64,000 nucleotides of DNA from Octopus vulgaris (taxonomy: Eukaryota). Both the position numbers and the translations under genes were made by a program. The notes beneath the pieces were generated by a model. That model had not been told where the DNA came from. It saw only the letters and a list, made by a program, of their open reading frames with translations, and searched no databases. How positions within the stretch are numbered: the stretch's first letter is position 1; the number at the start of each line of letters is the position of its first letter. The stretch covers positions 10,478,001 to 10,542,000 of the forward strand of contig OX597828.1 of NCBI GenBank assembly GCA_951406725.2, given 5' to 3'. This document shows positions 1 to 64,000 of the stretch, in pieces.

Positions 1-634
1 AGCTGACGGATATACCCGCGTACACGCGCATACAAGCACACACTAACAGCTTACACGTACCCGCGACCATGCATATGCACACCCTAGTAAGCAGCTTGCG
101 TGTACCCAACTCACCCTCACACACACACACACAGCAGATACTCATCCATACGTGTCAGACAGGCACATCCACGTGTTCATAGAGCGGGCAAACACAGGCG
201 CGACTTATTCACACACTCGTCCGCCAAAGATTCAACTGCATAAGTTCCTTCGAATACTATGCAGACACTGACACAGTACTAATTTCCTGTCCTGTCACGT
301 GGTCCAAGACATTCCGATTGCGAACTCTATTTTCATGGATGTGGCGTCAATGAAGTTTCCATATTATTTCCAACAAGATCATGTGTCCCGCCATGATCAA
401 TAATAGCTGCCCAGTTTCCAGTAGCCAAATTCGACATCTTATAACTCACAGTTCGGACACCTCAGGCAGGCGAGGTAGGTTCCTGTACTCTACGAAACTT
501 TATTTTGCTTCGGTCCGAATCAACCATGTTTCAATAATAGTACATGAAGATCTTACTAAATGTGTTGAGTGCCTTTTTGTTTCGGTATGTCCACTCACTT
601 GTATGTATATAAAAAGAATAAATAAATTTGATCC

Positions 635-866
635 CCAAAACTGTTTGAAGTCTGTCATTACCAATGAAAGAATAAATGAGAAGTCGGCCATCGAGAAAAT
701 TAAACTCAATACCAAAGTTTTTCTTCTCATTCGCTAAAACACCTAAGGTCACTATCTCATCAGTCGGACCTCCGATTGCTCAAGACAACATCTTCTATAG
801 TACAGCAGAAGACATGGTTGAGTTTCTGAAGAAACAATACTGCTCTGCTTTCAATAATCCCAGTTT
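635..866 (+). mobile_element. Short decayed fragment of a CR1-group LINE ORF2 (region upstream of RT)
   Basis: Across one frameshift it reads QNCLKSVITNERINEKSAIEKIKLNTKV/FFSFAKTPKVTISSVGPPIAQDNIFYSTAEDMVEFLKKQYCSAFNNP. This aligns by eye to [35 protein letters not shown]...IGPL...[15 protein letters not shown] of the LINE ORF at 40747-42675. Confidence 0.7.
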
Positions 867-938
867 TGTTAACATGACTGGTGGTATTAAATTAAACATA
901 GCCTTGGTCAACTTCGGCCAAAATTCATCTAAGTATCG

Positions 939-999
<61 letters not shown>

Positions 1000-1010
1000 G
1001 AGTGAGAGAG

Positions 1011-1740
1011 AGAAATAGCTAGTGTTGTGGCTGCTATTTCTAAATTTTCGGTATGCGGTGAAGCAAATAATTTTACTGAACCCTGATTATAATTATACTC
1101 ATAATTATAATAATTATTGTTTAAGTTTACCGATAATATTTCTTTTAACATGCCGAAGCTACTTGGTAGAATTATTAATAATTAATGGTTAATAGTTATT
1201 AATTAATTAATTAATTTTACCCTTTATTATTATTGATAATATAATTATCTCCCTGATAATAAACTACAGTTGTTTCTGTGGAATGTTTGCTCGAAAACAC
1301 ACGTGGGTAGGTGAGGAGGAGTATGAGATCTCATTCGTATGTTATGAATTCGTTGGTACTGGTCATTGGATGTTGTTTGTCTGATGTCGTTTTGAATTCA
1401 GATAGATATGTTCAATTTTTTTTCCGTGCTCTCAATTTTAAAATCCGGAAATACTATGCAGATAAGCGAGAATGATAGATTGGAAATGTGTTTTTTGCAT
1501 TTTTCATACCTACTTAACTCCAAAATTCGTCGACAGTTAATCAAATTGCCGGGTGAATTTAGTTGGGGTTTTTTTTCTTTGCCTATGTGAATTGTTTTTG
1601 AGTATATGTTATCTGGGAGATTCTCTTACGGTAGAGAAATAGCTAGTTGTTTGGGTGCTATTTCTAAGTTTTCGGTATGTGGTGAAGCAAATCTTTTTTG
1701 TTGAACCCTAATTATAATTTTACTCATAATTATAATAATT
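1011..1740 (-). mobile_element. Putative Penelope-like terminal (pLTR) segment with ~105-bp direct repeats, embedded in (TA)n
   Basis: 1011-1115 and 1635-1740 are imperfect direct repeats (agaaatagctag...gctatttctaa...gaaccct..ttataatt..actcataattataataatt). An inverted homologue lies at ~22140-22290. The PLE assignment is inferred from this architecture. Confidence 0.45.
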
Positions 1741-1807
1741 ACATATATATATATATATATGAGGAATGATCACTACGTGGACATTCATTATGCTAGAAAT
1801 AGATACG

Positions 1808-1919
<112 letters not shown>

Positions 1920-2000
1920 TATATGGATCAAAACAGTTTGAGCCATATATGTAACTCCCAATGTGTTGAGTGTCCTTTTGTTTGTCTACTCACACATATA

Positions 2001-2395
2001 TCTTTATATATAAAAGTGAGGTTGTGTGCTGTCTGTCTCCTACGATTTAGATTCCTAACTACTCCCACATTTTGCGGTGCAGTTTAACCAAAACCGGGTA
2101 TCTTATAGTCGTGATTCATATCGAGCCCTTCTGGGTATTAGCGTGCGTCTACGATGAGTCTACGATTTTAAAAATAATTTACCATCAATTTTTCCCATTT
2201 TTAATTCCTTTTTGGCATATATAAGGTAAGTAACCCTCTAAAAATTTATTATTAAATCTCAGAACGTAAAAAGCTACAGTAACATCCCCCTTTGTGGTTA
2301 GCCATATTGAGATGGCTATTATACTTTACATCTCTAAAAATGCTTATATAGTTATTTCCCTTACAAACCCGAGCAACGCCGGGCGATACTGCTAG
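2001..2395 (+). mobile_element. Non-autonomous Helitron (~395 bp)
   Basis: Starts TC after an A, ends CTAG before a T, and has a GC-rich hairpin cccgagcaacgccggg (2368-2383) 8 nt before the CTAG. These are canonical Helitron termini with an A|T insertion site. Confidence 0.8.
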
Positions 2396-2409
2396 TATAA
2401 TATAAAGAA

Positions 2410-2700
2410 AAAACAGGAAAAAAACACCAGAATAGAAAAGTTTCTATGTCGTGTATGTATCAGAGAATCATTAGGATTGAAAGAAAGAGGGGTTGTGACG
2501 TTTCCAATATGCTCTTCGTCAGAAAGGGGAAAGAAGAAAAAGATCGGAGCGAGAGAAAAGAGAATCCGAGTAACGCATGAGTTTCACCGCATGGTTGAGT
2601 GAACAAGCGAATGGAAACAGATCTGAAACCATAGAGTTGGTGTAGCATTTCTTGTGTAAAAGTTAGATTCAGGTCATGGTATTTAGGGTTTTGTGTGTTA
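2410..2700 (-). mobile_element. Penelope-like 3' region with a degenerate hammerhead relic
   Basis: The minus strand at ~2494-2525 reads CUGACGA-agagcauauug-GAAAC-GUC. The core motifs are present but helices I and II have decayed. Confidence 0.4.
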
Positions 2701-3154
2701 TTGTTCTAGAAATTCCAATATATGAGCTTGTATGTGTGAATGTGTTTGTGTGTGTGCATGAGAGTGCATTTTTTTGTGAATATGTATATAGAATGTGGAA
2801 AGAACTATGTATTTCATGTTAGTATTATCTTTTGTTAAATATGGTAAGTATTGAAATCGCTGACGTATACCAGACTAAAATATATCCAGAGGATATTCCG
2901 ATTAACAAAACTTTGAAGGCAGTGCCCAGTCGTTGCAGTGTTGTAATGTGAATTCAGCAAAAGATGAAAGAAATATACATGTGTATATATGTGTGTGTGT
3001 GTGTGTGTGTCTGTGTGTGTGTGTGTGTTTGTGAGCGTGTGTGTGTATGTATGTATGTATATATGCGTCTGTGATTATATTTTTATACGTGTGTCTGTGT
3101 ATTTGAGCTCGTACGTGTGTGTGAATACAGTCACATATACCCACGCGTATATAT

Positions 3155-3230
<76 letters not shown>

Positions 3231-4005
3231 AAAGGGCTTAGTAAAATAAATTACTTTGCCGCATATATATATATATATATATGTGTGTGTATGTATGTAT
3301 GAATATAATGTGTGTGTGTATTGCTATGAATGAGAGCTGAAGTTGAAATGGAAGCATATATTTTCCAGAGTAATTGATTTACAAATATCTCAACAGATAT
3401 TAAATCCCAGGAATACGTATATACAATATTCCAAAATTAATATCTACTAAACACTTGAAATATCGCTTCGCCTAACAAATGGAAAACTATACGCAAGCCA
3501 TACTTTTATGAACTCCCAATAGTACATTTTGCTCCTTCTATCGTTAGATACGTTATAAGCTATGTATAATATCAGTGTTTCTACTCTAAACAATATATTC
3601 TGTAGAGAGTGGATGGTATAGTGCACTGGTTCCCTATACCTTTTGATTGGTGAGCCGAGTGATATTTCAGGTGTTTAATGGATATTATATTTTGAGATAT
3701 ACAGAGACACACACAGACACCCTCCAAACTCACGTATACTATATATATATAAGAGACGTAATGTGTGTATGTTTTATCATTCTTATACAAAAACAACGAT
3801 TAAATTCCCGTGGGATGTATTTCTGCTACGGACATGGAGCACGTTTGAGGGCATCGCAGAATTTCAAAGTCTTGCAAGAGATATAAATAAAAGTAGTACA
3901 AAATACTTTGATGGTAATATATTTGATATAATCTAAATGGACTTAATTTCTAAGTATTTTCACACTCTCTCAATGGTTTCTTTCTGTTCTCTGATGTTCA
4001 TATTT

Positions 4006-4042
<37 letters not shown>

Positions 4043-4291
4043 GATGCACGCGCACGTACGCAAGCACACACACATATACATACACACACACTCACGCGCA
4101 TACACAAACACGCCAACACACACACACATGCATGCACGCCCAGATGCAGGCATGCACGCACGCACGCAATCACACACACAGAGCCACTCATAAACACACT
4201 CATAACAGAAAGGCGGAATCTACTGAAATTTTGTCACTAAACCAGTGAATGTAGTGGGTGGGTAACTCTTATATGCCAACGCCAATTACGA

Positions 4292-4428
4292 ATCGGTACC
4301 TGTTTAATCGACCCTTAACAGATGAATAGCAAAGTTGACGTCGTCGAAATTTGAACTCAGAACGGAAGGCTCTGAAAGACATGCTGTGAAGCATTTTGTG
4401 AGAGACGCTACCGATTCTGCCACTTCGC
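4292..4428 (-). mobile_element. tRNA-derived SINE type A, partial and decayed
   Basis: Reverse-complement match to 14029-14265 (aaagttgacgtcgtcgaaatttgaactcagaacg...ttctgcc). Confidence 0.7.
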
Positions 4429-4801
4429 AATCCCGGAAGAGTTGAATTGCTCTACTGACACGTGTGAGATGTGAGACTTAATGAAGTATGGGAAAACTGA
4501 AATCTTTGAAATTGGTAAATGTAACATAACCTTTTATTCAAGAGATTTATGAATTATGTGTTGCCCAACGGTGATAAAGATTGATCAAAAATCTATTTTC
4601 AATGTTTGGCTTAGTCACTTCCTCCTTTTTATTTTTTTTGGCAGGATCTATACTCCTCGCCAACTGAAGATAATATAATTCTTTACAAAATATACAAAGT
4701 ATCATGTGTTACATTACATGCAACCCATAAAATTTGAGGAATGACCAAAAACTATTTACTCATAACGTCAATTATATGCTTCATTATATTTAGTATGTGG
4801 A

Positions 4802-5032
4802 AGGCGGCGGGCTGGCAGAAACGTTAGCACGACGGGCGAAATGCGTAGCCGTATTTCGTCTGCCGTTACGTTCTGAGTTCAAATTCCGCAGAGGTCGACT
4901 TTGCCATTCATGCTTTCGGGGTCGATAAATTAAGTACCAGTTACGCACTGGGGTCGATATAATCGACTTAATCCGTTTGCCTGTTCTTGTTTGACTCCTC
5001 TGTGTTCAGCCCCTTGTGGGTAGTAAAGCAAT
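4802..5032 (+). mobile_element. tRNA-derived SINE type A, full length
   Basis: A-box-like TGGCAGAAACG, B-box-like GAGTTCAAATTCC, central gtcgactttgcc..tcat..tttcggggtcgataaa..agtaccag. Highly similar to 14029-14265. Confidence 0.9.
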
Positions 5033-5127
5033 ATATATTTAGTATGAGGAGCACAATTTAAGATTCACATATTCAGGAGGATTTTCGTATTGATAATTCA
5101 GTAAAACCAAGCTATATTTATTATAAG

Positions 5128-5375
5128 TGGAGGCACATGGCTTAGTGGTTAGGGTATTGAACTCATGATCGTAAGGTTGTGGTTTCGATTCCTGGACCGG
5201 GCGACGCGTTGTAGTCTTCAGCAAAACACTTCATTTCACGTTGCTCCAGTCCACTCAGTTGGCAAAAATTAGTAACGCTGCGATTGACTGGTGTCCTGTC
5301 CAGCTGGGGAACACATACGCCATAGAAATCAGGAAACCGGGGCCATGAGCCTGGCTAGGCTTTAAAAAGGCGCGT
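5128..5375 (+). mobile_element. tRNA-derived SINE type C with Meta-like central domain
   Basis: tRNA head (TGGCTTAGTGGTT...GTTTCGATTCC), followed by ctgcgattgactggtgtcctgtccagctgggg...ggaaaccgg, which resembles the Meta-SINE domain as I recall it. Homologue at 31782-32070. Confidence 0.75.
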
Positions 5376-6044
5376 TTTTTAAATATTTATTATAATACGC
5401 CTTTAAACACACTGACTATTTTGATGGTGGGAAAATACGATCAACTGAAGGATATACTTAGATCACAGAGTTATATTTATGGAAAGTAATTACGCACGGG
5501 ATTACGTATGATATAGCAACTAATATTGGTGTATTGCTTGATTTTTATCTATGTGAGGTTGATTTGATGGTGCTCTAGCATGATTATTGCTACATTTGTA
5601 ACAGCACTAATTCCACAGTTGATGATTTATGAATGAGGCATTTTGATACAGCTGCATTCATTTATGATTCAAGGCTTATGGAGTTTATTGGAATATTTAC
5701 TGTTGGTATATTTGGTCCATGTTTTCCACGTCGTCACATTACATGAAGTTTGAATATGGTTTACGGCTTACTGTAGACATCACGAACGGGAAAATACACA
5801 TTTTTTTCTTTCTGCTTGTGCCAACGAACTAGAGACTTAAGGATAAATGTATTTAAAATGTTACCCTTTGATTGTTCGACCATATTCCATGCAATGAGAA
5901 TTTAATGTCTTCCTTCAACCTGCCAAATACTTTGGCATTAGGATTAATATTTTAAAAGAATTCTTTATTATTATAGAAGAAATCATTACTGTTATAATAG
6001 ATATCATTATTATTATAAAATATGAATAGTTGGTGGGGGGGAGG

Positions 6045-6248
6045 TGGTGAGGCGGCAGAATCGTTAGCACGCTGGACAAAGTGCTTAGCGGCATTTAGTC
6101 TGTCTTTGCGGTCTAACTTCTATCGACTTTGACTTTGACTTATATCTTTTCGGAGGTTGATAAAATATATATTAGGGAAGTACTGCGGTCGATCTAATCG
6201 GCTTTTCCGTCCCGTGAAAAGCTGCTGGAACTGTGCCAAATCTGAAAC

Positions 6249-6304
<56 letters not shown>

Positions 6305-6509
6305 GAGCTGGCAGAATCGTTAGCACGCTGGAGAAAATGCTTAGTGTCATTTCATCCATTCTGAGTTCTGAGTTCAAATTCTAGCGACGTCGGCTTTGTC
6401 TTTCATCCTTTCAATTGTCGATAGATTAAAGACCAGTGAAACACTAGGGTCCATGTAATCGATTAGTCCCCTCCCCGCAAAATTCAGGCCTTGTGCCTTT
6501 AAAAGAAAC

Positions 6510-6510
<1 letters not shown>
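6045..6510 (+). mobile_element. Two tandem SINE type A copies (ATT-tailed variant)
   Basis: Heads gcagaatcgttagcacgctgg at ~6054 and ~6311. Tails ...tgtgcc...aaacc are followed by (ATT)n. Confidence 0.75.
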
Positions 6511-6551
<41 letters not shown>

Positions 6552-6611
6552 GTTGTTGGTAAGTCGGCGATCCGACACCCTCGTTACATTTATGTTTTTA
6601 TTGTCCGCAGA

Positions 6612-6820
6612 GTGCTAAACTTACAGGTGACAAACAAAGGACAGATAAAGGGATTAAGTCGATTACTTCGACCCCAGTGCGCAACTGGTACTTATTTAAT
6701 CTACCCCGAAAGGATTAAAGGCAAAGTCTACCTCGATGGAATTTGAACGCAGAACGTAACGGCAAACGAAATACCGTAAGCATTTCGCCCGGCGTGCTAC
6801 CGTTTCTGCCAACTCGCCTT
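6612..6820 (-). mobile_element. SINE type A
   Basis: Reverse complement of type A (acaaacaaaggacaga...gattaagtcgatt...gtttctgccaactcgcc). Confidence 0.85.
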
Positions 6821-6829
6821 CGTTACATT

Positions 6830-7200
6830 TCTGTCGAATTCGAAATGTCCGCCGACATCTACTTTGCCTTTCATCCTTCTCAGATCAACGAAATAGGTAG
6901 TAGTCTAATACTGGGTACGATGTAAAGAATTAGCCACCATGTTTCAGCTTTTATGCCAGTAGTGGAAAGGATTATCGGTGTGTTGCTGAAGTTTTCGTAA
7001 GGTTGCGAGCTGGCAAATATTGCAACGCATCGGATGAAATGCTTAACGGAATTCCAGCACTTGACGTTCTGAGTTGAAATTCAACCGATTTCGACTTAAT
7101 CTTTTCGCGGACGATAAAATAGGCATTTGCTAATTGCGACTGGAGTGATCAAGACCCTTCCTCCTAAGCTTGCTGGCCTTGTCTGAATATTTCAAACCTT
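6830..7200 (+). mobile_element. Two decayed SINE type A copies
   Basis: actttgcctttcatcctt at ~6861; gcgagctggc...gttctgagttgaaattc at ~7006-7080; ggccttgt tail. Confidence 0.6.
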
Positions 7201-7269
7201 TATTATTATTGTTGTTCTGAAGGCTGCGAGCTGGAGGAGTACCTCCCTAAGAAGCGTACCTCCCTAAAA

Positions 7270-8220
7270 TTGTATCGTCAGCATCTACGTACGAAAAACT
7301 GATTGAAACAGATGTTGCTAAAACTAGAAGGCGCAACAAGTAATGCAATGTTGGATTTGAAACAAAAACTATTTTGTGCTCAGCGACGAAAGGAATCTCT
7401 CTACGACTAGAAACATCCGAAAAGACACTGAAACTGTAAGGGAATTAAAGAACATATCAACAAAACGAAAGAATTACAGAACCAATTTAGGCAAGAAACA
7501 GAGGATGTCGACAGTAAAGGACGTTGCTTGGGGCCAACATTTAGATATATGAGGCGGAAAAGTGAATCGCTAATTATAACTTCTCAGTAACATCTAATTC
7601 AGAATCAATGAAGATAAAATTTTATAAAAGTCAGTCAAAGAGTAAGGGCTGATTGTATAGCAAAAGCGGGGCAATTATTAATCATCTTATAAGTGAATTC
7701 AATAAGCTAGAGCAAAATGAGTACAAGTGTAGGCCTGAGTATCTTTGTAAAAATGTATTGATATTAGTCAAGTTTATGAAGGCGAAGTGACAGAAAAAAT
7801 AAATGAATACGATCCAGAAACTGCGTTGGTGTATGATAATTACAGGATTTTGTAGAATTTTCCCCCAAAACACTGACAATACTATAGAATTAAGGAAACG
7901 AGAAGTAGAGGAGCAAGGAAATTAACGAACTGTGTAATATCAAAGGATGTCAAAGATTTTTGAGAACATTGAGAAGTATCAGCACCTAACCACAGAAAAG
8001 GAGTAATTTGTGGAGGACAAAAGTGACAATTGTTCTTGTGATAATTGATGCACTTAGCACAACACCCAAGTTGCTACTTAAGGGATTGAAGTATATTAAA
8101 ATTGAAGCAGGCAATGTCAACATGCAGAAAATTGCCATTCTGTATTCTTCCAGAATACTAAGAACGGTTCTTGAGATTCAAGGAGACATGTTGCCACAAA
8201 CTTCAGGTTAACATTTCTGT
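7270..8220 (+). mobile_element. Decayed R4/Dong-type (RLE) non-LTR retrotransposon, C-terminal part
   Basis: The end reads EKYQHL...LWRTKVTIVLVIIDALSTTPKLLLKGLKYI...MQKIAILYSSRILRTVL. This matches the R4/Dong C-terminal pattern EK..KY..L..E...LW...V.P.V.GALG...LQK..LL.TA.ILR. Upstream there are remnants of the ESLII.SQ and HL.SE..KL...EY..R motifs. Many stops and frameshifts. Confidence 0.7.
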
Positions 8221-8807
8221 AAATTAAATTAGCATGTAGTAGCTTTTGAGTAACAATGAATGCAATGATATGAATGAGAAAACTGAAGGTCTATATAGGT
8301 ATAATTTTTTTTTTAATAAACACTACCCAAAAGAAATTTTTACTTCGATCGCAAAGATTGTTTCATTCAATTCGAAAATGTATACAAATGAGTAATATAT
8401 ATTCTGCATGGTTAAAAAAAGAGGATACATATTTGTTTTGAAACCCCAACCATACGCTCTAAATACTTAGATAAATTTAGTATGGATATCTAAAGAAACT
8501 GCTGTTAAAATAAAATACAAGTTGATTAAAAAACAAAATCGAACATATCGGACGCGGAATATTATATCTCAACATAATTTGCAACTATTTCGTTGTCAAT
8601 ATTCCTCTTATTGCGGACAACAATTGTAACTGTTATTGAAGACAGGTCAATTGTTTCATTCTATTCTTTGTGTCAGTCATTGAACTCTGCTGAGACACCA
8701 CCTAGTAGACATTAGTCAATGAAATCAATTCCGGTATTTGTATTTTTTTTCAATATGGTATTAATTCTTTCTTTCTCTGCATGTGAGAGTATTCATCACA
8801 TATTGTA

Positions 8808-9157
8808 TAGGCACATGGCTGTTTCTAAGCCACATGGCTCTGGGTTTAGTCCGCTGCGTGGCACCTGGGGCGAGAGCCTTCTCCTATAGCCTCCAGGCGA
8901 GTGCGTGTGTATGTGTGTGTGTGCGTGTGTGCGTGTATATGTGTATGTATGTTAGTCATTGCATCTGTGTTTTACTCCCTCCACCACTCGAAACCATTGT
9001 TGGGTTGCATAAATCCTGGGTCTAGCGGTTCGGCGAAAGAGACCAATAGAATAAACATTAGGCTTTAAAAATTGTTTACATTGATTTATACGTCTAAAAG
9101 TTCTTTAAGACGGTGTCGTATAATGCCGGTAATCTAATCCATGAAGCAAGTAAAAGA
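8808..9157 (+). mobile_element. SINE type B, decayed
   Basis: cacatggctctgggtttagtccgctgcgtggcacc, an internal TG repeat, and agcggttcggcgaaagagaccaatagaataa. Confidence 0.7.
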
Positions 9158-9159
9158 CA

Positions 9160-9240
<81 letters not shown>

Positions 9241-9325
9241 TGTGTGTGTATTTGTTGTGTACGTGTATATGTATATATGCATATGCATATATATATGTGT
9301 GTGTTTGTGTGTGTATGTATGTATG

Positions 9326-9388
<63 letters not shown>

Positions 9389-9489
9389 TTAATAAAAGGC
9401 TTCCAAATAAGGAAGCGTAGTGCTAGAAACACAACAGGATAAATTCATGAAAGGAAAGAAAATTAAAAACATTTACCATCTCAGCCATA

Positions 9490-9565
9490 TCCCAGACCGA
9501 ACGGTTTCTACCTATTTTTAGCAAACACACAGAATATATTTGCCAGGCAAGGTTCTTCAGTGGGA
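9490..9565 (-). ncRNA. Type-I hammerhead ribozyme candidate (long helix II)
   Basis: Minus strand: UCCCA-CUGAAGA-[ACCU...UGGCAAAUAUAU ucu GUGUGUUUGCUA...AGGU]-A-GAAA-CC guuc GG-UC-UGGGA. It has a 5-bp helix I, a helix III with tetraloop and a GUC triplet, with one extra A before GAAA. Confidence 0.6.
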
Positions 9566-9658
9566 GGCCTTCGTAATCCTAGACGCACATACTGTTAGAA
9601 GCACATGTAGATCTAACTGTTTGTATATCCTAACTTTTCAAACCTCTGCGCAGACGCA

Positions 9659-9735
<77 letters not shown>

Positions 9736-9929
9736 GTTTTATCTCCCACCTGCAATTAATATCGGGGGTGCGAAGCGCACTGAAAAAACAAGCTGGAAGA
9801 GATGTCCTTCTGGAGGTTAAGTGGCAGTATCAACGTCTCATCGAAGACAACCACATCAAAGTGCCGATAAGCAATACTCTGTTCCTGGAGATCGCTCTTA
9901 AAGAGAAAACTTGTAAAGCAGAGCAATAA

Positions 9930-10400
9930 TTTCTCATCGTAGCACTGTAATAAATCGTAATTCGTTCTCAGAAAAATATTTATCAATAAATTTTATAATA
10001 TTTATACATAAATGATAATAGAACAATAGTAGAATGTAAAGAATATTTTATGTAAAATAAAAAGCATGTCAAGACTATTTGTAATAAAGAAGTATTATTA
10101 TGATCGTTTTCTGAATCACTTTCACTAGTCTTGTGCAAACCATCGCTTGTAGACGCAATCACCGATTCACAAGCACTCGTAGACGGACTTGAAAATTTCT
10201 TTTTAAGAAACAAATCTTGAGTTGTTTGCCGAGAAGAAGCTTTTTTCGCTCTCTATAAATTCTCTGCAACACGTAGCGGCATTTGCTATGGTAGAAAAGA
10301 CTTTGGCACCTCGTTGGAAATGTGCATCTTGTGCTTGAAAATTGAATTTTCTAAAGCCGGCGTCTCGTAAAGCGTGTCCTCGTAAACTGAGGCATTACTG
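9930..10400 (-). mobile_element. Tigger/pogo-like DNA transposon remnant
   Basis: The minus strand begins cagtaatgcctcagtttacgag (Tigger-type TIR). It encodes [40 protein letters not shown], resembling the Tigger transposase C-terminus (ERS.KV...NA..CY.E...EKK...QT.LD.F.K). Confidence 0.6.
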
Positions 10401-10443
10401 TGTATACCCACGCACAAACACACACACACAAACACACAAACAC

Positions 10444-10517
<74 letters not shown>

Positions 10518-12829
10518 GTATGTAATTGGATGCGATGCGCTCGTACCCCGTTTCCGGAGGTACCAAATTAATGGACAAGTCTCGTGAGTTACATAGAATT
10601 TGAAAAAAGTTTCTGAGTAGCGGGATTCAATGTGAAAGCTTGAATTTACCAAGTGACTTCGCCACGCCTGCGCCTTAATGGAAATGTTCACTATTACATG
10701 TAATAGTCCGTGTATGCTCGGCATTTGCATCTGACTTAATATTGATTCTTCATTCCCTCGAACTAAAATTGAATGCAAATTCGCATCTTTTAGTGTTACC
10801 CCGAATAATAAAATAAGTCTTTCAATTACCTTCGAATCATGCAACCAGGTAAAAAAAAAGTGTAAAGAAAATTATAAAAGAGTTTGACTCTTTCCTGGGT
10901 ATTGCTTTCAAAAGTTTCTTCCATGTGTAATAGTAAAACTTAAAATACAATCTGCATACATCAGGTATCGCTAAGGGCAAAAATTTTTCTAAAAATCATT
11001 ATTTAGTGTATAGAATATATACATGTATGTTAATATACTATAGGGAAGATATACTAAAAATAAAAAAAAAAAAAAAAATAAAATTCTATCAGTTAGTAGG
11101 TGTATCATAATTACACGTGTAAGTGAAAAAAAAAAGTTGAAATCAATACATAAAGACCAAAAAGTTATTTTTAATGCCATATCAACTTTCGTATTCCTCC
11201 AAGCAAGTTATTAAACCGTGAACAATACTCACAGACACTTAAATACAAGCTTCGGGCAAAAGCTGGCATCGAGAGAGAAATTAGTCGCCATTTAAGAATG
11301 AGCAATTTTCAATAATGAAACTGTCTGAAACCATTATGTCTTGATAACTAAAATGAAACAAAAGTTTTAAATTTTGTGAATATTACACAATAAATATCGA
11401 TTTCTTTGTTAAACATATGATCAGATTTGTAAAGAGAGGATATGATGTACTTTGAAATGATTCTGTATTTTAACGCCCTTCCGAGCATGAATTCTGTCAA
11501 GAGAACTATATTCGCATGCGAATAGAATTCCCTATAGACTATCCATTTCCGTTTGCATTATAAGATAAAGTATATGATATCGAAGTGAGATGAATATAGC
11601 ACGAAGATGGATGTGAACTTAGACAGCAAATAGCGAAAAATCTGAGGGAATGTTTCGTCGACCCCCAAAAAAAATTTTATTGCACTAATTCATTATTTTT
11701 TCTGTGAATTTTATCTTAGAATCAGAGTATTAATTGTCGTTGTGTTTTAGCCCTAAATTATATAGACAAAGCATTCCATGGACAAAAAGCGTTCTAGCTA
11801 TCATTTCATTCACAGTGTAAGCAGTACTATATTATCTAATGTATATTCGCATACATTTATGTAGTATGTAATAAGTGTTTGAATGGATAATGATTTCTAA
11901 CATTAACATGCAATATGGAGGCTCCTATCTGGCAGCTTTTGCTGAAACAAATAGTTGAAATTAATATGGTATAACTGAAGATTAAAATTGTTTGAAGTGT
12001 TATTTTTTTACTACGTTATTGAACTGAGTAAAATCGATTCCGTTGCTTAAATAAGTTTGGTACTGACATTCCTGATCTACTTTGAATGACTAAATCACCA
12101 TTTTTGTCATAAGCAGACGCAGTAATTGATACCACAAGGAGCAAATGAATGGTCAAAGAAAGGAAGAGGGGATTTTATAATAGAAAGGAAAATAGCATAT
12201 ATCTAAAAAAGATCGGGAACCGTACCTTCAGAGTATTCTACAATCAGAAAGTATATTGGAATATTTAAAAACACACAACGAGTTTTTTTAGGAAATAGGT
12301 GTACGGAGTGGAAATATTTAGAAACATAGAGATCGATAAAGTAATTTCCAAACTGAAATAAGCACTTGGCATTCATATTGACGATCTTAAATTCTCGAAG
12401 TTGGTTCCACTTAAAAGGTCATCTGAGTAAGATGTTTAATGAATGAGGGTGCACAAAGATAAAACTGGTTGTTGGTAATATGAATGCAAGTAAACTTGAA
12501 CTAAAGGAACAAAAAGAATGGTCGCAATTATAACACATAATGGAAATAAAAAAATACATAGACAAGAAGCCCCATCGTCAGATTTGTTGCTGGTTTTTCA
12601 GCTGTACAACTCGTAATCTACATTAAAACTAAAAACTACTATTTGTTTTTTAGTCACACAAGAGATAACAATTGTACACTCCACGTTAGTTATATAAGTA
12701 TGTATTTGTATATGTGTATGTGTGTCTAGGCGTGTGTGTTTGTTGGTATCTATGTTTGTGCATATCTGTGTAATTACTGATTTTACGGGTTTCGACACCG
12801 AACAACAGCTATAAGAGATTGATAACGAC

Positions 12830-13445
12830 GTCCCCTTCTCTCTTCATGCAGCTTCTTGCGTTCGGTTTCAGAGCACTCAATTTCAGCATCACAGACGGAT
12901 TTCCATGCCTTTTGAATAACAGACAGAGCCTCAAACGGACTGGAAAGGACACAGCCTTAGAAGATGGAACCGCTTGAGATGATCAGGAAAATGAATGTTT
13001 GAACGTCCGTGACGCCTACCTCTAGTCTCGATCTCGCTGAGGAGAGCCATCTATTGGGAGCCAGTTAACTGGAATCAGAATTACATGTCCAACCCAGCGG
13101 AGAAGAAGATTAAGGAAGCTGGATTCCACGCTGCAGATCCCAGCCCTGAGGACGATTCGGTGTGAGGGACCTGGTTTTATCACGTGAGATCAGAGATACT
13201 TTGAAGCGGTCTGATATGGAACGCTTCCAGTTGTCTGCTCTGGATACAATAAAGGTTCCAGCACTCAAAACCACACAGGAGGTCGGATAGACAGACAGCT
13301 CGATGAAAGGAAAGTTTTGCATTTGCACTAAGATTATAGCTCCGAAAACTCGTTCGCTGAATCTCCCCAAATATTCCGATGATCTTACGAGGAGCGCAGT
13401 GCAAGAGATCTTTCTTCCAAGTAGCAAAATGGATCCGCCTGCGGT
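12830..13445 (-). mobile_element. Decayed RTE-clade LINE, C-terminal fragment
   Basis: IFGEIQRTSF..NLSANAKLSFHRAVCLSDLLCGFECWNLY....RQLEAFHIRPLQSI, then LLRWVGHVI. These match the RTE post-RT motifs (YRAV.LS.LLYG.E.W; LE.FH.RCLR.I; LRW.GHV). Confidence 0.8.
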
Positions 13446-13705
13446 AGAGAATATTTTAATTTCTTATGAGATACTAAATTACCGAAAGTTGAATGTCTTT
13501 GCTAAAACGTTCAATCTGTAAACTATACCATTTATCTTTAGTTCATATTGAGTTCTCTTACGATTTTTGGTCTTTGATATTTGATGCAAGAATTTTGTCA
13601 AACACATACACACCAGTCTCTCGCACACAAACACACGCACACACACAAACAAACGCATATATAAGCTCACACATGCATGACACACACGCATAAGCACACA
13701 TATAC

Positions 13706-13752
<47 letters not shown>

Positions 13753-13769
13753 TATCTACATATTTTTCA

Positions 13770-14027
13770 ATTAGCCGCCACCCAGATGTGTTTCTCTGCG
13801 TCACGCTAGGAATACCTGCCATCCCGATAACATTTTTTCCCAGTAACGTTTGTAGATCTCCAACTTCATGTATTGCCTGTATAAGACAACCGATGTTTCC
13901 ACAATATGATACTTGCTATTGTCTGCAGTTCATCATCATAGCAGAGGGAGGCAAGTCCTAATATGTCGTCTACTGCTATAGTAAATTTTGATGGACTATA
14001 TCCATAAATCACAAGTCTGTTTATGAT
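13770..14027 (-). mobile_element. Possible highly decayed RT fragment, interrupted by a SINE
   Basis: SPSKFTIAVDDIL...LCYDDEL weakly resembles LSP.LF.I..D....L.YADD. Confidence 0.3.
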
Positions 14028-14028
14028 C

Positions 14029-14265
14029 AGGTGGCGAGCTGGCAGAAACGGTAGCACGCCGGGCGAAATGCGTAGCCGTATTTCGTCTGGCGTTACGTTC
14101 TGAGTTCAAATTCCGCCGAGGTCGACTTTGCCTTTCATCCTTTCGGGGTCGATAAATAAAGTACCAGTTACGCATTGGGGTCGATGTAATCGACTTAATC
14201 CGTTTGTCTGTCCTTGTTTGTCCTCTCTGTGTTTAGCCCCTTGTGGGTAGTAAAGAAATAGGTAT
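14029..14265 (+). mobile_element. SINE type A, young full-length copy with probable TSD
   Basis: Complete head, central domain and tail. The direct repeat tgtttatgat occurs at 14018-14027 and 14271-14280. Confidence 0.9.
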
Positions 14266-14921
14266 ATGTATGTTTATGATTATCTGGTGTATGTCCGGTT
14301 TATTAGTTTTGGCATACAAAATCCCAATTAGATTAGTTTTGTTGGAGCAAGAGTACCACGTAGTTATACGGGACGCGAAAAGTGATGGTTGTACTTAATT
14401 AAAACTGCGCTAACCATAAAGAGTGGCCTTTTGTTCATCGTCATATACTGTAGATCGAGTCGATGATTCTTAGGTACTCTGAAAATAGAGAACAGGGAGG
14501 CAAGATGTTATCAAAATGGAATAAGATGATAGAGTATTTCTATGATCAGTAGTTCTGAAGAGGTGCATTGTATTTAACTGAGAATATTCTTCTGTAATAA
14601 ATGCTGTACGCTAGCCATTGGGATTTCTGTAATTTGACACATGCTCAGAAATGCTGACAGAGATGGAATAGCAGATATTTCCAATACTCAGAAGAGAGGA
14701 TTTTGGTGAAGATTTTATTAAAATATTCAGTGAATGAAAACAATGTAGACAAAAAGAGAGAGAAAGTCAGATAGATTCGGTTAGGTTAAACAGAATTTCC
14801 GCCATCCGAAAACGTTGTAGCAGTGACATGTAACGTAGATTAAGCATACAGTAAGTGCATAAATGTAGATTGCCAATCAGAAAGGCGGACCTTGTTCTAT
14901 ACTAGAATGTAATATATGTTC

Positions 14922-14953
<32 letters not shown>

Positions 14954-15086
14954 TGGCCTGCTCGCTTAGCCAGCGGGGTGGCGTCATTCGAAGGCTAAAA
15001 CAATGCGAACGCATTGTGACCGGCGATGTGTAGCAACATATGATGGTCTAGTCGGTCACGTGATCACGTGATATATATATATATAT

Positions 15087-15148
15087 GATTTTTTTGGATT
15101 TTGATTTTTCCAGTTTCAGCTCATGAGCTGTGGCCATGCTGGGGCACC

Positions 15149-15151
<3 letters not shown>
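15087..15151 (-). mobile_element. Extremely 5'-truncated 3' end of the CR1-group LINE, in (TA)n
   Basis: agtttcagctcatgagctgtggccatgctggggcaccgcc is nearly identical to the LINE tail at 40681-40720. Confidence 0.8.
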
Positions 15152-15195
<44 letters not shown>

Positions 15196-15521
15196 GTGTG
15201 TGTGTGTTATATATATAGACGGGGATAATTTTATTCGTGTGGTGACTATGATGCATTTCTTTGCTCGTAATTTTGGAGTATCCTACGTAGTGTTCTTTTT
15301 CCATGTATATGCATTTAAGTAATTGGTAATTCTGAAGTATGTTATACATATATTGCATTGATGAGTACTTACATGCATCTCTCACTCTATCCTTCTCTCT
15401 CCTCTCTCCCTTTAACTCTCTCCCTCTCTCAATATATATATTCGTAGGTATAATCATTTATATATATATATATATATATATGCCTATATATTCGTACTTG
15501 CACACATATCTATCTATTTGT

Positions 15522-15654
15522 CCGACGTGGCTGTGTGGTAAGAAGTTTGGTTCTCAGCCACCTGGTTCCGGGTTGAGTCCGAGTGTTGCACCTTAGCAAG
15601 TGTCCTCTGCTATAGACTCGGGCGGACTTGGTACACGGAAGCTGAAAGAATCCC

Positions 15655-15657
<3 letters not shown>
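15522..15657 (+). mobile_element. SINE type B, 5' part
   Basis: gtggctgtgtggtaagaagtttg...ggttccgggttgagtcc...gcaagtgtcctctgctatag. Confidence 0.7.
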
Positions 15658-15699
<42 letters not shown>

Positions 15700-16096
15700 C
15701 AAAGCAAATCCATAAATACGAAACAAGGAAAGCGGCAGACATGTTGTACAGAGCATATTAGATTAACGCTCTGTGAAAGTTTTAGATTGAAAAATAGGGA
15801 TAGAAATATCATTTCGAGCATAGTTCTAAATCGGATAAAGGGAAATAGCCAGAGAAGAGGACAAGAAAGAACAAACTGATAGGCAAGAGAAAAGGTTGTT
15901 GGACAGAAATAGAAAATCTGGTTGTTGGAAGCAAGATGAAGCAAAAATTGTCATTGTGTGTCTGCGTGCGTGAGTGTGTTTGTGCATGTTTGTTTGTGCC
16001 TGTGTGTGTGCGATTGTATGTGTGTGTGTGTGTATGCTTGTGTGTGTAAGAAAGTATGTGCGTGTGCATTTGATAATTGTATGTGAAGAATAGATA

Positions 16097-16640
16097 GGCG
16101 TGGCTGTGTGGTGAGAAATTAGCTTCTCAACCATATGGTTCTGGGTTTAGTACCGCTACGTGTCACCTTGGGCAAGTGTCTTCTACGATATCCTCGGGTT
16201 CTCGAAAGCATTGAGACTGTATTTTATATATGGAATCTGAAAAAAGCCTGTTGTGTGTATGTGTGTGCGCGCGTGCGCGCATGTGTGTACTTCTATCTGT
16301 ATTAGTCCCCCACCACTAATTGACAACCTATTTCTTTACTACCCACAAGGAGCTAAACATAGAGGGGACAAACAAGGACAGACAAACAGATTAAGTCGAT
16401 TACATCGACCTCAAATCGTAACTGGTACTTGGTTTATCGACCCCGAAAGGATGAAAGGCAAAGTCGACAAACAGCGTTGGTGTGTTTACGGCCGTGTAAG
16501 CTACTGGTTCGGCAAAAATAACATAACCGATTCAATAAAAACTACACTAAAAATGCTCGTGGGGGGGATTCGTTCTGAGAAAAATTCTTCAAAGTAGAAT
16601 CCTGCTTGGTCGCAGTCTAATGACTGATACAAGTGATAGA
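16097..16640 (+). mobile_element. SINE type B with a nested antisense SINE A 3' half (16327-16468)
   Basis: B head at 16097. The B body is interrupted after tgacaa by cctatttctttactacccacaagg...ggcaaagtcgac and resumes at aacagcgttggtgtgtttacg. Confidence 0.75.
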
Positions 16641-17305
16641 TGTTTTTGTTTCCGTGCGCATGCGTGTGTGTTTGCGTGACCGAGTATCGAGTAACGGGTT
16701 TCGCAGAACGCTTGTATTGCGTGTGTGCGAGTGTGTATGTGTGTGCGTTCGTGTGTGTGTGTGTGTTTGTTAGTGTGTGTGGTGTGTATGAGGGTGGAAC
16801 TAACAGGTGAGTAGTAGCAGGGTGTAGCAGTAGCTTAATGTGGGGTCGAGAGGCTGGTTGATGAGTCGAGTGTGTATTGGGTGTGTACGTATGTATTTAT
16901 GCGTGTTCTTATGAGTGTGTGTGTACATGAGTGTATGTAAATATGTGTGTATTTGTATGTGTGTATGTATGTGTATGTATATTTGCGTGTGTACGCTGGT
17001 GTGTATGTGTGAATCAATGTATATGAGGGATTTTTTTACATGCTTATGATTATATGTAAATGTGTGTGTGTCTATGTTTTATGTATAAGGTAATGTAAAT
17101 TTTGCATGTGTGTGGATGAGTGTGGAAGATATACAGAGAGGAGAAAGTAGAGAAAAGTAGAATGAGACAGGTGCGAGAAATAAAAGTATGGAAGTCGGAA
17201 GCTGTTGCATGAAGGAGCGGGGGAAATCTGGTGTTGATGCGTCCATGGTGTAAGACCAGGCCATGGTGTAAGCCTATGGTGTAAGACACACACCGTGCAC
17301 AAACA

Positions 17306-17532
17306 TTCTTATTTCTTTACTGCCCACAAGGGGTTACACACAGAGGAGACAAACAAGGACAGACAAGTGGGTTAAGTCGATTATATCGACCCCAGTGCGT
17401 AATTGGTACTTATTTAATCGACTCCGAAAGAATGAAAGGCAAAGTGACCTCGGCGAAATTTGAACTCAGAACGTAGCGGCAGACGAAATACCACTAAGCA
17501 TTTCTCCCGGCGTGCTAACGTTTCTGCCAGCT
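17306..17532 (-). mobile_element. SINE type A
   Basis: Near full-length reverse complement of type A. Confidence 0.9.
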
Positions 17533-17627
17533 CCGGATACATAGCGGCAAAACTAGGTACGTTTAAGGCAATACATGTTGATACAGGAAATACAAGGACA
17601 GTCATGTGTGTGTTTGTGTGTGTGTGA

Positions 17628-17663
<36 letters not shown>

Positions 17664-17817
17664 CAGGGAGAGAGTGAGAGGCTGGGAGGGAGAGAAAGAG
17701 AGAGTGTGTATGTATATTTTATGTTTTATCCATTACTTTTTCAGTCATTAAACTGCGGCCATGCCGGGGCACTGATTCGAAATTTTTAGCCGAGTGATTC
17801 GACCCCAGTACTTCTTT

Positions 17818-18005
17818 GGGATCTTTTCTGTTTGGTTACCAGCGGCTCCTTAAAAAAACAGTCTACCGAAAGTTTTAAAATTTGGCACAGTAATTCACTT
17901 GCCAAAACTAAATTACTGGAGTTGTTTTTTGTTTTTTTTCAGAAAAATATTTAAAAAAGTTATAGAGGCTTAAAATTTGCTCATTGTCACCTAGTTAGAG
18001 AACAG
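17818..18005. mobile_element. Single end of a GGATCTTTTCT-terminated MITE
   Basis: gggatcttttctgttt matches the TIR start at 34705. No partner end was found. Confidence 0.4.
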
Positions 18006-18024
18006 GGCTATCTATCTCTCTGCA

Positions 18025-18221
<197 letters not shown>

Positions 18222-18508
18222 TCCTGAAAGAGAATGGTTTCTTTTAGAGGCCTGCGAACCTAAAAGTCTCATAGAACCGAATCAAACTCATTTGAATTAC
18301 ACACACATACACACAACCACGCACACACACAACCACGCACACACACAAATACTCACACATACACACATACACATATATACAAGCAGAAGTATATATGCAT
18401 ACACACACGTGAACGTATACTCAGAAATATAGACACATTCACACACACACGTATGTAGACATATATAATTGGCTGGATGTATGCACCTTTGTTCTTGTAT
18501 GATATACT

Positions 18509-18574
<66 letters not shown>

Positions 18575-18603
18575 CATTTATATATATGTGTATATATCTA
18601 TAT

Positions 18604-18659
<56 letters not shown>

Positions 18660-18987
18660 CTCTGTATGCTTGTATGGCTGTAAAGAGTTTGAAAGTACTG
18701 AATTTTATACATATTAAAACAAACACAAGAAGATACATCGTGCATAAAGACTTTAGCTCACAGACAATTAATCGTGTACACAAACAGATATGCTTCTTTA
18801 TAAATATCAAAGTTACCTTCATTCATATACATATTCTGTTCTTTTGTTGTTTTCTGCGCATGAGAAAGCATATCATACTACGAAGATGAAATGCTTTACG
18901 TAAGTAATGCATGTGCTTATGGGCGTATGTATGTGCGCATGTGTGTGAGCGTACTTAAGTATCTATCTGTATATGAATATGTATAAC

Positions 18988-19065
<78 letters not shown>

Positions 19066-19472
19066 TATACATATATATACACACACATATATATATACAT
19101 ATACATAGCATATGCATCTTTTAGTAATATGTACAAATTAGCATTAATGCGGCTTTGTAGTTTTACTAAGCAATATCTGTGAACGGAAAGAAAGTATTAA
19201 AACAAAAGAGCTCGAAGCTGATGGCATCTTCAATTGTTGTTTGTATTCTTTCTATTCCGGTCAGGAATAGCCTCATTAAAGCAACGCTATCTCTAGTAGA
19301 GCATTATTTCGAATGTTAAGCGAAGCGAGACCTCATGCAAATCAAGCTAAAGTAACAATTTCAAATCACCGAGATAGGGCAAGAAGAGAGATTGTATGTA
19401 AGAGCGAAAGAATGCGAGAATGGGATGGATGAGAGTGAGAGAAAGTAAGCGAATGATTGTGTGTGTGTGTGC

Positions 19473-19507
<35 letters not shown>

Positions 19508-22139
19508 TGTGTGTGTATTGTGCGTGAGAGAGGAAAAGAAATATATGATATATAAAAAAAATTGCCCGAGAAAAAGAGACAGACAGACGGAGAAAAATAC
19601 AAAGCAGTAATAAGAAATGAAAGGTAATGTGAGCTGTTTATTTTTGTGTGTTGTGTGCGTGTGCTATGGAAAGAGATACTGAGAAAAAGAGGAAAAAATA
19701 CTTCTTTTGTGATTAAATTAGTTTCAATAAGGACAGTACAATAATAGACGTGTTGCTTGAATAACGGGAAACTAATTATTGCCAATATCTTGTAAGAAAC
19801 GGATTAATATATTGTTTTTAATGAAAGACTAAACACCAGTTTCTGATTGAGATGAACAATGTATTAGCAGAATGTTTTGTGTTGATTTGTGTGTTTTTCT
19901 TCTGCGTCTGTTAATATTAAACTTGCTGCTGTTGCTGTTGTACGTGTTATTGCTGTCGCCCTTGCTGCTGCCGCTGCCACTTCTGCCGCTGCTGCTGCTG
20001 CCGTTGTTGTTTCATTGCTTATTGCAAATATATTTATTAATGGTGATTGATATCGTGGGTCTTGAGCTCCAGGTCAACCTTTGTTCAAAAAGAATATGAT
20101 CAAAAACATTCTGATCATGAGCAAGGCAAGGCTACATTGCTCCAGAGAGAAATCTATGATTTACCAGAAAATTCGCTGTTGTTTCCAGCTAATCAAACGA
20201 CCATCGTTCGTCTCATTACTGCAGTTATTGTTCGAAATTGTATCGTTACAAAATACACGTTCTTGTCTGGATTCTAATGTAAGGAAGATAAGCTATATGA
20301 CGAACTAATTTCTTTTCACTTCCTTTTTACTATGAGAACTATCTTCTTTTATAGGTTCAATAGAATACTTTCCTTTGCATAAATGGCAGCCATCTTTTAG
20401 CCTGTGTCACCATTCAGTATCATTCTATAGACCATTATCCAGAAATATCTATTGTTCGTAAAATAGTGCATCTATGTATCTATAACTGAATGCATGAATG
20501 CATTTATAGATGTACAAACACTCATATACGCACTTTCGTGTAGAATATATATATATATGTATATATGTATGTATGTATATATATTCGCATGTACATATAT
20601 GTATTATGTATATGTATATGCATGTACATATATATTCATATATATGTATTTATCTACCTACCAATGTATTATCTCTCTCTCTCCCTTTCTCTGTATGTGC
20701 GTGTGCGTGTCGGTGCATGAGTGTATATGTGAATATATCTATCTGACATCTTGTATGATGGTATTGTATGTTGAAATGTACGCATTCGACAAGGTAGTGT
20801 CGATGGCATGGTATGTAAGAAGTCTGTTTGTTTATGCATTTTATCAATATATTTGGTATAACAAACATAACCCTATATGTATCCCTTCAATTCAATTCTA
20901 ATCCATTTTTATATCAAAGGATCAATGATACTACACGAATTTTATTTTAAGTAACAACCATTGCAATGATACAAAAAGCTGAAAAACTGAAATGAATTTG
21001 TTCGCTATCGAGGGAAGGAAACGTCTGCCATATTGAAGATTAGTTCGCGTGGTGATAAAAATTTAGTAGATTTTGCAAAAATATAATGGGTGACAGAATG
21101 ATAGTTTGACATTTTACTGGAAATAAGTTTGTCAGCTCTTGACGTTTCTTCTTTTCTATGTGTCTACCATAACTGCATATTCAGAAAGACGGTTATAGTC
21201 TGAGCAGCATTTTACCAATATAAAATAGTAAGATGTTAACTTTTAATAAAAAATATTAACGTTGTAAAATGTACCGTTCCGCCATTTGCTTTTTGACTTG
21301 TGTGTTGTCTATCTAGAGAATAATTATTATCGGGTATTTTGATGTTTAACTTAAATGCTTACCGAGTTTTAAGCAACGGTCGAAAATCTGCGCAGTGGTA
21401 TGTAATATAAGTTTCAGAACTGCGATGTCGTGTACAGTTCCGGAAATTAAGTCAATCATATACACACACTATTTTACAAATGCAAGAGCGCCATAACTAC
21501 TACCACACAATTACAGACATATGCAGAAAATATGGTGCAGACGCATGTAAATGATTGCAGACAATCACATATACACGCATATACACATACACAGAGTTAA
21601 AGAACAGTAACGCCATAAAAACATCACCGTATAAATATATATATACAGAAACCCTATAAGAATTTATATGCCTAGATTAATTCAATAATCAGTTTCAACA
21701 AAGAGCAATTAGAGATACTTTTTAGCTTGTATTCAGACAAGTGTAATATGGCCAACAGAAATTTTACATAATTAATAGGCTAATTAGTAATTTAGTTAAT
21801 TAATATGCGCTGGCAAATTCTTACTGATATTTAATTGGGAAAAATTGGAGTCTGTTACTGACAGTATTGTTCGTAGGAAGTTTTAGGTTCCTTCATTCAA
21901 TGCTGAATAAAATTGAAACTCTTGATAAAGTAATAGCTATAAGAAAATAGTTGTGAATCTCTTCCCATGTTGTCGAGAGATTGATATGGTTTATCAACAG
22001 GAACTATTTACGGTTCGTGGCAAGATTACCTTTATTAAAATTACTCATACATTTTCATTTGTAATCTCCCTGCAATTATGTGTGGGCATATATATATATA
22101 TATCAATAATAAAGGGTGAAATTAATTAATTTAGAAATA

Positions 22140-22295
22140 ATCATTAATTTCACCAAGTAGAGTTCGGCATGTAAAAGACCCATTCAAGGAAGGTTTAAGT
22201 AATACTAAGTAATTAAGGGTTCAGCAACGATTTGCCTCACCACACACCAAATTTAGAAATAGCAGTCAAAATGTTTTGGCTATTCTTTCTACTTA
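22140..22295 (+). mobile_element. Inverted homologue of the 1011-1165 repeat (putative PLE terminus)
   Basis: ccaagtagagttcggcatgtaaaaga...agggttcagcaacgatttgcctcaccacacaccaaatttagaaatagcag matches the reverse complement of 1011-1165. Confidence 0.55.
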
Positions 22296-22620
22296 AAAGG
22301 GAGATCCCAGTAAAAACAAAGCACTTAAAAAACAAACGACGCATATATGTATTTATGTAAACCAATGTATATATATGGTTATATATATCTGTATATATAT
22401 ACATATATATATATATATATACAGATATATATATAACCATATATATACATAGGTTTACATAAATATATATATATATGGATTACATATTTATGAGTATAAC
22501 ACACTAACACAAGACGCATATGCATATATGTGTGTATTAAACTCATCCCACTATACACATATATGTATACCTCCATTTATGTATATACATATATTTACAT
22601 ATATTTATTTCTCTTTTTTT

Positions 22621-22654
<34 letters not shown>

Positions 22655-23299
22655 TTATCTATCTATCAATGTGTGTGTGCGTGTGTGTGTGGTGGGGTAT
22701 AAAACAAGAAGAAATTACTTAGAATACTTTATCACTTTTAACCAAGCAGCTACTGTTTTTCCTCGTTTTAAGGCGACTTTTTCATCCTGGTAAAACAAAA
22801 CTGAAATTAACAAAACTTTCATAATATCAGTTCGGTACCTTCACATATCTTCTAATGAATATCAGCATGTGACGTGTATAAGAAAACATGTGAAATTCAT
22901 AAGCTTATACCATGAGATTAATTTATATGAAGCTTTTGCCCCTGTTTTAAAAAGTTGAAATAAGACGACAGAAAATAGTGGTAGCTTAGTAAAAAATGTA
23001 CATATTGTCATTTTGTTTATTATAGAGTTTTCTAAGTATTGTCTGTTTCCTTTTCTTTTTCTTTTTTCTTTTTGTTTGTTTGCAATACGAATTTACTCTT
23101 GTGAAACCTCCCACTCCTCGAAATACGTACGCACATATATAGATAGATAGATACATACATACATATAAATATATATACACACGCATGCATATATATATAT
23201 ATATATATATCCTCCGTCTTCCCTTCCTTCCTGAGCATCCAATAATACTATATTTGTTTCACGTCCTCGCGTTGTTGTGTGTTTTCATGCTTGGATTAA

Positions 23300-23406
<107 letters not shown>

Positions 23407-23476
23407 CAATTGTTTGTTTGTTTCCCACCTGCCTTCGTCTTTTGTCTATTTTCATAAAGCTTCCCGTATATATATA

Positions 23477-23539
<63 letters not shown>

Positions 23540-23930
23540 ACGAAGCATTGGTGCAAACGAACTAAATAAAGCTTGCAGCTCTCTATATAATTCAGTCAAC
23601 AGGTTATCTGATTTGAACATCACAGGATGTTAATCACTTCTTGCAAACATGAAGGGACAAACATCGCTCTATGATTCATCCACTAATGCAGTATCGCCTG
23701 GTTTAAGGAATCAACCTGATGCCCATGGATAATACGGACTATACTGTGCTAATCTCAAGCATACCAACTTTGATGTGAAAATTATGTAATTTGTGGAAAC
23801 GTGCGTAGCAATGTATTAAATATTTATAAATTCCATCCTAGAATTATTGTTATTGTATATATATATATGTATTATTGTAATTGTATATGTACATAAATTT
23901 ATATGTATATATATATTTATATATACATAC

Positions 23931-23985
<55 letters not shown>

Positions 23986-24194
23986 GGTATGTATGTATAT
24001 ATAACTACATATACATATACACACATATAAATGTATATATGTATATACATATGTATAGATAGAGGGATAGATATAGATTTATGTGGATGCTTGATATATA
24101 CTCACATACACACCAATATGCTTGTATATATATGTATAAATACATATATATACGTGTATATATGTGTGTGTAGATATATATATATATGTATATA

Positions 24195-24245
<51 letters not shown>

Positions 24246-24268
24246 GTATATATACATATATGTATATA

Positions 24269-24306
<38 letters not shown>

Positions 24307-24312
24307 CGTGAA

Positions 24313-24353
<41 letters not shown>

Positions 24354-25026
24354 CGTAAAGTTGGATGAATTCAATTTTTCTTTATTATAACAGCATTTTC
24401 CCTTAGCCCTATCGCGCTATCAAGTCTTTTGGTCATCATCAATATTTGTGCTTTCAGTTATATATCGGAAACAAATTCGTTCTGTTGGAGTTAATACATT
24501 TCTAGACAATTGAATACACGATGAAATAGCAAATAGTAGGCTTTAGTGAAGTTAAACAGCACAACTGAGACTGGAATATCAATCGAAAATTCGGCTCATC
24601 GGAAGCAGACGGCCAATCTGCAAGGCTCATCTACGTTATTAAATACTTATTTGTAAAGATTAATTCATGTTCCGCCATTAACGAGGAAACATTATTTTCA
24701 CATTCGAAGATGAATTTAGTTTTAAGTTTACCCGAGGGTACACTCTGGAAATTTCTGCTGAAAAATTGTGATAAGATAACCTAATATAATGATTGATTAA
24801 CATCATGATATATCTTTGCTGTTCTGAAGTGCTACAGCTTGCCGAGTTTGTTTTTCTCCTGAAAACACTCCCCAATATAAAACGGCTGAAATTACCAATG
24901 AAAATAGTGTAATCTCTATTGAAATATTTATAGACGCAATATAGAAAACGCAGGGTGAATGGGACTCACATATTTTTACTGTACGTTTACATTCTTAAAA
25001 TAACGTACTATAACCTTCGCTCTATA

Positions 25027-25420
<394 letters not shown>

Positions 25421-25789
25421 TAGAAAAATATTTTGGGTAGATAAGAGTTCACAAAATTTTATGCCAGCACATCACTGGTATTTGTTATATTAATGCGACA
25501 AATAACTTTCTGTTTTGTCATGTAATCTATTAATAACGATATGTTTATGAGCAGGATGTTTGCTGAATATTAAAGAGTGTACTCACCCTCTAATGAAATC
25601 CAAACACGATGGTAATGATTATAGCAAATCGGTTCTCTCGTTCTCCCCTACTATCTGTCTGTCATGCGCCCTCTTTCTCTTTTTCTATCTGTCTTACTAT
25701 TCCTCTACTTATATATATATATATGTGTGCATGGGCGTATACATACATATATATACATACATACATGCATACATACATACATACCTACA

Positions 25790-25848
<59 letters not shown>

Positions 25849-25910
25849 ATATATATAGGGATACATACATGTATGTATGTATATATGCATACGTTTTATT
25901 TATTATTTCG

Positions 25911-25954
<44 letters not shown>

Positions 25955-25955
25955 G

Positions 25956-25990
<35 letters not shown>

Positions 25991-26059
25991 AGTTAAGACT
26001 CAATTGAATCAGGTGCTTAAATTCAGACACCTTGCTAGTTCGTTATAATCTGCAGACCT

Positions 26060-26490
26060 CAATAATATTATTTCAAATATTCAATATCAAGAGTCTGTGT
26101 AGAGGTATTTGTACCTAATAATCCTTTCATGCAAGCAGACAAATCCAACAAACTAAGTGAAGATATCCGCTCTTGGTAATTCAGGCATGTGCTTCTTATA
26201 AAGGTACTGTCTGTAGTATTTCATTTTGGAGATGAATTTTAGCCCTTGGAGAATAACTACTTTGTCTTCAAAGACAACTTCTTTCGACAAAAATCGGGGA
26301 CTGCGATTGGTATGATACTGGCCCCCTTCCTTTGCTAACCTAGTCATGGGATGTCTAGAAATTAGTCTTTATCGTAGGATACTACAAAAATACGGTAACC
26401 CATGATCCCTCTAGATAGAAAATAACTGGAAGGGATATCTGGATCATTGTTTCATTCTTTGCCATGAAAGTATAAAGAGAATTTAAAGCA
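26060..26490 (+). mobile_element. Penelope-like element reverse transcriptase fragment (decayed)
   Basis: From 26246 it reads LENNYFVFKDNFFRQKSGTAIGMILAP/SFANLVMGCLE...NNWKGYLDHCFIL. This matches the PLE RT motifs (N.F.F....Y.Q..GTAMG...APSYANL.M..LE; W.RY.DD.F). FNIKSL upstream resembles FDV.SLY. Confidence 0.85.
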
Positions 26491-26500
26491 CTAATATATG

Positions 26501-26596
<96 letters not shown>

Positions 26597-26674
26597 GAAG
26601 AGAGACTAACTGACTAATGTTGATGTCTTTGTGATCAGATTGATTCCTCAGCACTCAGCATCACATCAGACTAT

Positions 26675-26706
<32 letters not shown>

Positions 26707-27564
26707 TAAAGAAACAAAGGAAAGGAACTCTTTCAGAGGGTGTGTAAGCATTCAGTTCATTGGTACGCCAGTTGATTACTACATACTTAATGGTAAAATG
26801 CAAATTGCAAATAAATTAAATAGAGAGACTGACATTAAAAAAAATCATTAAAAAAAGGAAATAGCCAACAATTTCTTTTGGACTTATATACATTGTTTGT
26901 TTTATAAACAACACTTATCCACTAATATAAGTGTTTTCAGTGCTTTGGTTTGTACACAGATGAAATTCCGTATGAAAGGACGGCTGGATTGTAAAAATAT
27001 CACTTCAAATACCTATATATTAAGAGCATAAGCTTCAAGTATATAGCAATTTCAATTTAAAATAACAACAAAATTATAACGGACAGAATAATTAAGTATA
27101 TAGAATTTACAACTATCGAAATATATTTCTATACATCTCAAATAATATCAATCCAAACTCGTTTATGTTGAAGACAATCTTTGGCTTTTATAATAATTAA
27201 CAACAACACTATATATAGGTATATAAATTAAATATCAGGGTCTTACTTAATCTGGTGACTGTAATAAAACGTGCAAATAAATATAAATGATAACATATTA
27301 TTATATTGGTGATGTATAGCAACTCTTCTCTTTTATTTAAAGTTATTGATATAAAAATATTGTTTAAAGTAACTAACAAATAAATGTTCTTTATTTATTT
27401 AGTATATCGAAGGGAGAATTTCGTAATAAATTTGAAGAGAAGCCTAACCAAAATGTTCTCTATTTAGCTAATTTATCGGAAGGAGAATTCTGTAATAAAT
27501 ATGAAAATATATGCATATATGTATGCGTTGATAAATATACACACATATATGTATATGTTGATAG

Positions 27565-27570
27565 AGATAA

Positions 27571-27643
<73 letters not shown>

Positions 27644-27774
27644 TAGATAGATAGATAGATATATAGATAGATAGTAGATAGATAGATAGATAGTAGATAG
27701 ATAGATAGATAGATAGATTAATAGATAGACAGACAGACAGCCAGCCAGCCAGCCAGACAGACAGACAGACAGAC

Positions 27775-27843
<69 letters not shown>
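27565..27843. repeat. (GATA)n compound microsatellite
   Basis: Visible. Confidence 0.95.
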
Positions 27844-27844
<1 letters not shown>

Positions 27845-29078
27845 ATGTGCTGGCGATTTATTGAGTACGTTTCCATGGTAACTGTAAAATTCAACATTTC
27901 AGTAACCAATTCTATTTTGTTCTCGTTTGTAAAAAACGTATCCAGGGAAATATGACATACTTTACTACGAATGAAATTTATTCATTAGTTGTTGACAGCA
28001 AACATCTGAATTGATCATTTGATTCCTTGAAAGCAGCTCAAAATACACAACACCTTGTTATCCCACTGAATTTACAGCATGACCTTTTTCTTATGCAATT
28101 CGTTTTTTTAAAAAAAGGCGAATTCATTGCGTTTTGAATTGCATATCGCAAATATTTATTCGTTGTGTTAAGTGCATCTCTCTCAATTTATGTCGAACCT
28201 AACTATCGAGCTTCTTAACGAGTGCGAGGAATTTGAAGTAATTTTCAACTGTTGTGCGTGATACATTTAACGTCTCTGCAATCTCTCGCACAGTTATATG
28301 ACAATCAGATTTACTTATGGGTTTGATTAGATAATCATTAGCTACTGTAGGTCGAGTAAAACGTTGGACAACCTTGAGTGAAAAGTCTCCAGAACGGATT
28401 TTTTGAAACCATTTCCGACATGTGCGTTCTGTGAATCAGTCAACACCATAAACTATTACCAACCGCTTTGTCCTGGGTTCAGACCCACTGCGTGGCACCT
28501 TGGACAAGAGTCTTGTGAGCCTTGTGAGTGGATTTGGTAGAAGGAAGCTTGAAGAAGCCTGTCGTATATGTATATATATATATATATGTGTGTGTGTATG
28601 TGTGTGTGTATATGTTTGTGTTTGTCCCCCACCATTGCTTGACAACCGATACTGGTGTGTTTACGTCCCCCGTAACTTAGCAGTTTGGCAAAGGACAACG
28701 ATAGAATAAGTACTAGGCTTACAAAGTATAAGATCTGGGGTCGATTTGCGCGACTAAAGGCGGTGCTCCAGCATGGCCGCAGTCAAATTACTGAAACAAG
28801 TAAAAGAATATCATTTTGTGAGCCTGAACAGCTTTCTTGCCTTTACAGAAATTAAAAAGCAAAATATAGCGAAAATCTTCGTTTTTGCACTCCATTTTCT
28901 AACTGATGCTGAACTAACTGCTGTGAACGAAATTACGCGCAATTTGCTTCTAAAGTAAACTAAAAGTAACGGCTATCAAATGTTAAAAGGAAAAAAATCA
29001 TAACATTGACAAAAGTCAATCAAAAAATCGTAACTCTATCTATTAGCGAAAAACGAAATTACTTTTTTGCCAACCCAG
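27845..29078 (-). mobile_element. Decayed mariner (mellifera-subfamily-like), internally deleted and interrupted by a SINE
   Basis: TIR-like ctgggttggcaaaaaagtaatt at the right end and ATG at 28895. It reads MECKNEDFRYILLFNFCKGKKAVQAHK-[SINE]-ERTCRKWFQKIRSGDFSLK...RPTV..D.LIK...HITVREIAETLNVS.TTVENYFK.L.LVKKLDS*VRHKL...HLTQRINICD...GVVYFELL..NQ.INSD..CQQL. Confidence 0.85.
28455..28808 (+). mobile_element. SINE type B inserted in the mariner transposase
   Basis: gggttcagacccactgcgtggcaccttgg, a TA/TG tract, and the tail ggcggtgctccagcatggccgcagtcaaattactgaaacaag. Confidence 0.9.
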
Positions 29079-29529
29079 TTTATAATTATATATGTTAACT
29101 ATGTCTCTTTGATATGCTTCAATTCTTAATTTCTTAATATTTGTAGGTCGAACTCGCAATTGCGATTCTAAATACATGTCTTCGGTATGTGCTAATGAAT
29201 AGCTTGTTTATTAAGTTATACTGTTTACATCAAAGACAAAATAATGATTTTACAACAGAGAGAGGTAAAACATAATATCTGATGTAAATATTTGATAAAG
29301 AGAAAGGTGATTTAGATCATTATTCATAGTACACTAGTTGTGTAAATAGTGAGGTAAGTAAATTAAATTTACGTATTTACAAACTGATAAATAATGTATT
29401 TTCTTGTCTGCTGAAATAACTGTAATTTTAGATGCTGCAAGCATTTCGCAGTCCATGTTTAATTTATGCTAAAGTTAATTAATTCTAGTTATTGTAAGTG
29501 ATGTGTTTTTCCACCTGTTTCTTCGTATA

Positions 29530-29890
29530 CCTATTTCTATTTCTTTATTACTCACAAGAGGCTAAACACAGAGAGGACAAACAAGGACAGGCATAGGGAT
29601 TAAGTCGATTATATCGACCCCAGTGCGTAACTGGTAAATTATTTAATCGACCCCGATAGGATGGAAGGCAAAGTCGACGTCGGCGAAATTTGAATTCAGA
29701 ACGTAGCGGTAGACGAAATACCTATTTCTTTACTATCCACAAGGGGCTACACACAGAGAAGACAAACAAGGACAGTCAAACGGATTAAGTCGATTATATC
29801 TGGTGCTTATTTAACTGGTACTTATCTAATAGCGGCAGTCGAAATACAGCATTTCGCCCGGCGTGCTAACGCTTCGGCCAGCTCACCGCC
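29530..29890 (-). mobile_element. SINE type A head-to-tail dimer
   Basis: Two tails (ctatttcttta.tac.cacaag) at ~29537 and ~29722 and a single head at ~29890. Confidence 0.85.
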
Positions 29891-30169
29891 CTTCTTCTTC
29901 GTATACCGATGAACTGCAGAGCACCGAATCTGTGTACGCTCACAACTGACGTTATGCATCTTATAAGTGATTATTGCATTTCTTTGGTTAAAATATTAGA
30001 ATGGATGTAATCTGGTCTTTCATTGGTTGTTTTATTTATCGCAAGAGTGAGGATCGTCTTGGTAAGTATCAATTCTATTCAATTCAATTATTTTTGTCTT
30101 TAATAAAATGGATTACTTGAGGAGTAAATTATATCCTATAGCTTTATATATTTATTTGAATTTCTTTGG

Positions 30170-30545
30170 GGGTAAGTCGAATACTTGGACCCCGTTGTTC
30201 AACGAAACTTATTTCAATGCCGACCAAGGCGGGACTTGAAATCAGAACATGAAGGCACAGAAAATGCTGATAAGCATGCTGCCTGTTGTGCTAACAATTC
30301 TACCAGCTCGCGGCCTTGTTGAGCAAAGTAATAAACCTTTCTAATAATGGTACAAGGCCTGAAATTTGGTGTGAGGAGACTAGTCGATTATATCAACCTT
30401 AGTACTCAGTTGGTACTCATTATATAGACCCGCACAAAGGATGAAAGTCAACCTCGGCGGAATTTGAACTCAGAACACGAAGACAGACGAAATGTCGATA
30501 AGCATTTTGCCCGGCGTGCTAACGATTCTGCCAGCTCGCCGCCTT
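30170..30545 (-). mobile_element. Two SINE type A copies
   Basis: Heads ending ttctaccagctcgc (~30312) and ttctgccagctcgccgcc (~30543). Confidence 0.75.
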
Positions 30546-30584
30546 GAGTAAAGTAATAACGTTAACTACTCGGAGTCGGATACC

Positions 30585-30892
30585 CCCTTCGTTCACGAAT
30601 GAACATGTGATTGCACCTAGAAAGTTACCCTCCGAGGCAGAAATCAGGGCAAGGTTGTTTTTATGAAAGACCAGCAGTCACCCATGCATACCAGCCTCCC
30701 CTCTCCACGTCACCAGTGTTATCCAAGGGAAAGTCAAAGGCCAATACAGCTTGGCACTTGTGACGTCGCAACACATTTCTACAGCCAAATAATGTGTCAT
30801 TTTCAAGAACACCACACGCAACCGGTCCAGGATTGGGACTCACAACCTCACGGTCATTAGTTCGGCGCTCTAACCACTGAGCAATGCGCCTC
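30585..30892 (-). mobile_element. tRNA-derived SINE type E
   Basis: The minus strand starts ggcgcattgctcagtggttagagcgccgaac (tRNA head). The body is homologous to 39180-39520. Confidence 0.75.
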
Positions 30893-31315
30893 TCCTGCCA
30901 TTAATTACTACGCATTAGTTTATCCTACTTCGAGCGAAATATCGATATATGTCAGTCTCTTTCACTTGCAGAGCGATTTCGTTTCTTGTTCCAATTATGA
31001 AGACCTTAATATTTTGATTTTAATCGAATGTTTACATTATGGAGTAATTAAGGATCTGTTAACGGCATATCATTTACAATACAAAGGAAGTAAAAATTTT
31101 ACTACAGATGAAGTAAGAGACATTAGCTGAAAGCAGTGGAGAAAGGGGAAGTTATTTTTCTTCATGGTTCATAGATCATTAGTAGTCTCCATAGATAGGT
31201 AAATTTAATTTCAAACTTATGTGTATGCCAACCGATGTATGAATAGGCTGAAACGATGCCAAAACACTGCTGAAGTTAGTGTAACTGTTGTTGTTGCAGT
31301 GGTACTTTTATATAT

Positions 31316-31625
31316 AGTGAAAAAACTACAGAAGGCTTAAAGGTTAAAAAATATATATATTTGCGTCAATATGTCTGAAGAATATTAAAATTTTTTTTCC
31401 CTTACAATGACATAGTTTAGGAGAAAGACCGGTTTCGCGTTTAGCTTTTCAAATTTCTTACGACGTTATGTTTCCGTCGTAAGAAATTTGAAAAGCTAAA
31501 CGCGAAACCGGTCTTTCTCCTAAACTATGTCATTGTAACGGAAAAACATTTTTTAATATTCTTCAGACATATTGACGCAAATATATATATTTTTTAACCT
31601 TTAAGCCTTCTGTAGTTTTTTCACT
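31316..31625. repeat. Long near-perfect inverted repeat (150/151-bp arms, 9-bp spacer)
   Basis: 31316-31465 is the reverse complement of 31475-31625, except for a few changes in one A/T run. Spacer is ttatgtttc. Confidence 0.95.
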
Positions 31626-31675
31626 TTTTATTATTTTCTATATATTCAACCACGTGCTTTCACAAACCAACTTTC

Positions 31676-31711
<36 letters not shown>

Positions 31712-31718
31712 ATATCTA

Positions 31719-31758
<40 letters not shown>

Positions 31759-31781
31759 TATATGTGTGTGTGTGTGTGTGT

Positions 31782-32070
31782 GTGGAGGCGCAATGGCCCA
31801 GTGGTTAGGCCAGTGGACTCGCGGTCGTAGGATCGCGGTTTCGATTCCCAAACCGGGCGTTGTGAGTGTTTATTGAGCGAAAACACCTAAAGCTCCACCA
31901 CACTCCAGCAGGGGGTGGTGGTGATCCCTGTTGTACTCTTTCGCCCCAGCTTTCTCTCACTCTTTCTTCCTGATTCTTAAGTAAAGCTGCGATGGACTCG
32001 CGTCCCGTCCAGTTGCGGGAAACCGGTAAACTGGGCCCATGAGCCTAGCTAGGCTTGAAAAGGGCGCATA
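31782..32070 (+). mobile_element. SINE type C (Meta-like domain)
   Basis: TGGCCCAGTGGTTAGG...GTTTCGATTCCC head; ctgcgatggactcgcgtcccgtccag...gaaaccgg...catgagcctagctaggct as at 5128-5375. Confidence 0.8.
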
Positions 32071-32347
32071 AATATATAAAAAAATGTATGTATGCGCAAA
32101 AATGCGTGCGCACGTACGCACAAATTATAATCACGCACTACACTTCACACCTAGAAATACACATACATACACATTTAAGACCTCTCTTCATGAATTGCCT
32201 GCCTATAATATATTAGTTATCTGTTATTGGTTCACAAAGTTCAGTTACGCAAAATATCGTAAGGTTCAACGTCGGACCTTCGTGTTTGCAAAGCAAATTT
32301 CATAACCACTTTGTTATGTCTGTGTCGTTATACGCAGTATTTGAATG

Positions 32348-32660
32348 GAAGGCGCGTTCCTTGGTGGTTAGGGGCATTCGGCTCATGATCGTAAGGTCGT
32401 AAGTTCAATTCCTAGCGGCGCGTTGTGTCCTTGAGCAAGACACTTTATTTCACGTTGCTCCAGTCCACTCAGCTGGCAAAAATGAGTTGTACCTGTATTT
32501 CAAAGGGTCAACATTGTCACAATCTGTGTCCCGAGAAATACGTTAAGGGTACACGTGCTTGTGGAGTGCTCGACCATTACACGATAAATTTCACAAACAA
32601 GCTGTTCCGGTGATCGTATCAGCTGGGACCCTGGTTGTCGCAACCGACGGAGTGCTCCCC
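32348..32660 (+). mobile_element. tRNA-derived SINE type D
   Basis: Same head and CORE-like segment as type C (gtccttgagcaagacactttatttcacgttgctccagtccactcagctggcaaaaatgagt), with a different 3' body. Confidence 0.7.
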
Positions 32661-33225
32661 TCTATTTAAATGGAATTCAATTTAACTAAATTCAACTCGA
32701 AACTGAAAACATGATACTCATTGCACTTGCCTCCAGATTACTACAAGTACCCCGGTACTTATCTTTTATATTTTACTATGGTTTACAATATATTATTAAA
32801 GATACCTGAAATTAAATATTTATTCTGTGAGTGTGCATCAATAATTCTAATACAATATTAACTCTGATTCCCCCAGGAACAATAATTTAGTCTCGTCTGT
32901 TTATTTCTACTCAAGATATGACTGAAATTATGGACAAGAAACAGCTATATATTGATTGTCAGGAAAACGAGAGGTATCTGTTCATTAAGTTTGGATAGGC
33001 TGATGAGAAATGTGATTGTGTAGCATATATGCCGTTCTGAAGGGTGAAGTACATGTTCTAAAAATGTCATGATTTAATTACGTTGTCTAAACCACTGGGT
33101 CTGTTTACTGTACGTTGCGGGCGTTCTTCTAAATGATAGTATATATAATACAGGGTGGGACAAATATCATATACCCAAACACTCGCCATTTTATTTAAAT
33201 TTCGTTGTTGCTGCTCTTGTTAATA

Positions 33226-33552
33226 AGGCGGCGAGCTGGCATGAACGTTAACACGCCGGGCGAAATGCTTAGCGGTATCTCGTCTGCCGCTACGTTCTGA
33301 GTTCAAATTCCGCCGAGGTCGACTTTGCCTTTCATCCTTTCGGGGTCGATTAAATAAGTACCAGTTACGCACTGGGATCGATGTAATCGACTTAATCCCT
33401 TTGTCTGTCCTTGTTTGTCCCCTCTATGTTTAGCCCCCTGTGGGCAATAAAGAAACAAGAAACGTTAGCACGCCGGGCGAAATGCATAGTTGTATTTCGT
33501 CTGCCGTTACGTTCTGAGTTCAAATTCCGCCGAGGTCGTCTTTGCCTTTCAT
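33226..33552 (+). mobile_element. SINE type A full copy plus a tandem partial copy
   Basis: Full copy 33226-33457. A second unit restarts at agaaacgttagcacgcc. Confidence 0.9.
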
Positions 33553-33574
33553 GGTTTGTAGTGGCGTACTTATT

Positions 33575-33830
33575 TTCACTGTATGGAAAGTGTTTTCCTT
33601 AAGATGAGTGCGGTATGTATTTGTGCTATTTTTTTTTCTTTTGTATGTTGTATACACTTTTAAGTCCTGGTGTTATGTATTTGTCCGACTTTTTTTTTTA
33701 TCAAAGCTAATGTGCTTGCTATAATAGGAATCGTTTCTGCTTTTAGGCTCCACATTCCAGATCTTTTCCCAGATCTTTGCATTTTGTAAGCTTCTCCGTT
33801 TCTTTTAGAGAAACATTAGGACTTTCCGAT
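33575..33830 (-). mobile_element. R4/Dong-type LINE C-terminal fragment
   Basis: NVSLKETEKLTKCKDL...KAETIPIIASTLALIKK...NIQK.KIAQIHTALILRKTLSIQ*. Confidence 0.75.
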
Positions 33831-34704
33831 CGGGAACTATCATAAATAATTTCTAGATGTCCTTGGCTTGGCAATGCTAACGGGGAGCGCTTCCGGTCCG
33901 AGACAAGCTCTACAGGCACGGATGCGCAGAGGATGTACATCGCAGAGGATGTACATTCGCTTGGCTGGAGGTTGCTGACATATCGCCTTCCATATGCTGT
34001 CAGTTCCGTTTTCCACTTTGCCATACTTTTTCCAAGCAATCACTCAATATTCGATGCATTACCAAACAGATTCATACAATTCAAGAATGTAGGGTCAAAT
34101 CGTACACCTTACGATAATCGATCCATGACATGGCTAAGTCAGTTTTCCTCCTCTTGCAGTCTCTAAATATATTATTACCACCATCATTATCATTATTATC
34201 ATCATCATTATTATCATTATTATTATTATTATTATCATTATTATTATTAAAAGTTATTATTGAATGTTGTTTAGTTTCAACTTTTGTCTTGTACTTGAGA
34301 TTATCATAACTATGTGAGTGTTTAAGGGAATAATAAGAGCAAGATAGACAGTTCGGTGAATAGATTAAATTCCACAGGTCTGTAAATATATTCGGCAGAT
34401 GGTGAAGAGATCAGCAATGGGCATTCCTGTGCGATAAGGAGAAAAAAGCGGCCTCACACCCTTAGGGTCAGCAGAGGTCATATGTGTTTATTACTACTAG
34501 CGATCAATGAGTGCGCTGACCTTTGCCTTGAAAAGAACCAAGTCATCTTGTTCTATTTTTACTTACTGATAGAAAAAAATGATTATCTATATAAAGATGT
34601 CCATCTCGTTAAATGTTTGAATTTCTGAATTTTTTGTTCTTTGAAAATTTTCATTTCTTTTTATAAGTTTTGCTGTGGTTTACAGTTTTTGTAATTGTGC
34701 AGTG

Positions 34705-35869
34705 GGATCTTTTCTATTCTGAAGCCAGGACCACATATCTTTCTACTTAACTAAATAATCTGAAACTTCGTATGCTGATAGAGTCTAGCAAAACAAGACA
34801 CAGGTTGGAACTAGTTTATTTGAGAAAAATCTATTTTATGACTTTAATCGTAGATTAAAACTGCGAATTTTAACCAATCAGATTGTTTGTTTTCATGTGT
34901 AAAACTTGACTGCATTCTATTAGTGTGACGTAGAAAGCGCTTTTGTGACGTACTAACGTTCGGAAAACTGTAAACAAACACGGCAGACGAAATACGGCTA
35001 CGCATTTCGCCCGGCGTGCTAACGTTTCTGCCAGCTCTTTGCTTTTTTAATATTAAATTTCGGCGAAGTTTCGCTTGTCGTAGCACAAGTTTTCCGTCGA
35101 TTTCCGTAAAAAACTTTTATTTTTTTACATAAGTAATGAGAGCGAAAGAGACTCAGAGGAAGCGATTTTATGACGAGGGAAGTTTGTCTTTGAAGTTACC
35201 GTCTAGGGGAAGCATTGATGTACATGTGTGTGTGTGTGTGTGTTTGATGGGGTGTGGGAGACAGTATGTTGTGTAAGTGAAGTGCTTCTGTTAGTGTGTG
35301 TGAAGAGACAGAGAGAGTAATGTGTGAAAGAGAGAGATAACTGAAATTTTTTACTCGGTGTATGTGTATATGTATGTCTGCATGTATGTGTGTGTGTGTA
35401 TGTATCTATGTATGTATGGCCAATTCATCATAATTACGATTACGATGAATCGGCTATACATACATACACACACACATACATACACACACACACATACTTA
35501 CACATACATACACACACACATACATGCAGACATACAGAATGGAAACATTTTCAATTTAATACATGTGGCTTATTAACTAGTTTTAAATATTGTTATTAGA
35601 AGGTGGCTGACTTGTTTACATTTAAGATGTTAAATACGTCACGAAATTGGTGGTCGAGACGGAGTAAATAAAATAAAGCCGAATGACAGAATATCATTGG
35701 TTAAAATTCTAATTATTAAACAACGTTAAACTTAGAAGTTACAATTCCGTTTTCATTCTGGTTTACAGTTAAGTTTACTTTTGACACATTCTACCAGTAT
35801 ACGAAGTTTCAAATTGTTTGGTTCAGTAGGAAAAATTTGAAAAAACTGGCCTCAAAATAGAAAAGATCC
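34705..35869. mobile_element. Non-autonomous DNA transposon (MITE) with ~85-bp imperfect TIRs and an 8-bp TSD
   Basis: TIR GGATCTTTTCTATT... / ...AATAGAAAAGATCC. TSD gtgcagtg at 34697-34704 and 35870-35877. A SINE A fragment (~34980-35035) and microsatellites are nested inside. Confidence 0.8.
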
Positions 35870-36309
35870 GTGCAGTGTATATATATTGGCAGGTGCTTAC
35901 CTCCTTAACGTTTTATCTTTTATCGTGCATTTAATTGTGTAACATATTCGGGTAGTCAGAGAAAAAGAAAGATAAAATGCTCACGCAAAATTGTAGATAT
36001 TAAACTTTCTAAATTTTTTGAGATGTTCGTTTGTATGTCACATGAGTGAAGACTACGGTTTTTGCAAAAGAAAAAAAATAAGAAAAGAAAATTAAAAAAA
36101 GGATGTTTACATTTTCGAATGTTCAGGTGGATGGAAAGGAAGAGAAGGAAGGTAACATGTTTACAGAAAATTGTACATGTTCCAGTCTTTGAGAGTTATT
36201 TTTCAGTTGTCCTGCTGGGTTGTATGAGTTATTCTGTGATTTCAGCTGATGAATGGTCAGAACAGCGAAGAATATGTCCAGCCGCTGCCAAGGCTGGCGC
36301 TATTCCTTT

Positions 36310-36310
<1 letters not shown>

Positions 36311-36362
<52 letters not shown>

Positions 36363-36413
36363 TAATAATAATAATAATAATAATAAGAAGAAGAAGAAGA
36401 AGAAGAATAATAA

Positions 36414-36444
<31 letters not shown>

Positions 36445-36497
36445 AAGAAGAAGAAGGAGAAGAATAGTAGTAGTAGCAGTAGTAGTAGTAGTAGTAT
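36311..36497. repeat. Compound microsatellite (TAC)n(TAA)n(GAA)n(TAG)n
   Basis: Visible. Confidence 0.95.
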
Positions 36498-36498
36498 T

Positions 36499-37172
36499 GC
36501 GGTGAGCTGGCAGAATTGTTAGCACGGTGGACGAAATGCTTTGTAGTATTCCGGCCGTCGCTAAGTTTTGAGTTCATATTCCACCCTTTTCGGGGTACAT
36601 AAATCAAGCACCTGTTGAGTACTGAGGTTGATGTAATTGACTATCCCCTAACCACCTACCCCCTAATTTCAGGTCTTGCGCTTATAACAGAATCTATTAT
36701 TATTATTGATGTTGTTGTTGTTATTGTAGTACTTAATAGGGCTGCACACTAGAAGAATCGTTAGCACGCTGAACACAATGCTTAGCGGTATTTCGTCTGT
36801 TTTGAGTTCTAATGCCGCCAGGGACGACTTTGGCTTTCATCCTTTCGATGGATCGATAAAATAAGTGCCAGTGAAACACTAGTGTCGTCGATGTACTCCA
36901 CTAAACCGACACCCCTAAAATTTCAAACTATAGTAGAAAGGGTTATTATTAATATTGTTCTTAATAAGGCAACGCGCTGGTAGAATCGTTTCCACGCTGG
37001 GCAAAGTGCTTAGCGGCAATTTCATCCGTCCTTACGTTATATGTTCAAATGCCACCGGTGCCAACTTTGCCTTTCATCCTTTCGGGGTAGATGAATTAAT
37101 TACCAATAAAGCACTGGGGAAAATGTAATGGATTAATCTCCCTCCCACCGAATTTCGAGCCTTGTGTAGAAA
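36499..37172 (+). mobile_element. Three tandem decayed SINE type A copies (ATT-tailed)
   Basis: Heads at ~36499, ~36752 and ~36968, each followed by ctttcatccttt/cttttcgggg and an ATT-rich tail. Confidence 0.7.
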
Positions 37173-37269
37173 TGATTATCATTCCTTTACTTCAACATGT
37201 ATAATTACGTGTTTATTAATCATTATTCTTTTAATTTTATTCAATTTTATTTTAATTCTTTATTTTATT

Positions 37270-37437
37270 AGGCGTAGGAGTGGCTGTGTGGTAAGTAGCT
37301 TGATACCGACCACATGGTTCCGGTTCAGTACCACTGCGTGGCACCTTGGGTAAGTGTCTTTTACTATAGCCTCGGGCCGACAAAGCCTTGTAAGTGGATT
37401 TGGTAGACGGAAACTGAAAGAAGCCCGTCGTATATAT

Positions 37438-37479
<42 letters not shown>

Positions 37480-37692
37480 ACGTGTCTGTGTTTGTCGCCC
37501 AACATCGCTTGACAACCGATGCTGGTGTGTTTGTGTCCCCGTAACTTAGCGGTTCGGCAAAAGAGACCGATAGAATAAGTACTAGGCTTACAAAGAATAA
37601 GTCCTAGGTTCGATTTGCTCGACTAGAGGCGGTGCTCCAGCATGGCCGCACTCAAATGACTGAAACAAGTAAAAGAGTGAAAGAGTAAAAGA
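37270..37692 (+). mobile_element. SINE type B, full length
   Basis: ggcgtaggagtggctgtgtggtaag (A box), ggttcagtacc (B-box-like), caccttgggtaagtgtctt (CORE-like), a TG tract and the LINE-like tail. Confidence 0.9.
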
Positions 37693-38030
37693 TAATTTAA
37701 TAAAGAATGAAGAATGATTTGAAAATTCCCGAGCATCTTGAATATATTCTGTGTGTGACTTTTAGGTCACTCAATATATTGGGATAAATTCTCTAACATA
37801 TAGAGCTGTGGTTTCCACTTGTTTAACGACATTGCCAACACAAACTACTGGAGGGAATATTTACATGGTCATTCGCTTGGCTGGGTGTTGCTGACATATC
37901 GTCTTCAAATCATTGAGTGCAGTAGAGAGGAGAGAATAAAATGTTAGATAATAGAATCCCAGGTAAAATCTTAATGACGCAGTGAACATGGGTCAGTTCG
38001 ATCAAGGCTTGTCTGGTGCAAAGTACTAAT

Positions 38031-38593
38031 GGTTTCAAATTTTGGCACAAGGCCAGCAACTTCGAGGCTGGACTTAAGTCGATTACATCGACCTAGTACT
38101 TAGCTGGCACTTATATTATATACCCCTCAAAAGGATGAAAGGCAAAGTCAACCTCGGCGGAATTTGAACTCAGAAAGTAGCGGCAGGCGAATAAGATATT
38201 CTTTTCTACTCTAGGAACACGGCACGAAATTTTTGGGGAAGGTGCCAGTCGATTAGATCGACCCCAGTATGCAACAGGTATGTAATTTATCGACCCTGAA
38301 ATGATGAAAGTCAAAGTCGACCTCGGCGAAATTTGAACTCAGAACGTAGCGGCAGGCGAAATACCTATTTCTTTACTACCCACAAGGAGCTAAACACAGA
38401 GGAGACAAACAAAGACAGACAGACGGATTAAGTCGATTACATCGATCCCAGTGCGTAACTGGTACTTAATTTATCGACCCCGAAAGGATGAAAGGCAAAG
38501 TCGACCGCGGCGAAATTTGAACTCAGAACGTAGCGGCAGGCGAAATACCACAAATCATTTCGCCCAAAGTGATAACGATTCTGCCAGCCCGCC
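38031..38593 (-). mobile_element. SINE type A head-to-tail trimer
   Basis: Three aaagtc.acc.cggcg.aatttgaactcagaa units; only the rightmost has a head. Confidence 0.85.
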
Positions 38594-39179
38594 ACGTTGT
38601 AGCGTTAATTAATAGAAATAACTACTACGCACTCGTTTATCCTACTTGAAGTGAAATATCAATATCTGTCGCTCTCTCTTTCGTCCAGCTTGAGGCATGC
38701 AGTATTATTAAACACAACGCATATTTAAAGATATTTCGTCATCTTATGCGTTTCTACGTCGTTTCATTATGCACATACATTAGGTATGTCATATTGATTA
38801 TATTTACATTATTTAAGTTACTTCAGATACAAATTCTAATCTTAGATGTGCTATTTAGTTCAAAGTTATTTCTCTGATGTTTATTAAAGTCGCAGCGGAT
38901 GTACAGTTGCGGGCCTCGGGAATAGAATTTTGTTCCATATATTAGAACACCAGGAAAATCGTTAGAAACAATATAAGATAGCTTTCGGTTGAAAAGATAT
39001 GAGAGCGAGCTGTGCTTACTCAAATTATATAGCAACGAATGTCTAACACACTGAATGAAACGTAAATTTCAGCATATAACTCAAAATTTAGGTCCCTCGG
39101 TTTCTCATTTGTCAAAATATGTGATTTTTGTTCCAAACCACTAGAGTATATATAATATTTTTTTGACAGTGAAGTGAAG

Positions 39180-39520
39180 GGTCAAGGCTCATGAGATAGC
39201 GAAATTGATTCCCAGACCGAGCTGTGCGTTGTGTTCTTGAGCAAGACTCATTATTTCACGTCGTTCCAATTCACTCACCTGTAGAAATGAGTCGCAATGT
39301 CACTGGTGCTAAGCTGTCTCGGGATTTGCTTTTCCCTTTAATAATATCGATGGCGTGGAGAGGGTAGACTGGTATGCATGGGCATCTGATGGTCTTCTAT
39401 AAACAAACTTGCCCAGGGTAGACTGGTATGCATGGGCATCTGATGGTCTTCTATAAACAAACTTGCCCAGACTGGTGCGTCGAAGGGGAACTTTCTAGGT
39501 GCAATCACACGGTCATTCAT
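39180..39520 (+). mobile_element. SINE type E with an internal 54-bp tandem duplication
   Basis: Head as in types C and D. 39361-39414 is duplicated at 39415-39468. Confidence 0.75.
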
Positions 39521-40094
39521 TAGCGGCGGGGTTCTTTATATTTTGCCAATGGAAGCGAAGTGACTGGCGGTGATACTTGCAGTAACTCAGGGGTCTCCCA
39601 TCAATATCGTTATATAAATGCATACACGGCCATGTGGCTATCAACGAATCTTACTCGGAATAAAATGTTATAAAAGATAAAGTATGGGTGACGTACTGAG
39701 CAACTGTTTTTTTTTTTTTGTCATATTTTCAGAATGACTGGATAAGTAAAGATCTACGTAGAGCAATTTCTGCTCATACAACAGTTTGGCTGAAATTCAT
39801 AAAACAACAACAGAAATCATCGTTCAGTATGCATGTGTGTGTGAGTGTGCATGCACGGGTAACTGAATGACTTCATTTGTTTATTGTTAGTAGTATAAAA
39901 TTGTTCTTTAGATAGAAATTTTATATCCAGTATATAACTGAATGATAATGAGGCGACGATTGTCGAACGATATAATCATTGCCAGATACAAATTTATTAC
40001 TGGTACGATGCAGTAAAGAAACCCTGTGAAAATTTGACGCTGCATATCCTCAGTACAATACTGAAAGTTGAAAGACTAACAAACTAATAATCAA

Positions 40095-40400
40095 CAATAA
40101 AACCCCGATTTAGGAATGTTTCTCATCACGAAAAATCGGATTAGGAACAAGTTTTAGAATATAAAACGTCTCCTGTGACGATAGTATCATAAATAACAAA
40201 CACGCAAGCCGGCTGCAACGGTTGGCGAAAAGCTGGGTGTTTCATGGGAAGAGCGTTAGTTGCCCTCTAGCTTCTTTTCAGCGCACATCCCTGCTGGAAC
40301 ACGCCGTACTTTCTCTTGAATTTCGTATGCGAAAAATAGATTCGGTTTACGAACAATTCGGGTGACGAACGATCTTCAGGAAACTGAGATTCATCTCTAT
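40095..40400. mobile_element. Possible Tigger-derived MITE, decayed
   Basis: Subterminal ttcggtttacgaac-type repeats near both ends. Confidence 0.3.
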
Positions 40401-40587
40401 ACATATTTGACTTAAATACACACACACACACACACATACATACATACACACACATATATATATATATATGTATATATATAAGTATATGTATGTATGTATA
40501 TATATGTATATATATATGTATATGTATGTATGTATGTATATATATATGTATATATATATGTATATATGTATATATATATATGTATGT

Positions 40588-40637
<50 letters not shown>

Positions 40638-40654
40638 ATGTATATGTATGTATG

Positions 40655-42775
40655 TATTGATTGATTGATTGATTGATTCTAGTTTCAGCTTATGAGCTGT
40701 GGCCATGCTGGGGCACCGCCATTTGGTGTTGCTACTTGGTTTCACTTCACGAGAGCTTTCTAGCAACTGCCATTTGGTGCATGAGAGAGTTCGATGCAGC
40801 TGCCCTCATCTGCCCCTCCTGCCGTGAAGTTGGGACATCTGACAGGAAGAGATCCAGCTTCATTTTAAAGACATCTGCATCCACCCCATGCAGGTCTCTC
40901 AGGTTCTTCGGGAGGATATTGAAGAGCTGTGGGCCTCGGAAGCCCAGGCTATCACAGAATCTTGTCCTACATCTTGATGGCAAGTTTGGAGTCCTAGGCA
41001 CCACGCAGTGGCGCCCAGTTCTGGCATTTGCGTAACTCTCGATGCCAAAGTTCAGGACACTTCCCTCCAGGATCTTCCAGATGTATATTATGGCATATCT
41101 TTCCCGCCTACGCTCCAGGGAATATAGTTTTAATCTCTTGAGTCTTTCCCAGTAGCTTACATTCTGCATAGAGGCTATCTTCTTCGTGTAGCTACGTTGG
41201 ATCGCCTCGAGCTCTGTGATCAACTTGACACTGGATGGTGACCATAACTGAGAGCAGTAGTCAAAGTGGCTTAGGACAAGTGTCCTCCAGAGGACCATCA
41301 TGGTTTCTTGTTCTCTTGTTCTAAAGGTTCTGAGGATCCATCCGGCCAGTCGTCTACATTTTATTGCCAATTTAGCAACATGTACACGAAAGGTCGCGTC
41401 ATCACTTATGTAAATACCTAGGTCACGCACTGATTGTGCCTCTGGGATTGCTATTCCTCCGGGTCCAGTGTATTCATTGGGTATTGCATTTAGTTTTGCA
41501 TGCTGATAGTATAGAGCTTGAAACTTTTCAGCATTGAACTGCATGCTATTCTTTTCGGCCCACTTGTATATTTTGTCTAGCTCACATTGCAGGTGTTTAG
41601 TGTCCTCAGGGTTCTGTATTGCCTGTGAAACTTTTGTATCATCTGCATAACTTGTGATCGTGGCTCTCTGCGTGGCTGAGGGCATGTCTGAGAGGGCCAT
41701 TATGAACAGTAGTGGTCCCAGAACAGTGCCCTGCGGAACACCGCTCACTATTTGCGTGTTAATGGAAGTGGCCCCATTGGCTACTACCACCTGACTTCTA
41801 TCTTTCAGAAAGTCATGAAGCCATTCTCCCAGTTTTCCAACTATGTTGAGATCACGCAGTTTGTGACATATCATTCCATGATCGACTTTATCAAAAGCCT
41901 TTGCAAAGTCGAGATATATCACTTCCACATTTGAGTGGTTGAGCAGCCGTTTCAGCACCCAGTCATAGTGTTGTAGGAGCTGAGTTAAACAGCTTCTCCC
42001 TGGTCGGAAACCATGTTGGGTATCGGGCAGCAAGTCATTCTCTTCAAGGAAGGTGATCAGCTTCCTTCCGACTATTCGTTCCATGACCTTGCTGATGTGT
42101 GAGGTCAGAGAGATAGGTATATAGTTCTTGGCTTCCGCTCTGCTACCTCCTTTATGAATGGGGCATATTTTACCTTCCTTCAGTTTTCTTGGAAGTTTGC
42201 CAGCTGCAAGGAAGCTCTGAAAGAGGAACTGCAGTGGTCTTGCTAGGACTCTCTTACATGCTTTTAGGAGGATTGCCGGGAATCCATCGGGGCCAGTAGC
42301 TGAGTCTGTTTTCATTTCATCTATAGCCTTGATTACATCGTCTTCCTTTATATCGATGCAATCTATCGTCGCCGCCTCTGATTTTATATCTGCAGTGGTA
42401 AAAAAGTCAGTTGGATTGGTGATTTGGAGATGCCCAAGGGGTGGAGTGAAAACACTCTTGAATTGCTCATTCAGTATTTCACTTACCCTCATTGGTTTTC
42501 CTGTAAGTGTGCCATCCTTTTCGAGGAGTGGCCCTATTCTACAGTGCACCGTAGCTGTTTCTTTGGCATACCTGTAGAATGCTCTGGGGTTAGATTTTAT
42601 GTTGTCTATAGCCCAGGCTTCTTTGTCTGCTCTTTCCTTTTCATGGGAGAGTTGCAGACATTTTTCGATTTCCAACAGTTTTATTTTTAGGCGGGACTTT
42701 TCACTGCTTTCAATCTGTTTGTTTAGGCGATTTGAAAATTTTGTACGCCGGGCGATTTGAAAATTTTGTACGCCG
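40655..42775 (-). mobile_element. Young 5'-truncated CR1-group (CR1/L2-like) LINE with 3' UTR and (ATCA)n tail, inserted in a TA-rich microsatellite
   Basis: Contains the RT ORF, a short 3' UTR with a terminal stem-loop and a tetranucleotide tail (gatt)n on the plus strand. Both sides are TA-rich. Confidence 0.9.
40747..42750 (-). CDS. LINE ORF2 reverse transcriptase, N-terminally truncated (endonuclease missing)
   Basis: 642-aa ORF whose frame stays open upstream to ~42750. Motifs: [91 protein letters not shown]. Confidence 0.9.
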
Positions 42776-42793
42776 TATATATATATGTATATA

Positions 42794-42908
<115 letters not shown>

Positions 42909-45000
42909 ATATATATGTATGTTTATAAATATATATATATACTCACACACGCACATACATATATATTCACATAAATTGCTTTGTTCCTGAAGAAATACGT
43001 TCTATTGCTCAAGTAGTAATACGGCTAAAATGATATATGTGACAGAAAATCCAATAAGGAACATGTGTAATGTCTGAGAAACATGCAATATAAAATGTAT
43101 TAATGCTGAACTAAACTGCAGGTGCACTTATAATCTTCTCGAACTGAAGACTTATAAGCGAAAAGCTAAATGGAAAACAACGACAAAAAAATACTTGCTT
43201 GTCTCCTCATTAAATTGGACAGAAGGAGAGGGAGGAATAAGAACGAGCGTGTGAGCTGGATCTATGATAATTGTGAAGGAGCAAAACGTGCTTCGCACTT
43301 ATTTGCGTAATGTTTCTGATGCGATATGCAGTTATATACATTATTTAAGAAATAACAGAAGATTCATCATTGTAATGGGGATCATTGAAAATTTATTGTT
43401 TCACTTTTGCTCAGCCAATACAGAGATCAGTATTAATGTTTAATATCCGATGGACGCACGAACAAGCGATATTCTCCACTTCTATTCTCAATTTGCCTTC
43501 GTTCTTCTTTTCCTACTCCTTCCCTCCCCCCCTCATCTTTCTAGTCTTCATCACAATCTCATTCTTCTTTATCTTCCGAGCATCAACATAACGACTTAAA
43601 GTTTGCCACACCAACTCGTTAAACATGTTAGGATCCGATCACATAAAAACATCTGATACTTCTAACTTCCTTTCTTATTTCTAATGAAGGATTAAATATA
43701 AATGACATGGTATTGTGTGTCGAAATTGCGCGGGAAGTTAGCCTCCATTTAGTTGATAATGGATTCCATCTAAATTGTTTGTTCTCTGCCGCATTCAGAG
43801 TTAAAATGCAGACCGATTTGAATATTATTCCTGACGAATGATAACTGTTCGTCTATTGTGCAGTATATTGATGCCTTCTGAGCTTTTACAAAATAATTCT
43901 ATAACTCTAAATTAAAATATATATATTTATTCTCATATTTCAGAGGCACCATTTGTAAGATAATGGTCTTTAATCGGTTTCACTTTTCTAAGTTCATTAC
44001 TAGTTATATCAACAACGTCGGCCTATCAAAATCAAAACTGACATTCCACAATGTATAATTTCTAAATGTAATAACTGTAAAACATATTCTTCAGTTTCTA
44101 CACATCAAATGTTCTCCTGGGCATGAAACTACTCGTTTCAATGGTAAGATAGTAATTTCTGACATTTATAACTTTCTCAAACATATCGAGGTGTATGCAG
44201 TGAACGAAATGATTCTAAGCGAAAATAAAGAGCTCCGCCAACTTGAAAATATTTCCATGGTGAGCTCCGTTTGTCTGCATAAACAAGATAGTTTTATTAT
44301 GTCTGTATCACACACTAGATTTTATTTGGCCATATTAAAAACATGATAGTACTTAGTTTCGTTCTCAAAATATCTGAGTTAATATTTTCTCTTTGTAGAC
44401 ATAATAGACGATATAAGAAGTAATAATAAATATTGTATGCTTCAAATACTTTAATTGCGCTCAAAGAACATAAATACTGAAGAAGTATGATGTTATAACA
44501 CCCAAACTATTCTTATTACTGTTCATTATTTACTTTTGCTGGAATATACTCAGTATGTAATATCATTTTAGACAGGTATACTTAGAAGTCACTCAGTTAT
44601 ATACAGGAGTTGTATTTGAGAAAACGTTATATGAAGCATCATATCTGTTTCATCACACCGCTTCTCTTTAGAGGCATCGATATATGACAACAAGAGAAAA
44701 AATATTGTTAACAGTAATTCTACATTAAAATAAGTATCTACAGCCACTTTAGTAGTGTTTCCTTGCTAACTACTTCTGCATTTAATGAAATAAAGCAAGG
44801 AGAGTGAAGGGTCACATTTTATATTCTAATATACTCCATAGTAGTTACATTGTTGAGAAAAGAACACAATTAGTTAACAACAATACTTCTATATTACACC
44901 AGATACGGATGCTGCCGTGTAAATCTATACACTAAAATTCTTATTCCCGACTGATAAGTATTGAACTATAGTAAGTAGTAATAGTATCGTTGTAGTAGAA

Positions 45001-45380
45001 CGGCGAGCTGTCAGAATCATTAGCACCCCAGGGAAAGGCTTAGCTGCATTTCTTCCTTCTTTACGTTCAGAGATCAAATTCCGCCGGAGTCGACTTTGCT
45101 TTTCATCCCTTTCGGGGTCGATAAAATAAATATTAGTTGAATACTGAGATTGAATTAATCGACTTAGTCCCATCCCCAAATCTGCTGACCTTGTGCCAAA
45201 ACTTTAAACTAATACCACCTTTCTAGTAGGCGACGAGCTAGCGGAGCGGTTAGCACGTTGGACAAGATGCTTAGCGATATTTCGTTCTGAGTTCAAATTC
45301 CACCCAAGTCGACTTTGCCTTTCATCCTTTCGGGACAGATAAAATGAATGCCAATAAAGTAATGAGGTCGATGAAATTGA
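45001..45380 (+). mobile_element. Two SINE type A copies
   Basis: Heads at 45001 and ~45229, with gtcgactttgc..ttcatcc.ttcggg. Confidence 0.8.
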
Positions 45381-45769
45381 GACTTGCCATGTACCAATGT
45401 AACCAATGTTATTCTTCTTGTATAAAACAGATTAAATGGAAATTCTTTCTACTAAAATATGTTTGCAAGCAATAATAAGAGTCTATACAATAAAAAGCTT
45501 AAACTTTTGACAATGCCTTACTAAGCGGAGTATTAGGTAAAAAATATATATTGCTGATGTATTTATGCATCAAAAAAACCTTTGATCGCAATTTATTTTT
45601 CGATAAATTTAAGAGTATCAGAGGAATTAAGCTTAATTCGATGAAAAAATATTTCATGGAGTATTGAGGACGAGGAATTAAAGCAAACTAAAAATTTAAT
45701 TCGGTTGAAAAATTTTCGTCAAAATTTTTGTGAATAAAACTGAATTGAGGTGACATAGTGATATTTATT

Positions 45770-45889
<120 letters not shown>

Positions 45890-46180
45890 ATGGTTTTCTT
45901 TCATTATAACTTTAATTCAGCCGCCTTAGTAACCAGCATCCCCCGGAAGTAGCAGGGGCACTTTTGTTATGCATGCTAAATTTATCACAGCATTTATTCC
46001 ATTTTAGATAGGGAGTGATTTCCGTAGTATATGGGCTGCACTCAACAATGTTATCTTTTGTAGTTCAAGGAGACTGAAGTTAGCAGGGTATTGCTTACTT
46101 TACTTCTCAGCTCCCTTTAACATTCCTAACGCACCAATTACTGCTGGTTTTATCGTAGTACTAAGCTTCCGCATTTAAGT
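45890..46180 (-). mobile_element. R4/Dong-type LINE 3' end followed by (TAA)n
   Basis: MRKLSTTIKPAVIGALGMLKGAEK...FSLLELQKITLLSAAHILRKSLPI*, then a short UTR and the TAA run. Confidence 0.8.
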
Positions 46181-46189
46181 ATGTTGAAC

Positions 46190-47210
<1,021 letters not shown>

Positions 47211-47226
47211 TTATTATTATTATTAC

Positions 47227-47266
<40 letters not shown>

Positions 47267-48465
47267 TTCATTGTTGTTATTATTATCATTAAGTCAACTA
47301 AGTACATAAGTTCTCAAAAAAGAAAAACATGATGCTTGCATTCATCAATCAGCTTTGAGTATCAGTTAAACTAAAATCGTGAATGGCTAAAGTGTTTTTT
47401 ATTCTTTTATTTCTGTCAACAAATTTTCTTATTTTTTAACTTTTAACCACTAGTGTAAGGAATCATTCTCTATTAATGTTTCGGCTGATACCTTTGATGT
47501 GATATTTTCAAATCACTACATTACGTATATGAGACACTACCGGTATGTGTATCTGCTTGGAGTAAATATAACAATGAATCGATTAAGATGTCTACACACT
47601 CTACAAAGTGAACAACAAAAATGGTAATAACGAACTGTATGCAGTGCTCGGGTTCACCACAGCTCATCAGAAAAAGTAATCAGAAATGCATGAACATTAC
47701 TTAGAATATTCACAGGAAGTGAACAGTGCATACGCCTTAAAATAAATCCATGTGATATATCTAGTATCTTTAAATTGAATACTTAATTTGTTTTTGGGAG
47801 AAAATGTTCGGTATAAAACAACTAATGATATGACAAAGCTGGTAAGATTTTATGGATTTCAATGACAATCGTGATAACATACGTTTGAATATACACGCCG
47901 TAACAAAAGAAGAGAAAGGTGTCCAACAAACAAGCAAATATAGCTTGTTCATCGTTTTCTCAGTCACTGAATTTGCCGTGTGTATATATATATATATATA
48001 TGTGTGTGTTTCTGAGATTTAGGCTTTTATGTATTTAAGGCTGTTTTTCGAATATATGCGGTTTGCACTATAGTCGTTAAACCGTTTTAACGTCGACTCA
48101 TTGATAAGGTATTTTCAAAGATTTTAATTGATTCTATGAATGTGGGTAAGATAGAGTAATATTGTGTTCTTCAAAATATCTGAGACAAAATAGAAAGTTT
48201 CAGGATAAGTGTCTTGGTAAAGGAAAATAAAACCAGACGGGATTTTATACAGTAAATCACTTTATGAGAAACAAAGAAAGAAAAAAATATATAACAGTTG
48301 CAAAAGTTAGAATTTTTCACAATCGGCACGGTCACATTGAACATAGATTTATAGCTGCAGGGTATTTTACAGTCTTGAAGATATACTCACGCACACAAAA
48401 GCTACATAAATAACTACATACGTACACACAAACATATATATATATATATATATATATCTATACAA

Positions 48466-48498
<33 letters not shown>

Positions 48499-48546
48499 CG
48501 TAATCTCTCTCTTGCTCTCTCATTCTCTCTATATCCCTGAAGGTAT

Positions 48547-48647
<101 letters not shown>

Positions 48648-48752
48648 GCATACGTATTTATATATACATATACATGCATACATACATTCACGTACACAGA
48701 AGCATATATATATATATATATATATATATGCTTCTGTGTACATATACACAAG

Positions 48753-48812
<60 letters not shown>

Positions 48813-48850
48813 CACAAGTATCTCCTCCATTTCTCTCTCGCTCCCTGTCC

Positions 48851-48911
<61 letters not shown>

Positions 48912-48955
48912 TATACATATATATATGTATATCTATATATCTATCTATCTATCCA

Positions 48956-48998
<43 letters not shown>

Positions 48999-50120
48999 GC
49001 ACATATACATATATATATGTATATCTATCTATAAATATATATATATATATAATACATACCTAATTCATTTTCACACACACACACACGCACATATGCGTGT
49101 GTGTATTAACATTGATCATCTTCAATGCCAGCGCCATAGACACTACGTCATCTATCATCATCCTTATTACTATCACCGATCATCTACTTCATCTACCTCC
49201 TTAACATCACCACCACCACCACCATCATCACCATCAACAACGGAAACACTATACTCGTCGTCGTTATCATGTACTGATATCGTTGATAACGTGGTTTCAG
49301 TCATTTTCCCTTGTCGCATATTTCTCTAAATTCTTCTCTTTCTCCTTCTTTCTTCCTCCTCCTCTTCGCCCTCCTCCTCCTCCTTCTTCTTTCTTCTTTT
49401 CCTTCCTTTGTTATTATTATTGTTGTTGCTGATGCCGTTGTTGTGTTTTGTTGTTGCTGTTTTTTTATTGTTTTATTATTTTGTTATACTGAGTACTTCT
49501 TTTTTTATTGTTGTTATTGTTTCCTTTTACAAATAAGCGCTATTAGCATTTTTAATCCTTGCCGCAATCTCGGAATACGTTCAATAGAAAGTACAAAAAG
49601 ACATTCCCCAAAGAAAAGGGAGACAACCCACAAGCAGACGGGTCGTCGTTACAGAGGCGATCTTTCAACGGTTGAAAGATAATCACGCATCGCCCGCTTA
49701 TTCCATAGGCTTTTGTGTGAAAGCATCAGAAATAATAAGTGTATCTCCAACAGAAATAGATTACAAACGTAGAACGTGATTCTGAGAATGGCAGAGAAAC
49801 TATTCCTTTGGTTTGTTTTCTTTTTATATATTTGCGTCTATTTTTATAAATTTTTGTCAGCTTAATGATACACTAGAAGGAAAACTTAGCCAACTCCCGC
49901 AGGAGGAATGCAACTAGCTAAAGTTATGAATGAAGTATATAAGATATTGAGATATCATTGTTCTTTTTTTTTCTTCTCAACTTTCATCTATCCAAGCTAT
50001 TTCCTTTTCGATGGTTTATTTAACTCTAATAGATCTCATTAAGTCAATGTAGCCTTTTATTCCAAGACATATAAGTACGTATACCTGTACATTTACACAC
50101 ACACACACACCTGTACATAT

Positions 50121-50175
<55 letters not shown>

Positions 50176-50194
50176 CGTTTATATATATATATGT

Positions 50195-50246
<52 letters not shown>

Positions 50247-50499
50247 GTGTATGTGTACATATATATGTGTGTGTGCCTTTGTGTGCGGTGTGTGTGAGTG
50301 TGTATGCGTGTAAATATATATTTGTACATATATGCATGTATTCGATGGTCATCATAACGGTGCCCGTGCACGAAATTTCACTTAGAAATCTATGGTTAAC
50401 CAAAGAAAGATAATAGCGTGATAAGTTAACTTTTCCAGGTCCCACTCCCTTTGCCACGCAATAGCAAGTTAGAGCCTTGACTACATTGATTTCCCTACA

Positions 50500-51830
50500 C
50501 CTCAGATTCTTCCATGAAAAGGAAAGGGTAAAAAGAGGAAACGGGGCAGTAGAAAATATAAAAATTAAGTCTAAGGCCTTCTACAAGCTTGCAAACTTAC
50601 CTGTCTCAGTGCATTAGAAGTTAGGGAGACGCTGACGACAATCAGTTAAGTCGACATGAAGGAGGAAGATGCAATTTCGACCATTGATGAGATGTTTTTA
50701 ACGATGGATCCAGATTAATTTCCGTCTATTCAGTTAAAGACCTGCAAGGTACCTGTCACAAAACCACTGCAGATACTTTCTAATACTTTCCTTGTATTTA
50801 GTAAAATTCACATATTGTTAAAAAGAAAAAAACGTTTTACATGCCTTGCCCGTGCGGGAGAAAGGGAAGTAAATGCGAAAAATTACATACCTGTATCTCT
50901 GACTTCATATGTTCGCAGGGTCATGGAACGCATTGCCACATGGAAGCAAATCACATTCCTGAAAGAAATTAACTTTCTCATAAACCTCAACAGTGGAGCT
51001 GCTAGAGCATTATGATAGGGTAGTGAAACAGCAGCTCAACCACTCAAACGTGGATGGGATATATCCCTTGTGGCTAAAAAAGAAATTGGATGGGATATAT
51101 CTCTACTTTGCCAACATCTTGGACAACGTTGGCCATGGGATAATATGTCACAAACTGCGTGACCTTCGTATTGCTGGGAAACTAGGATAGTGGGTTTTAT
51201 AAAAACAGGAATCAGAGTCTTAGAGTTAACGGTGGGACAACAATTCTCTGCAGAGCCCTTCGAAGAACTGTCCTGGGACCACTGCTGATTGTGATGATTC
51301 TCTCTGAGATATGCCTGCAACCAAAGTCTCAGCTTCTTTCACCAGCTATTCTGATGATACAAAAGCATCACTGATGATTAAGGACCCCGACGACATAAAT
51401 AATAAACCTCAAAAGGACATGAATGCAATATAGAAGTGGGCTGATGAAAATATCAAGCAGTTCAAAGCTAAATGATTTTTAAACACCCCACTGAGGGCCC
51501 GTAAACTGACCACGACTGGAATACACAGTACCATGGAGTAGTGCAATCCCAGAATTCGAGTCTATCTGTGACCTGTGAATTCACCTGCGTAATGACGTAA
51601 CGTTCCATGTGCATTTTACCAAGATGGCTACACAGTGCAGATGTGTGTCGATATGATTCAAAGCTGAAAGAAAAAGAGATCATAGTACTTCGTTTTCCGT
51701 TGTTTAGATTATTGTTCCCATCAGTGGTCACTGCAGAGCGTCGAAATGAGTGCAGAACTTGAGATACTACACGATGAAGATTCACTCATTGAAATAGATG
51801 AGCTACTGAGAGAGGTTAAAGGAACTGTCG
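50500..51830 (+). mobile_element. Old decayed copy related to the CR1-group LINE ORF2
   Basis: HEKER...ENIK...[84 protein letters not shown]. Many stops and frameshifts. Confidence 0.85.
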
Positions 51831-53724
51831 TACTGCCGAAACATCGAAGTTACTATCAGTAATATTCTTGTTTAAAAATAACAAATCTCTATTCTACAAT
51901 ACTATAGAGAAATCCATAAGTTTAATTTTAAAATGTTTTTATTATCACTAGATATATAAACAAACAAACACACTCACACGCATGTAACCTGATCCGACAT
52001 GCAGAGCCTAATTTGGGTGATACATTTAACCTATCTAAGCAGTCAGCGGCTTACCAGCATCACTTGGCATATTGAATGATTTTTCGCAAGCGGGTGTCCT
52101 TACAGCGTAAATATTTGACACTGGTTAATCGCTTTATGTTAGGTGTCATCCTAACTATTTGCCTCTCCAAAAAGAGGCCCTGATACGGATCATAAGCTCT
52201 GATACACCCCAACCGCGATTTAACCTATAAACAATGTTGGGCATCAGTAACTTAACGGGGAAGTAGCTGAATATTTCAGTACTTATTGAAATTCCGAAAC
52301 CGAATCTGCTTCAAGCAAACTATATATCCGAGCCTCTTTATCACTGATGCAGTTCATCTGTGAGTCTTCGACATTGTTTCTCTTAACCAAATTCCTTTCA
52401 TTTGGATTCACTAACCTCATGTTCATGATCCTTGCCTAATGTGACAACCATGACAATCGAGCCAAAGAACCCATGATTGTTAGTCAAAGTACATGACCAC
52501 ACAGACACGTTCTGTGTCAATATATCCCCATAAACATGCAGTTATTGTATAACTTTTCGTCTTTAGGAATTAACGATTCGTTTTATAACTCACTTTTCTC
52601 TTTCTGTGCAAACATCCGTACATGTATACACACTTATTTAAATATAAATGAGTAAAGTAAAACAAAAAGTTAATTATTTAGCCTTGATTTGTTAGCAACT
52701 GGCAGAGAAATAATAAACACTCCAACATCCCAGAGCAGAAATCATCAATTATACAACATATAAATATATGTTGGCAAAACTCCCTCATCATAAGCATAAT
52801 CTCATGCAAGCTTGAATGCTATTGAATGTTAGGTAGTAAGATAGTTTTAGTTCTTTAACCCAATGTCATCCCGATCCAGATCGCGTTGAATCATGATCAA
52901 AATTATTCCAACTGTAACGATTCTTTGTTTCCAAGGAGTGTAACGATGACTATTTTAAAACAACAGGTCCTGGTCTTTTATAAAAACAATTTCACCGTTT
53001 CATTCTAGTATGTCCAGCAACTACAGTCTGACGTCTTCGCAGTCGAGTCGGAAAGATTAGTAATATCTTTGGGTAAAGATCTACTTGAAATCGCAGCTAT
53101 GGCATCATCAGATCACACTGTAACGTACTAGAGAAGGAAAGGATGCATTAGGTAATCCAGCCCTTCATATTTCCGATGCACAGAGCTGCAGTGCTTTCGA
53201 ACAAATGCCTGCTACATCGTGGTTGGTTGAGGATTAAAAGAAACAAAACAAAACGTATGTATATTTATGTTATGGTTCAGTAAGAAATCATAGGCATTCG
53301 TTCGGCTTTGTTAGAAAGAACAGCCTAACCGGTCTCGTTTCAGATACAACCACCATACATTGACAATAATATATATTAACCCTTGATATGTAAATCTAAG
53401 TTTAGGCGAGACGAAATCGTATATGATTATACATATGTTTAATGAGAGTTGCCAAAAGTCTAAACAACATCGCATTTGGCTATGTTAAAATATGTATATT
53501 TTATATATCAAATGTAAGCTTCATTATATATACAATAAATATGGAAAATATTCACCATTTTAATGAGTTTCTTAGAATTCAAAATAGTAACAATCTCATG
53601 GAACCAAAATAGTGCAGAAAAGTCATCTGCATACTAAATAATCATAGGGTCGCAGACATTTGATATAACGATTACAAAACTGCGAATTATTAGGAGTATT
53701 CAAAATAATTGTAGCTAAAAATTA

Positions 53725-53920
53725 CGGAGATGTACTTGTATAGCAAGTGACCTGATCTAAGATCGTGTGCTGGAACGAAAATAATTGCAGCGTGGAACGT
53801 GTTTATAAGCCATTTAAGAAAAACACAAAATCCGTTAGATTCACTTCAACATTTAAAATTAATTTGTCAAAATATTTTCGTTGCCTTGAAACCGCGACCT
53901 GTGCACTGACAAAATTCCGT
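53725..53920 (-). repeat. Dispersed repeat (putative PLE terminus) with hammerhead-like fold and non-canonical core
   Basis: Minus 53913-53863 reads UUUGUCA-gugcacag-GUCGC..GCAAC-GAAA-auau-UU-UGACAAA. Confidence 0.35.
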
Positions 53921-54256
53921 GCTAAAACATTTATTGAAATGGGAAAGCAGAACTTTTCTTCAATGTAAAAAATAACGCGAAACTTGTCTTCTTCGAACAC
54001 CGTGGTGAAGCACAATTGACAATATCAGATTTAATCTATATCTACACACACCGACAAATACAAAAAAACACATGATACATTTGTATATATGAACATCCAA
54101 GGTACAGGATACTTATATATACACAATTCTGCTTACATAATGGAACTGCAGATACATTATCCTTACGTATCTCATGTCTGTATTCATTCCTCCACTTCGC
54201 TCCATAGTTCATATCTTCTCTATTAATAACTACTACTTAAACATTTTCTTACACCA

Positions 54257-54302
54257 TCTCTGATGATGGGATATATAAAATATCCTGGAAACAGCTGTAA
54301 GA
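54257..54302 (+). ncRNA. Minimal type-I hammerhead ribozyme (PLE-type, palindromic helix III)
   Basis: UCU-CUGAUGA-UGGGAUAU auaaa AUAUCCUG-GAAA-CAGCUG-UA-AGA. It has an intact core, an 8-bp helix II with two G-U pairs, the palindrome ACAGCUGU and a GUA triplet. Confidence 0.65.
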
Positions 54303-54447
54303 CCTCTTTATGAATATTCTGAAAACTATTCACAGCCTTGAATTTTATCACATTCTATTAATTTTTTTATACACACACACACACATATGTAGCCCATCTC
54401 GAAGCCACTGATATACTCAATTTAATGATTATATCTTCAGTTTATTA

Positions 54448-54482
<35 letters not shown>

Positions 54483-56182
54483 TGTATGTATGTATGTATG
54501 TATGTATGTATGTATATTATATGGTATTGCTTCAACGAGTAGAAAAGCACTCGGTCAGTTAGAGTGTACAGATACAATGCGAATGCCATGACGTTGATTA
54601 TATATTTCGACAATATATCTAATGGATAAAATCTGCTCCGTTTTTGCAACCTTTGTGCTTTTCGAAAATTCCAATTAATTGATTTTCTTAGTTTTATCTA
54701 CGTTGATTCAGTTTTCTTTTCTTTCTTTTTTTTTTTCGTACATGTTAAACATCTCCCTTGAAGAACTATTTGTCAACTCATTGCATGGATAGACATAATT
54801 AATCGAAAATTTTCTTTAGATTGAATTAGACTTGTGAGGCCCTACTGCAGAGCTATTTTAAACTGGTGAATGATTTTGAACAAAATACTCATACATAGTG
54901 ATAATTCATACTGTATGACAAACCCCCAAAAGTTTTTGATCCGAGAATTGATGAAATATTTTTAACATATTTAATTACTGTCAAATTTATGATTTATGTT
55001 TATAGTTTTGCACATAACCCAGCACACGGACATCTCATAATCATATACACTGATATAACACACAGCCACTAAAATATATATGGGAAATTGTAATTGGTTA
55101 GATCAAATACACACTTCACTGGAATTTTTTGTTATATCTGTATGTGTAGATAATACTTTATTTTCGTAAAAGAAATATGTATTAGGATTTTTCGATTCCA
55201 AATCAAATGTATACAAAAGAGTCTGGTTGCTTTTAAATATAGAATTTTCAAGACGACTTGATTCAATTGTATGTGGCTACTTTGATCGTAGAATTCGATT
55301 TGCATTGCTGTGGTGGTTATTGTTGCATTTCGTAAATTAAGAATTGTATTATATCCAAGCTATATATTGTTACAGCCTGCTATGTATAGTCAAGTAATGC
55401 TTACTCAAACACAAACACATAAAATTATTGGTAAATTACTCAAACAATATCCGATAATATTTCATGCAAAAATCAACTTATGGCATACAGTAAAATTGTG
55501 AGTCGGTAATATAACTGGAACGTGCTTAGAGTGAACATATAATTCAGCTTCAATTTTGGCAGAAAGTTGCTTTGCATAGAATTCTTTATATTTTAGTCAT
55601 GCTATATTATGTTTTGAACGATATTTTTTTGTCTATTTGGGTCAACAATATAAATACTAAAGACCACAGTCACAAGTTCTCACGTTTGTAAGGGAATGGT
55701 TGTAGTTAAATTCGTGTACTAACACCGTCGTTTAAGCGTCGTCACAACTGATCGGGTGAAGCTAAATGCTATGCAGCGAGATAGAATCGGTTATTGTTCG
55801 CTTCATTCGATGCAAAAAGTTAACGTGACATGAAAAGCTTTGCTGATGCAAATGTTCAGCATCAGAACGAAGAACATCGCTTATCAGTGCAGATCTTAAT
55901 CTCATGAAATAAAAATACTGCTATTGAGCATTTAACTAAATTGGTACTCATTCATGTTGAATTTGTGACGCATTAAAAATTGAGAAACACGGGAGTAAGT
56001 GACAGAATCATGTAAAATAACAATCTTTCAAAGCAAAGATACCGAAAGGCGAAAATTTTGTTTATTCTTGTTAATTACAATTCTGAAAGACAAAATTCTG
56101 AATAACCTTGCTTTTTAAGACGCGCACATTCTAAGAGTTAGTTACGAATCTTTTAATTTATAGAGTTACTCTTTTTTTTTAA

Positions 56183-56582
56183 TCTTTTACTTGTTTCATT
56201 CATTTGACTGTGGCCATGCTGGAGTACCGCCTTTAGTCGAGCAAATCGACCCTAGGATTTATTCTTTGTAATCCTAGTACTTATTTTATCGGCCTCTTTT
56301 GCCGAACCGCTAATCTACAGGGACGTAAACAAACCAGCATCGGTTGTCAAGCGATGTTGGGAGGAGGATACAAACACAGACACACAAACATATGCACACA
56401 CACACACACATATATATATATGCATATATACGACGGGCTTCTTTCAGTTTCCGGCTACCAAATCCACTCACAAGGCTTTGGTCGGCCCGAGGCTATAGTA
56501 GAAGACACTTGCCCAAGGTGTCACGCAGCAGGACTGAACTCGGAACCATGTGGTTCGTAACCAAGCTACTTACCACACAGCC
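56183..56582 (-). mobile_element. SINE type B
   Basis: Reverse complement of 37270-37692. Confidence 0.9.
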
Positions 56583-57229
56583 AGAACTCTTAGCAGAGGA
56601 TAGCTAGAGACCGATTAATAGCCACTGATCCAGGTATTCTAGATTGCATAAATGGATATGAGAAAGCATTTAGTCTTCAGAATTGCATTGATATACAGTA
56701 GATTGTCAAGGACTCGCAATCTCACTTGTCTATCTAAGAAATAACGAATAAGAAATTATGATCAAAAGGATATTCTAGGGAACGAGAAAATGCTTTGCAG
56801 CACGCCTGTTTTATGATTGCAAAGAAAAAAAACAAAACAAAACAAATTCGAGTGATAGCTTAAGAAATTAGTTAAACTAGTGATAAAGATCATCACCTGC
56901 AGTCTGGCATGTGAAGTTCATAAATTATATATGGAAACACACACACACGCACACTGTATGAAAATAACACTAATTTTATACTGTACTACTGGACATTTTG
57001 TAGACATTTATATCCATACACACACACATATAAATCTATCTATCTATCTATATATATATATATATAGTGGTCGTATACCGTCAACTCAATGTGACAGTCC
57101 CGTAAAGGAATTACACCACCGCCATTTAGCCCTAGGGAACGTCGACGTCTCCTCTCGGCTTTGACACATTTTCTGCGTCCTTATATTTGCAAAGGGGAGG
57201 CAATCACCCCCGCAAGCCAGGACAAGGCA

Positions 57230-57275
57230 CCTGAAGACATATGTTTCTGAGTGTATTGCTCATCGTCAGTTAAGG
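57230..57275 (-). ncRNA. Minimal type-I hammerhead ribozyme
   Basis: CCUUAA-CUGACGA-UGAG caauaca CUCA-GAAA-CAUAUG-UC-UUCAGG. It has a perfect core, a 4-bp helix II, the palindrome ACAUAUGU, a GUC triplet and a helix I with 5/6 pairs. Confidence 0.8.
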
Positions 57276-57475
57276 GTAGCCAACCTCGCTCGCTGAGATG
57301 ACCGCAACCTCTCTGCAAATATATCATATTATCAGTAAAATTTATTTACTGTTCACCGAAATTAGAAATATTGAATTTCTAAATGTCTCATAGAGACATA
57401 AGCGGTGGTGGAGCGATATAGTGGTCGTATACTGTCAACTCAATGTGACAGATAAAAAAAAATATATAACGATGA

Positions 57476-57598
57476 CTAATTCCTCAAAGCTTGTAATCTT
57501 CGAGTAAGGTCATCTTCTTTAACAGAATCTGCAGTAACTGTTGATCTAATGGAGCCTGAAGCAGGGTTCAGATCTTTGAGCTGGTCTATCATCTCCAG
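57476..57598 (-). pseudogene. CHMP1A: Captured fragment of a CHMP1A-like (ESCRT-III, Did2/Vps46) mRNA: last 40 codons plus stop
   Basis: Translates to LEMIDQLKDLNPASGSIRSTVTADSVKEDDLTRRLQALRN*. Compare the recalled human CHMP1A end GLEVLDQLSQLP...EDQLSRRLAALRN*. The MIM1 motif D/ExxLxxRLxxLR is intact. There is no splice acceptor upstream. Confidence 0.8.
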
Positions 57599-57835
57599 GA
57601 ATTACACCACCGCCATTTAGCCTCTGCCTTGCAAATATAAGGACACAGAAAATGTGTCAAAGCCGACAGGAGATGTCGATGTTTCCTAGGGCTAAATGGC
57701 GGTGGTGTAATTCCTTTACGGGTCTGTCACATTGAGTTGACGGTATACGACCACTATATCGCTTCACCGCCGCTTATTTCTCTCTGGGATATTTAGAAAT
57801 TCAATATTTCTAATATATATATATATATATATACA

Positions 57836-57923
<88 letters not shown>

Positions 57924-58233
57924 CACCTTACATATACATATATATATATATGCAAACATCTTTTCATTTGTCTTGCTAGCTTACGTTCTGGCGTATGCTG
58001 AATTTTCTTGAGAACAATATTTTCTTAGTTGTGAGACCATATGTTGTCTATATCAAGCATATTGGATGTCCCGTTAGAGGTCATCCCACTTATATGTATG
58101 CAATATAATTTTTCTGAATCTTCAGATTTTCTCAGTCTACTAGGCCACTGATTTGAAATTTATATTAATCAAATTAATATTCAATTTTTCATCCCTATTA
58201 TTTAAATTTATATATACACATTAACATATATTT

Positions 58234-58397
58234 AGGCGCAGGAGTGGCTGTGTGGTAAGTAGCTTGCTTACCAACCACATGGTCCCGGGTTCAGTCCCTC
58301 TGCATGGCATCTTGGGCAAGTGTCTTCTGCTATAGCCTCGGGTCGACCAATGCCTTGTGAGTGGATTTGGTAGATGGAAACTGAAAGAAGCTTGTCG

Positions 58398-58428
<31 letters not shown>

Positions 58429-58637
58429 GTGTGTTTATGTTTATGTGTCTGTGTTTGGCCCCCCACCATCGCTTGACGACCGACGCTGGTGTGTTTACGT
58501 CCCCGTCACTTAGCGGATCGGTAAAAAGCGACCGATAGAATAAGTCCCGGGGTATATTTGCTCGACTAAAGGTGATGCTCCAGCATGGCCGCAGTCAAAT
58601 GACTGAAACAAGTAAAAGAGAGAGAGAGTAAAGAGAG
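58234..58637 (+). mobile_element. SINE type B, full length
   Basis: As 37270-37692. Confidence 0.9.
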
Positions 58638-59182
58638 TATATATATGTCACCAAAGTGACAAAGTGCAGTAATCAACTCCACTTGTCAGTTTATATGGTT
58701 TCCATTCAAATCATCTCATGAAAGGTAAAGTGGAAATTATTAAAAATATCTGTGGCTAATTCACAATTTTACAACCTAAATATATACGTCACTAAAATAT
58801 CAGTATCAGTATTGCTAGAAATAACAGTCAAAACAGCGCAATAGTCACATTGCAGCACGTTCTTAATGACTGACGAGGGAGGAAAGCTCCCTACGGCAGC
58901 AGATATAGCCAGAACATCTAGTATTTCAAAGTTTGATGCATAATGCATATTAATGCTCGTCGATAGCTCTCACCGCGCCTTGAGTTAAACTCAGTTGGCC
59001 TTGTCAGCTTATAAGATTTCTGTTGAAATTATACGCTGATTTCATAAAAGTGAAAATTATAAATTCTTCATCAGTTATCGAGTAATTGGTAATGTTCAGT
59101 TTCGCACCTTTAACGATCAGACTGAGTGATTTCTAATTAGCGGTGTCCGCAAAAATAGTTTGTTTTTATTCTAATTTGCAAT

Positions 59183-59395
59183 CCTTTCTAATAAAAGCAC
59201 AAGGCGCGAAATTCTGGGGAGAGGAAAGGTCGATTTCATCGACCACAGTGCTTCACTGGTACTTAATTTATTGACCCCAAAAAGATGAAAGGTAAAGTCG
59301 ACCTCGGCGGAGTTCGAACTCAGAAAGTAAGAACGGAAGAAATACAGCTAAGCATTACTGCCCTTTGTGCAAACGTTTCTGTCAGCACATTGCCT
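59183..59395 (-). mobile_element. SINE type A (ATT-tailed variant)
   Basis: atcctttcta...gcacaagg...gatgaaaggtaaagtcgacctcggcgg...gaactcagaa. Confidence 0.8.
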
Positions 59396-60096
59396 TATTC
59401 TTAGGTATAATAAAAACAATTTTACATTAACATGAAATGCCACAAAACATTTTTGTTGAGTACAGATTTATTATCCATAAACAAGAATGTTGTTGATTGT
59501 GAGTTCGAAGTTTCGGCCAGCTAAACCATCGTCGAGTCCGATGAAGGCTTAGTTAGTTAAATCTTCCGAGTCACTGTCAATATTATTCTTGTTTGAGTCA
59601 ATGAAAATATACATAAATAGGTATCAAATACATGTGTGTGCACTCGCGTGCGTGTCTGTGTGTGTCTGTGCATATATTGTTATGTATACGTGTGCATGTC
59701 TCCATCTGTGTATAGAGATACAGAGAAGGCAGGAGAAAGAGAGAGAATATCATAGCAAACATTTTGCACAATTCTTTACTCCATTCCGAAAACAAAACTT
59801 AAGAAGCAGTGACGCTTACACGCTCCTATATAGAACGTCTTCATACGCTGACATACGTGTGTAAAAGTCTGCGAAAGTATGCGAGAGTGTATGTGCGTGC
59901 AGTTTGGAGTGAATTTTCTAATTCTATATTCAACACAATTTCCCACGTTTCCTTATCGAATACTAATTTAATAAAATTCAGCATCATAATGATCATCACG
60001 ATTGTGAAAATATTTCATAATCACTCAGACAAGCCCACGTGCATTTTCAGCTTCTGTCGCTGTCTTCGGGGTTGTATATTTTGTCTGTCTGTTCAA

Positions 60097-60202
<106 letters not shown>

Positions 60203-60252
60203 ATCTATCTACCTATCTATCAGTCTATCTAAGTATCTATCTTGTACGCATT

Positions 60253-60323
<71 letters not shown>

Positions 60324-62261
60324 GTAGACGCATATGAATGTGTCTATATATGAATATATATGTACGTAATGATATACATATATATACGTAGTTACATACA
60401 TATATACGTACATGCATAACAGCGTACGCACATACGGACATACGTAAGTATATACATATACACGAGGCCGTTTGTCCTCCGTAAATTCGGAATGGAATTA
60501 CACACATTTCCCCGTAATATACGCAAACAAAGGAAGACATATTTCGATGTAATTATATCAACTATAAAATATCATATTTATTAGATTCTACGAACTAATT
60601 TAAATATAATTCAATTGCAGCATTTGTGAAAAAATTGGTATGTCGTAATTGTTGATTATTTTTCCAGTATATTCAGAACTTTAATTATTTTTATATTAGT
60701 TATTTAATAAATATGGTCACTGAACTTATTAGTGGATGTGAAATGAGCAATTTTTTATGGAGAGGCGGTAGAGCCACAAACATATAAATTGGTGACAATT
60801 GAAGGTTGAACACTAGTCGTGATCTACTTCGGTTTAAGTAATATTGTTGACACTATGATTACACCACGATTTATGAAGATGCAATGTTTTTTTTTATATT
60901 ACACACTGTGGAAATTTGCAATGGAGCTTTGCAGTTGTAATATACATTTGAGGAGAATGTTATAATAGACATCGAAGACAAATCGACGATAGAAGATCTG
61001 CAATTGACTAAATGTAAAATGCATTTTAGTCGTGTTTATATGCCAAAATCTTACCCTCATCCAAGCTATAATGCACCACAAAACAACATACTTGAAATTC
61101 AGTTAGAAAGAAGCAACTTGAAGTCTCAATTCGTCTGAAGACATATTTGGACTGTAGATTTTTTGGACAATCTGGGTTCTTGTTATGGAGTAATCGCTTT
61201 CTGTGAGTGGTCTTTGAATATGCTATAGTTTTCATGCACAGGGCAAGCAAATGCAATTATCAACAACAAAACTAATGGGCAACGTAGTAACTGCCATAAT
61301 TCAATTGTGTACCATTCGGAAAGATCTGAGATGAAGCTAAATGACGTATTTCTTAGACGCTCTGTCCAACAAGATTCTTGTTTAAGATACTTGGGTTGAG
61401 AAAATTTCGAGGAATTATAGGTAGAGAATAAATCCGATTAGTGAAATTATCTGAAATTTTGAAATATAAAATGAAATCTTATGCTGCTGCTTTATCTATT
61501 ACAAATACCAGCGTATTTCTCATCAATATACCTTGATGTTTTAGTCAAGAAAATAAGGTTTCGAATGATATCGTCAGAGATATGTAACACACCAGAGTGC
61601 ATGAGCAAAGTTGATTGCTCAGCTAAGTTTCACCTGTCATTAAGCAATAGCAATAAGTACTACCAACTCGGGGGAACACAAGTGAACCCTTCCTGTCAAT
61701 CGATAAATTAGAGTTGAACAATAAAAAGTTGACCACGTCAGGTGGTTGTGTTCTTAATAGTATCTAGTTGATTGTGGTTGACTTTTTCAGTTCACCACAG
61801 CCGGCAGCTACAATATGTAACCAATAATGAGGTACTGGTTTAAAGAGGAAAACTGGTGGTTATTGCATGTAAGCAGAAGGAAAAAATTGTATGAAAATGT
61901 TATTAAAATGTTCTGTCTAGTAACAATACGTATAAATATTGGCTTCAATTTTCGAACAAAGCCAGCAATTTCGGAGAATATATCGCCCACACGCATGTGT
62001 GTGCGTATATATATATATATACACACGCATACACACATATACACAAACATATATATATATATATACACACACACATATATATATACATATATTTATACAT
62101 TTGTTTATATATTTATTCATTCAATTATTTATTTATTTATTTATTCATACAAGGTTGTATTTACATTCTCAATATAAGAAGGCAAGTTTTCCAAATGCAT
62201 AAACAATGACATAAGTACTACAAAGAAATCATTTTTGTTAACACGCGGTAACTATTATCAC

Positions 62262-62327
<66 letters not shown>

Positions 62328-62909
62328 GTTTATTACTGTAAATAGTAGTTCAGCAACCATACTGAGAAAATATCACACAAATAAAAATAGTTGGCTAACG
62401 AATAACTCCGATACGTGCTGTATCCTACTTATCGTTGCTTGTTAGTGAACCTTAAATGTTCTCAACATAAAAGCAAAGAGCACATTGAGCGAACAAAACA
62501 GCGCACATCTGCCAAGCATTTGATAATTTTCCAGATAATGGACATAATAACTTCTCACTTTGACAAAAACTATCATTGTCCTTACACAAACATTATACTA
62601 GTGTATTATGCGTTAGCTTTCATACTTGCCAACAAATGTTTTTGCTGAGTAGATGATAGTATATTCTTAAGTATCAACATGTTCCAAATAATTTTTTTCT
62701 TCCTGACAAATTGCAATACTTGCGACATGCTATTCGCAATATGTCTTTGTGTGACTCTGGTTCTTTATGCACTTATATTTTTTTCTTCGTATGCTTAACG
62801 AAAATTGTGTATTTTATCAATTGTAACGGAAGAGTTGTATATAAGGTATATAGACTATAATCTATAATGCATGTGCGTATATAAATATATATAAGTACAT
62901 ATATATATA

Positions 62910-62955
<46 letters not shown>

Positions 62956-62956
62956 T

Positions 62957-63011
<55 letters not shown>

Positions 63012-63148
63012 TATGTACTATATGCTATATAATTTATAATACAACTCTTCCATAAATTTAAATAGATAGAATATATAATTTCGTTAAGCATATATATATA
63101 TATGTATATATATATACATGCATGCGTACACACATACACACACGAGTT

Positions 63149-63535
63149 TGCTGTGTAGTAAGTAGCTTACTTGCCAACCACATGGTTCTGGGTTCAGTAC
63201 CACTGCGTGGCACCTTGGAGCAAGTGGGTTCTACTATAGCCTCGGGCCGACCAAAGCCTTGTGAGTGGATTTGGAAGATGGAAACTGAAAGAAGTCCGTC
63301 GTATATATGTATGTGTGTGTATATGAGTGTATGTCTGCGTTTTTCCGCCTCCACCATCGCATAACAACCGATGCTGATGTGTTTACATCCCCATAACTGT
63401 GACCGATAGAATAAGTACTAGGCTTACAAAGGATAAGTCATGGGATAGACTCGCTCGACTAAAGGCAGTGCTCCAGAATGATCTCAGTCAAATGACTGAA
63501 ACAAGTGAGATGGAGTAAAAGAGAATAAAAAGAGT
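63149..63535 (+). mobile_element. SINE type B
   Basis: gctgtgtagtaagtagcttacttgccaaccacatggttctgggttcagtacc...cagtcaaatgactgaaacaag. Confidence 0.85.
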
Positions 63536-63542
63536 GTAAAAA

Positions 63543-63583
<41 letters not shown>

Positions 63584-63593
63584 CATACATACA

Positions 63594-63940
<347 letters not shown>

Positions 63941-64000
63941 TAACAATTGTCCTTCGTCACGATCTTAACTTTAAAAAAATGTAGGAGATTGAAAACGCGA

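Follow-up and report, generated by a model that had tools for sequence, protein, structure and literature searches.

A partial retrocopy of spliced CHMP1A mRNA within a hammerhead-motif repeat of Octopus vulgaris

The non-LTR retrozymes of animals consist of non-coding tandem units of about 150-450 nt with a type I hammerhead motif, and they have been proposed to be non-autonomous derivatives of Penelope-like elements (PMC7229834; 10.64898/2026.07.22.740005). The anatomy of Penelope-like elements includes 5' truncation, partial tandems, an inverted 5' copy, TA targets, and short duplications, and their transposition cycle has been called still undefined (PMC8557442). Mobilization of host genes by Penelope-type elements has been described in Adineta vaga, where a whole, intron-keeping gene lies between two pLTRs; self-priming on an antisense template was proposed to explain the retention of introns (PMC3846280). 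Pieces of host transcripts are also found in other settings. Retrocopies made by template switching in LTR elements are truncated at both ends, replace element sequence, and show microsimilarity at their junctions and no poly(A) (PMC5131818). Class 2 insertions and the repair of breaks with reverse transcription products place spliced cDNA of 100-400 nt at breaks anywhere, with a small deletion, short microhomology, no duplication, and no poly(A) (PMC5110952, PMC4516963). In the diamondback moth, the partial host-gene cDNA of Pxyfem is located within mobile-element sequence, is multicopy, and gives rise to small RNAs (PMC9674220).

In this study, a window of 64,000 nt from Octopus vulgaris (OX597828.1, positions 10,478,001 to 10,542,000) was analysed; it is AT-rich and dense in repeats, and all coordinates given without a contig are window positions. 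At one locus a 354-nt repeat is split by a piece of spliced CHMP1A cDNA. The sequence of the repeat fits the non-LTR retrozymes in size and in its type I core and helices. In contrast to those units, the copies found here mostly comprise one or two truncated units with inversions. The two same-sense hammerheads used as the criterion of an "active" retrozyme occur at just 3 of 94 loci (the present locus has one), and captured mRNA is not mentioned in the accessible text of the retrozyme reports (PMC7229834; 10.64898/2026.07.22.740005). As in A. vaga, host sequence is framed by direct and inverted Penelope-type repeats, but here it is a 145-nt spliced piece that splits a single unit (PMC3846280). 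The features listed above for LTR retrocopies are all shared, but the host is a non-LTR, non-coding hammerhead repeat and no further rounds of copying followed (PMC5131818). The same is true of the features listed for class 2 insertions and break repair, except that the present piece lies beside an inversion point and in the polarity of the element RNA (PMC5110952, PMC4516963). Unlike Pxyfem, the insert exists in one copy (PMC9674220). No report of spliced mRNA inside a non-LTR retrozyme was found among the titles and freely accessible passages covered, which included PMC9977147. The locus appears to be a variant of known retroposition, in which the spliced mRNA in a hammerhead repeat would be the new part.

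The element lies between two (TA)n microsatellites. The left one (57040..57066) is the likely target site and priming end, and the right one occupies 57811..57950. The order between them, based on repeat alignment, is as follows: a full 354-nt unit (unit 1, 57063..57416) with its hammerhead motif on the minus strand; a 35-nt arm of a truncated second unit (57417..57451, minus strand, unit positions 320-354) on the 3' side of the insert; the foreign piece (57453-57596); a 26-nt arm of the second unit (57597..57622, minus strand, unit positions 286-311) on the 5' side, which ends at the inversion point; and an inverted, 5'-truncated copy (57623..57814, plus strand, unit positions about 216-354 and then 1-56), which is placed head-to-head and lacks a hammerhead motif. 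The insert is thus 26 nt from the inversion point of the element, and it has the same polarity as the hammerhead strand. The initial annotation described the second copy of the 354-bp repeat as split with a loss of about 8 nt. The split was found as described, between tgtgacag (ending at 57451) and agg-aattacacc (starting at 57597), with 7-8 repeat bases missing and none duplicated. The second unit, however, is not whole; it is limited to the 35 and 26 nt around the insert, followed by the inverted copy, and it has no ribozyme motif.

A search of the octopus genome with the 147 nt of the insert gave three candidates, all of which were scored: the window itself and two pieces on contig C3. Insert letters 1-101 matched C3 over 101 nt (100%, E 3e-44) and letters 100-145 over 46 nt (98%, E 4e-13), and these two high-identity matches rule out a chance similarity. 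On the minus strand, 57453-57599 corresponds to the last two CHMP1A exons, joined exactly across a GT-AG intron of 1,635 nt. The captured 3' part of the penultimate exon (57498..57599, minus strand) is 100% identical to G000:C3:135185217-317. It is followed, across an exon-exon junction at 57498/57497, by the start of the last exon (57453..57497, minus strand; 98% to G000:C3:135183538-583), which includes the coding end, TAG (57478-57476), and a short 3' UTR reaching to a U-tract; one letter of this piece differs from the gene. Because the intron between these exons is absent from the copy, the insert is cDNA. The removed intron had been missed in the initial annotation, and it shows the cellular mRNA origin which that annotation proposed.

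The sequence, the position, and the peptide of the insert are also as first reported. Positions 57598-57479 (minus strand) encode LEMIDQ...LQALRN followed by TAG, identical at 40/40 residues to the C-terminus of a protein named CHMP1a of Octopus bimaculoides (P0001; Pfam PF03357). The parent exon is 98% identical to the same protein. CHMP1A parentage is supported over the paralogue at 106.1 Mb of C3, which shows only 45-60% identity to P0001; this CHMP1 paralogue extends over G000:C3:106134262-106140482. Weak matches only were obtained in a PDB search (CHMP1A, E 0.21; Did2, E 0.67), and a Pfam search with the peptide and the parent exon returned no relevant family. The assignment to CHMP1A made earlier, which called for a CHMP1-family match, is upheld by these results.

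The locus could also have been the true CHMP1A gene, with upstream exons splicing into the insert. This reading was rejected. In a protein search with all 27 candidates scored, upstream CHMP1A exons were located on C3, and the window held residues 161-201 only; therefore the window does not contain the real gene and the insert is single. No host exon was evident by eye in the list of open reading frames of the window. Besides the gene there is one copy of the insert (3/3 DNA and 27/27 protein candidates scored), and the suggestion that the chimera might be multi-copy is not supported. As expected of a retrocopy, the parent gene lies elsewhere and the intron has been removed in the copy. No poly(A) and no target-site duplication surround the insert, as they would in a classical processed pseudogene made by LINEs. 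We conclude that spliced CHMP1A mRNA left one partial retrocopy here, the insert, and that the locus is a verified molecular fossil that is probably inert.

At the 5' junction, the mRNA and the repeat share a 3-nt microhomology (57597..57599), seen both in sequence comparison and in contigs of a short-read run. On the 3' side, copying ceased where a genomic U-tract of 11 letters ends (one letter is changed in the copy), and one untemplated base (57453) follows. Inverted repeats and (TA)n tracts are difficult to assemble, and a misassembly, or contaminating cDNA joined into the repeat, was considered as an alternative. Four public short-read runs (X1, X3, X4, and X9) were compared with the locus. 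Two contigs of X1 agree with the window at every letter: one of 130 nt spans the exon junction, and one of 87 nt spans the 5' junction together with the inversion; the latter links the insert to the inversion junction. Their depths were 36.5 and 15, respectively, relative to 20.2 for the flank. Since the left flank of X1 differs from the window at 2/364 letters, X1 represents at least another haplotype. On the other side, these contigs reach beyond the exon junction and the 5' junction by only 28-30 letters, below a bar of 31 letters, which would be expected from assembly with 31-letter words, and the 3' junction is not among the 32 pieces listed of 2,610 in X1. In X9 the gene contig begins exactly at 57498 with extra depth there, which is a hint only. 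X3 and X4 gave gene-type contigs with the flank uncovered, and hence no proof of absence. An intact target without the insert was not seen among the joints listed in the four runs, of which X3 and X4 had no flank coverage. Given the spanning contigs, an artefact of assembly, which had been named as a possible objection to the original reading, is hardly credible.

It had further been claimed that the mRNA piece sits inside a self-cleaving mobile RNA. The locus provides little for this claim. A script motif match identified a type I hammerhead motif at 57230..57275 (minus strand), with cleavage predicted after GUC at 57236. It includes the CUGANGA core, helix II, GAAA, and a palindromic helix III; helix I has one U-C mismatch. 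Among the 86 family pieces examined by script, the core is intact in 68 and a 6-bp helix I is present in 73; in the family, helix II closes with U-A or C-A. The motif is located in unit 1, downstream of the insert, and it is the only same-sense hammerhead of the locus. Release of a unit needs two hammerheads. Rfam gave no hammerhead match at the locus at either threshold, and the 61-nt motif is not predicted to fold as a monomer ribozyme (z 0.38). Type I hammerheads with a palindromic helix III belong to the dimer-dependent type (PMC4209133). Failure to fold as a monomer is as predicted for a motif of the dimer type, yet it is no evidence for it.

The 354-nt repeat was found at no fewer than 2,047 and 2,311 candidate places, respectively, in two genome searches. 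The top 40 full-length matches of unit 1, itself excluded, are 89-95% identical to it. The family was sampled from 150 loci, 94 of them distinct, taken from top-scoring matches and so biased to intact copies. Both orientations are present in 41 of the 94 sampled loci, a (TA)3 flank in 52, and adjacent duplications of 9-15 nt in 10. Inversion junctions are head-to-head in 41 of 42 cases, and 11 of these 41 have 5-100 extra letters. 5' truncation and partial tandems were also observed, and the mean difference between repeat pieces of the same locus is 6-7%. The outer 3' ends of the 94 loci form two clusters, one at unit position 354 (36 loci) and one at 55-59 (38 loci); neither coincides with the predicted cleavage site near 181. 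Both clusters adjoin TA-like letters, and annealing to the target may thus have provided the primer. The partial tandems, the head-to-head inverted 5' copy, and the microsatellite targets indicate that the repeat is probably a non-autonomous Penelope-like element. One sampled locus (L032; G000:C6:39.90 Mb) contains a pair of elements in mirror-image arrangement, separated by 263 nt; both have an inversion of their own.

No mRNA-like insert was detected in the 93 other loci of this biased sample, in which only captures with repeat on both sides are detectable. Gaps of more than 20 nt are present in nine loci, including the one described here. The insert and the gap of locus L021 were searched against the genome; on visual inspection, the others were taken for other repeats, spacers, or stutters. 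Among inversion junctions, that of L131 shows a short repeat motif stuttering over 58 nt, and L109 has a gap filled by an unexplained piece of 27 nt. L021 was considered as a second capture and rejected: the 852-nt piece (L021:558-1409), positioned exactly at the inversion junction, is the 3' end of a young LINE-like family whose members are 98-99% identical, and it is younger than the repeat. An 11-nt duplication surrounds the whole composite and none surrounds the LINE piece, which is probably a later insertion. A young LINE fragment also occurs in the window itself (40747-42942, minus strand), as a stop-free frame of 731 codons that matches the reverse transcriptase domain PF00078 (E 2e-28).

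The inserting enzyme is presumably a reverse transcriptase of the Penelope type. Penelope elements are abundant in this genome according to PMC13282606 as well. A genome search for GIY-YIG domains listed 148 matches of 6,136 candidates, many of them in 781-aa frames together with reverse transcriptase (RT). This abundant family, with intact RT + GIY-YIG frames at L180:2244-4586, L183:767-4467, L185, and L186, was considered as the autonomous partner and set aside, as no sequence in common with the repeat was found in the loci compared; the repeat was absent from 30 GIY-YIG loci taken from the 148 matches listed of 6,136. L183, L185, and L186 also have an overlapping upstream frame of 430-479 codons, which could not be placed clearly in any Pfam family. 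Penelope elements have a single ORF, and an additional one is unusual for them. Fragments of another Penelope-like family, with a GIY-YIG domain and an upstream cysteine motif, were identified at L067:2716-3186 and L014:337-1032 (minus strand), within about 1 kb of repeat copies and across (TA)n tracts, in 2 of the 94 loci. They too have no sequence in common with the repeat; because they share its targeting, the family they represent is a candidate partner.

We think it probable that the insert arose when target-primed reverse transcription of the hammerhead repeat switched templates twice, late in first-strand synthesis, and that the copy is inert. A nick in the left (TA)n would prime cDNA synthesis on hammerhead-sense repeat RNA, and the plus strand of the window would be the new strand. 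After one unit and 35 nt, the enzyme would jump to the U-tract of the CHMP1A 3' UTR and copy 145 nt of mRNA across the exon junction. It would then return to the repeat RNA via the 3-nt match and halt after 26 nt. The opposite target strand would prime a second cDNA, to which the first would be joined head-to-head. Because it has just one hammerhead motif, the chimera could not be excised as a unit or a circle, which would explain why it failed to spread. Such co-integration is favoured by the collinearity of the insert with the hammerhead strand and by its distance of 26 nt from an untidy inversion point. Only one such event is known, however, and the partner element was not found among the loci compared.

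The junctions also fit a break patched with cDNA. In this alternative the element was inserted first, and a later break was patched with CHMP1A cDNA, or a short-armed chimeric cDNA was recombined in. Class 2 templated insertions are marked by a microdeletion, by microhomology, and by an untemplated base (PMC5110952), and the same marks accompany the capture of spliced mRNA at breaks in mouse zygotes (PMC4516963). A random patch, on the other hand, would have no reason to fall 26 nt from the inversion point or to take the polarity of the hammerhead, and no joint without the insert was seen at this locus among those listed in X1 and X9. The age of the insert was also compared with that of its host. 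In favour of the patch, the insert is nearly identical to the gene, whereas 15/195 letters differ between unit 1 and the inverted copy; moreover, none of the 61 letters of the arms shows a rare difference, and one subfamily site distinguishes the arms from the remainder of the locus. With 1 difference in the 145 letters of the insert and 9-17 rare differences in 610 letters of the repeat (thresholds 2-10%), P(<=1) is 0.37-0.09; at rare-variant rates the insert is not significantly younger than the element. When all 28 differences from the majority in the 610 letters are counted, P(<=1) is 0.009, and when insert and arms (1/206) are compared with the rest, the Fisher P is 0.30-0.03 depending on the threshold; both results speak against co-integration. 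Scoring a variant as common to other loci undercounts young mutations through recurrence, and for this reason a range is reported for the age test. The sameness of the parent is in part due to coding constraint, which does not act on the copy. The initial proposal of a template switch during Penelope-type reverse transcription stands as the best mechanism, with its Penelope part drawn from structure only, and we regard a later patch as an unlikely though serious alternative.

The chimera might also be transcribed and functional, supplying either small RNAs directed at CHMP1A or a peptide of 38 residues that ends in the MIT-binding helix and competes for VPS4. The insert contains an intact frame of 38 codons, from an ATG at 57592 to the stop, that ends in the CHMP1A tail, labelled MIM1 in the initial annotation. 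CHMP1A tails are bound by VPS4 (PMC9477494), and silencing from partial retrocopies has a precedent in Pxyfem, although that precedent involves multicopy arrays and the insert here is single copy (PMC9674220). The frame, however, reproduces part of the parent frame exactly, and it has stayed open because the copy is faithful and young. The RNA of the locus is predicted to fold into a long hairpin (-224 kcal/mol), but the CHMP1A part loops out of the predicted stem, and double-stranded small RNAs would be expected to come from the repeat and not from the gene. In addition, an inverted copy precedes the insert, which lies where the element is truncated on its 5' side and has no known promoter, and with a single hammerhead motif no circle can carry it. 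Function of either type is very unlikely.

A single and probably inert copy has little biological weight alone. A spliced mRNA piece in a Penelope-like repeat is, however, a likely marker of the direction of reverse transcription. An mRNA exists as sense RNA only, and for this reason the first strand at this locus would have been primed at the outer (TA)n on hammerhead-sense RNA. If this is true, the polarity of the insert speaks against the antisense self-priming model of PMC3846280, and a catalogue of captures over thousands of copies could test that model from genomes alone. Whether reverse transcription of retrozyme and Penelope elements generates partial retrocopies that are spliced and lack poly(A), each capture recording the polarity of its template, is in our opinion an evenly balanced question. 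The insert illustrates how exonic sequence can be shuffled by hammerhead repeats where a genome has many of them.
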